A DNA stretch of 64,000 nucleotides from NCBI GenBank assembly GCA_038231455.1, contig JBBRLI010000002.1, positions 196,337 through 260,336 on the forward strand. Reading direction: 5' to 3'. Below, in pieces: positions 1-64,000 of this stretch (the first letter of the stretch is position 1; the number at the start of each line of letters is the position of its first letter). The stretch comes from Vulcanimicrobiales bacterium. GTDB lineage: Bacteria > Vulcanimicrobiota > Vulcanimicrobiia > Vulcanimicrobiales > Vulcanimicrobiaceae. The notes beneath the pieces are model-generated. The model was not told the DNA's origin and did no database searches. It was given only the letters and a program-made list of their open reading frames with translations. Both the position numbers and the translations under genes were made by a program.

Positions 1-569
1 TCACCGCCGTGTATGTCACGCACGACCAGAACGAGGCGCTTGCCATTAGCGATCTCATCATGCTCATGGACCAAGGCGCAATCGTCGAGACCGGGATTCC
101 CCAGCAGATCTACCGCCGGCCGCGCGCCGAATTCACCGCGAACTTCATCGGTGTCGCAAACGCGATCGACGGCACCGTGAAGGCGCTTGAAACCGACACC
201 CTAGTCGTTCAGACCAGGCATGGCATCATTCGTGCCGAGCCCATAGCCGGGCTGTCACCGGGAGCGAGCGTGCGCGTCTTCATCCGTCCAGAAAACATCG
301 CGCTCTCGCGCAAGCGTCATACGAACGATGATTGGGCCGGTGTCGTTCGTTATAGTATCTACCAAGGCGAGAGCTGGGACTACACCGTGGATGTCAACGG
401 GGTCGATCTCCGCGTTCGCGTGCATCGTGAAAAGCACGATCTGGAACACGGGACGGCGGTCCATCTTCAAATCGACGGAAGCGAAGCGGTCATCATGCCG
501 ATGCGTGAGGGCGTCGTGCAGCCCGTGCCCACCGCTTCGCCATCTCAAGTCGAAGGAGCCCCCGTATGA
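1..569 (+). CDS. ABC transporter ATP-binding subunit (PotA/FbpC-type), 5'-truncated by window edge
   Basis: H-loop YVTHDQNEALAISD, PQQIYRRP...FTANFIG, C-terminal TOBE-like domain; Walker A lies outside the window. Confidence 0.9.
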   Translation, partial: TAVYVTHDQNEALAISDLIMLMDQGAIVETGIPQQIYRRPRAEFTANFIGVANAIDGTVKALETDTLVVQTRHGIIRAEPIAGLSPGASVRVFIRPENIALSRKRHTNDDWAGVVRYSIYQGESWDYTVDVNGVDLRVRVHREKHDLEHGTAVHLQIDGSEAVIMPMREGVVQPVPTASPSQVEGAPV

Positions 570-1579
570 TCGATATTCGATGCGCCTTACGGATGATCGC
601 ATGCGCGGTTGTCGCGTTCGCGATCGCCGCGCCCCAGGTGGCGCTAGCGGCCGATAACGCAAAAGATGAGACCGTCGTGTGGTATGGCACGATGAATACC
701 AAAGACATGAAGCTCACCGCCGATGGATTCATGGCAACGCATCCCGGGATCAAAGTCGAGACGCTGCGCCTTGGCAGCTCGCAACTTCCCGCGCGCGTTG
801 CGACCGAACAGCGTGCGGGTAAATTCAATGCCGACGTCATCTCCGGAGACGGCTTTCAGATTTTGCAGCTCGTGAGCGCCGGCGCATTCGACAAATACAA
901 GCCGGCCAACGTCGATAGCTTTATCAAAGGCACCGTCGACCCAAACGGCTATTGGACGAACCTCTACCAAAACACGACGGTCATTGCGTGGAATCCGGAT
1001 CGCCTCAAAGCCGACCATCTCGCGCCGCCGACGTCGATGGCCGACTTTGCAAAACCGGAGTGGAAAGGCAAATTCGGATTCGATACCGGCGCGCTAAACT
1101 GGTATATGGGTTTACTTCAATCCGATAAGAACGGTGCGGAACTCGCGAAGAAAATCTTCGAGAATAGTCCCGTGAAGACGTCCGGTCACACCCAGACGGT
1201 CACTTCCCTTGAAACCGGCGAATTCGATGCGACCCCGACCGCGTACGGCTATCTTGCCGATCAAGAAAAACGCGAGGGCAAATCGGTCGACTTCCTCAAT
1301 CCCGCACCGCTCTTCGTTTCGATCAATCCGGTCGGGCTTGCGAAAAACGCGCCGCATCCGGGCCCAGCGAAACTTTTCATCGATTGGCTCGTCTCCAAAG
1401 ATGGTCAGAGTTTCATGGCGCAAAAAGGCGGCGGCGAAGTTTCGTCGCGCGCCGATGTGAAAAACAATCCACGCGTCTGGGATCCCAAGCATCCGTTTAT
1501 CATTACGACGATGCCGGGCGCGGCGCAGTACAACGATCTCGAAAAACAATTTCGCTCGCAACTCGGACTTCCGGGGTAA
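566..1579 (+). CDS. ABC transporter substrate-binding protein (Fe3+/polyamine/2-AEP-like family)
   Basis: Signal peptide; APHPGPAKLFIDWLVSKDGQ motif typical of this SBP family; overlaps upstream ATPase (ATGA). Confidence 0.85.
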   Translation: MIDIRCALRMIACAVVAFAIAAPQVALAADNAKDETVVWYGTMNTKDMKLTADGFMATHPGIKVETLRLGSSQLPARVATEQRAGKFNADVISGDGFQILQLVSAGAFDKYKPANVDSFIKGTVDPNGYWTNLYQNTTVIAWNPDRLKADHLAPPTSMADFAKPEWKGKFGFDTGALNWYMGLLQSDKNGAELAKKIFENSPVKTSGHTQTVTSLETGEFDATPTAYGYLADQEKREGKSVDFLNPAPLFVSINPVGLAKNAPHPGPAKLFIDWLVSKDGQSFMAQKGGGEVSSRADVKNNPRVWDPKHPFIITTMPGAAQYNDLEKQFRSQLGLPG

Positions 1580-1582
1580 TCC

Positions 1583-2512
1583 ATGAAACGTTTGATTCTT
1601 ACCGCTCTCGCACTCGTCGCACTGAGTGCGATCCCGGCCCGCGCCGCCGATCCCATACGCATTGGAGCGACGGGAAACGACACCGCTGCCGAGGTGTATT
1701 ACGCCGACGAACTCGGGTTTTTTAAGAAACGCGGCCTCGAGGTGCAAATTCAAAATCTGCGCAACGGTGCGGCGCAAGCGGCGGCGATCGCCGGTGGTGC
1801 GCTCGACATCGGCGAGCAGAACATCATCTCGATGTCGCACGCGCACGAACGCGGCCTGACGTTCAAATACATCGCGCCAGCGGCCGATTACGTCTCGTCA
1901 TCCTCGACGACGAGTCTTGTGATCGGTAAGTCCTCGACCATCAAATCGGGCAAAGATCTCGAAGGGAAGACGGTTGCGGTCAACGCGCTTGGCGATCTTA
2001 CCCAGATCGGTGCGTCGGCCTGGATCGACAAGCACGGTGGCGATGCGACGAAGGTGAAATTTATCGAGATGGTGCCTGCCGAAATTGGCGCGGCGCTCGC
2101 GCGTGGGACGATCGAGGCGGGAGTTATTCCCGAGCCCGCCCTCACGGCAGCGGAAGACGCCGGGCAAGTGAAACTGCTGGGTCAACCGTACGATTCTTTG
2201 GGCGAACGCTTCCTGATCAACGGCTGGTTTGCCAACGGCGATTGGATTAAGAAAAACCCGGAGACCGTCAAGAAGTTCGCCGATGCGATCTACGAGGCCG
2301 CAAAATGGGCGAACACACATCGCGCCGAGTCTGCCAAAATCTTCGCCAAGCATTCGAAAGCCGATAGCACGGTGATCGCGCGTATGCGACGCGCCACGTA
2401 CGGTGAAAAGTTCGACGGCAAAGCCCTGCAAGCCGTGCTCGATGAAGCCGTGCGTTACAAAGGCATCACGAAGTCATTTCCCGCCACAGAGCTGTACGAT
2501 GCGACTCTCTAG
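1583..2512 (+). CDS. NitT/TauT-family ABC substrate-binding protein
   Basis: Signal peptide; GFFKKRGLEV, DLEGKTVAV, GTIEAGVIPEP motifs. Confidence 0.85.
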   Translation: MKRLILTALALVALSAIPARAADPIRIGATGNDTAAEVYYADELGFFKKRGLEVQIQNLRNGAAQAAAIAGGALDIGEQNIISMSHAHERGLTFKYIAPAADYVSSSSTTSLVIGKSSTIKSGKDLEGKTVAVNALGDLTQIGASAWIDKHGGDATKVKFIEMVPAEIGAALARGTIEAGVIPEPALTAAEDAGQVKLLGQPYDSLGERFLINGWFANGDWIKKNPETVKKFADAIYEAAKWANTHRAESAKIFAKHSKADSTVIARMRRATYGEKFDGKALQAVLDEAVRYKGITKSFPATELYDATL

Positions 2513-3461
2513 ATCGCGGGTTCTTACGGGGCTTGGCGCGAGTTTCGCGCTTCCGCTGCTGCCTGCGCGTTCGTGGGCTGCCGGTCCGATCGCACTCAGA
2601 GTCGCCGCTGCCGGTGACGATGACATCACGCCGATTCTCTACGGGCAAGCGGCGGGGATTTTCGCAAAGAACGGACTCTCGGTGGAGCTCGAAGCGCTGG
2701 GTTCCGGCTCCGCAACGGCTGCCGCCGTCGCCGGCGGGTCCATCGATATTGGCAAGTCGAGTTTGACCAGTTTGATTTCCGCGCACGCGCGCGGCATCGC
2801 ATTCGAAATCATCGCGCCCGCCTCCGTGTATTCAGATAGCGCACCCGTGGCCGGGTTCGTCGTCGGAAAAGACTCCGGCGTGAACGCGATCAAAGATCTC
2901 AACGGAAAAATCGTCGCGGCCTCGTCGCTCAAAGATCTCATCGCCGTTGCCACGCAAGCGTGGATCGACGACAACGGCGGCGATTCAAAGACGGTGAAGT
3001 TCATCGAGTTGCCGAGCTCCGCGGTCGCTGCAGCGCTCGAAAACGGGCGCATCGCGGGGGCGACGATGCTGACGCCGGCGCTCGCACGCGCACTCGATTC
3101 GGGCAAGGGACGGCTGCTCGGCAAGTCGTTTAGCGCGATCTCCAAGCATTTTCTCATCGCCGGCTGGTTCTCGACCAAGGACTGGATCGCGAAGAACAAC
3201 GAGACGGCGCGGCGCTTCGTCGAAGCGTTCCGAGAAGCTGCGGCCTATACCGATACGCATCGCAACGAAACGGTCGATTTGCTGGCGAACTATTCGAAAA
3301 TCAGCCCACAGACCGTTCGGGGAATGCAGCGCTCGACCGCCGGACGCGTTGTGGAAGCAAAAGACATCGAGCCCGTCATCGCCGCCTGTGTGCGGTACGG
3401 CGTGATCGAGAAACCGTTCCCCGCAAGCGAACTGATCTCGTCGCTCGCTGCGACGCACTAA
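2499..3461 (+). CDS. NitT/TauT-family ABC substrate-binding protein
   Basis: ATG at 2499 gives signal-peptide-like MRLSRSRVL; GIFAKNGLSV, DLNGKIVA; paralog of 1583-2512. Confidence 0.85.
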   Translation: MRLSRSRVLTGLGASFALPLLPARSWAAGPIALRVAAAGDDDITPILYGQAAGIFAKNGLSVELEALGSGSATAAAVAGGSIDIGKSSLTSLISAHARGIAFEIIAPASVYSDSAPVAGFVVGKDSGVNAIKDLNGKIVAASSLKDLIAVATQAWIDDNGGDSKTVKFIELPSSAVAAALENGRIAGATMLTPALARALDSGKGRLLGKSFSAISKHFLIAGWFSTKDWIAKNNETARRFVEAFREAAAYTDTHRNETVDLLANYSKISPQTVRGMQRSTAGRVVEAKDIEPVIAACVRYGVIEKPFPASELISSLAATH

Positions 3462-3478
3462 ATCTCAGAAAGACGATT

Positions 3479-4078
3479 ATGGCCGAAGACCAGCCGAAGA
3501 AAATCGAATACTATCACGATCAAAAGAATCGGATATTCGTGCGTCAGGTCAGTGGCGAGTATAATCTCACCCAAGAACTCGAACGGCTGCGGGCGCAGCC
3601 GCGCGTGCGCCGCGGGCGCGATATCAAATTTCAAGACGGACCGACGACGTTCTCGAAACACTATATCGAGCCAAAAGACGGAATCGCGCAGACGCTGCAT
3701 ATCCACCTCGAAGAATACGCGCCGGGTGCCATGTCTCAAAAGCACGGTCACGTCAACGAGGCGGTGTTTTACATCCTCGATGGCGAGGGCGCCGAAGTTC
3801 ACGACGGGATCCGCTACGAGTGGGATGCAGGCGACGTTGCCATCGTGCACAACAACTGCGTGCACCAACATTTCAATCGGAGTTCCACCAAGCCCGCGCG
3901 GGCGCTCGTGCTCAAAACAAAACCGATGTACGTCTTCATGAACATGCTCTTTCAGAAGACGATCGAAAAGCGTGCGACCGAGCCCACCGAACACGGCGTG
4001 GGTTTCATCGCGCGAGAAGAGCCGCACGACCACGATCACGGCCACGACCACCCACATGACGGACACACCCATGACTGA
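3479..4078 (+). CDS. Cupin domain protein with His-rich C-terminal tail
   Basis: QKHGHVNEAVFYILDGEG ... WDAGDVAIVHNNCVHQHFN cupin motifs; tail HDHDHGHDHPHDGHTHD. Confidence 0.85.
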   Translation: MAEDQPKKIEYYHDQKNRIFVRQVSGEYNLTQELERLRAQPRVRRGRDIKFQDGPTTFSKHYIEPKDGIAQTLHIHLEEYAPGAMSQKHGHVNEAVFYILDGEGAEVHDGIRYEWDAGDVAIVHNNCVHQHFNRSSTKPARALVLKTKPMYVFMNMLFQKTIEKRATEPTEHGVGFIAREEPHDHDHGHDHPHDGHTHD

Positions 4079-4700
4079 TCGCACGTCCCCTTGGGGCGAA
4101 TACGACACATGGCTCCAAGGCACCGAGACCGGCACGTACTACCACGATCTGCTCTTGGAGGCAGAACACAAGCCCGCCAAAGACGCCGAACGCCGCAAAG
4201 TCATCAAAGCGGCCGAGTTGCCGTGGGAAAATTCGCGTCACGGTTTGCTTAAGCACATCGTCAACGAGTCGATGAACACGCGCGCAGAGACGGTCGATGC
4301 CTACATGCAGATCATCCCACCGGGGAGCCGCTCGGGCAAACACCGTCAACTCGCGGAGCAGGCCTTCTACGTTCTCGAAGGCTGCGGATATGATGTCCAC
4401 ATCGACTGCGATTTACAAATACCCGACGGCGAGAAGTATCTTTGGGTGCCACAACAGCACGAACAACGCTTTGAATGGGAGGCGGGCGATGTGGTCTACA
4501 TCCCTCCCAACACCATCAGCCAGCACTTCAACGGCGATCCGGGGCGTCCGGCGCGCATCGTCATGATCACCAACCGCATCTACAAACAGTGCGGACTGGG
4601 CGAACTCGAGCAGCTTGAAGACGCCCCCGAATACAATCCAAACGAAGCGCTCACGGCCGAACGTTTGCGTGGCTATCTAAAGGTTCCGGCGCGTACCTGA
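4071..4700 (+). CDS. Cupin domain protein
   Basis: ATG 4071 overlaps the upstream gene end; GKHRQLAEQAFYVLEGCG ... WEAGDVVYIPPNTISQHFN. Confidence 0.85.
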   Translation: MTDRTSPWGEYDTWLQGTETGTYYHDLLLEAEHKPAKDAERRKVIKAAELPWENSRHGLLKHIVNESMNTRAETVDAYMQIIPPGSRSGKHRQLAEQAFYVLEGCGYDVHIDCDLQIPDGEKYLWVPQQHEQRFEWEAGDVVYIPPNTISQHFNGDPGRPARIVMITNRIYKQCGLGELEQLEDAPEYNPNEALTAERLRGYLKVPART

Positions 4701-4720
4701 GCAATTAAGTATAGCGAATT

Positions 4721-5995
4721 ATGTTGAAGCCTGAAGAGAACGAACGACTCGTCCGCGTCGGCCCAGGAACTCCGGGCGGCGCGATGTTCCGACGGTACTG
4801 GCAGCCCGCGCTCTTGAGCGAAGAGTTGCCGGAGGCCGATGGTCCGCCGGTGCGCGTCCGCATCCTCGGTGAGGATCTCGTCGCGTTCCGCGCGAGCGAC
4901 AATTCCATCGGTCTTGTGGATGCGTTCTGCCCGCACCGTCGCGCGCCGATGTTCTTCGGTCGTAACGAAGATTGCGGCATCCGCTGTGTGTACCACGGCT
5001 GGAAGTTCGACACGTCGGGCAAATGCGTCGACATGCCGTCCGAACCGCCGGATTCGCTGTTCAAAGAGAAGGTCACGATCGCGTCCTACCCCACCTGGGA
5101 AGGCGGCGGGATGGTCTGGACCTATATGGGCCCCCCCGAACACAAGCCCGCCGCGCCGGATTACGAATGGCTGCGGGTTCCACCGACGCATCGCTTCGTC
5201 TCCAAGACGTTCGAGTCGGCCAACTATTTGCAAGGTCTCGAAGGTGGTCTCGATACCGCGCATTCCTCATTTGCGCACAACGAGCGTCTGAACGATCCGA
5301 CGTGGATCCGCAACCGCGATACGCATCCGAAGCTCGAAGTCGAGAAGACCGACTACGGCTTCACCTACGCATCGACGCGCGACCTTGGCGATGACGGCCT
5401 GTACGTTCGCGTGTATCATTATTTGATGCCCGCACAGCAACTGCGGGGTAACGTGACCAACTGGGCAGGCGGCAAGCGCGCCGACACGCCCAAACTTGAC
5501 GGCCACATCTGGGTGCCGATCGATGACACGCACACCTGGGTCTACAATATGATGTACGGCTACGATGCCGCCGTTCCGATCACCGAAGAATTTGCCTGGA
5601 AAGACGAGGCGTTTTTCGGACGCGGCAAAGACGATATGGAGCCCGGCACCTATAAGCTCAAGGCGAGCTTGGAGAACGATTACTTCATCGACCGCGAAAA
5701 GCAGAAGACGAAGACGTTTACCGGCATCCGCGGCGTGAACACGCAAGACTTCGCGCTGCAAGAAGGCATGGGCGCGATCCCGGACCGTTCGAAAGAACGC
5801 TTGGGCACGACCGACCGCGCCATCATTGTGACGCGCCAGCTCTTACTCGAAGCGTGCGATACGGTCGAAGAGAACAAAGCGCCGCGCGGCGTCGAGCCCC
5901 ACGCGTATCGCGACGTGCGCGCCTACGATTGCGTGATTCCGCGCGATCGCAATTGGCGCGATGAATTTGCTAGCGAATTGAGTGCGAAATGGTAA
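4721..5995 (+). CDS. Rieske non-heme iron oxygenase alpha subunit (phthalate 4,5-dioxygenase-like)
   Basis: Rieske CPHRR...CVYHGW; mononuclear Fe site EGGLDTAHSSFAH...QD; N-terminal VGPGTPGG. Confidence 0.92.
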   Translation: MLKPEENERLVRVGPGTPGGAMFRRYWQPALLSEELPEADGPPVRVRILGEDLVAFRASDNSIGLVDAFCPHRRAPMFFGRNEDCGIRCVYHGWKFDTSGKCVDMPSEPPDSLFKEKVTIASYPTWEGGGMVWTYMGPPEHKPAAPDYEWLRVPPTHRFVSKTFESANYLQGLEGGLDTAHSSFAHNERLNDPTWIRNRDTHPKLEVEKTDYGFTYASTRDLGDDGLYVRVYHYLMPAQQLRGNVTNWAGGKRADTPKLDGHIWVPIDDTHTWVYNMMYGYDAAVPITEEFAWKDEAFFGRGKDDMEPGTYKLKASLENDYFIDREKQKTKTFTGIRGVNTQDFALQEGMGAIPDRSKERLGTTDRAIIVTRQLLLEACDTVEENKAPRGVEPHAYRDVRAYDCVIPRDRNWRDEFASELSAKW

Positions 5996-7092
5996 CCCAG
6001 TCACGCGCGGCCGTCGCCGTCGCCCCGAAGACAACCGAACTGCGCGAGATCGATCTGCCCGAGATTCCGCCGGATGGCGGACTCCTGCGCGTGATCGCCG
6101 CGGGCATCTGCGGCAGCGACGTGCCATTCTATGCCGAGGACAAAGGCGCGCGCATTCTCGGTCATGAGAACGTCGGCACCATCGAAAAGCTCGGCCCGGT
6201 CGCCCAAGAACGCTGGGGCGTAAGTGTCGGCGATATGGTCGCGCTCGAAGAGTATTTGCCATGCGGGTTCTGCGAAGAGTGCCGATCGGGCGAATATCGG
6301 TCGTGTCTAAAGACCGACAACAAACGACCTGGTGCGCTGCGCTACGGCTCGACCTCGATCGACGTCGCACCCGCTCTCTGGGGCGGCTACAGTCAGTTTC
6401 AATATTTGCATCCGCGATCGGTCTTACACCGCGTCCCTGGAGGTGTCGATCCGCGTCTCGCCGCGATGGCGCTCCCGATCGGGAACGGTTTTCAATGGAC
6501 CGTTCTCGATGGTAAAGCCGGCCCCGGTCAGACCGTGGTCATTCAAGGCCCCGGGCAGCAGGGTCTCGCGTGCGTCGTTGCAGCGAAAGCCGCCGGTGCT
6601 GCGACCGTCATCTGTACGGGTCTCGCACGCGACGCGCACCGGCTCGACGTTGCAAAACGTCTTGGTGCTGACTACACGGTAAAAGTCGACGAAGAATCGC
6701 TTCAGGATGTCGTCCAAAAGGCCACCGGCGGTTTGCTCGCCGATCTCATCATCGACGCTTCTTCGGGCGGCGCGACACAAGTCGTCAATAGTGCGCTCGA
6801 ATTGATTAAAAAACGCGGCACGCTCATCGTCGCTGCATACAAGCGCAAAGCGATCGACGGGTTTGCGATCGACACGCTGATCCGCCAACAGATCTCCCTG
6901 CGGGGCGTTCGCGGTCACTCGTTCCGGGCGGTGGAAATGGCGCTTTCACTCATGGCGTCGCATAAAGTCGACCTCGAAGCGATGTCGACGCACGAATTCG
7001 GCTTGGACAAGGTCGATTACGCGTTGCGGCTGGTGGAAGGCGAATTCCAAGACAACGCCGTGCACGTCACGATCTCGCCCTGGAAAAACTAG
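5989..7092 (+). CDS. Zinc-binding (MDR) dehydrogenase
   Basis: GICGSD, GHE, CGFCEECRSGEYRSC structural Zn site, GPGQQG Rossmann motif. Confidence 0.9.
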   Translation: MVTQSRAAVAVAPKTTELREIDLPEIPPDGGLLRVIAAGICGSDVPFYAEDKGARILGHENVGTIEKLGPVAQERWGVSVGDMVALEEYLPCGFCEECRSGEYRSCLKTDNKRPGALRYGSTSIDVAPALWGGYSQFQYLHPRSVLHRVPGGVDPRLAAMALPIGNGFQWTVLDGKAGPGQTVVIQGPGQQGLACVVAAKAAGAATVICTGLARDAHRLDVAKRLGADYTVKVDEESLQDVVQKATGGLLADLIIDASSGGATQVVNSALELIKKRGTLIVAAYKRKAIDGFAIDTLIRQQISLRGVRGHSFRAVEMALSLMASHKVDLEAMSTHEFGLDKVDYALRLVEGEFQDNAVHVTISPWKN

Positions 7093-7093
7093 C

Positions 7094-8080
7094 TTGACGA
7101 CCAAGCTGAGACTGAGTCTTGCGTGCTGGGACTACGACCGCACGAAGGCTCTCATGGACGGCCGCGTGCAAGTCGAGGGCATCGATCTCGTCTACCAGCC
7201 GCTCGAAGTGGAAGAGACGTTTTTCCGCCAGGCTCGGTACCGGGAGTTTGATATCTCGGAGATGTCCCTCTCATCGTACTGTGTCTCGAAATCCAAAGGC
7301 GATCCGTTCGTCGCAATCCCGGTCTACCCGTCGCGCATGTTCCGACACGCCAATATCTGGGTGAGCGAGAAGAGCGGTATTCGCGAACCCAAAGACCTCA
7401 TTGGCAAGCGCTTTGCGTGTCCCGAGTATCAGCTCACCGCGAACGTTTGGATCCGCGGTATTCTCGCCGATCAGTACGGCGTTACGCCGCAGAGCCTCAC
7501 GTTTGTCACGGGCGGTGAAGAAGAGCCGGGTCGGCCGGAAAAATATGCGCTCGATCTGCCCCCCTCGATCAAGATCGAACCGATCGGTCCCATGCAAACG
7601 CTCTCGGCGATGCTCGCATCGGGTGAGATCGACGCGTTTCACGGTCCGCGCACACCGTCGACGGCAAACGCGCCGGGTGTGCGTCGGCTCTTTCCCGATT
7701 ATGCGGCGACCGAAAAAGCGTACTACGCGGAAACGAAGATTTTTCCGATCATGCACGTCGTCGTGATCCGTCGCGAAATCTACGAACGCGACCGCTGGAT
7801 CGCGATGGCGCTGTTCAAAGCATTTTCACGTGCGCAGCAGTTCGCTTACGATGACTACGAGCAGACCGCCGCGCTCAAATCGATGTTACCGTGGTCGGCG
7901 GCCGGCGCCGAAGAAACGCGCGCGCTAATGGGCCCGCGCTGGTGGCCCTATGGATTCGCCGAGAACGAGCACGTCCTCGACACGTTCGTGCGCTACCATC
8001 ACGAACAGGGGCTCTCGCCAAAGCGACTGTCGCCACGCGACCTCTTTGCACCGGAAACGCTCGAAACGTTCAAGATCTAA
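7094..8080 (+). CDS. 4,5-dihydroxyphthalate decarboxylase-like protein
   Basis: LSLACWDYDRT, FDISEMSLSSY, IFPIMHVVVIRRE, WPYG, YHHEQGL motifs of the PhtD/OphC family; TTG start. Confidence 0.85.
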   Translation: MTTKLRLSLACWDYDRTKALMDGRVQVEGIDLVYQPLEVEETFFRQARYREFDISEMSLSSYCVSKSKGDPFVAIPVYPSRMFRHANIWVSEKSGIREPKDLIGKRFACPEYQLTANVWIRGILADQYGVTPQSLTFVTGGEEEPGRPEKYALDLPPSIKIEPIGPMQTLSAMLASGEIDAFHGPRTPSTANAPGVRRLFPDYAATEKAYYAETKIFPIMHVVVIRREIYERDRWIAMALFKAFSRAQQFAYDDYEQTAALKSMLPWSAAGAEETRALMGPRWWPYGFAENEHVLDTFVRYHHEQGLSPKRLSPRDLFAPETLETFKI

Positions 8081-8091
8081 ACGAGGCAACG

Positions 8092-9360
8092 ATGCTCAAA
8101 CCACAAGACAACGAACGAATTACCCGCGTCGGCCCCGGAACGCCAATGGGCGAACTCCAGCGACGCTACTGGATACCATGCGCGCTCTCGAGCGATTTGC
8201 CGGAGAACGACGGCGCGCCGATCCGTGTGCGTCTGCTTTGCGAAGATCTCGTCGCATTCCGCGATACCGAAGGCAAGGTAGGGCTGATGGAGGCGTTCTG
8301 CCCGCATCGCCGTGCGCCGATGTTCTTCGCACGCAACGAGAACTGCGGACTGCGCTGTGTCTATCACGGCTGGAAATTCGATCGCGACGGAAACTGCGTC
8401 GACATGCCCTCCGAACCCCCAGATTCGCTCTTTAAAACGAAAGTCACGATCGGCACCTATCCCACCTGGGAAGGCGGCGGAATGATCTGGACGTACATGG
8501 GGCCGCCCGATTTGCAGCCGCCCCCGCCGAATTACGAAGTCACACGCGCGCCCTCGACGCATCGCTTTACCTCGAAGACCTTCGAGGAGTGCAACTGGCT
8601 CCAGGCGCTCGAAGGCGGCCTCGATACGTCCCATTCCTCGTTCGCGCACAATCTCGACATCACCGATAAGAGCTATCTGCGCAGCATGGACACCGCGCCG
8701 CGCCTTGAAGTCGAGAAGACCGCGTACGGTTACGAATATGCCGGTATCCGGAAGCTCGGCGACCAGCAGTATGTTCGGGCGTATCACTACATCATGCCCG
8801 CTCAGCAGATGCGCGGTCGCGTACAAGGCCGCAAAGGCGGCATTGAAAAAGTGCCGACCATCAACGGTCACATCTGGGTGCCCATCGACGACGAGACGAC
8901 GTGGGTCTTCAACTGGATGTACTCCTACGATCCGGCAATTCCGATCACACCCGTGTACGCCATTGAGTTTGAAACGAAGTATGGCCGTGGCCCGGGCGAC
9001 CTCATGCCCGGGACGCATAAGCTCAAACGCAACAAAAGCAACGACTACATGATCGATCGGAAGCTGCAGAAAGAGCTGACGTTTACCGGGATCGAAGGAA
9101 TCAATACCCAGGACATGGCGCTGCAAGAAGGCATGGGCGCGATCGTCGATCGGTCCAAAGAGCATCTGGGGACGAGCGATCGTGCGATTATCGTGATGCG
9201 TCAGTTGCTCTTCGAAGCACTCGACGCGTGCGCTGCGGGCCAGTCGATCCGCGGTACGGATCCATCGACGTATAGCCGCGTGCGCGCGGTCGACCTCATG
9301 ATCGCTCCGGTAACCAACTGGCGCGATGAAATCAAAGACGAACTCGTGGCGCGCTTCTAA
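8092..9360 (+). CDS. Rieske non-heme iron oxygenase alpha subunit (phthalate 4,5-dioxygenase-like), paralog 2
   Basis: ATG 8092 after GAGG; CPHRR...CVYHGW; EGGLDTSHSSFAH; EHLGTSD. Confidence 0.92.
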   Translation: MLKPQDNERITRVGPGTPMGELQRRYWIPCALSSDLPENDGAPIRVRLLCEDLVAFRDTEGKVGLMEAFCPHRRAPMFFARNENCGLRCVYHGWKFDRDGNCVDMPSEPPDSLFKTKVTIGTYPTWEGGGMIWTYMGPPDLQPPPPNYEVTRAPSTHRFTSKTFEECNWLQALEGGLDTSHSSFAHNLDITDKSYLRSMDTAPRLEVEKTAYGYEYAGIRKLGDQQYVRAYHYIMPAQQMRGRVQGRKGGIEKVPTINGHIWVPIDDETTWVFNWMYSYDPAIPITPVYAIEFETKYGRGPGDLMPGTHKLKRNKSNDYMIDRKLQKELTFTGIEGINTQDMALQEGMGAIVDRSKEHLGTSDRAIIVMRQLLFEALDACAAGQSIRGTDPSTYSRVRAVDLMIAPVTNWRDEIKDELVARF

Positions 9361-10088
9361 TGGCCGTAACGATGGCAAACACGACGGTCGACTATCCGCA
9401 GCTCGTCGCGCGTGCCGTTCGTATCCTCACGTCGCTTGACTTGATGGACATGAACGGGCATGTAAGCGCACGCGATGCAACCTCGCCCGCGACGATGTGG
9501 ATCAATTCACGCAAAGCGAGTCGGTCGACGCTCCGAGCCGACGATGTTGTTCCAGTCGATCTTACAAATGGCACGCGCATCGGTGCGGGCGATGGGCCGC
9601 CTAGTGAATACCACATTCATCGAGAGATCATGCGCCGCCGCCCGGATGTCGGCGGCATCGTGCATTCGCATCCGGACTTCATCGTGACACTTTCGGTCGT
9701 CGGACACAAACTGCAGCCCGTTACCGGCATCGGTTCGTTTTTACCCGTCGACGTGCCCGTCTTTGATGATGCGAGTCTGATCAACACGGAAGAACGGGGA
9801 AAAGCCGTCGCCGAATTGCTCGGCGATGGACCGGCAATCGTCCTGCGCGGTCATGGCGTCGTCGTCGTCGGTGCGACACCGCAAGAAGCGCTCGCACGGT
9901 TCGTGTGTGCGGAAGAAAACGCCCGCATCCAATACAAGGCCTTGGCCTTGGGGAAGCCGCATGTGCTGAACGGCGCCGAACTCGAATTCGTGCGGCGCGA
10001 GACCTGGACCCCAACCATCGTCGAAAAACACTGGCACTATCACGAAGAGACCGCGCGTCGTCGCGGCGCCCTCGAAGGCATCGACTAA
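9360..10088 (+). CDS. Class II aldolase/adducin-family protein
   Basis: GHVSAR, PSEYHIH, RPDVGGIVHSH, LRGHG. Confidence 0.9.
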   Translation: MAVTMANTTVDYPQLVARAVRILTSLDLMDMNGHVSARDATSPATMWINSRKASRSTLRADDVVPVDLTNGTRIGAGDGPPSEYHIHREIMRRRPDVGGIVHSHPDFIVTLSVVGHKLQPVTGIGSFLPVDVPVFDDASLINTEERGKAVAELLGDGPAIVLRGHGVVVVGATPQEALARFVCAEENARIQYKALALGKPHVLNGAELEFVRRETWTPTIVEKHWHYHEETARRRGALEGID

Positions 10089-10146
10089 CCGCTCGATCTC
10101 CGCACCCGTGCGACGAATCGTTCGTCTCCGGCGTTCGATAAAGGCA

Positions 10147-11073
10147 ATGCTTATGAAACGCACCTCCGCCATGCTGCTCGCCCTTGCGTGCTCGGTCGTA
10201 CCGCTCGCCTCGCGCGCAGATACAACCGTCCGCGTCGCCACGACACCGATCGAACTCGGCGCGCAGGTGTTTTACGCAAAAGATCAGGGCTTCTTTAAGA
10301 AGCGCGGCCTCGACGTCGATATTCAGATCATTCCGAGTGGCGCTGCGATCACCGCGGCCGTCGCGGGGAATTCGCTCGATATCGCCCAGGCCAATCTCGT
10401 CACGCTCGGGACGGCGCACGAACGCGGGCTGCCTTTCGTTGTGATCGCGCCGGCCGGCCTCTATTCTTCCGATGCATCGACAACGAGTCTGGTCGTAGCA
10501 AAATCGTCTTCGATTAAGACCGCAAAGGATCTCGAAGAAAAAACCGTCGCCATCAACGGTCTGAAGAACATCACGCAGATCGGAACCTCGGCGTGGATGG
10601 ATCGCAACGGCGGTGACGTCAAAAAAGTGCGATTCATCGAGATGCCGTTTCCACAAATGGCCGCAGCGCTCGAAGCCGGTCGGATCGACGCGGCGATTCT
10701 TCCCGAACCCGAACTCAGCGCGGCGACCGCCGGCAACGTGAAAATCATCGCCCAGCCGTATACGTCGATTGCCAATCAGTTCCTCATCGGAGGCTGGTTC
10801 ACAACGAATGCGTGGGCGAAAGCAAATCCCGACGTCATGAAAAAATTTGTCGAGGCGACGATTGAAGGCGGCGTCTGGGCGAACGGTCATCCGGTTGAGT
10901 CGGCGCGAGTTCTAGAGAAGTACACCAAGATCACCGTTTCGCCGAACATGAAGCGCACGGTCTTCGCGAAGCACCTCGATGCAAGCGACATCCAGCCTTT
11001 GCTTGATGCGTCCTTCAAGTACGGCGCGCTCCCGACTCCCCTCTTAGCCGCCGATCTGCTCGCGATTAAGTGA
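10147..11073 (+). CDS. NitT/TauT-family ABC substrate-binding protein
   Basis: Signal peptide; GFFKKRGLDV; close paralog of 1583-2512. Confidence 0.85.
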   Translation: MLMKRTSAMLLALACSVVPLASRADTTVRVATTPIELGAQVFYAKDQGFFKKRGLDVDIQIIPSGAAITAAVAGNSLDIAQANLVTLGTAHERGLPFVVIAPAGLYSSDASTTSLVVAKSSSIKTAKDLEEKTVAINGLKNITQIGTSAWMDRNGGDVKKVRFIEMPFPQMAAALEAGRIDAAILPEPELSAATAGNVKIIAQPYTSIANQFLIGGWFTTNAWAKANPDVMKKFVEATIEGGVWANGHPVESARVLEKYTKITVSPNMKRTVFAKHLDASDIQPLLDASFKYGALPTPLLAADLLAIK

Positions 11074-11468
11074 ATCTCGAAGACGCCTCGACGCTCGCAC
11101 TCGATGCGATCGTCCAGGCGACCCTCGACGCCGGTTTCGTTGTTTCAATTGCGATCGTTGATCGGTATGGCGATCTCGTCGCCGCACGTCGTATGGAAGG
11201 CGCCCGGCCGCGTTGGATGCGTGCCTCGATTCGCAAAGCGTATAGTTCTGCGGTGATGGATCGCGACACCGATGATTTCCATGAGGAAATCGTGAGGCGG
11301 GATCTTCAGATTGCCTACTACGGCGACCCCCAACTCACCGCGCTGCCGGGTGGAATCGTCGTGCTCGATGCGCGTGGCGAGACGATCGTGGGCATCGGCG
11401 TGACGGGCAAGACACAAGGCCGCGATACAGAACTTGCGCGCGCCGGAGTGGCCGCTTTTACCGGCTAG
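11070..11468 (+). CDS. GlcG/HbpS-family heme-binding protein
   Basis: SIAIVDRYGDLVAARRMEGA, KAYSS, LPGG...IVGIGVTG...D motifs. Confidence 0.85.
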   Translation: MNLEDASTLALDAIVQATLDAGFVVSIAIVDRYGDLVAARRMEGARPRWMRASIRKAYSSAVMDRDTDDFHEEIVRRDLQIAYYGDPQLTALPGGIVVLDARGETIVGIGVTGKTQGRDTELARAGVAAFTG

Positions 11469-11716
11469 TTCCAGTTCGCGAGGATCGTCTCGGCGACGTG
11501 CTGCGCGCCGCGCGCGTCGCAGGTCGTGCGGACGATCGTCGGTTCTTCACGGGCGACGTCGAGCTCGACATCACCCGCGCTGCCTTCGCGCACGCGTGCG
11601 GTAATGGCGCCCTGTTGCCAAAATGCGACGTGCGGCCCGGCATAGAGTCCGTATTCGGACGGCGCGCCCGAGCGCACGACGGCGTCGACGTTGTGCACGA
11701 ACCGCTCGAAGGTCAT
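11465..11716 (-). CDS. Hypothetical protein
   Basis: ATG 11716 overlaps stop of upstream aldolase gene (ATGA coupling); no recognised motif. Confidence 0.55.
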   Translation of the reverse strand: MTFERFVHNVDAVVRSGAPSEYGLYAGPHVAFWQQGAITARVREGSAGDVELDVAREEPTIVRTTCDARGAQHVAETILANWN

Positions 11717-12408
11717 CGTTCGCTTTTCCAGAGTCCCCACGCACGTTCGATTTGCGAGTCGTTGGCTTCGTTTGCGCGGCGCGCTTCGTATGCGTTGAGC
11801 GGTACGAGCGGCCCTAAGCGAAGCGCCTCGCTTTGCAGGCGTGCGTTAACTTCGGTGTAGACCGCGCGAAACACGGCTTGGCGGATGCTCACGCCGACGA
11901 CGGTGATCCCGTGGCCGCGCATGAGGACGGCGGCTGCATCACCGAGCGAGCGCGCCAGCGCCGCGCCCAACGTCGCGTCGCGCACGAGCATGTCGTTATC
12001 TTCGCCGGCCGTATCGCGAATCTCGAAGAGCGGAATGCCAGCGCCCAAAAAGCCGCCCATGTGCGAGACGGCGCAGAGCGTCACGCCACGCGCAATGCTA
12101 AAGGGAATGACGGATGCCGCGTGACTGTGGACGATCGCCCCAACATCCGGACGTGCGGCGTAAATCGCTCCGTGAATGAAGCGTTCGAGATACGGTTTGC
12201 GCGCGTCGCCCGCGCTGACCGTGCCATCGAAGGCAACGCGCATCACATCGGTTTTCTCGACGTTTGCCGGTGCGAGATTGCGGGCGATGATAAAACCATC
12301 GCCGTCGCGCGCACTGAGGTGTCCGAAGCCGTCGAGCACACCGCGGCGCGCGAGAATATGATTGGCGTCGACCAAATCGGCGACGGCATCGGCGTCGACC
12401 CCGAGCAT
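11713..12408 (-). CDS. Class II aldolase/adducin-family protein
   Basis: LVDANHILA...GFGHLSAR, YLERFIHGAIYAARPDVGAIVHSH, LMRGHG. Confidence 0.9.
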   Translation of the reverse strand: MLGVDADAVADLVDANHILARRGVLDGFGHLSARDGDGFIIARNLAPANVEKTDVMRVAFDGTVSAGDARKPYLERFIHGAIYAARPDVGAIVHSHAASVIPFSIARGVTLCAVSHMGGFLGAGIPLFEIRDTAGEDNDMLVRDATLGAALARSLGDAAAVLMRGHGITVVGVSIRQAVFRAVYTEVNARLQSEALRLGPLVPLNAYEARRANEANDSQIERAWGLWKSER

Positions 12409-12410
12409 CG

Positions 12411-13160
12411 TTACGGGCGGCGCGTACGCGGGATGCGCACGACCTTGCGCGGCTGCGGGTGCAGGCGCAGGGGTTGCAGCGGCTTGTCGTTGACCGGAGC
12501 GAAGAACGATTCGTGCGCGGCGACGGCGGCGCGCGCGCGTTCGATCGAACCCGAGGCGATCGCGTCGATTAATTCGGTATGCGCGACGAGGTTTTCGTCG
12601 GCGTGCGCGACGCGATGGCGGTCGGGGATGACGAATCCGGGTCCGGGTTCGTTTGCGTCAAGTAAAGTAATGTAGAGGTTCGCGAGGACGCGGTTGCGAC
12701 AGCACTCGGCGATACGCCGGTGCAGTTGCCAATTCTCGTGCAGATATTCCGCTGAATTATCGGTCGATGCGGCCATCCGTTTGAGGATCTTACGCAGATC
12801 GGCGATGTCCGCGCGCGTGCGCGAGCGCGTTGCATCCTTGGTGATCGCTTCTTCGAGCGAATGGCGCACCTCGGCGCAATCCTGAAGGGTCCCCGTTTCG
12901 GGGAAGACCGCGAGCAGGTGGCGCAAGCGATCGCTGGAGGTTGGGATCGTGGCGAAGAGGCCGCCGCCGGGGCCGGTGCGCGACGTGACGTATCCGCGCT
13001 GCTGGAGAATGCGGAGCGTTTCGTTGAGCGTTCCGTACGCGACGTCGTAGCGGCGCCGCAGATCGTCTTTCGTACCAAGCCGTTCGCCGCTGGGAATCTC
13101 TCCCGCGACGATCGTCATTTCGATTTCGTCGGCCAGCGTGGCAGCCCGGCTGCTATTCAC
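12411..13160 (-). CDS. GntR/FadR-family transcriptional regulator
   Basis: wHTH (GERLGTKDDLRRRYDV...RTGPGGG) plus FCD domain; probable GTG start at 13160 after GGAGG. Confidence 0.85.
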   Translation of the reverse strand: MNSSRAATLADEIEMTIVAGEIPSGERLGTKDDLRRRYDVAYGTLNETLRILQQRGYVTSRTGPGGGLFATIPTSSDRLRHLLAVFPETGTLQDCAEVRHSLEEAITKDATRSRTRADIADLRKILKRMAASTDNSAEYLHENWQLHRRIAECCRNRVLANLYITLLDANEPGPGFVIPDRHRVAHADENLVAHTELIDAIASGSIERARAAVAAHESFFAPVNDKPLQPLRLHPQPRKVVRIPRTRRP

Positions 13161-13299
13161 GATCGTCCCTCCACGGTAGTCCATGCTCTCTTGATCGTTG
13201 GCGCGCACGCGCCTCCCGTCCGCCATGTGGATAAAAGAAACGCGCGCAAGCGGTACTCGACCGATTGCGCGCGTTTGCCACCATCGTGTGCGTTCGCCG

Positions 13300-14487
13300 C
13301 TACTGGTAGACGGCGACGCCTTTGGAGGGGAGGGGAACGAATGCTTTACCCGCATAGGTCGCAACCGAATGCGCGTGCGCTTCGCTTGGGATGTTCTGGA
13401 TGAAGAACGATGTCGTGCCGTCGATCACCGAGGTGACCGGCAGCAGCGGCCCGCCCTTGACGCCGGTTGAGACGTTATTGCTATTGGCCACAAAGAACTT
13501 GTCGATTGTCGCATCGTACGAGGTGATATCACCGCCGCCGGCTTGATTGATCGTTGCAAGAATCGTGCCGCTGCTGACGTCCATGACGAGCGTATTGGCC
13601 ACGTTGCCGCAAGCGATCACCATGTGTTGATTGGGGGCAATTGAGATCCCCGTCGGTCCGCACGCAACCGGCATCGGATAGACGGCGGTAACGGCCTGCG
13701 AGAGGGGATCGATCAAGTCGATCTCACCGTTCGGGTTCTTGGTCGTAACCGGTACGGCTTGCACGAACCGGTGAAGTTGGCTGTCGTACTCCGATGCTTC
13801 CATACCGCCGGTAGCGTCGGTGCGGATCGTCTGCGCGATGACGGTATCGGTGTTTGTATTGATGAAGGTGAGAATCGGTGATGTTTCGGAGTCGTTTGCG
13901 ATCATCACGATGCCATCGTCGCCATCGTACGAACCCTCGTCGGTGCGGAACTTCGCATTGGGAATAACGATCGTTCCGGTCACGGTGCGGGTTGTGCGAC
14001 TAATGATTTTGATCGTGCCGTTACCGTCACCGGCATAGAGCTTCGTCGCGCCGATCAGAACGAGACCATTGGGACCAGAGCCCGAGCTCTTCCCCGTATT
14101 GCCGGTAAACGGGCTACCGATCGATGCGCACGTGCCGTTCACCGTCAAGAACGTCGGCGGAGATTTGGCCGGCCCGATCGTGGTAAGGTAGGTGTTTGCC
14201 TTGGCATCGAAGACATCGACGCCACAGTTCGTCTTATCGCCGAGATAGTAGAGGCCAGTACTTTGATCGACGATGCCGACGTCGATACTCCAGTACGGTC
14301 CGGGCGGAGCCGGGGCGATCGGAACGGGTACGTTGGGGACGGGAATGTAATTGGTCGTGAAGTTGATCGAGGGCGGATTCGATTTCGTCGGCGTGTTGAA
14401 GATGCCGCTGAAACTGCTGCCGCCACCGCCGCACGAGCAAAGGGCGAGGGTCGCGCCAAGCGCCAGAAGTCGTTTGATATCGGTCAT
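13300..14487 (-). CDS. Lipoprotein, YVTN/YncE-like beta-propeller
   Basis: Lipobox-like LALCSC followed by GGGG; repeated beta-strand blades (VDVFD, SGPNG, EIDLIDP, CGPTGI, AHSVA). Confidence 0.7.
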   Translation of the reverse strand: MTDIKRLLALGATLALCSCGGGGSSFSGIFNTPTKSNPPSINFTTNYIPVPNVPVPIAPAPPGPYWSIDVGIVDQSTGLYYLGDKTNCGVDVFDAKANTYLTTIGPAKSPPTFLTVNGTCASIGSPFTGNTGKSSGSGPNGLVLIGATKLYAGDGNGTIKIISRTTRTVTGTIVIPNAKFRTDEGSYDGDDGIVMIANDSETSPILTFINTNTDTVIAQTIRTDATGGMEASEYDSQLHRFVQAVPVTTKNPNGEIDLIDPLSQAVTAVYPMPVACGPTGISIAPNQHMVIACGNVANTLVMDVSSGTILATINQAGGGDITSYDATIDKFFVANSNNVSTGVKGGPLLPVTSVIDGTTSFFIQNIPSEAHAHSVATYAGKAFVPLPSKGVAVYQ

Positions 14488-14505
14488 AAAATGTTCTCCT
14501 GCGCT

Positions 14506-15579
14506 CTAGCGGTGGAAGCGGTAAGTGGCTTCGAGGAACGCGGTCGATTTATGCGTTGCATCGCCGCCGGCTGCGAGACCGTTTGGCTGGTCGTTCTTGA
14601 TGTAGAACTTATAGCCAAGATCGGGCGTCGCTTTATACGCGATTCCATACACTTTGCGGTACGTCACCGACATATGCGGGTTGTTGCTAAAGAACGTCGA
14701 GAAGTATTCAATGCCGCCGTACGGCACGAGCTTCGTCTGATGATAGAAGTACGCGTTGGTGTAGAGCGTGTACGCGAACGTCGGTTTCTGGCCGCTGTCA
14801 TAGTCGCCGCGCGGAATGTTTTTTTGCGCCTGCGATGTCATGCGGTGGTAATTCTGTTCCCACCGGAAGGACGTCGTTAGCGGCTTGCCTTCGAGCCCGT
14901 TCGGGCCGAATTTCCAGTTGATATCGTTGAAAAAGCCCCCGAGGAAACGCGGAATACCGTTGGGGTCGCCGGCGCCCGGGCAGCAGACGCGTGCGCGATA
15001 ATGATAGCCGGCACGATAGGTGAGCAGCGGGTTGAACGCCCACGTGACGAGCTCGCGCTCTTCGTAGTCGTAACCGGAGCCCGGGTAGTTCGGCAGGCCT
15101 CTGCGGTACGTTCGCGCGCTGCCGCCGGTGTGCGAGATGCGCTGATACTGAATGCCGAGATGGCTGTTGAAGCGGTAGCGCGCATCGCCGACGATGCGCC
15201 ACAGGTCGTATGGCAGGGCGTTCGGGAGCGGGCCCGCTTTTTGCGGAATGACGTCGCTGCCGCTCGACATCGTATATTGCAAGGTCGGCGCAAGATCCAG
15301 GTGTTCGAACTTGCGCGGTTTGCCTTTTTTCGCGGGAGCTTTTTTACCGGGCAAAGCCGATGGCGGGTCGTCGGCCGAAGGCGTGTTGGCGCCGGTCGAA
15401 CCCGGATCCGGCGGCGGTTTTTTCTGATCGCCATCGAGCTTGAGATCGAACGCGGTGGCCGCCGACGTCAGGTCGACGGGCTGGCTTTGCGCTACGGCGA
15501 CCGCCGGTCCCGCAACGAATGCAAGACTGGCTGCAAAGGCGATCGCCGTCATGAAATGGCGTGAATTGATTGAGGTCAT
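14506..15579 (-). CDS. Secreted protein, probable outer-membrane beta-barrel
   Basis: Signal peptide, GGAGG RBS, aromatic-rich alternating strands, C-terminal EATYRF. Confidence 0.6.
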   Translation of the reverse strand: MTSINSRHFMTAIAFAASLAFVAGPAVAVAQSQPVDLTSAATAFDLKLDGDQKKPPPDPGSTGANTPSADDPPSALPGKKAPAKKGKPRKFEHLDLAPTLQYTMSSGSDVIPQKAGPLPNALPYDLWRIVGDARYRFNSHLGIQYQRISHTGGSARTYRRGLPNYPGSGYDYEERELVTWAFNPLLTYRAGYHYRARVCCPGAGDPNGIPRFLGGFFNDINWKFGPNGLEGKPLTTSFRWEQNYHRMTSQAQKNIPRGDYDSGQKPTFAYTLYTNAYFYHQTKLVPYGGIEYFSTFFSNNPHMSVTYRKVYGIAYKATPDLGYKFYIKNDQPNGLAAGGDATHKSTAFLEATYRFHR

Positions 15580-15703
15580 GGACCCTCCTGACAGCGGTCC
15601 TGGCTTTCGTTAAAGTCCCAGGAGTCCGGAGTCGGAAAAGAAAGTTTTTCGATGCATTGAATATGACGAAAGATTCCACGGTCCTATCTCGGAGCACAAT
15701 AAA

Positions 15704-16183
15704 ATGAAGAATTCATTAACGACCATCCATCTTCGTGTCGACGGTCGGCCGGAAAAAATATCCACCGACGACCCGACGATGCCACTCCTCTACGCGCTTC
15801 GAGACGATATGGGTCATGCCAACCCGCGCTTCGGGTGCGGGCTTGCCCAATGCGGTGCCTGCACGGTCCAGGTAGATGGGGTCGCGATGCGCTCGTGTGT
15901 TCTGCCGATCGCATCGCTCGAAGGGAAATCGGTCACGACTCTCGCTGGTCTTGGCACCCCGGACCATCCGCATCCCGTGCAGGCAGCGTTCGTGGAAGAA
16001 CAGGCGCTGCAGTGCGGCTATTGCGTCAACGGTTGGATCATGACCGGTGCGGCGCTCGTAGATAAAGAAATACACCCCTCCGCCGAACGGATCAAAGCAG
16101 CGTGTTCGAGCCTGATCTGCCGCTGCGGATCGCAGCTCGCAATGATGCGAGCAATCGGCCGCGCTGCCGGAGAGAACGTATGA
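15704..16183 (+). CDS. (2Fe-2S)-binding small subunit of IorAB-type molybdoenzyme
   Basis: FGCGLAQCGACTV, RSC, QCGYC, CRCG. Confidence 0.92.
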   Translation: MKNSLTTIHLRVDGRPEKISTDDPTMPLLYALRDDMGHANPRFGCGLAQCGACTVQVDGVAMRSCVLPIASLEGKSVTTLAGLGTPDHPHPVQAAFVEEQALQCGYCVNGWIMTGAALVDKEIHPSAERIKAACSSLICRCGSQLAMMRAIGRAAGENV

Positions 16184-18435
16184 CATCACGACGCGGATTT
16201 CTCGCGACCGGCGGCGCGGCGCTTGCCATCGTCGCCGTTCCCGAAGGCTTCCGCGCGATCGCGGTTGCAGCGGGCGAAGAAGCGGGCGGCGCGGAGCGTT
16301 TGGCAACGTGGATTTCGCTCGGTCGCGACGGCATCGTCGATGTCTACACGGGCAAAGTCGAACTCGGGATGGGCGTGATCACCGGACTTACGCAGATCGT
16401 GGCCGACGAACTCGACGTGGCGATGGCGCAGGTGCGGATGACGACAGGCGATACGGCGCGCACGCCCGATCAAGGCGGCGTCGGCGGGAGCACGTCGATT
16501 CAGTTCGGCGCAAACCCACTGCGGAATGCGGCCGCAGAAGCGCGCCGCGTCCTCATCGCGGCCGCGGCCGACAAACTCGGCGTACCGGTCGAGTCACTTG
16601 TGGTGGGCGATGGCCTGATCCGTGCGACCGGCGGCGCATCCGTCTCGTACGGAGCGCTCGTCGACGCGCTCGCTTCGGCACCCATCTTGAAGGTGAGCGG
16701 CGAAGCGTTCCGCACGAACGTGGAAGGCGTGGCAAAACCCAAGCCGCGATCTGCCTACAAACTCGTCGGCAAGCCGATTGCGCGTCTCGATGTCGCGCCC
16801 AAAGTGTACGGCTCGTTCCGCTATTCGGTCGACAACAAATTGCCGGGCATGATGCACGCGCGCGTCGTGTACCCGCCGAGCGTCGGCGCTCGTCCGCTTG
16901 CCGTCGATACCGAGAAGCTCAAGGATCGCGGTGATGCGCGGCTCGTGCGCGTCGGTGATTTGCTCGCGGTCGTTGCTTCGCGCGAATGGCACGCCGTCGC
17001 AGGCGCACGCGATCTGAACGTGCGTTGGAGCGCTCCCTCGACGACGTTCCCGCCGATGGCATCGCTTGGCGCTGCAATGTGGGCGATGCCCGTTTCATCG
17101 CAAGATAAAGTCGTCGCGCGGGGCGATCTCGCCGCCGCATCGGTCGGTACGACCGCACACGAAGCGTCGTACGTTTGGCCGTTTCAATCGCACGCGACGA
17201 TGGGTCCGGGCTGCGCCGTCGCCGACGTCACACCCCACGGAACGACGATTTGGTGCGGCGGCCAGAAACCGTTCGAACTGAAAGCCGGGATCGCCGATTT
17301 GCTCGGCATTGCGCCGGAGACCGTGCGCGTGATCTTTATCGAAGATGCGGGGTCGTACGGCCGCGGCGGCTTCGATGACGTTGCCGCCGATGCCGCGATG
17401 ATCTCGAAGTCTATCGGCAAGCCGGTGCGCCTCCAGTGGATGCGTAGCGACATGACGATGTGGGGTCCGAAAGCCCCCGCCATGGTCGGCAAACTCAAAG
17501 CCGGCATCAAAGATGGCAAGATCGCGGCTCTCGACTTGACGGTACGTGCGTTCAACGGCGGCGAGATTTCCTCGCATCCTGACAGCGCCGGGAACTTCAT
17601 CGGCGGTCAAATGGCCGGACATCCCAATTCCAAACCACGCGTTGAGTACGCGGTCTACGGGAAAAACTCGGGTGCCTACGATGTGCCCGCGCTGCACGCG
17701 GTCGCTGAACTCGTTGCGCCCCTTGCGCCCGCTGTTTCGCCGCTGCGCACGACGCATTTGCGCGATCCCGAAGGCCCGGGGACGACGTTTATCATCGAGT
17801 CGTTCATCGACGAACTCGCGGCGCTCGCGAACGCTGATCCCGTTGCGTTCCGCATCGCCCATCTCTCCGATCCGCGCGCGGTCGATTTGCTCAACCGCGC
17901 GGCAGCGAGCGCCGGTTGGCACGCGGGTGTTGCGGCGCGCGCGAAGTCGCGCTCCGGGATCGCGCACGGGCGCGGCATCGCCTTTGCAACGCGCGGAGAC
18001 ACGATGGTCGCGACGATTGCCGACGTTGCGGTCGATACGAAAACCGGAAAGGTCTCCGTTACGCGCTTGGTGTGCGTGCACGACTGTGGATCGATCGTCA
18101 ACCCGCGTTCGCTCACCGGGACGATCGAAGCGAACCTGATGCAATCGATGAGCCGCTCGCTCTTCGAAGAAGTCACGTTCGCTGGTGGAGCCGTCACCTC
18201 GCGCGATTGGGTCACCTATCCAGTCGTACGCACGCGCGATCTGCCCGGACGCGTCGATGTCGTGCTGGTCGATCGGCCGGAGTTGCCGCCCTATGGTGCG
18301 GGCGAACCATCATCGCGCCCGACGGCCGCGGCGATCGCCAATGCCATCTACGATGCGACGGGCGCGCGCATTCGCACGGCGCCCTTCACCAAGGCAAACG
18401 TTCTCGCAGCGCTCACAGCGCAGCCGCTCGCGTAA
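16180..18435 (+). CDS. Xanthine-oxidase-family molybdopterin subunit (isoquinoline 1-oxidoreductase beta-like)
   Basis: ATG 16180 overlaps upstream stop; Tat motif SRRGFL; GKVELGMG...QIVADELD, GAGEP, AIANAIYDATG. Confidence 0.9.
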   Translation: MTSRRGFLATGGAALAIVAVPEGFRAIAVAAGEEAGGAERLATWISLGRDGIVDVYTGKVELGMGVITGLTQIVADELDVAMAQVRMTTGDTARTPDQGGVGGSTSIQFGANPLRNAAAEARRVLIAAAADKLGVPVESLVVGDGLIRATGGASVSYGALVDALASAPILKVSGEAFRTNVEGVAKPKPRSAYKLVGKPIARLDVAPKVYGSFRYSVDNKLPGMMHARVVYPPSVGARPLAVDTEKLKDRGDARLVRVGDLLAVVASREWHAVAGARDLNVRWSAPSTTFPPMASLGAAMWAMPVSSQDKVVARGDLAAASVGTTAHEASYVWPFQSHATMGPGCAVADVTPHGTTIWCGGQKPFELKAGIADLLGIAPETVRVIFIEDAGSYGRGGFDDVAADAAMISKSIGKPVRLQWMRSDMTMWGPKAPAMVGKLKAGIKDGKIAALDLTVRAFNGGEISSHPDSAGNFIGGQMAGHPNSKPRVEYAVYGKNSGAYDVPALHAVAELVAPLAPAVSPLRTTHLRDPEGPGTTFIIESFIDELAALANADPVAFRIAHLSDPRAVDLLNRAAASAGWHAGVAARAKSRSGIAHGRGIAFATRGDTMVATIADVAVDTKTGKVSVTRLVCVHDCGSIVNPRSLTGTIEANLMQSMSRSLFEEVTFAGGAVTSRDWVTYPVVRTRDLPGRVDVVLVDRPELPPYGAGEPSSRPTAAAIANAIYDATGARIRTAPFTKANVLAALTAQPLA

Positions 18436-19705
18436 CGTTCGGCACGCCTTTCGGATACTCGCCAGCGTACGCACCGACGCTTTGCCACGGACGATCGATC
18501 GGGATGATCGCTTGTTCGGATCGCATCGTCGCGTAGGCGACTGGCGTCTCATGACCCAGTGGCGGTTCTCCGTCTTGGAATCGTTTGATGGCGTCGAGCA
18601 TCCGTCGCCGCAAGCGGATGATCGCGACGTCGGATGTGCCGAGATGTTCTTGGGGTCGGTTGACGATCGGCCCCATCGATTCTTGGCACGCCATATCTTG
18701 ATTTTGGAAGCCCTCGATACCGAGCCAACTGCCTTGCTTCATCGCTTCGCGATCTTGATGCCAGCCGTTGTCCTCGGTTGCATAACGCATCCAGCGGCGG
18801 TCGAGATCGATGCCGGGTTCGCATTTGAGATCGCGCCGCATCGCGGCTTGATCGATGTCGGATCCGTCCTGCGAGAAGAAGACGTCGTAGAACATCGTCG
18901 TGCGATCGTCGATCGGCACGAACATATTGACGTGCGCGTGCTGCGAGCGTTCGAGTGGCCGTGGGATAAACGATGTTGAGGGCGCGGCGAACAGCGTGAC
19001 GCGAACGTATTTTTCCGTATCGGGATTCGCGTTTGGTTTGCGGATCGCGGCGTAACGAAAACCGTAGGTCGTATCTTCGGCTTCAAGTTTCGGCGAGAGA
19101 TCGTTTGAGACGGACGAGCGCTTCTTCCAGTCGGGGATGGTGCCGCGATGGAGGAACCAACTGTGCGACGAGTCCAGCGAACCTTCGAGGGCTTGAAAAA
19201 AATTTGCGCGTTCGCCCATCTTGACGATCGAGCGCTGCGCTGCCGGCAATGCAAGAAAATCGTAGGCTGGGAATGCCGGCTCTTTGCCGATTTCACCGAG
19301 ATACGCCCAGACCAGTCCGCCCGCTTCGCGCACGGGATACGAGCGGATCGACATGCGATCTTTGAAACCGTATCCCGCGGGCTCCGTCGGCATCTCCATG
19401 CACGCGCCGGTGACGTCGAATTTCCAGCCGTGATAGACGCAGCGCAGGCCGCCTTCTTCATTGCGCCCGAGCGCGAGTGAGGCGAGGCGGTGCGGACAGA
19501 ACGCATCCATGAGTCCGAGCCGCCCGGCGGTGTCGCGGAAGAGCACGAGATTCTCGCCGAAGAGTCGGAGTGGAATCGGCGTGCCGTCGCTATCGGCGAC
19601 TTCTTCGCTCAGCGCCGCGGGCAGCCAGTAGCTCCGCATGAAACGCCCCATCGGCGCATCCCCGGTAACGGTCGTGAGCAGTTCGTTTTCTGCGGCAGAG
19701 AGCAT
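18413..19705 (-). CDS. Rieske non-heme iron oxygenase alpha subunit, paralog 3
   Basis: CPHRLA...CVYHGW; EGSLDSSHSWFLH; EHLGTSD; 3' end overlaps convergent molybdoenzyme gene by 23 nt. Confidence 0.92.
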   Translation of the reverse strand: MLSAAENELLTTVTGDAPMGRFMRSYWLPAALSEEVADSDGTPIPLRLFGENLVLFRDTAGRLGLMDAFCPHRLASLALGRNEEGGLRCVYHGWKFDVTGACMEMPTEPAGYGFKDRMSIRSYPVREAGGLVWAYLGEIGKEPAFPAYDFLALPAAQRSIVKMGERANFFQALEGSLDSSHSWFLHRGTIPDWKKRSSVSNDLSPKLEAEDTTYGFRYAAIRKPNANPDTEKYVRVTLFAAPSTSFIPRPLERSQHAHVNMFVPIDDRTTMFYDVFFSQDGSDIDQAAMRRDLKCEPGIDLDRRWMRYATEDNGWHQDREAMKQGSWLGIEGFQNQDMACQESMGPIVNRPQEHLGTSDVAIIRLRRRMLDAIKRFQDGEPPLGHETPVAYATMRSEQAIIPIDRPWQSVGAYAGEYPKGVPNVTRAAAL

Positions 19706-19787
19706 CGGGATCTCCCGTGAAAATTAGTTAGACACGTGAAGTAGTTCCGGTTCAATTGGCTTTCCTGCCAACAAACAAAAGCCAGGA

Positions 19788-19810
19788 AATGCTTCGCCGA
19801 TCGAATCATT
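19788..19810. promoter_or_regulatory. Candidate MarR-type operator (imperfect palindrome)
   Basis: AATGCTTCG-N5-CGAATCATT in the divergent Rieske/liv intergenic region. Confidence 0.45.
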
Positions 19811-19827
19811 AGCCGTCAACGGAGGTT

Positions 19828-21021
19828 ATGATTACCATGTTGAGTCTTCGATGGACCCGGATTGCGTCGCTCGCGCTCACCGTCGCGGTTGGCGCTGGAG
19901 CGACTCCCGCGCGCGCAGCAGACGAGCCATATGAAATCAATGCGATCGTCTCGCTCACCGGCAGCGCCGCGTTTCTTGGAAAAGAACAGCAGCAGGCGCT
20001 CGAGGCGATCGAAAAAGCGCAGAACGCCAAAGGCGGAATTCGCGGCCGAAAAATTCATTTCTCGATCGCCGACGACCAGTCAAATCCGCAGATCGCCGTG
20101 CAACTGACGAATGCCGTGATCGCAAAACACGTGCCGGTCATCCTCGGCTCGACGCTCGTCGCTCAGTGTAATGCGATGGCGGCGGTCGTGCGTGAAAACG
20201 GGCCGCTGCAGTATTGCTTCTCGCCGGGAATCCATCCGGATCGCGAGAGCTATACCTATTCGACTAGCGTCTCGACAAAAGAACTCGCGCTCGTCATGGT
20301 GCGCTACTTCCACAAACGCGGTTGGAACCGGATCGCCGTTATGACCTCGACGGATGCAACCGGTCAGGATGCCGAACGCAATTTCGCCGCGGCGTTTGCG
20401 GCCCCGGAAAACAAAGGAACCCAACTGGTGGTCCAGGAGCATTTCAATCCGAGCGACGTCAGCGTCAACGCGCAATTACAGCGCGTCAAAGCAGCGAATC
20501 CGCAAGTGTTCGTCGCCTGGACGACGGGCACGCCGTTCGGCACCGTGCTGCGCGGTATCGCAGAGACCGGGTTCAACATCCCGATCGGCGGCGGCAATGG
20601 CAACATCATCTACGCGCAGATGAAACAGTACGCGGCGTTTTTGCCAAAAGAATTGCTCTTTGCGGGAGTCGAATATTTCCGCGATCCCAAAGACATCCGC
20701 GGCGGTCCGCTCAAAACCGCGATCCAGCAGTTCAACGCGGCGTTCGCACCGCAACGTCCGGACCTCGGTCAGGGGCTCGCGTACGACGCGACGATGATCG
20801 TGATCGACGCACTCAAGAAATACGGGACCAATGCCACCGCCGCCCAACTGCGCGAGTACATCAACGGGCTCAACGGCTATATCGGAACGCACGGCGCCTA
20901 TCATTTCGGGACGGGCGATCACCGGGGTCTGGGCGTCGGGAATGCGACGATGGTGCGCTATGACGCCGCAAAAGATCTCTTCGAGGCGGTCAGTAAACCC
21001 GGCGGCGACCCACTGAAATAA
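19828..21021 (+). CDS. Branched-chain amino acid (LivK-type) ABC substrate-binding protein
   Basis: GGAGG RBS; SLTGSAAFLG, GGIRGRKI, DDQSNP motifs. Confidence 0.88.
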   Translation: MITMLSLRWTRIASLALTVAVGAGATPARAADEPYEINAIVSLTGSAAFLGKEQQQALEAIEKAQNAKGGIRGRKIHFSIADDQSNPQIAVQLTNAVIAKHVPVILGSTLVAQCNAMAAVVRENGPLQYCFSPGIHPDRESYTYSTSVSTKELALVMVRYFHKRGWNRIAVMTSTDATGQDAERNFAAAFAAPENKGTQLVVQEHFNPSDVSVNAQLQRVKAANPQVFVAWTTGTPFGTVLRGIAETGFNIPIGGGNGNIIYAQMKQYAAFLPKELLFAGVEYFRDPKDIRGGPLKTAIQQFNAAFAPQRPDLGQGLAYDATMIVIDALKKYGTNATAAQLREYINGLNGYIGTHGAYHFGTGDHRGLGVGNATMVRYDAAKDLFEAVSKPGGDPLK

Positions 21022-21023
21022 CG

Positions 21024-22913
21024 GTGGAGGCCGCACTCTCGATCGCGATCGGCGGTCTGGTTCAAGGGTCGGTGTTCGCACTCGTTGCGATTGGATTTGC
21101 GCTCGTGTTCCGGGTAACGGGCGCCGTCAATCTCGCGCAGGGTGCATTCGTCGTGCTCGGCGCACTTGCGACGTACTCGTTCGAGCAGACGCTGCACTGG
21201 CCGCTGCCACTTGCCGCTCTCGCAGCGCTTATCGTCGCCGCGGTCGTCGGATTTCTCGTTGCCGTCGGCATCTTTGCGCCGGGGTTGCGGCGCCTGCCCC
21301 CCGGCGGCATGGTCATCCTCACGGGCGGTCTGCTCACGCTATTCGAGGGTGCGGCGCTGCTGGTGTGGGGCAGTCAGCCGTATCAACTTCCGCCATTTTC
21401 CGGCTATGTGCCCGTTGCGTTCGGCCCGTTTCACGTTCCCTCACAGTCGCTCTGGGATCTTGGAATCACGGCGATCGTCATCGCGCTCTTAGGCTACGTC
21501 CTGCAAGGGACGGCGTTCGGTAAAGCACTGCGCGCGTGCGCGGAAAATCCGGCGGCCGCGACGCTCATGGGCATCGATGTCGAGCGCGTTCGCGTGCTCT
21601 CGTATACCGTAGCAAGTGTCCTTGGCGCGCTCAGCGGCATTGCGATCGGGCCGATCGTTTCGCTCCAATTCGATGCGGGCCGGTTCTTTACGGTGTACGG
21701 ATTTATTTCCGTTGCGATCGGCGGTATGGGATCGCTTGTCGGCGGGCTGCTCGGGGGACTGGGCATCGGGCTCTTGCAGCAGCTCGGTGCCGCCTACGTG
21801 TCGTCGATTTTTGCAACGACGCTTGCGATCGGTTTACTCATCCTGGTGCTGGTATGGCGACCGAGCGGACTGCTCGGCGGTGGGGTGCGTCGCGAAGACA
21901 ATCGCGCGAGCGGCGGGCACCGCATGCGAGTGCGAGCGCAACTGCCGCGCCGCCTCGCACTCGTCGTCGGCGTCCTCGCAATCGCGATCGTGGCCGTCGT
22001 CCCGCTCATCGCCGGCGCCGGTGTCCTCAGTTCGCTCACCATCGCCGGCGTGCTCTTCATTGCGCTCCTCGGACTCGATGTGCTCATGGGCTTCGCGGGA
22101 CAAATCAGTTTAGGTCATGCCGCGTTCGTCGCAATTGGCGGCTACGGCGCGGCGATCTCCGTGCTCCGATTTGGTGTACCGCCGCTTGCGGCGATCTTCG
22201 TCGCGCTGGTTGCATCGTTGCTTGCGGCGACCGTGCTGGCGGCAATCACGGTGCGGCTGCGCGGAATCTATCTTGCGCTCGCGACGCTTGCGTTCGGTCT
22301 GCTCGTCGATTCGCTCACCGTCGGTCTCTCCGACCTCACCGGCGGTCCCTCGGGATTGACCGGTATCCCGCATTTTTCGATCGGCTCGTTCGTGTTCACC
22401 GATCCCCGCGCGAACTATTATCTCATCTGGGGTGTGGCGCTTGCGATCTTCGCGATTTTGCTCGGACTTCTGCGGTCGGATTTCGGACGCGCGCTCCGCG
22501 CGCTGCGCACGGATCAAACCGCCGCACTCGCGCTGGGCATCGACGTGCCGAAGTACAAACGCTACGCCGTGATGATCGCCGCCGCGTGCGCGTCGATCGC
22601 GGGCAGTCTGTACGCGTTCGATTTCCAATTCTTCTCACCCGAAATGGTGAGTACGCCGCGGTCGCTCGAAATGGTCACGATGCTCGTCATCGGCGGCGAA
22701 GGCACCCTTGCCGGACCATTGCTCGGCGTCCTGTTGATCGTGCTTTTGCCGACCGTGATCCAGCCGCTCGCGCAGGCAAAAACGCTCTTCGCGGGCGCCG
22801 TGCTCGTGAGCGGGCTCCTGTTCTTGCCAAACGGCGTACTCGGCGCGATTGCGGCACGTCTTGCGCCGGTCGAACGACTCGATGACGCAGCGGACACGGC
22901 GGAGGCGGCATGA
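21024..22913 (+). CDS. Fused LivH-LivM ABC permease
   Basis: Two permease halves: GAVNLAQG...FGKALRA and GFAGQISLGHAAF...FGRALRA. Confidence 0.9.
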   Translation: MEAALSIAIGGLVQGSVFALVAIGFALVFRVTGAVNLAQGAFVVLGALATYSFEQTLHWPLPLAALAALIVAAVVGFLVAVGIFAPGLRRLPPGGMVILTGGLLTLFEGAALLVWGSQPYQLPPFSGYVPVAFGPFHVPSQSLWDLGITAIVIALLGYVLQGTAFGKALRACAENPAAATLMGIDVERVRVLSYTVASVLGALSGIAIGPIVSLQFDAGRFFTVYGFISVAIGGMGSLVGGLLGGLGIGLLQQLGAAYVSSIFATTLAIGLLILVLVWRPSGLLGGGVRREDNRASGGHRMRVRAQLPRRLALVVGVLAIAIVAVVPLIAGAGVLSSLTIAGVLFIALLGLDVLMGFAGQISLGHAAFVAIGGYGAAISVLRFGVPPLAAIFVALVASLLAATVLAAITVRLRGIYLALATLAFGLLVDSLTVGLSDLTGGPSGLTGIPHFSIGSFVFTDPRANYYLIWGVALAIFAILLGLLRSDFGRALRALRTDQTAALALGIDVPKYKRYAVMIAAACASIAGSLYAFDFQFFSPEMVSTPRSLEMVTMLVIGGEGTLAGPLLGVLLIVLLPTVIQPLAQAKTLFAGAVLVSGLLFLPNGVLGAIAARLAPVERLDDAADTAEAA

Positions 22914-23686
22914 AATCGCTCGTCGTCGATCGCGTGAGCAAGTCATTCGGCGGCGTGCGTGCGACCGACGATGTCTCCTTTACCGTTGAAGCCGGGACGC
23001 TCACCGCACTCATCGGTCCGAACGGCGCGGGCAAAAGCACACTCTTTAATGTGATGACCAATCTCTACCGGGTGGATTCGGGGACGATCGCATTTGACGG
23101 AACGAATCTCGCTGGACTGGCAAGCGACCGCATCGCGCGACTGGGCCTCGTGCGCACGTTCCAAACGGCGCGCGTGTTCGGCGGCATGACCGTCCTCGAA
23201 AACGTTCTCGCGGGGATGCACGTTCATGCCAAGACCCCGCCGTGGATGCATGCGCTCGGTTTGCCGCAAGCGCGCTCGGAGGAGCGCGCTCTCGTCGTGC
23301 GCGCGGATGCAATCCTCGAAGCCTTTGGCATCGCGCATCTGCGCGACCGCGACGCAAGCGCGCTTGCACTCGGCAATCAAAAGATCGTCGAACTCGCGCG
23401 CGCGCTCATCGCGCGTCCAACGATGTTGCTGCTCGACGAACCGGCTGCGGGACTCAACGATCTCGAAACGGCGACGCTCGCGCGACTGCTGCATGCGATC
23501 CACGCCTCCGGCACAACGGTGTTCGTCGTGGAGCACAATATGTCGCTCGTGATGGGAATCGCGGACCGCATCCTCGTCCTCGATGCGGGACGATTGATCG
23601 CAAGCGGATCGCCGCGCGAAATCCAAGCGAACGCGGCGGTGATCGAAGCGTACGTCGGCCGTGCGCCGGACGGGGCGCCGGCATGA
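22910..23686 (+). CDS. LivG-type ABC ATPase
   Basis: GPNGAGKS, LLLDEPAAG, VEHNM, VIEAYVG. Confidence 0.92.
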   Translation: MKSLVVDRVSKSFGGVRATDDVSFTVEAGTLTALIGPNGAGKSTLFNVMTNLYRVDSGTIAFDGTNLAGLASDRIARLGLVRTFQTARVFGGMTVLENVLAGMHVHAKTPPWMHALGLPQARSEERALVVRADAILEAFGIAHLRDRDASALALGNQKIVELARALIARPTMLLLDEPAAGLNDLETATLARLLHAIHASGTTVFVVEHNMSLVMGIADRILVLDAGRLIASGSPREIQANAAVIEAYVGRAPDGAPA

Positions 23687-24483
23687 TGCTCGAACTGCGC
23701 GGCCTTTACGCGGGCTATGGCTCCGCAAGCGTCCTCCACGACGTGAATCTCGATGTCGGTGATGGTGAGACCGTCGCCCTCGTCGGCGCGAACGGAGCCG
23801 GGAAATCGACGTTACTCAAATCGATTTCCGGCCTCGTGCGAAGCACGTCGGGGAGGATGGCGTTTTCCGGAGCAGACCTCGCGGTGATGCCGCCTGCGCG
23901 CCGGATGGGCGCGGGGCTCGCGCACGTTCCCGAAGGACGCGAAGTCTTCGGCGGTCTGAGCGTCGGAGACAATTTGCGACTCGGCGCGTACGCCAATCGC
24001 CGGTCGGTGGATGCGCGCGAACTCGATCGCCGTCTCGACGACGTTCTGGCGCGCTTTCCCGTTCTGCGAACGCGCCTCGGCGATGCGGCGGCGGACCTCT
24101 CGGGCGGACAACAGCAGATGCTCGCGATCGGACGCGGCCTGATGGCGCGTCCGAAATTGCTCTTGCTCGACGAACCCTCGCTCGGACTCTCACCGGCCCT
24201 CGTGAGCGAGATCTTCCGGGTGATCGCCGACATGCGCGACCTCGGCATGAGCATCCTCATCGCAGAACAAAACGCGCGCATGACGCTTGCTATTGCGGAC
24301 CGTGCGTACGTGCTCGAAAACGGGCGCGTCGTCGCAAGCGACACGGGTGCGAATCTGCTGCACGCCCCACAGATCGTCGAGCGCTATTTAGGTATGGGCG
24401 ACTCCGAGGTTGATGTCCGCTCCGATCCACGCGCAAGCGCCCTCGCGCAGCGCCTGCAGACGATCTTCGCCGACGGATCTTGA
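23683..24483 (+). CDS. LivF-type ABC ATPase
   Basis: ATG 23683 (ATGA overlap); GANGAGKS, VPEGR, LSGGQQQ, LDEPSLGLSP. Confidence 0.92.
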   Translation: MMLELRGLYAGYGSASVLHDVNLDVGDGETVALVGANGAGKSTLLKSISGLVRSTSGRMAFSGADLAVMPPARRMGAGLAHVPEGREVFGGLSVGDNLRLGAYANRRSVDARELDRRLDDVLARFPVLRTRLGDAAADLSGGQQQMLAIGRGLMARPKLLLLDEPSLGLSPALVSEIFRVIADMRDLGMSILIAEQNARMTLAIADRAYVLENGRVVASDTGANLLHAPQIVERYLGMGDSEVDVRSDPRASALAQRLQTIFADGS

Positions 24484-24944
24484 GCGGGAGGACGACGGTG
24501 AGTGCCTTCGATGTCGACCCGACGCAGAGCGTTGGTTACCTCATTCGCGATTCTTCGCGGCTCATTTTAGCGCGCTTGCAAACGCTGCTCGAGCCCCACG
24601 GCGTGACGCTGGGACAATATTTCGTCTTGCGCGAGCTCTGGCAAAACGAGGGTCTCACGCAGCGCGAACTCAGCGAACGCATCGCGATTCAAGAACCCTC
24701 GACCGTTGCGGCAATCGACGCGATGGAGAAGCGCGATCTCGTCGTTCGCGTGCGCAGCAAAGCGGACCGGCGCAAAATCCATCTCTATCTGACGGCCTAC
24801 GGCCGGAGTTTACGCGGCGACCTTCTGGGCGCGGCGGCCAGCATCATCAATGGTGCAACCGCCGACCTGAGCGCAGTCGAACTCGACACGCTGCGCGCGC
24901 TTTTGGTGCGCGTAAAAGACAACCTAGGGAGAACCGATGCTTAG
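24480..24944 (+). CDS. MarR-family transcriptional regulator
   Basis: GLTQRELS...wing DRRKIHLYLT; start may be GTG 24498. Confidence 0.9.
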   Translation: MSGRTTVSAFDVDPTQSVGYLIRDSSRLILARLQTLLEPHGVTLGQYFVLRELWQNEGLTQRELSERIAIQEPSTVAAIDAMEKRDLVVRVRSKADRRKIHLYLTAYGRSLRGDLLGAAASIINGATADLSAVELDTLRALLVRVKDNLGRTDA

Positions 24945-25632
24945 CGATCTCGTCCTTGCCAACCACATCCTCGCCGATCACGAGGTGGTCGATTCGTTCG
25001 GCCATATCTCGATGCGCCACCCCGAGCGGCCCGATCGCTATCTCCTCTCGTGTTCGCGCGCGCCGTATCTTGTGACCGAAGACGACATCATGGAATACAC
25101 GCTCGAGAACGAACCCGTCAAACCCGACCGTCGTGCGATGTATTTGGAGCGCCCGATCCATGGGCGCATCTATGCCGCGCGTCCCGACGTCCACTCCGTC
25201 TGTCACAACCACGCGCCCTCGACCATTCCATTCGGTGTCACGGGAACGAACCTTAAGCCGATCTTTCACATGGCCGCATCGATCGGATCGAACGTGCCGA
25301 TTTGGGATATCGCGAAAAAGTTCGGCGACACGAGCCTGCTTGTGACCAACAATGCTATGGGCGATGATCTCGCGCAAACGCTCGGTCAAAATCGCGTCGC
25401 ATTGATGCGCGGCCACGGCGGCGTCGTTACGGGCAAAGACGTGCGCGACGTCGTCTTTACGTCGATCTATCTCCACGCAAACGCGCAACTGCTGACCAGT
25501 GCCCTTGCGCTCGGCAAGGTCCATTACCTCAGCGACGGCGAGATCGAGGCCGCGACGAGTGCGATGCTCGGTCCCTCGCCGCGTAATCGGGCATGGGAGA
25601 GTTGGGTCAAGCGGGTCTCGCCCGCCGGCTAG
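24937..25632 (+). CDS. Class II aldolase/adducin-family protein
   Basis: LVLANHILA...SFGHISMRHP, YLERPIHGRIYAARPDV..VCHNH, LMRGHG. Confidence 0.9.
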   Translation: MLSDLVLANHILADHEVVDSFGHISMRHPERPDRYLLSCSRAPYLVTEDDIMEYTLENEPVKPDRRAMYLERPIHGRIYAARPDVHSVCHNHAPSTIPFGVTGTNLKPIFHMAASIGSNVPIWDIAKKFGDTSLLVTNNAMGDDLAQTLGQNRVALMRGHGGVVTGKDVRDVVFTSIYLHANAQLLTSALALGKVHYLSDGEIEAATSAMLGPSPRNRAWESWVKRVSPAG

Positions 25633-25684
25633 CCTCGCTTTGGGCGGTATCGCCGCGCGTGTTGTCGCAATAAACACCACCATC

Positions 25685-27262
25685 ATGCCGCTCGATTATT
25701 CTAAACCGCTCCGCGTTCGTTTTGCACCCTCGCCCACGGGGATGCTGCACGTCGGTGGTGCGCGCACCGCACTCTTCAATTATTTACTCGCCCGGAAAAC
25801 CGGCGGTGTCTTTGTGCTGCGCATCGAGGATACGGATGAATCGCGCAACCGCGTCGAGAGCGAAGCGGCGATCTATGAAGATCTCCGCTGGCTCGGCATC
25901 CGCTGGGATGAGGGTCCGGATATCGGCGGCGCGTTCGCGCCGTACCGACAGTCCGAACGCGGACCGATCTACGCCGAAGCGGCGCAGCGACTGCTCGCAA
26001 GCGGCGCGGCGTACAAATGCTACTGCACCTCCGAAGAACTCGAGGCGGATCGGCACGAGCAGAAGGCCCGCGGCATCCACGCGACGCGGTACTCGGGACG
26101 TTGCCGGAATCTCACCGCTGCCGAGCGCGCAGCGTTCGAATCCGCAGGACGCGCGTACTCGATCAATTTCGCCGTCAATCCCGGCACCACCGTCGTCGAC
26201 GATCTGATCAAGGGCCGCGTTGCCTTCGACCACGACACGATCGGCGATTTCGTCGTCGTCAAATCGACCGGCGGACCGCTCTACAATTTCACTGCTGCCG
26301 TCGATGATGCGATGATGGAAATCTCGCTCGTGCTGCGCGGCGACGAACATCTCGACAACACGCCGCGCCAGATGATGCTGCAAGGAGCCCTCGGCCTGCA
26401 TCGACCGATGTACGCACACGTTGGGCTCATCCTCAACGAAGACAAATCCAAACTTTCCAAACGCCACAATACGGTTGGCACGGATCAGTTCCGCAAGCAG
26501 GGAGTGCTCTCGACGGCGCTCATCAACCATCTCGCGCTCCTGGGCTGGTCGCCCGGCAGCGATCGCGAAGCGTTTACACTCGATGACCTCGTGCACGACT
26601 TCACGCTCGAACGCGTCGGCAAATCGGGCTCGATTTTCAACGAGACGCGATTGCGCGCGTTCAACCAGCGCGAACTCCAAGCGTTGCCGCGCGCAGAATA
26701 CGTCGCGATGCTCACGCGTGCAATGCAAGTAGCCGGGCTGATGGAGGCAGAACCGCCGCCGGCGGCCCAGCGCTGGGTCGAGACCTTCATCGATGCGTAC
26801 GGTGAGGAGATCCACACGATTGCCGATGCGATTCCGCTCGTCGAGAAACTGCGGAACGAAGGCGTTGTCGTTCCGGCCTTAGAGCTCGAGCGATTGCGCA
26901 ACCGTGAGGTGCTCTTCTTTTTAGATGCGATCTCGCAGTATGTGGACTCGCTCTCCGAACTTCGCGATTTACCCCTCAGCAAAACGATTCCGGCGATCGC
27001 CGATGAGTTCCGGATCAAGAAGAAGGACGCGTTCCAAGCGGTCCGGATGGCGCTCATGGGCGACCTCCACGGACCGCCGCTTCCGCTGCTCTTTCCCCTG
27101 CTCGGTCACGACCGCATCATGATGCGCATCGGCCAGATTAACTCGCACGTGCTCCACGGCCGCGGGCTCGAACCGATCAAATATGGCCCGGGCGGCGAGC
27201 CGTTCCAGACGATCCAACCGACGCCGCCGCCTGCCCCGGCAACCGACAAGGGCTCCGCGTAG
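25685..27262 (+). CDS. gltX: Glutamate--tRNA ligase
   Basis: RVRFAPSPTGMLHVGGARTAL, LRIEDTD, KLSKR. Confidence 0.96.
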   Translation: MPLDYSKPLRVRFAPSPTGMLHVGGARTALFNYLLARKTGGVFVLRIEDTDESRNRVESEAAIYEDLRWLGIRWDEGPDIGGAFAPYRQSERGPIYAEAAQRLLASGAAYKCYCTSEELEADRHEQKARGIHATRYSGRCRNLTAAERAAFESAGRAYSINFAVNPGTTVVDDLIKGRVAFDHDTIGDFVVVKSTGGPLYNFTAAVDDAMMEISLVLRGDEHLDNTPRQMMLQGALGLHRPMYAHVGLILNEDKSKLSKRHNTVGTDQFRKQGVLSTALINHLALLGWSPGSDREAFTLDDLVHDFTLERVGKSGSIFNETRLRAFNQRELQALPRAEYVAMLTRAMQVAGLMEAEPPPAAQRWVETFIDAYGEEIHTIADAIPLVEKLRNEGVVVPALELERLRNREVLFFLDAISQYVDSLSELRDLPLSKTIPAIADEFRIKKKDAFQAVRMALMGDLHGPPLPLLFPLLGHDRIMMRIGQINSHVLHGRGLEPIKYGPGGEPFQTIQPTPPPAPATDKGSA

Positions 27263-27276
27263 TTTAAACGGGCGAC

Positions 27277-27928
27277 GTGGCACGAACAGCGCTCGAACTC
27301 TTTCTCTCCGACCTGCGGGCGCCGGTCGAACGCGACCCGGCGGCGGGCGGCTATATCGACGTGTTGCTCTCGTATCCCGGTTTTCACGCGATCACCGCGC
27401 ATCGTGCGATTCACGCGCTGCATAAAATCGGCATCCCGGTGCTGCCGCGGTTTCTTGCCGAACTCGTGCATCGAGCGACGGGGATCGATATCCATCCCGG
27501 CGCCACGATCGGTAAGGGATTTTTCATCGACCACGGCACCGGCGTCGTCATCGGCGGAACGGCGATCGTCGGCGATGACGTCACGCTCTACCAGGGCGTC
27601 ACGCTTGGCGGGACGTCGCTTGCGCGCACGAAGCGCCATCCGACAATCGGCAACAACGTCACCGTCGGCGCGGGGGCAAAAGTGCTCGGCGACATCACGG
27701 TGGGTGACAACGTGAAAGTCGGCTCGAATTCCGTCGTGGTGCGCGACGTACCGCCGAACTCCACCGTCGTCGGTATTCCGGGCCGAGTCGTCTTGCAAGA
27801 CGGCAAGCCCGTCCCCCTTACCAGTCGTGCCCAAGTCGATATGCCCGACCCTCAGCAGCTTCTGATCGTGCAACTGACCGCTCGCGTTGAAGCACTCGAG
27901 GCGCGTCTTGCCGAACGCGAGCGGAACG

Positions 27929-27948
<20 letters not shown>
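27277..27948 (+). CDS. cysE: Serine O-acetyltransferase
   Basis: ERDPAA, TGIDIHPGATIG.GFFIDHG, KRHPT, VVGIPG. Confidence 0.96.
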
Positions 27949-29355
<1,407 letters not shown>

Positions 29356-29377
<22 letters not shown>

Positions 29378-30297
29378 AGCCTCCGCGCACGCCGGGCGCG
29401 GCTCCGGTTGGCAACGGAAAACTCTCGCGCCCGCAAGGCTTCGGCGGCTCGGGCAAACCGCGACCCGGTTTTGGCACCGGCAAACCGCGCGCACCAAAGC
29501 CCGCCGGCGATGCGGTCGGAGGTGAACGCCGTCCGCCGCGCGTCGATCTCGATGATGTGATCTACGGCGTGCATGCCGTCGAAGAAGCGCTCGCGGCGGG
29601 CGATGGCATTCGCAAATTGCACGTCGGCGAAGATCGTAAAACCGATCCGGCACTACGCGCGCTCCTCGATCGCGCACGGGCCGCAAACGTCGTGATCCGC
29701 TTCGAGCACCGGGCCTTTTTTGCAAGCTTCCCGTACAAGGCGCACCAAAGCGTCGTCGCGTTCGGCGAGCCGTTCGACTACATCTCGCTCGAGGAAGCAA
29801 TCACGCTCGGCAAAAAGGGCGTCGCGTCGACGTTCGTCGTGCTCGACCACGTCACCGACCCGCACAACGTCGGCGCGATCGTCCGCACCGCCGAATGCAT
29901 TGGAGCGACGGCCGTCATCATCCCGGAGCGCCGCGCAGCCGGGATCAACGCGACCGTCCGCAAGTCCTCAGCTGGCGCGACGGCCTACATGCCGATCGCC
30001 CGGGTCGCCAACATCGCACAAGCGATCCGCGCGATGAAGAAGGCGGGGATCTGGATCGCCGGAGCGGCGCTGGCGGCCGACGCCGTCGACTACACGCAGG
30101 CGGACTTCAAGCGGGACATTGCAATTGTCATCGGCGCCGAGGGCGACGGAATCGGGCCGCTGGTGCAGCGAGAGTGCGATTATTTGGTCCGCATTCCCCT
30201 CGAAGGGAAGGTCCAATCCCTCAACGCCTCGGTCGCTGCGGGAGTGCTGCTCTACGAAGTTATCCGTCAGAGGACGGTTCGCTCCGTAAAACCGTAA
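29356..30297 (+). CDS. rlmB: 23S rRNA (Gm2251) methyltransferase
   Basis: IYGVHAVEEAL, LDHVTDPHNVGAIVRTA, IGAEG, SLNASVA; Gly/Pro/Arg-rich N-terminal extension. Confidence 0.93.
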
Positions 30298-30305
30298 CGT
30301 GGTCC

Positions 30306-30337
30306 TTGACGCTAAAGTATAACCAAAGTTATACTTT
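30306..30337 (+). promoter_or_regulatory. Sigma70-type promoter with operator inverted repeat for TA operon
   Basis: TTGACG 30306-30311, TATACT 30330-30335; perfect IR AAAGTATAAC-N4-GTTATACTTT 30314-30337. Confidence 0.75.
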
Positions 30338-30341
30338 CGAT

Positions 30342-30575
30342 ATGAAAACGGCCGTTTCTCTTCCCAACGATCTGTTCGAAAGCGCCGAAGTTTTGGCCGA
30401 AGAACTCGGTTTCACGCGTAGCGAGCTGTATGCGCGCGCGGTCGATGACTATGTCCGAAAGCATCGTAAATCGGAGATCAAGAAGCGGCTCAAGGCGTTT
30501 TACGGTCAGGATGTCCCCTCGGACGCGGCGGTAACGCTCTACGCCCGCACGATCCTCGAGCGTTCTGAGTGGTAA
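30342..30575 (+). CDS. Ribbon-helix-helix antitoxin (MazE/ChpI-like)
   Basis: MKTAVSLPNDLF...TRSELYARAV RHH signature; directly upstream of PemK/MazF toxin. Confidence 0.85.
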   Translation: MKTAVSLPNDLFESAEVLAEELGFTRSELYARAVDDYVRKHRKSEIKKRLKAFYGQDVPSDAAVTLYARTILERSEW

Positions 30576-30910
30576 AACGCGGCGATCTTTGGTGGGCGAG
30601 TTTACAAAATCCGCGCGGTTCGGCCCCCGGCTACGATCGCCCGGTCGTCGTGGTCCAGTCCGACCTTTTGAACGAAACAGCAATTGGCACGTGTCTCTGC
30701 GCGATCGTCACCTCCAATCTCGGTTTTCTTCAGTCGGAAGGCAACGTCTCGCTTCGAACCGATGAATCGAGGCTGGCGAAAGACTCCGTGGTCAATGTGA
30801 CGCAGCTTTTGGCGATCGACCGGGCAGATCTCGTCGAACGTGTCACCTCCCTCACCGCAAAGACGATGCGAAAGATCGATTCCGGCATCCGGTTCGCGCT
30901 CGACCTCTGA
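30569..30910 (+). CDS. mazF: PemK/MazF-family toxin endoribonuclease
   Basis: RGDLWWA, RPVVVVQSD, LAKDSVVNVTQLLAIDR. Confidence 0.92.
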   Translation: MVKRGDLWWASLQNPRGSAPGYDRPVVVVQSDLLNETAIGTCLCAIVTSNLGFLQSEGNVSLRTDESRLAKDSVVNVTQLLAIDRADLVERVTSLTAKTMRKIDSGIRFALDL

Positions 30911-30938
30911 GGTCGCGAGCTTCCGACGCCGTCCGTCC

Positions 30939-30967
30939 TTGACGCCATAGGAGGAACCTCCTATAAT
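30939..30967 (+). promoter_or_regulatory. Near-consensus sigma70 promoter upstream of sigH
   Basis: TTGACG-17 bp-TATAAT; contains IR ATAGGAGG-AA-CCTCCTAT. Confidence 0.8.
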
Positions 30968-31071
30968 AGTTCGGATGTGCCCGGCTCGACGGGCTCCGGC
31001 CTGCGTTTTCGGCACATCGACCGGTCCCGGCGCTCGCTTGGCCGGTCCATTTCCCGAAGGTAGGACACCAC

Positions 31072-31716
31072 ATGGCGCTCACGCAGCCCGCGGACGGGCT
31101 CGACTATCACGAGCGGCCGGACGAGGACCTCGTCTCCGCGGCCAAATCTGGCGACAATCTCGCGATGGAATTCTTGCTCAACAAATACAAGAATTTTGTC
31201 CGAATCAAAGCCAAAAGCTACTTCCTCATCGGTGCGGATCGCGAAGATATCATCCAAGAAGGGATGATCGGACTCTATAAGGCCGTTCGCGACTTCAAGG
31301 CTGACAAGCTTTCCAGCTTCCGCGCGTTTGCGGAACTCTGTATCACGCGTCAGATTATCACCGCGATCAAGACCGCAACGCGTCAGAAGCACATCCCGCT
31401 CAACCAGTACATCTCGCTCAACAAGCCGATCTACGACGAAGACAGCGAACGCACGCTGCTCGACGTGATGGCCTCGCAGAAGACCTCCGATCCCGAAGAG
31501 CTCGTGATCAACCAGGAAGTCTCCGAGGACATCAAAGAGCGGATCCAAGAGAACCTCTCCGATCTCGAATCGCAAGTCTTGCTCTCGTACCTCGAAGGCA
31601 AGAGCTACCAGGAAATGGCGCGCGACCTCAACCGTCACGTGAAATCGATCGATAACGCGCTCCAGCGCGTGAAACGGAAGATCGAAAAGAATCTCTCGGA
31701 GATCGAACTGCCCTAA
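31072..31716 (+). CDS. sigH: RNA polymerase sigma factor SigH (Spo0H type)
   Basis: KAKSYFLIGADREDIIQEGMIGLYKA, FAELCITRQIITAIKTATRQKHIPLN, HVKSIDNALQRVKRK are SigH signature segments. Confidence 0.95.
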   Translation: MALTQPADGLDYHERPDEDLVSAAKSGDNLAMEFLLNKYKNFVRIKAKSYFLIGADREDIIQEGMIGLYKAVRDFKADKLSSFRAFAELCITRQIITAIKTATRQKHIPLNQYISLNKPIYDEDSERTLLDVMASQKTSDPEELVINQEVSEDIKERIQENLSDLESQVLLSYLEGKSYQEMARDLNRHVKSIDNALQRVKRKIEKNLSEIELP

Positions 31717-31748
31717 CCGTCCACCGACCTTCGGTGATAACGAAAAAG

Positions 31749-31780
31749 AGAACCGGCGCCTTAGGCGACCGGTTCTTTTT
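31749..31780 (+). terminator. Intrinsic terminator after sigH (overlaps 3' end of convergent gene)
   Basis: AGAACCGG-CGCCT/AGGCG-CCGGTTCT stem followed by T-run. Confidence 0.7.
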
Positions 31781-32126
31781 CTTGGACGGTTTCGAGTTCG
31801 GCGACGATGCGATCGTAGATTGCCTCGCGATCGAGCGCCTCGAAGACAAGACACCGCTGCGCGTTGCCGCTTGCGATCGGGTCGATAAGGATCGTGACGC
31901 CGCCGCGCGCGCAAACATCAAGACAACTCGTCATCACGACGCGGATCGGGCCCCATTTGCCTTCGGCTTTGAGGCGATCTTTGAGCCAGCGCTTGAGTTC
32001 GAGTCGCTCGTCTCCCGCATATTCGGGAAAATCTTCAACGAAGCGCTGCGCCGTGCACTTCTCACAAACGAGCGCAAGGCCGCCGGACTTCGCCCAGATC
32101 GGTTTTGCTTCTACGGGTTCTGCCAT
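31761..32126 (-). CDS. Thioredoxin-like (2Fe-2S) ferredoxin-type / Cys-motif protein
   Basis: LVCEKC ... TSCLDVC pattern. Confidence 0.6.
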   Translation of the reverse strand: MAEPVEAKPIWAKSGGLALVCEKCTAQRFVEDFPEYAGDERLELKRWLKDRLKAEGKWGPIRVVMTSCLDVCARGGVTILIDPIASGNAQRCLVFEALDREAIYDRIVAELETVQEKEPVA

Positions 32127-32185
32127 CGCTCTCTCACTTCGCGTCGATCCACGCCGAAACCGTCTGGGGCGTTACTCGCGGGACG

Positions 32186-32761
32186 CTAATGGGCGCTGCT
32201 CCAGCGCTTGAAGAGATCGTTATCGATGCCGAATTGATCGAGCGCTTTGCCGACGGTATGTGCGATGACGTCGTCGATCGTTTTCGGACGCGCATACATG
32301 CCGGGGACCGGCGGCAAGATGACCGCACCGAGTTCGGCAAGTTGCACGAGCGTCCGTAAGTGACCGAGATGGAGCGGTGTTTCGCGCACGATCATTACAA
32401 GACGTCGGCGTTCTTTGAGGCAGACGTCGGCCGCGCGCGTGAGCAGGTTCGAATTGAACGAGTGCGCGACGGCCGAGGCGGTCTTAATCGAGCACGGGAT
32501 AATCAGCATGCCCTCGGTTTTAAACGAACCGCTTGAGATCGAGGCCGCAAGGTCCGTGTCGCGATGCAGTACATCGGCGAGCGCTTCAAAATCGGCCGCC
32601 GTATAGTCCGTTTCGAGTTCGATCGTCTGGCGCGCTTGCTCGGAGAGGACGACGTGGACTTCATAGCCGCCGATCGCCCGGAGCGCCTGGAGTGCCGCGA
32701 TTGCATAGAGGCTGCCGCTGGCGCCGGAAATGCCGACGATAAGGCGACGCGGAGCGGTCAT
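32186..32761 (-). CDS. ubiX: Flavin prenyltransferase
   Basis: LIVGISGASG, ISSGSF, PCS, RAADVCLKERR, RETPL. Confidence 0.94.
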   Translation of the reverse strand: MTAPRRLIVGISGASGSLYAIAALQALRAIGGYEVHVVLSEQARQTIELETDYTAADFEALADVLHRDTDLAASISSGSFKTEGMLIIPCSIKTASAVAHSFNSNLLTRAADVCLKERRRLVMIVRETPLHLGHLRTLVQLAELGAVILPPVPGMYARPKTIDDVIAHTVGKALDQFGIDNDLFKRWSSAH

Positions 32762-32900
32762 CGAGCGATCCCGATCGAGTGGAGAAGAAGAATGTGGACC
32801 GGCACCATGACTCCCGTCTTGACGATTGCGAGCGGACTCTCCGCCCACCGGGGTTGGACTACGGCAAGAGCAACGATGAGCCGCGCGCAATCAGGCCCTC

Positions 32901-33275
32901 ATGAGCAAAAAGAAACCGATCGAAACGTCGAGCGCGCCAGCCGCCGCAGGCCCCTACTCGCAAGGGATCCGTTTTGGCGACCTCGTTTTCATCGCCGGTC
33001 AGCGCCCGGCCGATCCCGTTTCCGGCGAAATCCCAGCCGATCTTGCAGCGCAAACGCGTCGGGTGCTCGAGAACGTGAAAGCCGTTCTCGAAGCCGGCGG
33101 TTCGTCGATGGATCAAGTTCTCAAAGTCAACGTCTACCTGAGCGATCTCGGTGACTTTGCCGCGATGAACAAAATCTACAAAGAATATTTCAGCGAACCG
33201 CACCCGGTACGCACGACGATCGGATGCGCGCTGCGCGGAATAAAGATCGAGGTCGACGCGATCGGCTACCGGTAG
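32901..33275 (+). CDS. RidA/YjgF-family enamine deaminase
   Basis: APAAAGPYSQGI, FAAMNKIY, PVRT, IEVDAI. Confidence 0.93.
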   Translation: MSKKKPIETSSAPAAAGPYSQGIRFGDLVFIAGQRPADPVSGEIPADLAAQTRRVLENVKAVLEAGGSSMDQVLKVNVYLSDLGDFAAMNKIYKEYFSEPHPVRTTIGCALRGIKIEVDAIGYR

Positions 33276-33296
33276 GCATCACCGGCGGCACACGCT

Positions 33297-33662
33297 TTAG
33301 CGGTTAGAGAATGAGACGGCGAATCGGTATGTCGACTTCACCGGAACGCAATTCACAATCTGCGTTTGAAACGTGCTATTTTTCGCCGAGACGATTGAAG
33401 CCGCTCGGAGCTCGAATGGACCCGAAATCGCGATGGGTTTACCGACAATCTTACTCTGCTCGTCGAGTTCGATGCGCACTTGGACCGTGCCGGTAGTTCC
33501 TGACATCATTGCATCCGTTGGAAACTCCGGTCGGGCGACCGTGAGAACGCGCGCTGGAGAATCTGGGCGCGTGCACGTGGACTCGGTTTGAGCCATGGCT
33601 GCGGTAGTAATTCCAAAAACGGTCGCGGCCACGACAAATGCTGCTAGAATTGCTTGCTTCAT
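33297..33662 (-). CDS. Secreted TonB C-terminal domain protein
   Basis: Signal peptide; PEFP..A..G.TGTVQVRIELD...; GAGG RBS. Confidence 0.7.
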   Translation of the reverse strand: MKQAILAAFVVAATVFGITTAAMAQTESTCTRPDSPARVLTVARPEFPTDAMMSGTTGTVQVRIELDEQSKIVGKPIAISGPFELRAASIVSAKNSTFQTQIVNCVPVKSTYRFAVSFSNR

Positions 33663-33690
33663 CGCGTCTCCTCATCCCGAACGAAGTCAC

Positions 33691-33736
33691 TAGCCGACGG
33701 AGGGATTTGAACCCCCGACCCGCTGTTTACAAAACA
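33691..33736 (-). repeat. att site: duplicated 3' half of tRNA-Thr(TGT)
   Basis: TAGCCGACGGAGGGATTTGAACCCCCGACCCGCTGTTTACAAAACA identical to 35144-35189. Confidence 0.93.
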
Positions 33737-33842
33737 AGGTTTTTGCCCGATTGAGCGTCGTTCCCCTCGTGGAATCTAGCGGACTCTCGGGACATATTCG
33801 CCTTTGAGGTCCGCCAGTTGCGGTCGAAAATTGCGGTCAGAT

Positions 33843-34090
33843 TTACGCCCGCGATCGCGCCGGCGGCATGAACCGGTCGAGCGCGATCGCGGCGTCCTTT
33901 TGCATGTTCGGCATTACGTGGCCGTACGTGTCCAGGGTGAACGCAGCCGACGCATGACCGATGCGCTCCGAGATGACCTTGTCGTGGATCCCCGCTGCGA
34001 TCATTAGGGTTACCGCGGTGTGGCGCAGATCATAGAGTCGAAGGTATGGGATGCCTGCGGCCTCGCGCAACTTCTGGAACGTCTTACGTC
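33843..34090 (-). pseudogene. Tyrosine recombinase/integrase C-terminal fragment
   Basis: LRLYDLRHTAVT...ISERIGHAS..FTLDTYGH (boxes with catalytic R, H, Y); N-terminal domains absent. Confidence 0.88.
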
Positions 34091-34091
34091 T

Positions 34092-34311
34092 TGAAGCGGC
34101 CGTCAGCTCCGGCACGAACATCGTCGAAGGCGCGGCTACGGCGTTTCTCGCGAAGTCGGCGTCGGCCGGCCCGCTCGCGATCGTCGTCCCGTTCTTCGAA
34201 GGCCCGCTGCTCGGGTACGTCGCCGGTCTCGTGCAAAAAGGAACGAATACCGTTCCGGCACTGTACGATGAGGCGGTCGCGTTCCTCGAAAAAGAAGAAG
34301 CTTACCTGTAA
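34092..34311 (+). pseudogene. 3' remnant of a hypothetical (phage-like) gene
   Basis: Open frame ending in TAA 34311 followed by terminator; 5' part abuts the integrase stub, suggesting an internal deletion; boundary approximate. Confidence 0.45.
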
Positions 34312-34344
34312 GGGAATCTATCCGGCGACAGCCGAGACTACCGC

Positions 34345-34389
34345 AAAAGCCCGCTCTCCGGATCTCACCGGGAGCGGGCTTTTCTTTTT
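34345..34389 (+). terminator. Intrinsic (bidirectional) terminator
   Basis: AAAAGCCCGCTC...GAGCGGGCTTTT plus T-rich tail. Confidence 0.8.
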
Positions 34390-34408
34390 CAAATGCACGC
34401 ACAATCGC

Positions 34409-34446
34409 TTGATTGTGATACTGTCATGTGATATGATACTGTCATG
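34409..34446 (+). promoter_or_regulatory. Leaderless hicA promoter with operator repeats
   Basis: TTGATT-17 bp-TATGAT, ATG 6 nt downstream; TGATACTGTCATG repeated at 34416-34428 and 34434-34446. Confidence 0.7.
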
Positions 34447-34641
34447 AAGGCGCGAGAATTAGTGAAGCTGGCGAAAGACAACGGATGGACGCTCGCGCGA
34501 GTGAACGGCAGCCACCACGTTTTCGTTCATCCGCCGTTCGCGAAGGTTCTCGTCATCCCGATCCACGGTATGAACGACGACATTCCGAACGGCTTGCTCC
34601 ACAAGCTCCGCAAGACCATCGAAGAGGCGAAGGCTGAATGA
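34444..34641 (+). CDS. hicA: HicA-family toxin
   Basis: MKARELVKL...GW...NGSHHVFVHP...IPIHG..DIPNG. Confidence 0.92.
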   Translation: MKARELVKLAKDNGWTLARVNGSHHVFVHPPFAKVLVIPIHGMNDDIPNGLLHKLRKTIEEAKAE

Positions 34642-34844
34642 AATATCACATCATCTTTGAGCGTGCCGAGGACGGCCGCATCTGGGCTCACGTGCCGGAT
34701 TTCGATAATGTCGCCGGCAGCGGTGTCTCGATCGACGAGGCCCGCGTATCCCTCTTCAAGAGCATGGATCTGGCTCGAGAGTTCGGCGATCCACTCGTTC
34801 CGAAATCGAACGTCATCGCGGTGGAAGTCGCCGACGTCGCGTGA
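34638..34844 (+). CDS. hicB: HicB-family antitoxin (short form, no C-terminal DNA-binding domain)
   Basis: MKYHIIFE..EDG.IWAHVPDF...GSG.SIDEA; 68 aa; ATGA overlap with hicA. Confidence 0.88.
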   Translation: MKYHIIFERAEDGRIWAHVPDFDNVAGSGVSIDEARVSLFKSMDLAREFGDPLVPKSNVIAVEVADVA

Positions 34845-35020
34845 GTACGCCCGCTGATTGGAAGCGCGCGCAGCGAGAGCGCGCGCTCGCGCACCATCTT
34901 TGCATGGTGTGTTGCAAGCAGCCGCCGCGTCCTCACCGCAAAACGTGCGCGGACTGTTCCACGGCCGCTTACGCGCGCGTGAAGTTGCGTCGTTCGAAGT
35001 TGCGCCAAGACGCATCGTAG
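34841..35020 (+). CDS. Small basic CxxC...CxxC zinc-finger-like protein (59 aa; not in ORF track)
   Basis: GTG overlaps hicB TGA; translates MSTPADWKRAQRERALAHHLCMVCCKQPPRPHRKTCADCSTAAYARVKLRRSKLRQDAS. Confidence 0.65.
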   Translation: MSTPADWKRAQRERALAHHLCMVCCKQPPRPHRKTCADCSTAAYARVKLRRSKLRQDAS

Positions 35021-35113
35021 CCGAAAACAGCGGTCCGCTTTAGGTGTGCTAAATCGTCGTTTTGCGGTCAGTATTGCGGTCAGACACTTCGGTAACGGCA
35101 AGCCGAGGAATGC

Positions 35114-35139
35114 AAAAGCCCCGTAAATACGGGGCTTTT
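35114..35139 (-). terminator. Terminator downstream of tRNA-Thr(TGT)
   Basis: AAAAGCCCCGTA-AA-TACGGGGCTTTT perfect stem. Confidence 0.8.
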
Positions 35140-35144
35140 CGAAT

Positions 35145-35216
35145 AGCCGACGGAGGGATTTGAACCCCCGACCCGCTGTTTACAAAACAGCCGCTCTACC
35201 CCTGAGCTACGTCGGC
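35145..35216 (-). tRNA. tRNA-Thr(TGT)
   Basis: Cloverleaf GCCGACG/CGTCGGC acceptor, anticodon arm GCTGT-TTTGTAA-ACAGC, GGTTCAAATCC T-arm; CCA not encoded. Confidence 0.96.
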
Positions 35217-35333
35217 ACGACGAGGCCTTTTCGCGAAAATGGACCCAAGCCCATCCCACTCGACGAAAGACATTCGTTCGCTTCGCCCAAGGAGACCGGC
35301 GTCTGTGAGGCGTACTGGATGGGCTGCCATCAT

Positions 35334-35418
35334 GGGTAGGTGGTCGAGTGGTTAAAGGCATTGGACTGTAAATCCAACGCGCTAACGCGCTACGCAGGTT
35401 CGAATCCTGCCCTGCCCA
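35334..35418 (+). tRNA. tRNA-Tyr(GTA)
   Basis: Anticodon arm TTGGA-CTGTAAA-TCCAA, long variable arm, GGTTCGAATCC. Confidence 0.96.
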
Positions 35419-35429
35419 GGTTGTAACGC

Positions 35430-35460
35430 AAACGCGCCGCGGAAACTCCGTGGCGCGTTT
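35430..35460. terminator. Bidirectional terminator between tRNA-Tyr and convergent gene
   Basis: AAACGCGCCGCGGA-AAC-TCCGTGGCGCGTTT. Confidence 0.75.
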
Positions 35461-35478
35461 GTCGTTTGTATCCGCCGA

Positions 35479-36600
35479 CTACGGTGTCTTGACGAAGCCT
35501 GCTGGGATATCGAAGAGCGTCGCGGCCGTGGCGTCGAGCGTTTTGAGATTTCCCCGCTCGGTCAAAAATCCGATCATGCTGGGCGTTCCGCTTGCTGCAG
35601 GTGCAGGCGACGCACCTCCGCCGGCGTTCATCGTTACGAGCGAGTAGAGCGGCAACTTTGCCGTCGGGACGGTGGGGCCGCTCTGGTGATTGGTGAACGT
35701 CGGGCGACAGCCGCCGGAAGATTGAGGCGGCGTCATCATATCGGTTGCGTTTTGTGGAATCGGAGCACGTCGCACCGGGCACGACGCGGCGCTCGGTCGA
35801 TTGAGCGCGGAATAATACGCGGTCGTTTTAATGGCAAACGAGCCGTCTTTGCAACTTCCGGTCGCGTTTGTTACGGCGACGGCCGCGGTCGAATCATAGC
35901 CGACGGTCGGGACGTTCTCGATGCGCTGCGATCCAAGTAATTTCGTTGTCGCGCTGAAATCGAAGTTCGCCGTGCCCGGTGCCGACGGTGCGCCGGCTGC
36001 CGGACCGCGCGCCTTACGCGGTTCCGGTGCGGACGGTTTTGCCGCAGTCATCGCTGCCTCGCTGTTCGGGTCGACGATCGCGTAGGTTTTCTTCGCAAGG
36101 TCGAGCGTGATGACTTGTCCGGCGTCGCACTTGCGAATCGTCGCGTTCTGCGCGGTGACGTCGTCGATGCGTTCCCAACCGTTGTAGTAGCTATAGCGCA
36201 GCAGATGCGGCGTGAGGAAACCGCGCATGGATGCCGCGAGTGCGCCGAATTGCGCGCCGAGTTGTGCGTCCATCGCGTTTCCGATCGCATTCGAGGCAGC
36301 GTCGCCGGCTAGGGCACCCGCCGCTCCATCCACTCCGCCGGTGAGAACGGCCGATGCGATATTGCCCAAGCTAAATCCGCGCTTCTTGGGAGCCGGAGTC
36401 GGGCTTGCGGCTGCGGCCGGGGCCGATAGCGCCGCAAGGTCGGTTTGAAAGCTGCCCGGCGGCGGCGGCGTTGCGTTGATGACAATGCGGACGATTTCAT
36501 CGTAGCTCAAGCCCGGCGTCGGTGCGGCGAACGGACGACTGGGCGCGAGAAGCACGAAGATTGCGATTGCACCGGTCAGACGAAGAAGCGAGCGTTTCAT
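35479..36600 (-). CDS. Secreted hypothetical protein
   Basis: ATG 36600 gives signal peptide MKRSLLRLTGAIAIFVLLA; ends LFDIPAGFVK (DUF4412-like tail). Confidence 0.75.
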   Translation of the reverse strand: MKRSLLRLTGAIAIFVLLAPSRPFAAPTPGLSYDEIVRIVINATPPPPGSFQTDLAALSAPAAAASPTPAPKKRGFSLGNIASAVLTGGVDGAAGALAGDAASNAIGNAMDAQLGAQFGALAASMRGFLTPHLLRYSYYNGWERIDDVTAQNATIRKCDAGQVITLDLAKKTYAIVDPNSEAAMTAAKPSAPEPRKARGPAAGAPSAPGTANFDFSATTKLLGSQRIENVPTVGYDSTAAVAVTNATGSCKDGSFAIKTTAYYSALNRPSAASCPVRRAPIPQNATDMMTPPQSSGGCRPTFTNHQSGPTVPTAKLPLYSLVTMNAGGGASPAPAASGTPSMIGFLTERGNLKTLDATAATLFDIPAGFVKTP

Positions 36601-36692
36601 GTTGGTCGCTTCCGCGAGCACGAGGGTCGCCCTCTTGGCCTGTGCGACGTCGGCAAGGGACACGCAGCGCCTTGCGGTAAGCAGAAGCGAGC

Positions 36693-36766
36693 GCGGGCGT
36701 TGCATAATGGTAATGCCCTTGCCTTCCAAGCAAGAGTCGCGGGTTCGATTCCCGCCGCCCGCTCCA
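36693..36766 (+). tRNA. tRNA-Gly(TCC)
   Basis: Anticodon arm CTTGC-CTTCCAA-GCAAG; encoded CCA. Confidence 0.96.
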
Positions 36767-36786
36767 CATTTATCCGCACGGTCCGC

Positions 36787-37311
36787 CTAAAGAAACGGCG
36801 GGCGTTTGCCCGAGGTGTTGTTGCAAAACAGCATGTGCTCGGCGTGGGGCACGTACCAGGCATGGATGTCGTAATGTGGCACCATCAATCCCTTATGGCC
36901 ATGCTTCTCGTACCAAATATCGATGTGATCGATTTTATAGCCCGGTAGCGGCTGGATCTCGTCGAGGTTGAAGCCGTCGTTGAACTGCTGCACGGTCGGC
37001 ATGTATTCGGTGAACGTTGCCTTGCCGTTGTAGTATCCGTAAATCGGACCGAACGGCCAGTCGGCGTCCTTCGCGTAGTGATAGCCCATTGAGGGGACGC
37101 AGCCACTTTCGGGAGAGAGCCCGAGCGGGAGTCCGGCGGGATCCTTCGGCCCCATCGTCATGAGCATTTTCATGATTTCCGGCGTCATGCCGGGCGGCAT
37201 CGGAGGAGGAGGCGAGGGCGGTGTCTGCGCGATCGCCAGACCTCCGGCGAGCGAAAGAGCCATCGCAACTCCCGCGACGACTTTAAGAATGGATCGGATC
37301 GAAAATCTCAT
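36787..37311 (-). CDS. Secreted Met/His-rich protein (DUF5602-like)
   Basis: ATG 37311, signal peptide, GCVPSMGYHY ... HGHKGLMVPHYDIH. Confidence 0.7.
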   Translation of the reverse strand: MRFSIRSILKVVAGVAMALSLAGGLAIAQTPPSPPPPMPPGMTPEIMKMLMTMGPKDPAGLPLGLSPESGCVPSMGYHYAKDADWPFGPIYGYYNGKATFTEYMPTVQQFNDGFNLDEIQPLPGYKIDHIDIWYEKHGHKGLMVPHYDIHAWYVPHAEHMLFCNNTSGKRPPFL

Positions 37312-37317
37312 GCGATG

Positions 37318-37350
37318 ATCGTAGGCGTCAGCCGTCCAAAGAGCGTCCAA
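37318..37350 (-). promoter_or_regulatory. Heptamer direct-repeat (SARP-type) promoter 1
   Basis: TTGGACG-N4-TTGGACG-N9-TACGAT-N6-ATG(37311). Confidence 0.65.
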
Positions 37351-37360
37351 GTCGCAAACA

Positions 37361-37600
37361 TCAGCGATCTCCGGATTGCGCGTCGTCCTCCGATTTGAGG
37401 CGATCGCGCTGTGCCGACTCTTGCAGCGCCAAACGTTCGTGCAAAGTGATGAACTCGCAGAGATCGCTAAGGTTGGAAAAGTAGCGCACGTTCGTCGAGC
37501 CAACGTGCAACGCACGGCCGCGCCAGTGGCCGGCGGAATCTTGCGCTTCACACCAGACGCGAACGACGAAGGACTCTTCAATTCGGACTTTGGGCGTCAT
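37361..37600 (-). CDS. Small hypothetical protein downstream of the BTAD/STAND regulator
   Basis: ESFVVRVWCE...WRGRALHV...YFSNLSDLCEFI; ATG 37600 (GTG 37609 alternative). Confidence 0.7.
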   Translation of the reverse strand: MTPKVRIEESFVVRVWCEAQDSAGHWRGRALHVGSTNVRYFSNLSDLCEFITLHERLALQESAQRDRLKSEDDAQSGDR

Positions 37601-37605
37601 GCCCG

Positions 37606-40600
37606 TCACGGTATCACCGCCGCGTCCAAGGCGCGTCCAAAGCGTCTCTCGAACGCGCGGCCGATTGCATCGTTGAACGGCAGCCAGCGATACATTGGCC
37701 GGGCCCCTTTGTCCGGAATCGTCGAAAGGCGGCGCTTGTATTCGGCGTACGCGCGCCGCAAAGCGTCCTGAGATTCTTCATCGCGTCCGAGCGCTCCGAG
37801 CAACGTACTCTTCACCCAGTCGAAGTACTGCGGAAACATCATCTGATCGACGTCATGCTGCTCGGCTTGCGCGAAGGTCTCGAGAACCGCCGCGGCACCT
37901 GTGAGGTCCGACGTGTCGAGGTACGCGAGGCCGAGATCGCACAGGTCCGCCAAGAGATCGGCGCCTTCGTTCAACGTTCGGCGAATTGCAATTCCTTCGG
38001 TCATATGCGCGATCCCCGCCGCGTACTGTCCCCGATCGCGTTCGGCGGCGCCGAGGTTTGCCAGCGCGTGGGCTTCGAGGGAACGGTTCGCCAGCGTTCG
38101 CGCAAGGCACAACGCCACGTGAGCACGTTCGGCAGCTGCGGTCGGATCGCCGAGATACAGCGAGCACAGTGACGAATTGAGTTCGCAGAGTAATTCGCCA
38201 CGCACATCCTTGAGCGACCGGAAGATCGGCTTTGCCGATTCATACGCGAGCAATGCGGCGCTGCAATCTCCGGTGAGCAGTCGCAACGTACCGACATTCA
38301 GAAAGACGACGGCCTCGCCTTGCTGCTTTCCAAGTGCGCGATAGAGTTCGGCTGCGGCGCGATAGTGCGTTTCTGCAAGCGTCACGTCGAACGCCCTTCC
38401 GATCGCCGCTCCAAGCCCGGCGTGCGCGTCGGCCGCGCCTTCTCGATCGCCGATGCGATCGAAGAGCGCGAGCAGTTGCGCTCCGGCGTCTCGAGCGCTA
38501 GTGAAGTTGCGTTCGTCCATTTCGAGCTTAACGGCTGCGCTTAGGACACGCGCCAAAAGAACCGTATCTGCTGTGAGGTTCGCAACCTCGCGCGCTGCCG
38601 CTAACTCGGCAGCCGCATCGTGATACCGGCCATCGCCGGAATACAGTTCGGCAAGCAGACAGTGCGACGTTCCACGATCGGTGAGGTCCGTGTCGGCCGA
38701 CTGCAACGCGAGTGCTCGACGCGCCGCCGTAATCGCAGGCGCGTTTTCGCCGAGAGCTTTGTGGTAGAGCGCACGCGCCACATGCCGCGCCGCCTCGAGC
38801 GACTCTTCGCTGTGGTCTTCTTGGAGCGCGTCCAGCTCGATAAGAGCCGCCGCTTCTTGCGCGCGGTCGCCCAGGCTATGGTGAAAGGCGATGCGTCGCA
38901 GCAGCAAGTTGGAGCGGACGCGCGTTACCTCGTCACCGGCAGCATCGCGTTCTAGGGCGGCTAGCTGTTCGGCCTGGGCGGTACGGTCACCGATTCGTGC
39001 GTAAAGACTTTCCAAGAGGAGCGACAATTCAATCCGCGTTGAGGCGTCCGTGCAGCCCGCAAGGCCGCGGCCGGCAAATTCCACGGCATCGCGATTGGCG
39101 AAGAGACGTTGTGCAGAGCGTGCAGCACGCAAGTAATACGGCGCCGCCGCTTCATTTTGACCCGCGTTTGCGAGATGAAACGCGATCTGTGGGGCGAGGT
39201 CGTCCAGCCGCGCCGGATAGAGCTCGCACAGTGCACGTGCAATGCGCCGGTGACGTCGTTTCTTCGTTGCGACGCTACATCGATCGTAGATCGCCGCGTG
39301 GATCAAGTGGTGGCCGAACGCAAAATCGGACGCCCCGACGGCCGATTCGCGAATCAGTTGACGGTCGAGCAACTCGTCCAGAGCATCGAGAAGCGCCGAC
39401 TCGTCCCATCCGCACACTTCTTTAAGCAGTTCGACATCGAAGTTTGCTCCGATGACGGCTGCGGCCTCGACGAGCGACTGCGCCCGTTCCGAAAGGCTCG
39501 CTGCGCGCTTGAGGATCCACGCCGGTATTCCATCGATCCCCGTACCGAGTGCGGTCGCGCCTTCGGCATGCGACCGCAACATCTCCGTGAGGAAGAACGG
39601 ATTGCCCTCACTGTCGGCAAACAGCTGCTCGGCAAGCTCTGGTACGCCCCGCGCCTTCGCGATCAACGCGACGGTGTCGCATGAGAGCGGACCAAGTGAG
39701 ACGTGTTTGGCGAAGCCCGGCTCTTCCAGCAGTCGTCGCAGCGCGCGCACCGGGTGCGCTCGCGAGACTTCTTCGTCGCGGTAGGAAATGACGATGAGAA
39801 GATGCGCTTCGGAGACGCGACGGGCGAGATAGCCGAGAAGATTCGCCGTACCGGTGCCGGCTAAATGGACGTCTTCGACGACGAGCAGAACGGGACGCGT
39901 CTTGGTGAGCTCGAGCAGCAACTGTGCTACCGCTTCGAAGAGGCGCAACTCCTCACGTCCCGGGGCGAGCGCCGGAAGCGTTTCAACGGGCGCCTTTCCA
40001 CGACGCAATTCCGGTAATAGCGCGGACAGCGATTCGTGCCACACGGGCGCGAGCTTCAGGTGCGGATAAAGAGGTATCGCCATGCGGAGAGCCTGCGATA
40101 CGGCGTCGTACGGTGAGGACTCGACCGCAGCCGCCGCCCCCATGAGAACTCGTGCGCCTTCCGCTTCCGCGAGGAGCGCCAATTCTGCGGCGATGCGGGA
40201 CTTGCCGATCCCCGCTTCACCGCTGAGAAGCACAACGTTGCCATGGCCGCGCGCGGCCTGCGACCATCGCGCGGTCAACAAGCTCAGGATTTCTTGCCGG
40301 CCGGTAAACGGTAGAACCGCAGATTTCGCGCGCTTATCGGTCTCCGTCATCGTGCCCGAACGTTCCAGCACCGAGGTGTTGCGTCGAATCGCTTCGTACG
40401 CGGCAACGGTTTCCGGCATCGGATCGAGGTCCATTTCCATACGCAATCGCTTCGCAAAGTCGAGGTACTCCGCGAGTGCGCCTGCGCGGTCGCCCAGCTC
40501 GAAACGCACGTTCATCGATTGCCGGATCGCATCCTCACGCCAAGAGTCGGCGCGCAACGCTTGCTGGATGTAGGTCAGCGCCCCTTTGAAATCACGCCGA

Positions 40601-41130
40601 CTCCGGTGTTCGAAAGCGAGCGCGTCGAGGTCTGCGATATACAGGAGTCGTAGTCGCTCGCGATACCGGAAGACCCACTCGTCGTGAACGGTGTCCATCA
40701 AATCGCCGGTATAGAGATGGACCGCATCGTCCAGCGACGCGGGCGACGCGCTGAGGCGTTCGAACTCCTCGACGTCGAACCAAAGCGGCACAAGCGGGTT
40801 CCACTGCACCGTCTTGCCATCGGCTACGATCACCGGCGGTTGATGCGACGACGGATTGAGGACGTGTTGAAGCTGTGAGAGGTGGCGGCGAAGGTTTGCG
40901 CGCGATTTCGCCTCGTCGTCGTCGGGCCAAAATACCGACGTGAGCTGCTCCCGGTCGACCGGCGCCTTGCGATTGAGCAAGAGATACCCGATCAAGGGAA
41001 ACGCTTTCGGCGGAGCAGTGAAACGCAACGGCACGTCGTCCAGCCAAAATCGCGCTTGGCCGAGGAGTGCAACACGGAGCGTCGGACGCGACGCTCGTCG
41101 CGGTGTCCTAGTGACGGATGATGTGATCAT
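37606..41130 (-). CDS. AfsR/SARP-like transcriptional regulator (wHTH-BTAD-STAND ATPase-TPR)
   Basis: N-terminal LLG...REQLTSVFWP..NLRRHL wHTH, BTAD (FDVEEF, LYTGDL), Walker A GEAGIGKS, Walker B LVVEDVH, TPR C-terminus; start approximate. Confidence 0.9.
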   Translation of the reverse strand: MITSSVTRTPRRASRPTLRVALLGQARFWLDDVPLRFTAPPKAFPLIGYLLLNRKAPVDREQLTSVFWPDDDEAKSRANLRRHLSQLQHVLNPSSHQPPVIVADGKTVQWNPLVPLWFDVEEFERLSASPASLDDAVHLYTGDLMDTVHDEWVFRYRERLRLLYIADLDALAFEHRSRRDFKGALTYIQQALRADSWREDAIRQSMNVRFELGDRAGALAEYLDFAKRLRMEMDLDPMPETVAAYEAIRRNTSVLERSGTMTETDKRAKSAVLPFTGRQEILSLLTARWSQAARGHGNVVLLSGEAGIGKSRIAAELALLAEAEGARVLMGAAAAVESSPYDAVSQALRMAIPLYPHLKLAPVWHESLSALLPELRRGKAPVETLPALAPGREELRLFEAVAQLLLELTKTRPVLLVVEDVHLAGTGTANLLGYLARRVSEAHLLIVISYRDEEVSRAHPVRALRRLLEEPGFAKHVSLGPLSCDTVALIAKARGVPELAEQLFADSEGNPFFLTEMLRSHAEGATALGTGIDGIPAWILKRAASLSERAQSLVEAAAVIGANFDVELLKEVCGWDESALLDALDELLDRQLIRESAVGASDFAFGHHLIHAAIYDRCSVATKKRRHRRIARALCELYPARLDDLAPQIAFHLANAGQNEAAAPYYLRAARSAQRLFANRDAVEFAGRGLAGCTDASTRIELSLLLESLYARIGDRTAQAEQLAALERDAAGDEVTRVRSNLLLRRIAFHHSLGDRAQEAAALIELDALQEDHSEESLEAARHVARALYHKALGENAPAITAARRALALQSADTDLTDRGTSHCLLAELYSGDGRYHDAAAELAAAREVANLTADTVLLARVLSAAVKLEMDERNFTSARDAGAQLLALFDRIGDREGAADAHAGLGAAIGRAFDVTLAETHYRAAAELYRALGKQQGEAVVFLNVGTLRLLTGDCSAALLAYESAKPIFRSLKDVRGELLCELNSSLCSLYLGDPTAAAERAHVALCLARTLANRSLEAHALANLGAAERDRGQYAAGIAHMTEGIAIRRTLNEGADLLADLCDLGLAYLDTSDLTGAAAVLETFAQAEQHDVDQMMFPQYFDWVKSTLLGALGRDEESQDALRRAYAEYKRRLSTIPDKGARPMYRWLPFNDAIGRAFERRFGRALDAAVIP
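37608..37640 (-). promoter_or_regulatory. Heptamer direct-repeat (SARP-type) promoter 2, inside regulator 3' end
   Basis: TTGGACG-N4-TTGGACG-N9-TACCGT-N7-ATG(37600). Confidence 0.6.
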
Positions 41131-41391
41131 CGGGCCGGCTTTCCGGGCGAAACCTGTTGCGGTTTTCGCGAGCGTGCGGCATATCCCGCTGCACGTTTCT
41201 TGGGGTGATTTGTAGCCCAGCCGGGCGCGAAACATCAGCTCGAGCGAAAAGTCGCGCGCCCACTGAATTGCGCGAGCCCACGGGGTTTGGCGACGCGATC
41301 TCCGGGGAAGTTCACAAGCAAGTTGAAGTGCGCTCGTACGTCTGGCGCAGATACGCGCGATTTCGCTACTCGCTCGACACCCGGGAGGCAT

Positions 41392-41832
41392 ATGGACCTA
41401 TCAGAAATGGTGAGGCGCTATCGGGCCCTTTGCCTCGCCGCTATCACCGTCGGCCTCCTGAGTGCGTGCGGTGGCGGCGGGTCGTCGTCTGGGACTTCGG
41501 CGCTGCCGTCCGCCCCAACGACAACGACGCCCTCGCCCGGCCCCACTCCCACGCCAAATTCGGGCATCGTGCTTACGCCGCCGACGATAACGTTGACCGC
41601 CCCGAACACCTACGTTTCGTTCACAGCCTCACAAACCGGAAACACCACGTTCACTGCGTCGTTTACCTGTAATAACAAGTCGACGCTTAGCCTGCAGTCG
41701 GGGACCAATCCCGGAGATTTCCGAATTGAAATCTTTGGTACGCCAATCGTGAAGACCGATGCCTGTCTTGTCACGGTGCTCGGCGCGAACAATCTCTCTG
41801 CCGTGGAGACGGTTAACGTCAGCGTTCCGTAG
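41392..41832 (+). CDS. Lipoprotein, hypothetical
   Basis: GGGAGG RBS; lipobox LSAC followed by GGGG and S/T/P linker. Confidence 0.7.
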   Translation: MDLSEMVRRYRALCLAAITVGLLSACGGGGSSSGTSALPSAPTTTTPSPGPTPTPNSGIVLTPPTITLTAPNTYVSFTASQTGNTTFTASFTCNNKSTLSLQSGTNPGDFRIEIFGTPIVKTDACLVTVLGANNLSAVETVNVSVP

Positions 41833-41835
41833 CGA

Positions 41836-42021
41836 CTAGGGTCCCGCGGGCGGGCGGCCGGTGATCGCGGACCACAGCGCGTTGATTCGCATACCCAAGG
41901 TCCGATCGCGTCGGTCTCCTTCGCGGCGGTCGATATCGACGGTGGCCTGCGTGGTCCGACGCTCGGCTCGCGCTCGTCGGTGACCTTCTTCGCGCTCTGC
42001 GGCAGTTTGCTCGAATTCCAT
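41836..42021 (-). CDS. Possible small hypothetical protein
   Basis: 61-aa ATG ORF with ERR/DRR repeats filling an intergenic gap; no other support. Confidence 0.35.
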   Translation of the reverse strand: MEFEQTAAEREEGHRRARAERRTTQATVDIDRREGDRRDRTLGMRINALWSAITGRPPAGP

Positions 42022-42259
42022 GTTTTTTGTTTATCGGCAAAACGCCGCAAACACTTAGTCGCCATTTTGGCATGGATGCAACCGGGCTCGCCGACGCCGA
42101 TGCGCCAGGGCGATGGAATGATGGCTACATCGATCCTCAGCATTCCAAAGCTTGCATTAAGGGGCTAGGCATGAGAGAGGATTCCGTATCGGCGACACGC
42201 CATGCTCGAGCTAAGGCCGCACGCTCGGCCGCGATCTCGCGCACTCTCGGGAAGGTGTT

Positions 42260-43726
42260 TTGATGAAGCGGACCCTGCTACGGATTGCTGCCGTCGGTCT
42301 TGTTGCCTCGCTCGTTGCATGCTCGGGCGGCGCGGCTTCCACGCCCACGATGATGCGAGATCCCGATCTTCTGGGCGTACCGCCGCCCGCGACGCAGCGC
42401 GGTACGCAGACGGCACGGCAAATCACGATTCCCGCATCGGCAAAACGCCGGACACAGTCGACGAACGTTTCGATTGGGGATCCCGGATTCGAGTCCGGCG
42501 GTTTCACGTCGTGGTCGCAGTGCGGTAACGTGAACGCAGCGATATCGACCACGCATGCACATTCGGGGACTTACGCGCAACGCAGCGGATCGACCAACGC
42601 TTCGACGGGTGAAATCAATGGTGATGCGGGCGTTTGCCAGGCCGTTGCAATTCCCGCAAGCGCGACGCTTTCGTTTTACGTGTATCCGCTCTCCAACGAG
42701 TCATCGACAACCTACTCGTATCAAGAAGCAGACTTGCTCGATTCGACCGGCGCGACCGTCAAACAGTTTTATGTTTCGGTATCGAATGCGGGCTCATGGA
42801 CGCTCAAGACATTCGATCTCTCCGCATACGCGGGCCAAACGCTGTATTTGTACTTTGGCGTCCACGGTGACGGCTACGCGAGCGCCTACACGATTCAGTA
42901 CGTCGATGATGTGACGATCACCGCGGCCGGCGGCACGCCGACGCCGACTCCGACTCCGCTTGCGACGCCAACTCCGGCTGTGACGCCGACACCTGGCGCG
43001 ACGGCGACACCAACGCCGATTGCAACGGCAACGCCGACACCCGGTGCAACGGCGACCCCGACGCCCAAGCCCACGGCATCGCCGACGCCCGTCGTGACGG
43101 CGACCCCAACCGCGACGCCGACCCCGGTGCCCACCCCAACGCCGGGAAGCGGCCCAACGCCAATCCCGCCCCCGAGCGGCGGCGGTGGTGCAACGTGCGG
43201 CATTCACTGCGGCACCGAGCGCTGGCACGTCAAAACCCTCGATGACCCGCAAGCATCGCAAGTAAACCGCACACCGCTCCTAACGACGGTCGACACGCTC
43301 GTTCACGCCGCGGTTCCCTCCGGCTTGAGCTCATCGTCCGACAACATCCGATTTGCGCCATGGGAATTGCAGACGGTAAAAGTCCGCGCCACGTTTGTGG
43401 GTTGGAAAACCGAAGCCGACAACGACTATCACGTGGTGATCGCCGACATGAATAACCCGGGCGAAACGATGATCATCGAACCGCCATCGCAGTCGTGTTC
43501 GGCAGCGTGCCAATCCGGCTATGGATCGCTGTTTCAAAGTTCGCGTGACGCGCTCGTTGCATGCTTTGGAAGTCCGCCGTCGTCGTTCACGGGATCCTCG
43601 AAAACCGTCGTTATGGATATCACGGGCGTGCCGCTATTCGATCTCTTACACGGTCAAACGGGCGTGGCTCCCAACGGCATCGAGATCCATCCGATCGTGA
43701 GCATTTCGTTCGTCTCTGGTTGTTGA
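42260..43726 (+). CDS. Modular lipoprotein: carbohydrate-binding-like domain, Pro/Thr linker, uncharacterised C-terminal domain
   Basis: Lipobox LVAC; DPGFESG...YVDDV jelly-roll pattern; long TPTP linker; CGTERWHVKT...IEIHP. Confidence 0.8.
   Translation: MMKRTLLRIAAVGLVASLVACSGGAASTPTMMRDPDLLGVPPPATQRGTQTARQITIPASAKRRTQSTNVSIGDPGFESGGFTSWSQCGNVNAAISTTHAHSGTYAQRSGSTNASTGEINGDAGVCQAVAIPASATLSFYVYPLSNESSTTYSYQEADLLDSTGATVKQFYVSVSNAGSWTLKTFDLSAYAGQTLYLYFGVHGDGYASAYTIQYVDDVTITAAGGTPTPTPTPLATPTPAVTPTPGATATPTPIATATPTPGATATPTPKPTASPTPVVTATPTATPTPVPTPTPGSGPTPIPPPSGGGGATCGIHCGTERWHVKTLDDPQASQVNRTPLLTTVDTLVHAAVPSGLSSSSDNIRFAPWELQTVKVRATFVGWKTEADNDYHVVIADMNNPGETMIIEPPSQSCSAACQSGYGSLFQSSRDALVACFGSPPSSFTGSSKTVVMDITGVPLFDLLHGQTGVAPNGIEIHPIVSISFVSGC
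42932..43172 (+). repeat. Low-complexity Pro/Thr linker-coding repeats
   Basis: Degenerate ACGCCG-type repeats encoding (A)TPTP units. Confidence 0.8.
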
Positions 43727-44247
43727 CCGCGCGAGGTGCTTTCGTGCTCGCGTTCGCGCTCGTCGCGAACGCGGGCTGTTCTCCAAAAGCCCCGGATCCG
43801 AGCGCTGCGGTAGCGCCGGTCCCGCTTGCGTCCGAGCGAGCGGCAGTCGCCGAACGTCTTGCCGCACGCGATCGTGACACGACCGCGACGCGGCGTCTTG
43901 CAAACGCACGCATTGCCGATGTGCGCGCACGCGATGTGACCCATCCAAACGATACGCGCGAACGGTTTCTCGTGATGATTCGCAATCGCGGGAACCGTCC
44001 GATCGAGAAGGTCGCAATTGGGATGACCCTCTTTGGGGAAGACCGTCATCGGCTCGGATTGACGGAGATCGAGATCGAGCGGCATATCGCGCCGGGTGCG
44101 ATGCAATCCGTGCCGGTCGAGGTGACTTTTCTGCTCTTTGCCGAGGGCGCACAACGGGTGCGCGCAGCCGCTGGCCGGCCGAAAGTCCTGGATGTCGATG
44201 TCAAAGACATCAGGCTCGCCGGGGCACCGGAGCACGATAGCGATTGA
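43723..44247 (+). CDS. Hypothetical lipoprotein
   Basis: TTG overlapping upstream TGA; hydrophobic stretch then NAGC. Confidence 0.55.
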   Translation: MTARGAFVLAFALVANAGCSPKAPDPSAAVAPVPLASERAAVAERLAARDRDTTATRRLANARIADVRARDVTHPNDTRERFLVMIRNRGNRPIEKVAIGMTLFGEDRHRLGLTEIEIERHIAPGAMQSVPVEVTFLLFAEGAQRVRAAAGRPKVLDVDVKDIRLAGAPEHDSD

Positions 44248-44280
44248 GGGACTGCCGGCATTATGCCGATAGATCCCTAG

Positions 44281-45402
44281 ATGGGTCGGATTTTCGTTTT
44301 GCTGGTGGCGATCTTGTTCTGCTGCGTCCAGCCAGCACGGGCGATTCCGCAATTTTCGCGACTAACAGGCGTCCATTGCGACGCGTGTCATAGCGCGCAG
44401 CGGGCGACGACCGACCTTGGCGACTTTTACCGCCGTAACGGTTTCCGGATGCCAAATCTTGGCATCCATAGCACCCCGCTCTTCTCGGTCATCGGGAGCG
44501 CGGGGACACATAGCGGCTCAGCGGCGCTTGGCACCTCGCCGCAACTCACCCAGAAACTGTACGCGTTCCTGACTGCGCGGCTGAGTCGTGAAGTCGTCGC
44601 GGGATACGAATATTATCACGCCCGCGACGGGCAGTTTTTCATCGACACCAATCAGCCGTTCGTACAATTTTCGACGCGCGGTTCGTTTGCCGGGTCTCCT
44701 ATCCGGGTGTTCGTCGGTTCGCCTGCGTTGCCGCTGCCGGTCGATACCGATGCGTATCGTCAAACGATCTCGCGCTATGCGATTTACGATCAAACCGTTG
44801 GCGTGAATCCGTTTAGTTTGAGCAGCGCGCGAAACGCCGCTTCGCTCGGCGTCGGCAGTCAAGTGCGCGGACCCAGCGCGACGCTCGTTGTCGCGCCGGG
44901 AGTCGATCAGCGCTCGAAGTTCGCGACGGCTGGTAGCGATCGGATGTTCGAAGCGCACGAGGCAGTCGGCGGTCTTGTGATCGGCGGTTACCAGTACACG
45001 GGAACGCGTGCAACCGGCAAGGTCTACGATGCGTTCGTGCGCCGTGCGATCGTGACCGATTATTATATCGGAAAGCTTGCGGTGGAGACGCTCGCGCAGA
45101 CCGGTTACAACAGTAGTCCCTTTGGCAACGGCGTCGGGGTGGCATCGAGCGGCGGCTACGCGCAACTGCGCTATCTCTTCCCAGAACGGATCAGCGCGAC
45201 CGCGCGCTACGACGGCGTTTCGCAATCGCGCGCCGGTGGATTTCGGCGGTCGCTCACGGTGAGCGCGTCGCGACCGATCGCGCATGGGTTGACCTTGCAG
45301 CTCGAAGACGTTGTACGCACCGCGCGTAAGACGACGCATACGCTCAACGTGCAAGTCGGCTTTGGTGTCGCCAACACGCGTGTTGGGTCGGCCGCCTACT
45401 AA
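44281..45402 (+). CDS. Monoheme cytochrome c fused to beta-barrel (Cyc2-like)
   Basis: Signal peptide then AIPQFSRLTGVHCDACH...G.FYRRNGF, followed by amphipathic beta strands. Confidence 0.7.
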   Translation: MGRIFVLLVAILFCCVQPARAIPQFSRLTGVHCDACHSAQRATTDLGDFYRRNGFRMPNLGIHSTPLFSVIGSAGTHSGSAALGTSPQLTQKLYAFLTARLSREVVAGYEYYHARDGQFFIDTNQPFVQFSTRGSFAGSPIRVFVGSPALPLPVDTDAYRQTISRYAIYDQTVGVNPFSLSSARNAASLGVGSQVRGPSATLVVAPGVDQRSKFATAGSDRMFEAHEAVGGLVIGGYQYTGTRATGKVYDAFVRRAIVTDYYIGKLAVETLAQTGYNSSPFGNGVGVASSGGYAQLRYLFPERISATARYDGVSQSRAGGFRRSLTVSASRPIAHGLTLQLEDVVRTARKTTHTLNVQVGFGVANTRVGSAAY

Positions 45403-45605
45403 CCGATCTTTGCGTTTTTGAGGGCGAGCAGGACGGGCTCTGCGATCGCCTCGCAGCAAAGCTGGAGTTGGAAGGCATAGGTTCCGTCCTCGCAGCGTGC
45501 GGCGCCGGGTACAGCGCGCGGGTGGTTCGAGCAGCGCACGTCTTTGAGCGCGGCGTCGATCGCATCGGCGACCAAGACGCCTTCGTGAATCTCGGGTTCG
45601 GGCAT
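45399..45605 (-). CDS. Small Cys-containing hypothetical protein
   Basis: 68-aa ATG ORF, VRCSNH...LCCE. Confidence 0.5.
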   Translation of the reverse strand: MPEPEIHEGVLVADAIDAALKDVRCSNHPRAVPGAARCEDGTYAFQLQLCCEAIAEPVLLALKNAKIG

Positions 45606-45775
45606 GCTTAACGAATTGTCCTTAATTTATGAATTGGCAATTGCGACAGAGCCAACATGCTGGCACACCGCTCAACTAGCTTATGATCATGGCTCAATTG
45701 GATTCAGGCAACGGTTTCGCAGGTGTGTCGTTTTTGATAACCGATAATCCAGATGAGCCCACGCCGACCTCTAAA

Positions 45776-46183
45776 GTGAGGCGGGACACGAAGAGTGTCG
45801 GAGACCGATCGGAAGCAGAGGTCATACCGGCGTTGATTCGAAACGGGTTTTCGGTTTCAATTCCATTTGGTGAAAATCACCCCTACGACCTACTTGCAGA
45901 CGATGGCTCCAAGATTCATCGCATCCAAGTCAAAACAGGTCGACTCCTCGCATCAGGTTCGATCGTCTTCAATTGCTACAGCAGCCACCTCCATCGCGGT
46001 GGGCCTTGCCGATCGTACTTGGGTGAGGTAGAATATATCGCGGTGTACTGCCCCCAGCTTCACAAGGTATACCTTATCCCAGAATCGGACATCACCCGAA
46101 CCCAAGCGTACCTTCGGGTCTTGCCCGCGCGCAATTGTCAAAACAGGAAGTTGCGTTGGGCTGTGGATTACGAGCTGCTGTAG
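45776..46183 (+). CDS. PD-(D/E)XK endonuclease (group I intron-associated/I-Ssp6803I-like family)
   Basis: TKSVGDRSE, VSIPFGENHPYDLL, RIQVKTGR, VYCP...VYLIP; likely GTG start 45776 (ORF open from 45683); visibly lower GC than flanks. Confidence 0.85.
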   Translation: MRRDTKSVGDRSEAEVIPALIRNGFSVSIPFGENHPYDLLADDGSKIHRIQVKTGRLLASGSIVFNCYSSHLHRGGPCRSYLGEVEYIAVYCPQLHKVYLIPESDITRTQAYLRVLPARNCQNRKLRWAVDYELL

Positions 46184-46245
46184 CTTAGTGGTAAAGCATG
46201 TCATTGGTAATGACAAGAGCGTCGGTTCAATCCCGACCAGCAGCT
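46174..46245 (+). tRNA. tRNA-Thr(GGT)
   Basis: GCTGCTG/CAGCAGC acceptor, TGTCA-TTGGTAA-TGACA anticodon arm; CCA not encoded. Confidence 0.95.
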
Positions 46246-46250
46246 GATTT

Positions 46251-46283
46251 GAAAAAGAGGGACCGCTCGGTCTCTCTTTTTTC
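46251..46283 (+). terminator. Terminator after tRNA-Thr(GGT)
   Basis: GAAAAAGAGGGACCG-CT-CGGTCTCTCTTTTTTC. Confidence 0.75.
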
Positions 46284-46327
46284 TTGCCTTCGTCCAGCAT
46301 GGCTAAGATCGTCCTTAGGGAAGTCCA

Positions 46328-47287
46328 ATGAGCACTATGATGACGACGACAACCACGCCGACGATGGCCACGCCGCGGACCGCGCTCTTCGAGGGTCTGA
46401 TCGACGATGCGGGGCTCTTCCCGCCCGCGCAACTCGCAATGGATGCTGCGCTCAAAGAAAATGCAAAGAACCGCGCTGCGACGTTCAAGTGGGTCATGGG
46501 CCGCTTCGTCGTTCCCGCCTCGCGCCTCGACGAACTCGCAAGCGCCAAAGGGAGCGCGACGACGCCGCTGCGTCTGACGGTGATTCTCGATGGTCCGGGC
46601 CTTGCTCCGCGGTGGATCGATGGCGTGCGTTCGGATGTCGAGCGCGCCTACAATGTTGGCAAAGCGAATGCTGATGCACTCCTCATCGAATCGTTCGAAG
46701 TGCGTCTCCCGCCGACCGCCGATGCCGCGCTCGTCGCCGATCTGTGCAGCACGGTTGCCGAACGCTTTCCGCAGCCGTCGATCGCAGTAGAAATTCCGTT
46801 CGCCAAAACGTGGGCGATCGCGCCGTCGATCGCCTTCCCGATGCTGCGCGATGCACGCAAAAACTCACCGCACTTGATTGCAAAACTGCGCTGCGGCGGC
46901 ACGGTCGCCGATGCGTTTCCGAATGCAACGCAGCTCGCAAATGCCATCGCCGAAGCACATAAGAACGGCGTACCGTTCAAGGCGACGGCCGGTCTGCATC
47001 ACCCGCTGCGTTCGCAAGACGGGGCGTTCGAGATGCACGGCTTTCTCAACGTCATCACCGCGGCGCTTTCGGTTGCGGTCGGTGCAAGCGAAGCGGAGCT
47101 CGCCGCGATTCTCGAAGAAGAAGATCGTAAAGGCTTCCGCCTCGACGACACCTACTTCATCTGGCGCCGCCGCCGCTTCGATACGGCCGCGATCGAAACG
47201 ATGCGCCGCACGGCGTTCCTTTCGTTCGGCAGCTGCAGCTTCAGCGAACCCATCAACGACCTGTTGCACGCCGGCTTCTTGGTATGA
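46328..47287 (+). CDS. Uncharacterised protein coupled to fahA
   Basis: LIDDAGLFPPA, KLRCGG, PFKATAGLHHPLR, HGFLNV, SFGSCSFSEP. Confidence 0.8.
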   Translation: MSTMMTTTTTPTMATPRTALFEGLIDDAGLFPPAQLAMDAALKENAKNRAATFKWVMGRFVVPASRLDELASAKGSATTPLRLTVILDGPGLAPRWIDGVRSDVERAYNVGKANADALLIESFEVRLPPTADAALVADLCSTVAERFPQPSIAVEIPFAKTWAIAPSIAFPMLRDARKNSPHLIAKLRCGGTVADAFPNATQLANAIAEAHKNGVPFKATAGLHHPLRSQDGAFEMHGFLNVITAALSVAVGASEAELAAILEEEDRKGFRLDDTYFIWRRRRFDTAAIETMRRTAFLSFGSCSFSEPINDLLHAGFLV

Positions 47288-48549
47288 CCTCGGCGTCGCA
47301 GCGGCGGCGCAGTTGGATCCCCATCGCCGACGACTCGGATTTTCCGCTGGAGAATTTGCCGGTCGGCGTCGCCTGCAATGGGAGTGACCCGCATGTCGTC
47401 GTAGCGATCGGCGAGCGGGTCGTCGATCTTGCGCATCTCGCGCGCAGCGGTTCGCTCGAGGGAATTGCAGCCGATGCGCAGGCGCTTTTTGCGGCGCCGA
47501 CGTGCAACGCGTTTCTTGCAAGCGGTCGCGCGACGTGGTCGGCGCTGCGCGCACGATTGACGCACCTGTTTTCAAACGATGCAACCGTCATCGAACGAGC
47601 GGCGGTCGAGCGCGCGTTCGTTCGCGATCCGCAGATGCTTTTGCCGATCGAGGTTGCGGACTACGTCGACTTCTATTCCTCGATCGAGCATGCGACGAAT
47701 CTCGGGCGCATCTTGCGTCCCGGGGGCGAACCGCTGCTGCCGAACTACCGTCACATCCCGATCGGCTATCACGGGCGGGCCAGCACCGTCGTTGCGAGCG
47801 GAACGCACGTGCGCCGGCCAAGCGGTCAGACGAAGTCTCCGGCGAGCGACACGCCGACGTTCGGGCCGTCGCGGCTGCTGGATTTCGAACTCGAAGTCGG
47901 CTTCATCACCGGCCCCGGCAACGTCCACGGCGATCCGATTCCGACGGCAAACGCGCGCGACCATATCTACGGTCTCGTGCTCCTCAACGATTGGAGCGCA
48001 CGCGACATTCAAGGCTGGGAATACCAGCCGCTCGGACCGTTTCTCTCAAAATCGTTCGCGACATCGATTTCGCCTTGGATCGTCTCGCTTGACGCGCTCG
48101 AACCGTTTCGCGTGTCGAACCGCGTGCAGGATCCAGCGCCGCTCCCGTATTTACAGGTCGCCGAGCGGTGGGCGTACGACATCGACCTCGAGGTCGAACT
48201 GCAAACGATGGCGATGCGCGAACGCGGCGAATCGCCAACGCGCATCACGCGCACGACGTTCTCACAAATGTATTGGAACATGGCGCAGCAGCTCGCGCAT
48301 ATGACGATCAACGGCTCGCGCGTGCGCACCGGAGATCTTTACGGCTCCGGGACCGTGAGCGGCACGCAGCCCGGCACGTACGGCAGCATGATCGAACTGA
48401 CCGAACGCGGCGCGCGTCCGCTCGTGCTTCCGGACGGCGAACAACGCGCATTTCTCAATGATGGGGATACCGTGGTGATGCGCGGCTCGGCATCACACGA
48501 CGGGTTACGCATTGGCTTCGGTGAGGTTCGCGGAACCATTCTGTCGTGA
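47284..48549 (+). CDS. fahA: Fumarylacetoacetase
   Basis: DFPLENLP, DYVDFYSSIEHATN, PIGYHGRAS, LDFELE, NDWSARDIQ.WEYQPLGPF. Confidence 0.95.
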   Translation: MTSASQRRRSWIPIADDSDFPLENLPVGVACNGSDPHVVVAIGERVVDLAHLARSGSLEGIAADAQALFAAPTCNAFLASGRATWSALRARLTHLFSNDATVIERAAVERAFVRDPQMLLPIEVADYVDFYSSIEHATNLGRILRPGGEPLLPNYRHIPIGYHGRASTVVASGTHVRRPSGQTKSPASDTPTFGPSRLLDFELEVGFITGPGNVHGDPIPTANARDHIYGLVLLNDWSARDIQGWEYQPLGPFLSKSFATSISPWIVSLDALEPFRVSNRVQDPAPLPYLQVAERWAYDIDLEVELQTMAMRERGESPTRITRTTFSQMYWNMAQQLAHMTINGSRVRTGDLYGSGTVSGTQPGTYGSMIELTERGARPLVLPDGEQRAFLNDGDTVVMRGSASHDGLRIGFGEVRGTILS

Positions 48550-49070
48550 ACGCCGAGCCGTACGCGTGGAACGTCACCGAGGCGGAGTGCGCGGCCCGCT
48601 ATCCCTGCGACGACCTTGCCGCGGATTTCGACCACGCGCTCTATCGTGCGATCGACATCGACGCGCCGCCCGCGCACGTCTACCGCTGGCTGAAGCAGCT
48701 ACGGCTTGCACCGTACAGTTATGACTGGCTGGACAATTTCTTGTTGCCGAGCCCGCGCACGCTGCGCCCGCGATCCGCAACGATTCGCGTTGGCGATCGC
48801 ATGATGCACGTGTTTCGTTTGCTCGCCTTCGATGAAGGCCGAACGATGACGCTGGGCGTGCAGTCGCGCCTCGCCGCAGAACTCTTCGGCACGCTCGTCG
48901 GGACCTATGTCGTGAGCCCGCGATCGAACGGCGCGCGGCTCTTCGTCAAAGTCCTCATTCGTTATCCGCGCTCGTTCTACGGCCGTGCGATGGTCGCACC
49001 AATGCCGCACATCGACCTCTTCATGATGAAGAAACAACTGCGTACGCTCAAAGCATACGCGGAGGCCTAG
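48546..49070 (+). CDS. SRPBCC/polyketide-cyclase-like hypothetical protein
   Basis: YPCD, RAIDIDAPP..VYRWLKQL...YSYDWLDN. Confidence 0.7.
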   Translation: MNAEPYAWNVTEAECAARYPCDDLAADFDHALYRAIDIDAPPAHVYRWLKQLRLAPYSYDWLDNFLLPSPRTLRPRSATIRVGDRMMHVFRLLAFDEGRTMTLGVQSRLAAELFGTLVGTYVVSPRSNGARLFVKVLIRYPRSFYGRAMVAPMPHIDLFMMKKQLRTLKAYAEA

Positions 49071-49732
49071 TCTTCGAGGAGCTGTACTTTGGTTGAGTCG
49101 ATGCCGACGAGCACGTCGGAGTGGAACTCGACCATGTCGCCAGATTTTTTCGCTTTGCTCCGCACGTTGAGTTTGTAGAACGGCGTTCCGAGCTTCATCG
49201 CGTAGCCTTCGAATTTGTACTCGATGAGCGGGAGACGTTCGCCTTCGAACGGTGCGAGGCGTTCGCGTTTTACGAGGAGTCGCGCGATGAGGAGTTGCTC
49301 TTCGTTGGTGATGATCGTATCGCGCTGCGTTGCCGAGAGGACGGCGCCGATCGTGACTTCGCCCGCGCCGCCCGCGATCGAGAAGTTCATCATGCGTTCC
49401 CAGTCGCGATCGGAGATATGCTGCAGTTTGAGGCCGTAGAGGTAATGCTCTTTGCCTTTCACGGGAACCGTGTCGCGCCAGCGGATCACGCCTGCAAGTT
49501 GGAGGGGTTTCTCTTCGATCAAGGTCACGATCGGGATCGAATCGATATCGGGTTGCAACTGCTCGCGCGTGAGCATGCACAGTCCGCCGCCGCCGATGTT
49601 GAGCACGAACGCCGGAAACTTGGCGTTCTCAACATTGAAATAGGCCGCATGCAGAAGCTTGCGGAGGCGGGGGAAGCTGCGACGGTTGCGTTCGACCTGA
49701 CCAGTCGAGGGGCTAACGCTTGCAGAAGCCAT
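49067..49732 (-). CDS. PilZ domain protein
   Basis: RRSFPR (RxxxR) and NIGGGG (D/NxxxxG) motifs. Confidence 0.75.
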   Translation of the reverse strand: MASASVSPSTGQVERNRRSFPRLRKLLHAAYFNVENAKFPAFVLNIGGGGLCMLTREQLQPDIDSIPIVTLIEEKPLQLAGVIRWRDTVPVKGKEHYLYGLKLQHISDRDWERMMNFSIAGGAGEVTIGAVLSATQRDTIITNEEQLLIARLLVKRERLAPFEGERLPLIEYKFEGYAMKLGTPFYKLNVRSKAKKSGDMVEFHSDVLVGIDSTKVQLLED

Positions 49733-49849
49733 GATCGAGCAACCATACGCCAGCGGCAGGTGCAGTCCCCTGGCTGGTTGCTTTTTGGGGTAGACCTGGC
49801 GACGCTCCGTCGAGGGAATCCGCCCCCCGGCGACGGAGCACTGCCTTGC

Positions 49850-51391
49850 TTAAACCGGGTCGAAGGCCCCGGTGTGGATCATGGTTTCGCTTTGGCGACG
49901 AGCCTCGCGGAATTTTTCCGCCTCGGCGGGATCGGCATTTTCGGGCATCGCGAGCAGTCTCGCCAGCTCCTCATCGAAGAGCACGCTGACCTCGGCCTCG
50001 GTGTGCATGCCGTGCTTGATACGCTGGGCGATCATGAGGCGGTAGATGCGGTCCGTCGCAAGATCTTCCATGAAGCCGTCAAGTAGGCTCGCTCCGAGGC
50101 CGCTCAGATAGCCGTGGCGATAGCGGATGACGGTTTTCACCGCGGCCCGCGTTCCGTCGAGTGTTTTCGCTCCGACGCCGGCGATCGATGGCCGCAGGTC
50201 GGGAAAGCGCTCCTGCCCGGGTTTGCGACGCGAGACTTGATTGGGGACCGGGAACTGCGCGACGGCGATCGCGTTTTGATCGGGATGCCCCGTCCAAGCG
50301 CCATCCATCAGCGCGTCGGATTCGTTTTTCTTATCGCGTTCGAGGTTGGCCATTGCGCGGGCGTTGAGTTCGGCATCGATGCGGCTCGGGAAGAGCGCGG
50401 TCATGCCGCCGATTGCGAAGAAACCGTGCTTGTGCGTGATCTCCGGAATGAGTTCGCGTAAATTTTGAAAGAAGGGAACGTCGCTTGGAATCGTGTTGCG
50501 GTCCGGCAACACCCACGTCGGGTCGTTGAGATTGAAGTGGATGAGGCTTGCCATATAATCCCAGCGGCCGAGATTGAGCCCGATGAGATGGTCGCGCAGA
50601 TTATATGCGAATTCTTCGAGTTGATAAGCAAGCGAATGGGCCTCCACGAGCGCCATCGCCTTGATGTAATCGGGTGCTTGACCTTTGGCTTTTGCAACCG
50701 CTTGGAAGACGTCGCGCCACCACAGCGCTTCATCAGCGCTCTCGGATTTTGGAATGTAGATCGCAAGCGGATGCTTGAGCTTTGAAAAATCCAAACGATA
50801 CGCGAGCAGCGCGAGATCGAAGAGCCCCGCCGACGTCGGCTCGTCGTAAATCCCGGCTTGCGAGAGGTGCATGCCGCGCACGCGCGTCCAGATGACCGTG
50901 TCGCTCGGTTTGATCGCAACCGTGCCGCCGCGCTTCGTATCTTCGTAGGTAAGTTCGCCGTAAAGCGCTGCGACGACGTTCTCGATACCCGCGAGCGTGT
51001 GCGCGAAATCGTTCGCCATCGAATCTTCGAGGTCGAGCATCACGCCGGGTGCACCCGAGTTGAGCATTTTTACGACGAGTTCGCCGTCGTCGGCCGGCCC
51101 GGTCATTTGATTGCGCTGGTCCTGGCACCACGCCGGGAGCGCGACGTTCCAATCGCCGCTCCACGGACCGACGCTGCGATTGTGGTCCGGAGGCGATCCG
51201 GCCTGCGAGGCCGCCATCACGCGTGCGCGAGTGGCGATCGTCGCCTGCTGCCGCGCGGTAAACGCATCGTGCAGTGGGCGGTAAAATGCAGCGAAGCCGA
51301 TTGGGAGGTCGCGTTCGATGGAGAATCCCGCGGGAGCCAAGCTCATCGGCGGAATGTGTTTGTGCGTGGTTTGCATCGCGCTCACTTCCAC
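49850..51391 (-). CDS. aceB: Malate synthase (MSA-like)
   Basis: MTGP, MLNSGA..MLDLEDS, YIPK, GLNLGRWDY, IGGM, DGAWTGHP, MEDLAT; start GTG 51391 or ATG 51376. Confidence 0.9.
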   Translation of the reverse strand: MEVSAMQTTHKHIPPMSLAPAGFSIERDLPIGFAAFYRPLHDAFTARQQATIATRARVMAASQAGSPPDHNRSVGPWSGDWNVALPAWCQDQRNQMTGPADDGELVVKMLNSGAPGVMLDLEDSMANDFAHTLAGIENVVAALYGELTYEDTKRGGTVAIKPSDTVIWTRVRGMHLSQAGIYDEPTSAGLFDLALLAYRLDFSKLKHPLAIYIPKSESADEALWWRDVFQAVAKAKGQAPDYIKAMALVEAHSLAYQLEEFAYNLRDHLIGLNLGRWDYMASLIHFNLNDPTWVLPDRNTIPSDVPFFQNLRELIPEITHKHGFFAIGGMTALFPSRIDAELNARAMANLERDKKNESDALMDGAWTGHPDQNAIAVAQFPVPNQVSRRKPGQERFPDLRPSIAGVGAKTLDGTRAAVKTVIRYRHGYLSGLGASLLDGFMEDLATDRIYRLMIAQRIKHGMHTEAEVSVLFDEELARLLAMPENADPAEAEKFREARRQSETMIHTGAFDPV

Positions 51392-51442
51392 GCCTCACAG
51401 GCGCGACATTTTTCAAGGCGCGCAACCCCGCCAAAGCGTGAA

Positions 51443-52390
51443 TTAGCGCATGATTAATTCGGCTGCGGGAATGTTCGCCCCGTGCGCACGCGCATGCTCG
51501 CCGACGGAGTCGACCCCGAAGCGCTTGGAAAGTGCGGAAAGCGCCCAGTCGAGAATTCCGATTTTCTTCGCCGCCGGCATCGCCATCGCTGGAAAGAATG
51601 CAAGACTCGGGACATCCGTGAGATCGAGGACGTCGAGCGGATGGAGTAAGAGCGAGGGCTCGACCCGCGCGAGTCGACACGCATCGAGCGCCGATTCGAA
51701 GTACCGCATGCCGAGCCACGGCGAGAATTCGCAGATGTACAGCACGTAGCTCAGGTTGATCGGGATGCGAAGACCGGGAAAGGTCGTAACCGGAATTTCG
51801 ATCAGGTCGGTGCCCGGAATGGTGTGCGGTCGGATGGTCTGCATCGCGTCGGCCCACGTGCCGAAGAGTCCCTCGCGGAGCTTTCGCTCTTCGGGCGTCA
51901 TCTTCGTGCGCATAAAATAGTACGTGCGTGCGAGCGGTCCGATAAATGTCGGAAGCGCCGAACAGTCGTACGCAAATCCCAGTTCGGCGAGAACATCGAG
52001 AATCGCGGGTGAAGTTGCGTAGCCCGGCCCGCGAAAGCCGACCGGTCGGCGTCCGGTCGCCGCTTCGATCGCCGTCTGCGCGCGCACGAGTTCGGTTCGC
52101 ACGTCATCGCGCGAATGCGTCGTTATCCATGGCTCGTGATGGAATGAATGATTCCCGATTTCGTGTCGGCTCGCTGCGAGCATCGCCAGCGCCGCCGCGT
52201 TTTCCGCTCGTTCGGCATCCTGCCCCACGATGAACGCCGTGATACGAAGCCCGTGGTGATCGAGCAGCGTGAGGAAACGCGTGACCACTTTCTCGAGATA
52301 CGTCGGGAAGGATTCCCATCCGGCATCCCCGCGCGTTTTGCGATACGACCATTCGTTGTCGAGATCCAGCGACAAACTCGCACGCAACAT
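51443..52390 (-). CDS. Polysaccharide deacetylase family protein
   Basis: SLDLDN, HEIGNHSFHHEP, GFRGPG. Confidence 0.88.
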   Translation of the reverse strand: MLRASLSLDLDNEWSYRKTRGDAGWESFPTYLEKVVTRFLTLLDHHGLRITAFIVGQDAERAENAAALAMLAASRHEIGNHSFHHEPWITTHSRDDVRTELVRAQTAIEAATGRRPVGFRGPGYATSPAILDVLAELGFAYDCSALPTFIGPLARTYYFMRTKMTPEERKLREGLFGTWADAMQTIRPHTIPGTDLIEIPVTTFPGLRIPINLSYVLYICEFSPWLGMRYFESALDACRLARVEPSLLLHPLDVLDLTDVPSLAFFPAMAMPAAKKIGILDWALSALSKRFGVDSVGEHARAHGANIPAAELIMR

Positions 52391-53739
52391 CAGGCACCGG
52401 CCTTTGCGAACATCTCGTCCGCAGCACGGTTCGCAAGACCGATCGTTTGATTCGCGGCGAGCGTTCCATTCACGATCTGTGATGCGTTGACGAGCCAAAT
52501 GTTCGGGACCGACGTGGCAAAAGGCAAGACGTTCTCCGAATAGTTGAGCGTGGTGACCGGGAAGACGTTGCGGGTACGTGAGACGCGAAACGCGTGCACG
52601 TGCTCCGGCCGTAACTGGGGATGCATCCGCACGAGCGCGGGGAGAAAGCGGGCGCGGATCGCCTCATCCGAATGTTCGAAGAACGGATCGTCGGGCGTCA
52701 CGTATTTTGGAAGATAAACGAGGTTCCGACCGCCGAACGTCTCGTCGTCCACGATCGCGTTCATCGAAATAACGGCGGTAAAGGGCACCCACGAGTCCGT
52801 AATATTCGTGACGTAATGCGGCGAGAGCGGAATATCGAGCAACATCGATGCGCAAACGATTCCACCGTAGGCAATACCCTCGAGACGCTCCCGTTCGCTT
52901 GCGTTCAATTCGGGCACGAGCGTCTTCGCGAGCGGGGCGGGCGCGGTGATAACCGCTTCATCGAATGGCTCCGTCGTGCCGTCGAGAAGGTGAACGTTCA
53001 CGCCTGATTCGCCGCGCACGATGGCTCCCACCCGAGTCGCCGTGCGAATATTCACGCCTTCCGAGCGCAGACGTTCTTCAAAACGGCCGATGATGCGCGC
53101 GTAACCGCCGCGGACGTACCCAAAGCGTTCGGCTTTAGATTTGACATCGCGCGCGCCATAGAGACGTCGAATGATCGCCCAAATAAATGCCGCTGAGACG
53201 TCGGCTTCGCGCGCGCCGACTTTGGCGCGCAAGAGCGGTTGCCAAATCGTCGTGTAGACGCGTTCGCCGCACAGTTTGGTAAGCCACGCGCGTGCCGTGA
53301 TCCGCTCGAGGCGCTTTCCGTCGGTCAACCGAGATGCGTAGAGAATTGCAAGACCCAGCCGGAGTTTTTCGTGCAACCGAAGCGGCTTGAAACGCAAGAA
53401 ATCGCGTACCCCCGAGAACTCGTGCAGTTTACCGTCGGTGAAGAACGCGGTACGCGTCGTCGTCCAGCGCACGTCGCAGTCGAGATCGAGGTCTTCGAGC
53501 AGGCCGCGAAGCGCGGTATCGCTCTCGAGCATCACGTGATAGTAACGATCCCAGGTTACCTCGCCGATTTCCCACGGGGCCGCAAGACCGCCAAGTTCGG
53601 GCGCTGCCTCGATGAGGGTCACCGCTCGCCCTGCGCGTGCTAGCCGTAGGGCAAGCGTCATTCCGAGGAGCCCGCCGCCAACGATCGCGATAGTTGTTTT
53701 CGGCCGCATGCGGTCGGCGGTATCCTCGAGTTCGAGCAT
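52390..53739 (-). CDS. FAD-dependent oxidoreductase (protoporphyrinogen/amine oxidase fold)
   Basis: IVGGGLLG...LIEA..LGGL, WDRYYH, GYVRGGY. Confidence 0.88.
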   Translation of the reverse strand: MLELEDTADRMRPKTTIAIVGGGLLGMTLALRLARAGRAVTLIEAAPELGGLAAPWEIGEVTWDRYYHVMLESDTALRGLLEDLDLDCDVRWTTTRTAFFTDGKLHEFSGVRDFLRFKPLRLHEKLRLGLAILYASRLTDGKRLERITARAWLTKLCGERVYTTIWQPLLRAKVGAREADVSAAFIWAIIRRLYGARDVKSKAERFGYVRGGYARIIGRFEERLRSEGVNIRTATRVGAIVRGESGVNVHLLDGTTEPFDEAVITAPAPLAKTLVPELNASERERLEGIAYGGIVCASMLLDIPLSPHYVTNITDSWVPFTAVISMNAIVDDETFGGRNLVYLPKYVTPDDPFFEHSDEAIRARFLPALVRMHPQLRPEHVHAFRVSRTRNVFPVTTLNYSENVLPFATSVPNIWLVNASQIVNGTLAANQTIGLANRAADEMFAKAGA

Positions 53740-54365
53740 CAGCTGCGTTCGGTCACGTGATTGAGCGCGACGGAGTAGCCGCGTTCGCAGCGCGCACAAA
53801 GCAGTTCGCCGCTGTACGGTTCGCCCGACTGCGCCTTGCGCATTAGTTGACCGCAGCGGCAAACGAAACCATAGAGCGTCGCGGGTGCGCCAATGACGAG
53901 ATGAAAATCATCGACGTCGCGTGTGAGGACGGCCGCCATACCGATCATTGCGAACCGGCCGATCGTGAGGCCCGGGCCGATAGTACAGTTCGCGCCGATC
54001 GTCGCGCCTTCGCGCACGCGCGTCTGTTCGGTCGATTCGTCCGGGGCCGACGGTAAGAGTTCGCTCAAGTCGGGCGTACACGCGCGCGGAAACCGGTCAT
54101 TGGTGAACGTCGTTGCCGCACTGATCATGACGCCCGTCTCGATCGTTACTCCAGCGCAGATGTAGACCATGGCGTTGATCTTGCAGCGGTCACCGATGTG
54201 CACGTCGTAGGCAATGTAGCTCTTTTCGCCGACGATACAGTCGCTTCCGAGTCGGGCTCCATGCCGAATGTGGACCGCATCCCAAATCGACGAACGCGCG
54301 CCGATGAAGACGTCATCTTCCACGATGGCGGTCGGATGGACGCGCACGTGATCGAGGACGGTCAT
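53739..54365 (-). CDS. Hexapeptide-repeat N-acetyltransferase (WbpD/WlbB-like)
   Basis: VHPTAIVE, FTNDRFPRA, GATIGAN, C-terminal VCRCG...CARC. Confidence 0.88.
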   Translation of the reverse strand: MTVLDHVRVHPTAIVEDDVFIGARSSIWDAVHIRHGARLGSDCIVGEKSYIAYDVHIGDRCKINAMVYICAGVTIETGVMISAATTFTNDRFPRACTPDLSELLPSAPDESTEQTRVREGATIGANCTIGPGLTIGRFAMIGMAAVLTRDVDDFHLVIGAPATLYGFVCRCGQLMRKAQSGEPYSGELLCARCERGYSVALNHVTERS

Positions 54366-55387
54366 GCGATCGCCGCGTGCGATTCGACGGACTCGAACGC
54401 GCGGGTTCCGATCCCGGTCCACACGTTGTGATTCATCGAGGTGTAAGCCGCATCGATCGCCTCGACGGAGGCCAGCGCGTCGACCATGGAGACAGCGGGT
54501 TCGCCTTCGCCGCGAATCGCGCGCGCGAAATTCGAGATTTGTGCTCCGAATGCCGCGACTTTCTTGTATCCGGTCCCATACGGCGTAAAGCTCTTCGCGT
54601 TGTCGAGTCGATGACGGGAATTCTGCCAGGCCGCACTGATCTCGCCGTGCGTGCCCACAATGTGGACGTAAGCGTCTGTTCCGGCGGGCTGCGACCACGA
54701 CAGTTCGATGACGCCGAGCGTGTCGCTGGTGTTGCGGACGAACAGCGCGACGGAATCCTCGCATTTCGCGTAGCGTTCACCGGCGGATGTGTCGACGGCG
54801 TGGACGCGAGCGAGTGGGCCCATCAGGTAGCGCATGATGTCGACGGAGTGCGTCCCGTTGTCGATGAGGACTCCGCCGCCGGAGATCGCTGGGTCGGCAT
54901 TCCAGCGCGAGCGCATGTCGGCTGGTGCCATGAACGTGTTTTCGATCCGGAGCGGCGCGCCGATTGCACCACTTGCGATGAGCCGACGCGCCTCGATGAG
55001 ATCGTCGACGAATCGAAATTTTGAGGCCATCGTGAGAAGAAGCCCGGCGTCTTGCGCGGCGCCGATCATCCGTTTTGCCGTGAAGGCACCCAGCGTAAGC
55101 GGTTTTTCACAGAGCACGTGAACGCCGGCGGAGAGTGCGTCGACCGCGATCTGCGCGTGGACATTAGGCGGGGCACAGATGATGAGAGCATCGAGTGCAT
55201 CCTCGGCTAACATCAATCGATAGTCGCCATGCGCTCGCGCGCTCGTTCCCTCGGTTAGCGCCTGCGCGCGGTCGCGGACGATATCGGCAATGCCGACGAG
55301 CTTGACGTCCGGGGCCTGTGCGAAGGCATCGAGGTAGCTACGCGCGATTGCGCCCGCACCAACGAGCCCGAAACGGAGCGCCTTCAT
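54362..55387 (-). CDS. Gfo/Idh/MocA oxidoreductase
   Basis: GLVGAGAI, HVLCEKP, GGGVLIDNGTH. Confidence 0.92.
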   Translation of the reverse strand: MKALRFGLVGAGAIARSYLDAFAQAPDVKLVGIADIVRDRAQALTEGTSARAHGDYRLMLAEDALDALIICAPPNVHAQIAVDALSAGVHVLCEKPLTLGAFTAKRMIGAAQDAGLLLTMASKFRFVDDLIEARRLIASGAIGAPLRIENTFMAPADMRSRWNADPAISGGGVLIDNGTHSVDIMRYLMGPLARVHAVDTSAGERYAKCEDSVALFVRNTSDTLGVIELSWSQPAGTDAYVHIVGTHGEISAAWQNSRHRLDNAKSFTPYGTGYKKVAAFGAQISNFARAIRGEGEPAVSMVDALASVEAIDAAYTSMNHNVWTGIGTRAFESVESHAAIA

Positions 55388-56640
55388 ACGAGGACTCCAC
55401 GCACGCTCTCAACGGCGCTTTCGAGCGCTTGCGCGACGTATTCCAGATGTTCGCTTGTGTATTTGTCGTTCCACGCAAGAACGAGTACCGCATCGAGACC
55501 GGCGTACGTTCCGGCGAAGTGCGCGCGGTCGTAGTCGAGTGCTTCAGAGGTCGCAAGCGAAAATGGCCAATGGCTCGTGCCGAAGGTGTTTTGTTCGCGA
55601 AAAACACGGCAGTCGAACGCCGGTTTGACGATGTAGCGCGGTGCCGAGGCGACGCCGCGTTCGAGCAGTCCCTTACCGATCGCGGGCGATCCGCCGGGGA
55701 CGGTGCTGCTATCGACGCGCACGGCGTACTTCCACCACGCGCAGCGTGCCCCCGGAGTCACCTTCGGCGCAGAGATCCCCGCGAGTGTCGCGATGCGTGC
55801 GGTAAATTTTGTTGCCAGCGCATCGCGCTTGGCGACAACGTCATCGAGCTTCTCGAGCTGCGCGAGAGCAACGGCACCTTGGAGTTCGCTCATACGGTAG
55901 TTGAGCGCGATGAATTCGTGGTCGGGATTGGCCTCGCCATACGGCCACGCCTTGTTGATGAAGAGCGCGATGCGCCGTGCCAGTCCCGGGTCGTTCGTTA
56001 CGACGATGCCGCCCTCGCCAGTCGTGATGTGTTTGCCCTGTTGCAAGCTAAAGCACCCGATCGCGCCGATCGTCCCCGCGTACCGCCCACCGTCTTGTGC
56101 GAGCAGTGCTTGGGCTGCATCCTCGATCACCGGGATCCCGCGTCGATTCGCAAGCTCCATGATCGGCCCCATCTCGGCGGGATTACCGAAGAGATGCGTG
56201 ACGATAATGGCTTTGGTTTTCGGCGAGAGCGCGCGTTCGATCGTTTCCGCCGTCACGTTGCACGTGATGGGATCCACGTCGGCGAACCGGGGGATCGCTC
56301 CTTGAAAAAGGATCGGTGTCAGTGCGCCCATATCGGTAATCGATGTGGTCACAATTTCGTCGCCCGGCTCCGGATCGATTGCAGCGATCGCGCAGTGGAT
56401 TGCGGCGCTGCCCGAACTGCACGCGTATGCATGCGCGATGCCAAGACGCTGGGCGAAAGCGTGCTCGAATGATTTTACAAACGTCCCCTTCGTGCTCGTG
56501 AGGACGCCGCTTTCGATCGCGCGGCGCAGATTATCGAGTTCCTCGAGACCGAGGGTGCGGCCCGATGCATCTTGATCGGAGGGAAGGCGGAGCTGGGACA
56601 CGGGCTGATTACCTCGTCGACGGGAGAGTGATAGAGTCAC
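55384..56640 (-). CDS. DegT/DnrJ/EryC1/StrS aminotransferase
   Basis: SSGSAAIH, VIEDAAQA, FSLQQGKHITTGEGG, NYRMSELQ; start may be GTG 56601. Confidence 0.93.
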   Translation of the reverse strand: MTLSLSRRRGNQPVSQLRLPSDQDASGRTLGLEELDNLRRAIESGVLTSTKGTFVKSFEHAFAQRLGIAHAYACSSGSAAIHCAIAAIDPEPGDEIVTTSITDMGALTPILFQGAIPRFADVDPITCNVTAETIERALSPKTKAIIVTHLFGNPAEMGPIMELANRRGIPVIEDAAQALLAQDGGRYAGTIGAIGCFSLQQGKHITTGEGGIVVTNDPGLARRIALFINKAWPYGEANPDHEFIALNYRMSELQGAVALAQLEKLDDVVAKRDALATKFTARIATLAGISAPKVTPGARCAWWKYAVRVDSSTVPGGSPAIGKGLLERGVASAPRYIVKPAFDCRVFREQNTFGTSHWPFSLATSEALDYDRAHFAGTYAGLDAVLVLAWNDKYTSEHLEYVAQALESAVESVRGVLV

Positions 56641-57349
56641 GGAGCGCCTTCAGAACGGCTTGCGTCTGACGCAGCAAACTTTTGAACGGCATGCGCGTCG
56701 GGCCGGTACGGCGATCGTCGGGCCACGCTAAGTGGGCGGGAATTTCAACGACATGCTCGCCGGCCGTAATCGCGCGCAGGAGGAGGGCGGTATTGAACTC
56801 GCCTTCGATCGTCGTAAGGTCGGATGTCGCGATGAACGTGCTTGAATACGCACGCACCATGCCGGTGAACGTCGCAAGTGACGAGCCCGTCCGGTTGGCG
56901 ACGACGATATTTGCCGCGCGGCTGGCGACGTTGCGAACGAGCGGCACGTTTGAGACCATCCCGCCGGCGGCGTACGGCGATGCAACGACGATCGCGGCAT
57001 GGGTCGCACGCTGGACGTCGACCAGAACGCCGATGTGTTCGGGTTGGTAGCTTAGATCGGCATCCAAGGTTACGATTGGATCGCCCGTTGCTGCCTGCAA
57101 CCCGTCGATGAGGGCGGCGGCAAGGCCGCGATTGCGCGAATGCCGGATCAAGCGAATGTTTGGATCGGTTGCCGCGAGTGCTGCGATGCGTTCCGCCGTT
57201 TTATCGGTGCTGCCATCATCGACGACGACGATCTCGCACTGGTCGCCGCGGACGGCGCAGTAATCGGCCAGACGCGCCAGCGTGGCGACGATCGTCGCTT
57301 CTTCGTTATACGCCGGAACCACGAGGGAAAGCATAGTGCAAGCGTGCAC
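56609..57349 (-). CDS. Glycosyltransferase family 2 (polyprenol-phosphate sugar synthase-like)
   Basis: VVPAYNEE, VVVDDGSTD, LDADLSY. Confidence 0.9.
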   Translation of the reverse strand: MHACTMLSLVVPAYNEEATIVATLARLADYCAVRGDQCEIVVVDDGSTDKTAERIAALAATDPNIRLIRHSRNRGLAAALIDGLQAATGDPIVTLDADLSYQPEHIGVLVDVQRATHAAIVVASPYAAGGMVSNVPLVRNVASRAANIVVANRTGSSLATFTGMVRAYSSTFIATSDLTTIEGEFNTALLLRAITAGEHVVEIPAHLAWPDDRRTGPTRMPFKSLLRQTQAVLKALRDSITLPSTR

Positions 57350-57391
57350 ACGGAAGGCGCACCTCTAACGTGCCGCCGAGGTCCCTTCTCC

Positions 57392-57405
57392 GGGACTAAC
57401 GTCCC
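57392..57405. promoter_or_regulatory. DosR/NarL-like palindrome
   Basis: GGGACTAACGTCCC in divergent GT2/tRNA-Arg intergenic region. Confidence 0.4.
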
Positions 57406-57465
57406 CGGGTGGTCGGTCCTCCGCCGGGAGGGCGTTCGTGTTGAAGCGAACGCTCTTGACGACAT

Positions 57466-57543
57466 GCGCCCGTAGCTCAATCTGGATAGAGCGAGGGACT
57501 CCTAAGCCCTAGGTTGCTGGTTCGATTCCAGTCGGGCGCACCA
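57466..57543 (+). tRNA. tRNA-Arg(CCT)
   Basis: GCGCCCG/CGGGCGC acceptor, loop CTCCTAA, GGTTCGATTCC, encoded CCA. Confidence 0.93.
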
Positions 57544-57548
57544 AAGTT

Positions 57549-59226
57549 GTGATGGAACCGCGACGCGTTTACGTCATCGTGCGGGCGGCCGGACTCGCCG
57601 CCGCGATCGTCCTGCTCCCGCTTTTTGCCCGGGCGGAATGGTCGCGTCTTCGCGTCGGCGATGCCGTTTATGTCGGGGGCGCACTCGTGGTAATGGGCCT
57701 GCTGGCCCCTCCTGCGCGCGCCGCTCCCGCTTTTCGGGCGCTACGGGCGACGCGATGACGGTGAAGGCGGTGTGCTCGCGCTGCCGATGATCGTCGTCGT
57801 CTTCGCGGTCTACGGTTGGTACGAAGCCGCACTGCTCTCGGTCGTCGGCGTGTTGCTCAGTCCCGCTCCGGGGCGGCGCATGACGTTTGCCGATCGCGTC
57901 CTCTCAGCCGCGACGCGCGTGGTGTTTTGGATTGCGATCTCCCCGCTGCACGACCTCATCGCCGAAACGCTGCGAACGCCCGGATGGCGCGGCTATGGAC
58001 TTTTCGGGCTTATCAATATGCTCTGGATATTCGTGTTCGTCTTCGCGTATAACGACACGCTAATGGCGCTTCGCTCGGGGAAATCGATCGTCAGCATCTG
58101 GCGCGGACGGACCGTCGGACTGCGAACGCTGACCATCCTTGCGGCGCTCGTTTTCTGGGGTTTCATCAGCCAGGAAATTCTCCGTCGCGAAGGCGCGGGA
58201 TTTGGTCTTGCGCTTGCGTTTCCGCTACCGGCGCTCGGCGTCGCGCTCGCGCAGCTCAACCGCTACCGATTGCGCGTGCAGCGGCTCACGCTTTCGCGCG
58301 ATGCGGTCGATGCGATGCTCGGCAAGACCGATCCCATCCCGCAAATCAAATCGATCTTGGCGACGGTCGATCCGCGTATCGTGCGCGAGTCGATCGAAAT
58401 CTTTGCGCTTGGCGGGGCGCGCCACGACCGGTGGTCGAGTGTCGCTAACGTCGGCTCGCTTCCGAGTAAAGGGCTGCAGCTCTTGAGTACGCGCGCGCTC
58501 ACGGCGATCGGTCGCAGTACGGAGCGGCTCGAAGTCGCACGCGGAAGCGACGGCTACGCGCTTGCCTACGCGGCTCGCGATGATGGCGGTGCACTACTCG
58601 GTGCGCTCGTCGTCTATCGCGATCTTGCGTTCGCCCCGCTCGTCGCGCCGCGCGAGTTCGAGCGCGCTGCCGAAGAAATCGCGCCGCTCTTGCGCGAATT
58701 CGGAACGATCGTCACCCAGCGCACGGAAGCCGCGATCGACACCCTCACGGGACTTGCGAACCGTCGCGCGGTCGGCGTCGCCGTTGAAGACGCCGTGCGC
58801 CATATCCGCTCCGGCGGAACGTATGCAATGTTACTCCTCGATGTCGATCACTTCAAACGGATCAACGATCAGCTCGGGCATGCAGCCGGCGACCGGGCCC
58901 TCGCGCGCATCGGCGAGATCATCGCGCGAACGGTGCGTGAGGACGATCTCGCCGGACGGTTTGGCGGCGAGGAATTCATCGTGCTCATGCGCGATGCGGA
59001 GCGCGAGATCGCGCTGACCGTGGCCGAACGATTACGGATGGCCATCGAAGAGAGCGGCCTGACGTATTACGATGGCTCACCGATCACCATCAGTATCGGC
59101 GTTGCGTTCTCGCGCACGAGCGATCGTAGCGGCGAAGCGATTATCGAGCGCGCCGACGGCGCGCTGTACCAAGCGAAAGACCGCGGCCGCAATCGCGTCG
59201 TCGAAGCGCCGCTCCTTAGCGTGTAA
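57549..59226 (+). CDS. Membrane-bound diguanylate cyclase, apparently frameshifted near 57706-57709
   Basis: DTLTGLANRR, LLDVDHFK.IND..GH..GD, RxxD I-site (REDD) and GGEEF; N-terminal TM region split over two frames (57549-57758, 57772-59226). Confidence 0.85.
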
Positions 59227-59256
59227 CTCGTCCTGGGATGGGCGAGCGCACCTGGC

Positions 59257-59448
59257 TTACTCGCGTTCGACCGATTCGACGATTGCATCTCCGTCGCGGT
59301 CGATCGTTACGGTGAACACGAGCGGGCGGCAGCAGACGGGGCAATCTTCGATCAGCTTCTGGCGGCTGCCGCCGCTCGGATCGACCGCAACGTAATTATG
59401 TTCGTTACATGAGGGGCAGTCGTACCCGGCATCGGATTCCAGCGGCAT
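59257..59448 (-). CDS. CPXCG-motif-like cysteine-rich protein
   Basis: YDCPSC...VDPSGG..Q.LIEDCPVCCRP. Confidence 0.85.
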   Translation of the reverse strand: MPLESDAGYDCPSCNEHNYVAVDPSGGSRQKLIEDCPVCCRPLVFTVTIDRDGDAIVESVERE

Positions 59449-59501
59449 CGTCAGTCGTAATGCCGGACGGCGGGCCAAAGCACCTCGGGAGCGATCGTCA
59501 T
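59434..59501. repeat. Direct repeat copy A (glycosyltransferase 3' end + CPXCG gene start)
   Basis: Matches 60664-60732 with 5 substitutions and 1 indel. Confidence 0.9.
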
Positions 59502-59512
59502 GGCGCGCCCGA

Positions 59513-60646
59513 TCAAGGGCGTTCCGACTTCATGGCGAGCGGCCGGACCGCTTCGACCAGCGTCACCAAGAATTTTCCCGGTTCTTCCAACATCACGAAA
59601 TGCGAACTGTGTTCGAACGTGACGAACGACTTACTGGGCGACGTGATCCGATCGAAATAGGTCTTTGCCGTTTCATAAGGCGTCATCAGATCGTATCTGC
59701 CCATCATGAAGACGATCGGGACATGGAAATGAAATCCTTGACTGGCAAGTGGGTTATTGGGCGCGAGCTCGCCGATCGAGCGGCCGAACCAGCTGTTTGC
59801 TTCGATCCAGTCGCGCAGATCGTGGTCGTCATATTCCGGCGCAAGCAATGGTAACTCGTACAAGAGTTGGAAATCCGGCCAGCCATACCAGCCGCCGTTG
59901 TAGCGCTTTACCCATTTGCGAACCGCCAGCGCGCTTGCGATCGAAATCGATCCGTCCGCTGAAGGATAGGGCGCAAGCGCTGTGAGCGCTGCAATTGCAT
60001 CCTGATTGCCTGCCGCCGTTGCTCGTGTAAGCGCACCGCGATAGACCTCCGCTTCACCACGATCGTCAAACGCCTGGCCGACGCCAACGTAAGCGGCGAT
60101 CGCATCGGGTCGTTCCATGGCGAGTTGCGCGCCGATCTGGCTGCCATACGAGAATCCCATCACGATGATCTTGCGTTTGCCGAATTCGCGGCGCAGCCAA
60201 TCGGTCACCTCGGCAGCATCCTTGACGAGTTGCGCCAGCGTGACCGTCGGCGCGAGCGCATCGTGATCGCTTCCCTGCCAGTTCTTACCGGCGCCGCGCT
60301 GATCCCAATTTACAACGGTGAAATAATCTTCCCACCCGTTCTGATACGCCCAGTCGAGATGCATCGTTGGCGTGCCGGGGCCGCCATGAATCATCAAAAG
60401 CACCGGATTGCCTCGGTCGCGCCCACGCAGCGAGAGCCATTGCGGCACACCGCCGATCGCGACCCGTTCGAGGCGCTCGATGCCGTTCGGCGTGCGAATT
60501 CGGCGAAGGTCGGTGATCGCTTGGACAGCGGCTGCACGCGCAGCGATCGAGACCTCACTCGGCGCCCGTTCATCGGCCTGCGCCGGAGCGAGCCCGAGAG
60601 TCGCAGTAACGATCAGCGCCACGGCCAAACCCAGATAAGAACTCAT
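59513..60646 (-). CDS. Secreted alpha/beta hydrolase (proline iminopeptidase-like)
   Basis: GAGGTG RBS, signal peptide, HGGPG, WDQRGAGK, GFSYG nucleophile elbow, HSSH. Confidence 0.9.
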   Translation of the reverse strand: MSSYLGLAVALIVTATLGLAPAQADERAPSEVSIAARAAAVQAITDLRRIRTPNGIERLERVAIGGVPQWLSLRGRDRGNPVLLMIHGGPGTPTMHLDWAYQNGWEDYFTVVNWDQRGAGKNWQGSDHDALAPTVTLAQLVKDAAEVTDWLRREFGKRKIIVMGFSYGSQIGAQLAMERPDAIAAYVGVGQAFDDRGEAEVYRGALTRATAAGNQDAIAALTALAPYPSADGSISIASALAVRKWVKRYNGGWYGWPDFQLLYELPLLAPEYDDHDLRDWIEANSWFGRSIGELAPNNPLASQGFHFHVPIVFMMGRYDLMTPYETAKTYFDRITSPSKSFVTFEHSSHFVMLEEPGKFLVTLVEAVRPLAMKSERP

Positions 60647-60663
60647 GTCTGCACCTCGCATTG

Positions 60664-60732
60664 GGATTCCAGCGGGCATCTTCAGTCGTAGTGCCGGACA
60701 GCGGGCCAAAGCACTTCGGGCGCGATCGTCAT
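60664..60732. repeat. Direct repeat copy B
   Basis: Matches 59434-59501. Confidence 0.9.
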
Positions 60733-62184
60733 TCTGCGCGCGACGAAGATCGTGACGTTCTCATACGGCATCGCGTGCGGCGTACGGAGCGTTTCGAACG
60801 CACGCACATCCGCAAAGGCGCGCCGGTGATCGGCTATTCGGCCGCCGACGATGATGTAGGTCGTCGCGCCGTGCGGACCCCACAGCCAATAGCTGTTATG
60901 ACCGGATATCGCGGGCGGAACGCCAGCGCCATAAAAATCGACCGCACCCGCTTCACCGTAATTCTGCGTATACACCGCGGCGTGTTCGCGTTCGGCGAGG
61001 GTCAGTGTGGCGGTTGCACGTTCGACGGCACGCGCGAGTTCGCGCCAGCCGAATTCGTCGGCAAACGTTTGCGGGATCGTGCTCGTATCGGCAACTTCGT
61101 CTTTTTGCAAATGCACGTGCAGGGCGCCGAGGACGGTGTCCTGATAGTGCACGTAGGTCTCGATTGGGAGGAGCGGCTCGGCGAGTGGTGCGAGGACCAG
61201 CGCACCCGCAGCGGCGAGCGCCGCGTACGTTACCGGAAGCCAGCGCACGCGCCGGCACAGACGCTCGAACGCGACGCCGCCCGCGGCAATGACCATTGGG
61301 TATGCGCCAACGAGGTAATAGTCTTTGGCGTGCATCGCCAGAAAAAATACGAAGAGTACGACGAACGTCACGCCGAGAAAACGCACGCGTCGGAGGTGCG
61401 GATCGACGAGTAGCGCGATCGTCCCGCCGATCCAAAGCAGTGCAGCAAGCGGCGTGAAAACGACGATTTGCGAGGCGATGTAACCGAGCGGCGAAAGCAC
61501 GACGTTTTTTCCGCTCGCACCCGCGCGCAACAATTCGACGAACGGGAATCCGTGTTGGATCTGCCACACGAGGCTAAAAGATGCGATTCCGAACGCGTAC
61601 AAGACGCCGCGTGCGAAATTCTTCGTGCGAAGCGTGCCGCGCGGACCGACGGCGAGTAGCGAGACGAGAAGCGCGATCAAGAAGAAGAGAATCGTGTACT
61701 TCGTTTCGAGCGTCACGCCCGCGATTATGCCGGCAGCCATCCACCATGTTGCGTCCTCTTCGATAACCGCGCGCGCGGCGAAGTAGGCAACGAGCGTCCA
61801 CAACAGCGGCTCGAATGTCGTCGTGTTGAGAGTCGCGGTAACGCCGACGATCACGGGAGCCAACCCGACCGCTAGTCCCGCTAGCACTTGCGCGATCGTC
61901 TTTCCGCCAAGCAGCCGAACGAGGGCGCAGGTGACGAGTACGGCACCAGCCGCGCTGAGTGCCGGAATCGATCTCAGCAAAATGAGATTGTGGCCAGCCG
62001 TTTGCGAGAGGGCGGCGATCCACGGAATCAGCGGGGGTTGGTCGACGTACCCGAGTGCCAGATGGCGTCCGCAGGCGATGAAGTAGAGTTCGTCGCGGAA
62101 GAAGTCATAGCGACCCGCGGCGACCAGGTGAAGTGCAAATGGCACGAGAGCCAGCAGCCAAGGAAGCGCGCGACGATCCGCCAT
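60682..62184 (-). CDS. ArnT/PMT-like (GT-C) integral membrane glycosyltransferase
   Basis: RDELYF...GYVDQPPL, many TM helices, NYGEAGA, SGHNSYWLWGP. Confidence 0.88.
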   Translation of the reverse strand: MADRRALPWLLALVPFALHLVAAGRYDFFRDELYFIACGRHLALGYVDQPPLIPWIAALSQTAGHNLILLRSIPALSAAGAVLVTCALVRLLGGKTIAQVLAGLAVGLAPVIVGVTATLNTTTFEPLLWTLVAYFAARAVIEEDATWWMAAGIIAGVTLETKYTILFFLIALLVSLLAVGPRGTLRTKNFARGVLYAFGIASFSLVWQIQHGFPFVELLRAGASGKNVVLSPLGYIASQIVVFTPLAALLWIGGTIALLVDPHLRRVRFLGVTFVVLFVFFLAMHAKDYYLVGAYPMVIAAGGVAFERLCRRVRWLPVTYAALAAAGALVLAPLAEPLLPIETYVHYQDTVLGALHVHLQKDEVADTSTIPQTFADEFGWRELARAVERATATLTLAEREHAAVYTQNYGEAGAVDFYGAGVPPAISGHNSYWLWGPHGATTYIIVGGRIADHRRAFADVRAFETLRTPHAMPYENVTIFVARRMTIAPEVLWPAVRHYD

Positions 62185-62193
62185 TGCCTTACT

Positions 62194-62595
62194 TCACGCC
62201 GCTGCGAGGAGTTTCGCTAGCGCGATCCCCCCAAACGCGGCGGCCAAGCCGGCAATCACGCTCGCCGCACTATAGATGAAGGCCCACACCCATTCCGAGC
62301 CCCGGACGTAGACGGTCATCTCGAGGGCCAAGCTCGAAAACGTGGTGAAGCCCCCGAGCACGCCGACGACGAGGAACAGCCGGGCCTCTGGGGTCACTCC
62401 GTAAGCTTTGAGGACGGCCAGCTCGGCGATCAGGCCGATCAAGAACGAGCCGAGCACGTTCACGATGAGCGTCCCCAAAGGCAAGGGATAGGGAATTCGT
62501 CCCAAAGCCCAGACCCCGACCAAATAGCGGGCAATCGACCCGACCCCCCCGCCGAGGCCGACGGAGAAAATCGCAGTCCAGCTGGCTCCACTCAC
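62194..62595 (-). CDS. crcB: Fluoride efflux channel
   Basis: GGGVGSIARY, GTLIVNVLGSF, GVLGGFTTFSS. Confidence 0.93.
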   Translation of the reverse strand: MSGASWTAIFSVGLGGGVGSIARYLVGVWALGRIPYPLPLGTLIVNVLGSFLIGLIAELAVLKAYGVTPEARLFLVVGVLGGFTTFSSLALEMTVYVRGSEWVWAFIYSAASVIAGLAAAFGGIALAKLLAAA

Positions 62596-62612
62596 GAGGG
62601 CCGGGGTTTGAG

Positions 62613-62641
62613 TTTACACCCCGGGCGTCCTGTGCTAAGAT
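62613..62641 (+). promoter_or_regulatory. Probable rpmG promoter
   Basis: TTTACA-17 bp-TAAGAT with extended -10 TG. Confidence 0.6.
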
Positions 62642-62716
62642 GGGGTGCCGAACGGACCGTGTGTCCGTTTCTTTCATGTTCGGCTGTCGGCGGCCCCGGA
62701 CGTCTTAGGAACAAAA

Positions 62717-62881
62717 ATGGCGAAAAAAGAGAACCGTGTGATGGTCACGATGGCTTGCACCGAGTGCAAACGCCGCAATTACAACACGCAAAAAAATAAA
62801 CAACACAACACCGACCGCCTCGAACTGGCGAAGTATTGCCGTTTCTGCCGGTGCCATAAACCGCATCGCGAAACCAAGTAA
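62717..62881 (+). CDS. rpmG: 50S ribosomal protein L33 (Zn-binding C+ type)
   Basis: [14 protein letters not shown]....RLEL.KYCRFC..H..HRETK. Confidence 0.96.
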
Positions 62882-62955
62882 CTTCCGCTCGCGTCCCCGA
62901 TTTTCGGGTACAATCGAGTCACCTCAAGAGCCACAGACCACGTCGTGTACATGTG

Positions 62956-63009
62956 TTCGCCAGCGTAAGGCTGGTGAATTCGGATTCGGCAGCGTAAGGC
63001 TGGTGAATC
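62956..63009 (+). repeat. Tandem hairpin repeat upstream of tRNA-Trp
   Basis: CAGCGTAAGGCTGGTGAAT at 62961-62979 and 62990-63008. Confidence 0.8.
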
Positions 63010-63014
63010 CATCT

Positions 63015-63090
63015 AGGGTGGTAGCTCAATTGGTAGAGTCCTGGTCTCCAAAACCAGTTGTTGCAGGTTCGAGTCCTGTCCGCCCTGCCA
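63015..63090 (+). tRNA. tRNA-Trp(CCA)
   Basis: CTGGT-CTCCAAA-ACCAG anticodon arm; encoded CCA; canonical position before secE. Confidence 0.96.
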
Positions 63091-63114
63091 AATCTTTCTA
63101 GTCGGGAATCAGCT

Positions 63115-63387
63115 ATGAAACGTACGATTGTCCCTCCGAAGAACGGCGCCCCCGCGAAGCGGCCCGCACCGGCAAAAGCCACGGCGCAGCAGCGTCAGGC
63201 TAGCGCCATGCGTACGCAAGAATTCGTGCAAGGCATCGTCTCCGAGATGAAACGCGTGACGTGGCCGACACGCGATGAGTGGGTCTCGGCAACGATTCTC
63301 ACGATCGTGTTGGTGGTTGCTGTCGGCTTCTACACCTTCGGTGTGGACTGGATCTTCGAGAAGCTCTTCGGGCTGGTTCGCCACTAA
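63115..63387 (+). CDS. secE: Preprotein translocase subunit SecE
   Basis: EMKRVTWPTRDE followed by one TM helix. Confidence 0.94.
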   Translation: MKRTIVPPKNGAPAKRPAPAKATAQQRQASAMRTQEFVQGIVSEMKRVTWPTRDEWVSATILTIVLVVAVGFYTFGVDWIFEKLFGLVRH

Positions 63388-63394
63388 GGTATCC

Positions 63395-64000
63395 ATGGAA
63401 ACTGAAGAAACCGTCCCTCCGCTCGTCCCGGAATCCGCGCCGCCGACAGCCGCCTCGAAGAATGCCGACCGCAAGAAGTGGTACGTGATTCACACGTACT
63501 CCGGCTACGAGAATAAGGTGAAAGCCAATCTCGAGCGCCGTATCCACTCGATGGCGATGACCGACAAGATCTTTCGCGTCCTCGTGCCGATGGAAGACGA
63601 AGTCGAGTTTAAAGACGGCAAGCGCAAGATCACGCCCAAGAAAGTCTTTCCGGGTTACGTGCTCGTCGAGATGGACATGGACGACGCGTCTTGGTACGTC
63701 GTGCGCAACACCTCGGGTGTCACCGGCTTCGTCGGCTCGCCCGGCTCGGGTGAAAAGCCTGTCCCGCTGCAAGACAAAGAAGTGAAAACGATCCTTAAGC
63801 AAATGGGCATCGAGACGCCCAAGCTCAAGATCGACTTTGCCAAAGGCGACCGCGTCAAAGTCACCTCGGGACCGTTCTTCGACTTCACCGGTATCGTCGA
63901 TGAGATCCAGCCGGAAAAAGAAAAAGTCCGCGCGCTCATCTCGATCTTCGGTCGCGAGACCCCCGTCGAACTCGAGTTCTACCAGATCGAAAAGGTCTAG
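63395..64000 (+). CDS. nusG: Transcription termination/antitermination factor NusG
   Basis: WYVIHTYSGYENKVK, FPGYVLVEM, SGPF.DF.G, IFGRETPVEL. Confidence 0.97.
   Translation: METEETVPPLVPESAPPTAASKNADRKKWYVIHTYSGYENKVKANLERRIHSMAMTDKIFRVLVPMEDEVEFKDGKRKITPKKVFPGYVLVEMDMDDASWYVVRNTSGVTGFVGSPGSGEKPVPLQDKEVKTILKQMGIETPKLKIDFAKGDRVKVTSGPFFDFTGIVDEIQPEKEKVRALISIFGRETPVELEFYQIEKV

Follow-up and report, generated by a model that had tools for sequence, protein, structure and literature searches.

A free-standing gene of the I-Ssp6803I homing-endonuclease family that ends inside tRNA-Thr(GGT) in Vulcanimicrobiota and probably lives at tRNA gene borders

To our knowledge, a single homing endonuclease with a restriction-enzyme fold has been studied in print, namely I-Ssp6803I, the enzyme of the group I intron in the Synechocystis tRNA-fMet gene, whose structure is PDB entry 2OST. 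The gene described here lies in a 64,000-nt stretch of DNA (the window) from a MAG of the family Baltobacteraceae (Vulcanimicrobiota), and its product resembles I-Ssp6803I in several respects. Both proteins belong to the PF11645 family, 2OST is the best fold match of the window nuclease, the D...QxK motif aligns, and both genes are tied to a tRNA gene. On the other hand, the two sequences are only about 20% identical, and I-Ssp6803I is intron-borne whereas the window gene stands outside the tRNA and overlaps its 5′ end; the tRNA concerned is tRNA-fMet in one case and tRNA-Thr(GGU) in the other. In the available text of PMC3384342, the I-Ssp6803I tetramer binds a pseudo-palindromic site of 23 bp and close homologues of the enzyme are generally cyanobacterial, in contrast to the Vulcanimicrobiota host of the window gene. 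The best functional analogue is SegB of phage T4, which the available text of PMC2330249 describes as a homing endonuclease with a free-standing gene inside a tRNA cluster and a site that includes a conserved tRNA motif. Like SegB, the window nuclease is encoded by a free-standing gene among tRNA genes. Unlike it, the window nuclease does not have the unrelated GIY-YIG fold, and its gene is chromosomal rather than phage-borne; moreover, the same text on SegB reports no coding overlap with a tRNA (PMC2330249).

Judged by profile match and predicted fold, the ORF is an intact protein gene of the I-Ssp6803I/PDDEXK_5 type (Table 1). Against the Pfam PDDEXK_5 profile (PF11645) the protein scores 117.5 bits (E 5.8e-34), the curated cut-off being 26.1 bits, and the match spans residues 35–165 and profile positions 2–137 of 138, that is, a full-length domain preceded by 34 residues (1–34) predicted to be disordered. 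The PYD and IQVK motifs occupy residues 67–69 and 81–84. Within them, Y68, D69, Q82 and K84 are invariant in an alignment of 35 relatives, and D69, Q82 and K84 presumably correspond to the catalytic residues of I-Ssp6803I. When the AlphaFold2 model (pLDDT 87.3) was compared with the PDB, the top four matches were the four chains of 2OST (E 3e-9 to 2.6e-7; TM 0.62/0.69 for the best, at E 3e-9), with Hjc resolvases, SPARDA nuclease domains and EcoRV ranking below. The relationship to 2OST is also detectable at the sequence level (E 0.003), where the YD and QVK motifs align. The protein also matches a phage protein family, phrog_5018 (PHROG, E 2.5e-17), which has no known function. The gene is single-copy in the host genome, and across its copies it is always a lone gene without partner genes. 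Membership in a defence system was considered and rejected: the sole PADLOC match is a weak one to 'homing endonuclease' (E 0.0037), and none of the NCBIfam families matched. The G+C content is 0.52 across 45550–46299, as against 0.57–0.66 (about 0.62) on either side, which gives the gene a foreign look.

The TAG stop codon of the ORF (46181–46183 in the window sequence and the six-frame ORF list) coincides with U8-A9-G10 of the adjoining tRNA-Thr(GGT), so that tRNA nucleotides 1–10 encode the third base of codon 164, Leu165, Leu166 and the stop. For the tRNA we adopted the Rfam register, with its 7-bp acceptor stem and U73 discriminator; ARAGORN sets the boundaries at 46173–46246. Residue 165, inside the overlap, still falls within the Pfam match, at position 137 of the 138-position profile. 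The possibility of a group I intron remnant or an intron-borne gene was rejected: the tRNA is uninterrupted, and neither a group I intron nor any other Rfam family was found in 44500–47500 at E<=1, besides one sub-threshold chance match. The hairpin behind the tRNA has a z-score of −4.1, with an equally good fold in 0 of 200 shuffles. It is followed by U-rich sequence and is conserved in a congener; a simple terminator consensus scan did not flag it. An earlier note on this DNA had proposed a homing-type PD-(D/E)XK nuclease with PYD...IQVK motifs in an ORF of lower G+C, a stop codon within the first 10 nt of an intact, intron-less tRNA-Thr, and a terminator after it; the PF11645 search, the G+C profile, the Rfam register and the shuffling statistics agree with all of this.

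Table 1. Features of the nuclease locus, in window coordinates
Feature	Coordinates	Strand	Details
Rest of the putative ancestral tRNA cluster: tRNA-Thr(TGT) (minus strand), tRNA-Tyr, tRNA-Gly(TCC)	35145..36766	.	ARAGORN
Conserved small gene, divergent from nuclease	45399-45605	-	
Leader between divergent gene and nuclease ORF	45606..45682	+	77 nt, A+T-richer; window sequence
Free-standing PD-(D/E)XK homing-endonuclease gene, I-Ssp6803I / PDDEXK_5 family	45683..46183	+	166 aa, ATG start; PF11645 match
ORF/tRNA overlap	46174..46183	+	10 nt; tRNA nt 1-10 (Rfam register)
tRNA-Thr(GGT), intact, intron-less, no encoded CCA	46174..46245	+	Rfam tRNA model, 73.7 bits, full length
Intrinsic-terminator-like hairpin closing the nuclease/tRNA unit	46251..46282	+	14 bp, -18.9 kcal/mol

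The running of the ORF into the tRNA is more than a chance arrangement: the gene occurs once in its genome, and the same arrangement recurs in relatives. As many as 76 of the 80 genomic relatives, found in at least four phyla, have a tRNA gene no more than 100 nt away; for 34 of the 80 the distance is 12 nt or less, and tRNA and orientation combine in more than 12 ways. Viral relatives behave alike, with 28 of 31 within 100 nt of a tRNA gene, inside phage tRNA arrays. In the host genome, the chance of lying within 100 nt of a tRNA gene is 0.96%. The tRNA neighbours of the 80 genomic relatives are mostly Thr, Lys, Asn and Arg(CCT), while viral relatives adjoin tRNA-Asp, Gln, Pro, Gly, Cys, Val and others. 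A connection with tRNAs for codons starting with A (ANN), of which tRNA-fMet is one, was rejected in view of the viral neighbours Asp, Gln, Pro, Gly, Cys and Val and of three genomic relatives next to tRNA-Ala. The family of I-Ssp6803I is thus found outside introns, set against tRNA genes in several phyla and in phage arrays, and even sharing nucleotides with them. Full-text searches, which did not extend to subscription journals or supplementary files, yielded no description of PF11645 genes living at tRNA borders. Enzymes of this family may be a source of new long-site nucleases.

Empty sites and patchiness were measured for one bacterial family, that of the host. Relatives have the order Tyr, Gly, either a 4–33 nt spacer or the nuclease gene, and Thr(GGT). 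The Gly–Thr distance is 4–33 nt in 14 nuclease-free relatives (4 of the 14 from unpublished genomes) and 513–560 nt at nine occupied loci. In the host genome itself, a 1.3-kb gene parts tRNA-Tyr from tRNA-Gly, and about 9 kb of accessory genes lie between tRNA-Gly and the nuclease/tRNA-Thr(GGT) unit. Only one sequencing run was found to contain 45400–46700, a DNA run, probably that of the source sample; it contained no nuclease-free variant contig. Among its contigs were the window's own at depth 12.8 and no joint skipping the nuclease gene, a result that bears on neither expression nor absence. With the protein as query, the family gave matches in 7 of 36 further genomes and two sister families in none of 24, and all eight loci of this comparison adjoin tRNA-Thr(GGT). 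The PF11645 profile was positive in 11 of 61 family genomes and negative in the remaining 50. For the species tree RpoB served as the host marker; a tree from flanking genes was dropped because what lies downstream of tRNA-Thr varies from genus to genus. With 45 genomes in the RpoB tree, the distribution of the 11 carriers takes nine changes, of which at least six are forced by well-supported branches. The mean for shuffled labels is 10.0, so the scatter of the carriers is close to that of shuffled labels. Decay is seen as well. One copy is truncated (L008), another is a fragment of 79 aa (L009), a third has shrunk to a C-terminal remnant of about 35 aa whose frame still stops at the tRNA TAG (L012), and at L039 a 177-nt spacer retains both element ends (25/28 and 19/23 identities). 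The break in a further, 'frameshifted' copy (L013) may be an assembly error, because the same assembly (G075) has rpoB split between frames. Taken together, occupied, empty and decayed sites form a natural set for studying how such genes choose their tRNA targets.

From these sequence comparisons we consider it probable that the locus holds a free-standing homing-endonuclease gene that lives at tRNA gene borders and cuts nuclease-free loci, its host lineages cycling through gain, decay and loss. The ancestral state in the host family would be a tight cluster of tRNA-Tyr, tRNA-Gly, a short spacer and tRNA-Thr(GGU), and the element a cassette of about 0.5 kb replacing the Gly–Thr spacer directly 5′ of tRNA-Thr(GGU). 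The enzyme would cut nuclease-free copies of the locus, either within the tRNA gene or beside it, and the cassette would be copied by recombinational repair, with the conserved tRNA genes as homology arms. The earlier note had likewise proposed an intron-independent selfish element parked at a tRNA 5′ end, and had suggested surveying homologs for a tRNA link and relatives for empty alleles and vertical conservation. The ties to tRNA genes (76/80 genomic and 28/31 viral relatives versus about 1% by chance), the scattered presence in 11 of 61 genomes, which speaks against vertical conservation, and the empty tRNA-Gly/tRNA-Thr junctions and decayed copies among relatives lend support to that proposal. 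Comparison with a congener (G001) outlines the cassette: flanks are 82–93% identical and the cassette 30–70%, the identity dropping from about 85% to 30–50% right at the leader. The nucleases are 51–52% identical and the RpoB proteins 98%. The corresponding pS is 0.70 for the nuclease, a 153-codon low-G+C gene near saturation, against 0.45–0.50 in three flanking genes. Replacement of the congener allele was considered but not adopted, since an AU test does not reject the two nucleases as sisters (p 0.49), and the high divergence may reflect a fast branch in G001 (0.97 vs 0.32). In the nuclease tree, all Vulcanimicrobiota copies form one clade (SH-aLRT 90). Nuclease clades correspond to phylum and to tRNA target, so a single old arrival in the phylum, with descent and repeated loss thereafter, would also fit. 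No near-identical nucleases were found in clearly unrelated hosts, and the close pairs that were checked have alignable flanks and so offer no evidence for recent transfer.

An alternative view is that the gene is a resident one, a domesticated nuclease or a defence gene inherited vertically, often lost and not mobile. The single clade within the phylum and the AU test, which allows vertical descent within the genus, are consistent with it. Purifying selection on the protein is consistent with it too, as ORFs and catalytic residues are intact across copies 40–60% identical and dN/dS relative to the congener is below 1 (dN 0.41, dS about 2 and saturated). Nevertheless, a resident gene sits badly with absence from 50 of 61 family genomes, clean empty sites, several decayed copies and low G+C. 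The same can be said of its constant standing as a lone gene, of its match to 'homing endonuclease' alone in the defence library and to nothing in NCBIfam, and of the presence of PF11645 genes in phage tRNA arrays; we regard residency as very improbable. A different question is how much of the locus moves, and here the tRNA itself is informative. A swapped 13-22-46 base triple is the usual companion of an adjoining nuclease gene, an observation that is new here and, like the empty sites, was measured for one bacterial family. T13-A22-A46 occurs in 21 of 30 tRNA genes next to an intact, decayed or partial nuclease copy, including that of the window, which has the core variant T13-A22-A46(G47), as opposed to 2 of 23 nuclease-free loci, with 4 of these 23 tRNA sequences coming from unpublished genomes. 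Across all 53 sequences these three positions change together without exception, and G47 is present in 18 of 30 tRNA genes with a nuclease gene and in none of 23 without. On an RpoB tree of 28 genomes the allele requires eight changes, the same number as the nuclease, and among phylogenetically independent pairs an average of 2.9 have it together with the nuclease and 0.1 show the opposite. All of this, along with the ORF-into-tRNA-Thr(GGT) unit in phage tRNA arrays (L169, L178, L188), argues that the mobile unit could consist of the nuclease and its own cut-resistant tRNA-Thr copy, which would overwrite the resident tRNA; such a unit amounts to our main explanation with a longer cassette. However, acceptor stems track the host clade and not the nuclease, GCTG-type stems occurring within the window's RpoB clade whether or not the nuclease is present. 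In addition, sister nucleases (L042/L049, L052/L066 and L043/L047) adjoin different tRNA alleles, and 9 of the 30 nuclease-linked tRNA genes have the ordinary C13-G22-G46. The comparison also draws on those unpublished genomes for part of its nuclease-free set, and the independent pairs on supported branches number only four (median sign-test p 0.25). We therefore find co-transfer of the tRNA rather doubtful. The swap might serve another end. The D-arm DNA of tRNA-Thr(GGU) is a palindrome 10–25 nt from the insertion point, and replacing C-G-G with U-A-A at 13-22-46 alters both half-sites symmetrically while preserving tRNA structure. It is conceivable, if quite unlikely, that this palindrome is the target and that carriers escape self-cutting through the swap. 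Were this true, the core of an essential tRNA would be undergoing compensated evolution driven by a selfish nuclease, and the swap in any case gives target-site immunity a candidate that can be tested. As a general mark of nuclease-adjacent tRNAs, T13-A22 was rejected, not being seen outside Vulcanimicrobiota.

The stop codon inside the tRNA, whose removal by RNase P the earlier note thought could limit nuclease expression, raises the further possibility of a selected control, in which RNase P maturation strips the stop and the non-stop mRNA is handed to tmRNA, keeping a toxic nuclease low. If the tRNA transcript starts upstream of the ORF, an RNase P cut at 46174 would indeed leave a stop-less nuclease mRNA, a substrate for tmRNA. 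Several features are in keeping with such a device. The ORF and tRNA form one unit between the divergent gene and the terminator, so a promoter upstream of the ORF must read through both; the neighbouring tRNA is the only tRNA-Thr(GGT) among the 46 tRNA genes of the host assembly; and a full-length tmRNA gene is present (104.4 bits with Rfam/Infernal, where ARAGORN found none). Stops on U8-A9-G10 also occur in 15 of 24 Vulcanimicrobiota relatives, in two Solirubrobacterales-type relatives with tRNA-Thr(TGT) and in 7 of 31 viral relatives with tRNA-Thr, tRNA-Asn or tRNA-Val, and the window's tail-less subgroup does so in each of its five members. Yet the remaining 9 of the 24 stop 1–52 nt before the tRNA, and two near-identical nuclease genes, L054 and L060, differ in this very respect: one uses a stop within the tRNA, the other closes 52 nt short of it. 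Moreover, the tails of 20–27 aa that span the gap to the tRNA show no conservation at the protein level, and a second promoter-like site within the ORF (46006–46034) could serve the tRNA alone. Finally, U8 and G10 are fixed by tRNA function, and a frame entering the tRNA in this phase must therefore stop there. Selected control is thus unlikely in our estimation. Because the in-tRNA stop is common but not obligatory, it is probably a by-product of compaction: a reading frame without a stop of its own would run on to the first in-frame one, the near-invariant U8-A9-G10. In either case, the locus offers a simple system for following the fate of a message that loses its stop codon to tRNA processing. 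At the other end of the ORF, the leader carries a promoter-like site (45660–45687; 9/12 match) and an imperfect 14-nt palindrome (45651–45664); a better-formed palindrome takes the corresponding position in 15 of 25 Vulcanimicrobiota relatives.

Judging from its sequence and predicted structure, the gene that ends inside tRNA-Thr(GGT) encodes an I-Ssp6803I-family protein that is probably active. The HMM check proposed in the earlier note bears out the PD-(D/E)XK assignment made there: the Pfam profile PF11645 (PDDEXK_5) matches the protein with 117.5 bits (cut-off 26.1 bits; E 5.8e-34), aligning residues 35-165 with profile positions 2-137 of 138, and NCBIfam gives no match for it. This is the only PF11645 gene in the assembly. 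The sole PDB match by sequence is I-Ssp6803I itself (2OST, E 0.003), with which the YD and QVK motifs line up. An AlphaFold2 model built from an alignment of 35 relatives (mean pLDDT 87.3, low confidence for residues 1-34) has the four 2OST chains as its four top PDB fold matches (E 3e-9, TM 0.62/0.69), followed by archaeal Hjc resolvases, SPARDA nuclease domains and EcoRV; Y68, D69, Q82 and K84 are invariant across the 35 sequences. G+C over the ORF is 0.52 versus 0.57-0.66 in both flanks, so the gene does have the lower G+C content ascribed to it.

Features of the nuclease/tRNA locus and the tmRNA gene of the window's genome (G000)
Feature	Position	Strand	Details
Nuclease ORF	45683-46183	+	166 aa, ATG start; six-frame list
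tRNA-Thr(GGT)	46174-46245	+	Rfam tRNA model, full-length match, 73.7 bits
ORF/tRNA overlap	46174-46183	+	10 nt on the Rfam register
Hairpin	46251-46282	+	14 bp, -18.9 kcal/mol, z -4.1; U-rich stretch after
Promoter-like site	45660-45687		upstream; consensus match only
Promoter-like site	46006-46034		within ORF; consensus match only
Imperfect palindrome copy	45651-45664		upstream of nuclease start
tmRNA gene	G000:C1:188208-188562		full-length, Infernal

The other structural claims of the earlier note also stand. On the Rfam register, the stop codon lies within the tRNA: nucleotide 1 completes codon 164, nucleotides 2-7 spell Leu165 and Leu166, and U8-A9-G10 serves as the TAG stop; ARAGORN places the tRNA at 46173-46246, its start one base further left. 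The tRNA is intact and without an intron, as a search of 44500-47500 for Rfam intron families found none, and the hairpin with its U-rich sequence, the terminator of the earlier note, closes the nuclease/tRNA unit. Among the 46 tRNA genes of the genome, tRNA-Thr(GGT) is present once. Its CCA is not encoded in the window's genus (window 46245-46249; also locus L004), whereas nearly all family relatives encode it.

Within the host family, the nuclease protein as query finds a match in 7 of 36 other genomes, and in none of 24 genomes from two sister families; in a wider draw, the PF11645 search is positive in 11 of 61 family genomes. All eight loci found by protein query adjoin tRNA-Thr(GGT), six have a frame ending on TAG inside the tRNA, and four show the gene order tRNA-Tyr, tRNA-Gly(TCC), nuclease gene, tRNA-Thr(GGT). 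The search for empty sites suggested earlier was carried out by locating the tRNA in 61 genomes and scanning 28 fetched loci. It yielded 14 nuclease-free loci with 4-33 nt between tRNA-Gly and tRNA-Thr(GGT), four of them (L024, L030, L035 and L038) in genomes marked as unpublished, and three further nuclease-free spacers of 58, 84 and 177 nt. At occupied sites the same distance is 513-560 nt in nine loci and larger in six others. Hence the element amounts to one gene, about 0.5 kb long, in place of the inter-tRNA spacer. In the window the tRNA cluster is no longer compact. At 35145-36766 are the genes for tRNA-Thr(TGT), tRNA-Tyr and tRNA-Gly, with a minus-strand gene between the last two (35420-36692) whose product looks secreted and begins like a signal peptide; between tRNA-Gly and the nuclease gene come about 9 kb of accessory genes (36767-45605), one of which encodes a 1261-aa BTAD/AAA_16/TPR regulator. 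The cluster, interrupted twice here, is usually tight in relatives. Upstream of a conserved small gene (45399-45605), the DNA of the congener G001 differs.

The habit of bordering tRNA genes extends far beyond this family. We scanned one genome per species and kept the best 80 of 138 relatives, whose hosts are Vulcanimicrobiota, Actinomycetota (Gaiellaceae, Solirubrobacterales), Chloroflexota (Ktedonobacteraceae), two giant sulfur bacteria and a planctomycete. Among these 80 ORFs, 76 have a tRNA gene within 100 nt and 34 within 12 nt, while a randomly placed 500-nt gene in the window's genome would have one within 100 nt with a chance of 0.96%; the 80 loci are interdependent, with more than 12 distinct arrangements independent of each other. 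Same-strand placement in front of tRNA-Thr(GGT) accounts for 24 of the best 80, divergence from tRNA-Thr(TGT) for 25, and convergence, mostly flush, on the 3' end of tRNA-Lys or tRNA-Thr for 16; two read into tRNA-Thr(TGT) and again end on U8-A9-G10, and a few lie beside tRNA-Asn, Ala or Arg. On viral contigs, 28 of 31 relatives are at most 100 nt from a tRNA gene, within tRNA arrays. In seven the ORF overruns the start of a tRNA by 10-11 nt; this tRNA is tRNA-Thr(GGT) in three cases, with a sequence unlike the bacterial one. In one well-supported Solirubrobacterales-type nuclease clade, L076 and L115 share the strand of tRNA-Thr(TGT) and run into its 5' end, and L078 and L088 lie on the other strand, directly against its 3' end; therefore, side and orientation at the tRNA can change among close relatives.

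Taken together, these comparisons lend good support to the proposal of the earlier note that the gene is an intron-independent selfish element placed at a tRNA 5' end. I-Ssp6803I is encoded in an intron, whereas the window's nuclease is free-standing and abuts a tRNA. A 2012 survey describes the distribution of PF11645 as patchy, suggesting horizontal transfer (PMC3424549), and intron-less homing by free-standing genes is covered in a review on bacterial group I introns (PMC3984707). The closest working analogue is T4 SegB (PMC2330249). In openly accessible article text on I-Ssp6803I, PF11645/PDDEXK_5, free-standing tRNA-associated homing endonucleases and SegB, we found no description of PF11645 members that flank or overlap tRNAs.

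The history of the element was examined on a tree of a central RpoB segment from 45 of the 61 family genomes, leaving out six unpublished genomes and ten with no usable segment (G002, G024, G027, G030, G036, G062, G070, G073, G082 and G084). Eleven genomes have a copy, be it intact, decayed or partial, and their placement requires nine changes, of which well-supported branches force at least six. Randomly shuffled labels give a mean of 10.0, and 139 of 500 shuffles score nine or fewer, so the carriers are about as dispersed as under chance. For several the sister genome is nuclease-free (e.g. G017/G069 and G008/G006). Against G001, flanking DNA is 82-93% identical, dropping to 30-70% over about 45606-46160, an interval that coincides exactly with the cassette; for RpoB the identity is 98%, for the nuclease 51-52%. 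The nuclease gene has pS 0.70 and dN 0.41, compared with 0.45-0.50 and 0.03-0.10 for three flanking genes. The two species could thus hold different nuclease lineages, but in an AU test the sisterhood of their nuclease genes is not rejected (p 0.49), and the G001 branch is long. In a tree of 74 sequences, which omits seven broken or partial ones (L051, L061, L065, L069, L070, L079, L099), the Vulcanimicrobiota copies all group in a single clade (SH-aLRT 90), and closely related nuclease pairs have alignable flanks. These data do not demonstrate recent horizontal transfer within the family; gain, decay and loss are well supported.

Decay takes several forms. L008 (genome G012) lacks the N-terminus and stops 43 nt ahead of the tRNA, L009 (G014) is a 79-aa fragment adjoining a tRNA of the opposite strand, and in L012 (G068) what survives is the C-terminal part, about 35 codons, its stop still being the TAG of the tRNA. 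In L039 (G024) the 177-nt spacer has no ORF and matches occupied loci in the 5' leader (19/23 identical) and 3' tail (25/28); it is probably the scar of an internal deletion. The frameshifted gene of L013 was not counted as real decay, because rpoB of the same 8-contig assembly (G075; L013, L164) is likewise split over several frames, and all these frameshifts may be assembly errors.

Is the stop codon within the tRNA a regulatory device? If transcription began upstream of the ORF (candidate promoters are in the table), RNase P maturation of the tRNA would take the stop off the nuclease mRNA, as the earlier note proposed. Given such a transcript, this loss and subsequent trans-translation follow from the known activities of both systems, and Infernal finds a full-length tmRNA gene, though an ARAGORN search of the genome found none; we regard this mechanism as a hypothesis. 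Of 24 relatives from Vulcanimicrobiota, 15 use the TAG of the tRNA as their stop and nine terminate 1-52 nt ahead of the tRNA; the near-identical genes L054 and L060 differ in this respect, one ending within the tRNA, the other 52 nt short of it. Most copies have a non-conserved tail of 20-27 aa between domain and tRNA; this tail is absent in the window's subgroup (window, L040, L041, L043, L045), where the acceptor stem therefore encodes the last conserved residues of the domain. We read the overlap as the likely consequence of a frame without its own stop running to the first fixed one, rather than as a device.

The nuclease is also linked to a tRNA allele. In 53 distinct family tRNA-Thr(GGT) sequences, positions 13, 22 and 46, which we take to be the classical 13-22-46 base triple, covary perfectly as C-G-G or T-A-A. 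T-A-A occurs in 21 of 30 tRNA genes adjoining an intact, decayed or partial nuclease gene versus 2 of 23 without one, and G47 in 18/30 versus 0/23. On an RpoB tree of 28 genomes, the allele requires eight changes, the same number as the nuclease; in independent pairs the two go together in 2.9 on average and are opposed in 0.1, with only four pairs on supported branches (median p 0.25). As a count, then, the association is real, and it would fit co-conversion, a travelling tRNA copy or target-site immunity, each of them a hypothesis. Acceptor stems track the host clade, and three sister pairs of nuclease genes adjoin different alleles. At pair 4-69, all 30 nuclease-linked tRNA genes have G4-C69, while 10 of the 23 nuclease-free ones have C4-G69; the latter belong to genomes in a 12-genome RpoB clade without any nuclease gene, and the split may reflect plain phylogeny or a resistant target.

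Of 25 Vulcanimicrobiota loci, 15 (L042, L046, L049, L050, L052-L056, L058, L059, L061, L063, L065, L066) gave a pattern-search match to a 14-nt palindrome (two 5-6-nt arms, centre of 2-4 nt) that directly follows tRNA-Gly and precedes the nuclease start by about 40-60 nt; inspection by eye adds four in which one arm is degenerate. The palindrome may serve as an autoregulatory operator or form a hairpin in the RNA; it resembles the tRNA D-arm only weakly.
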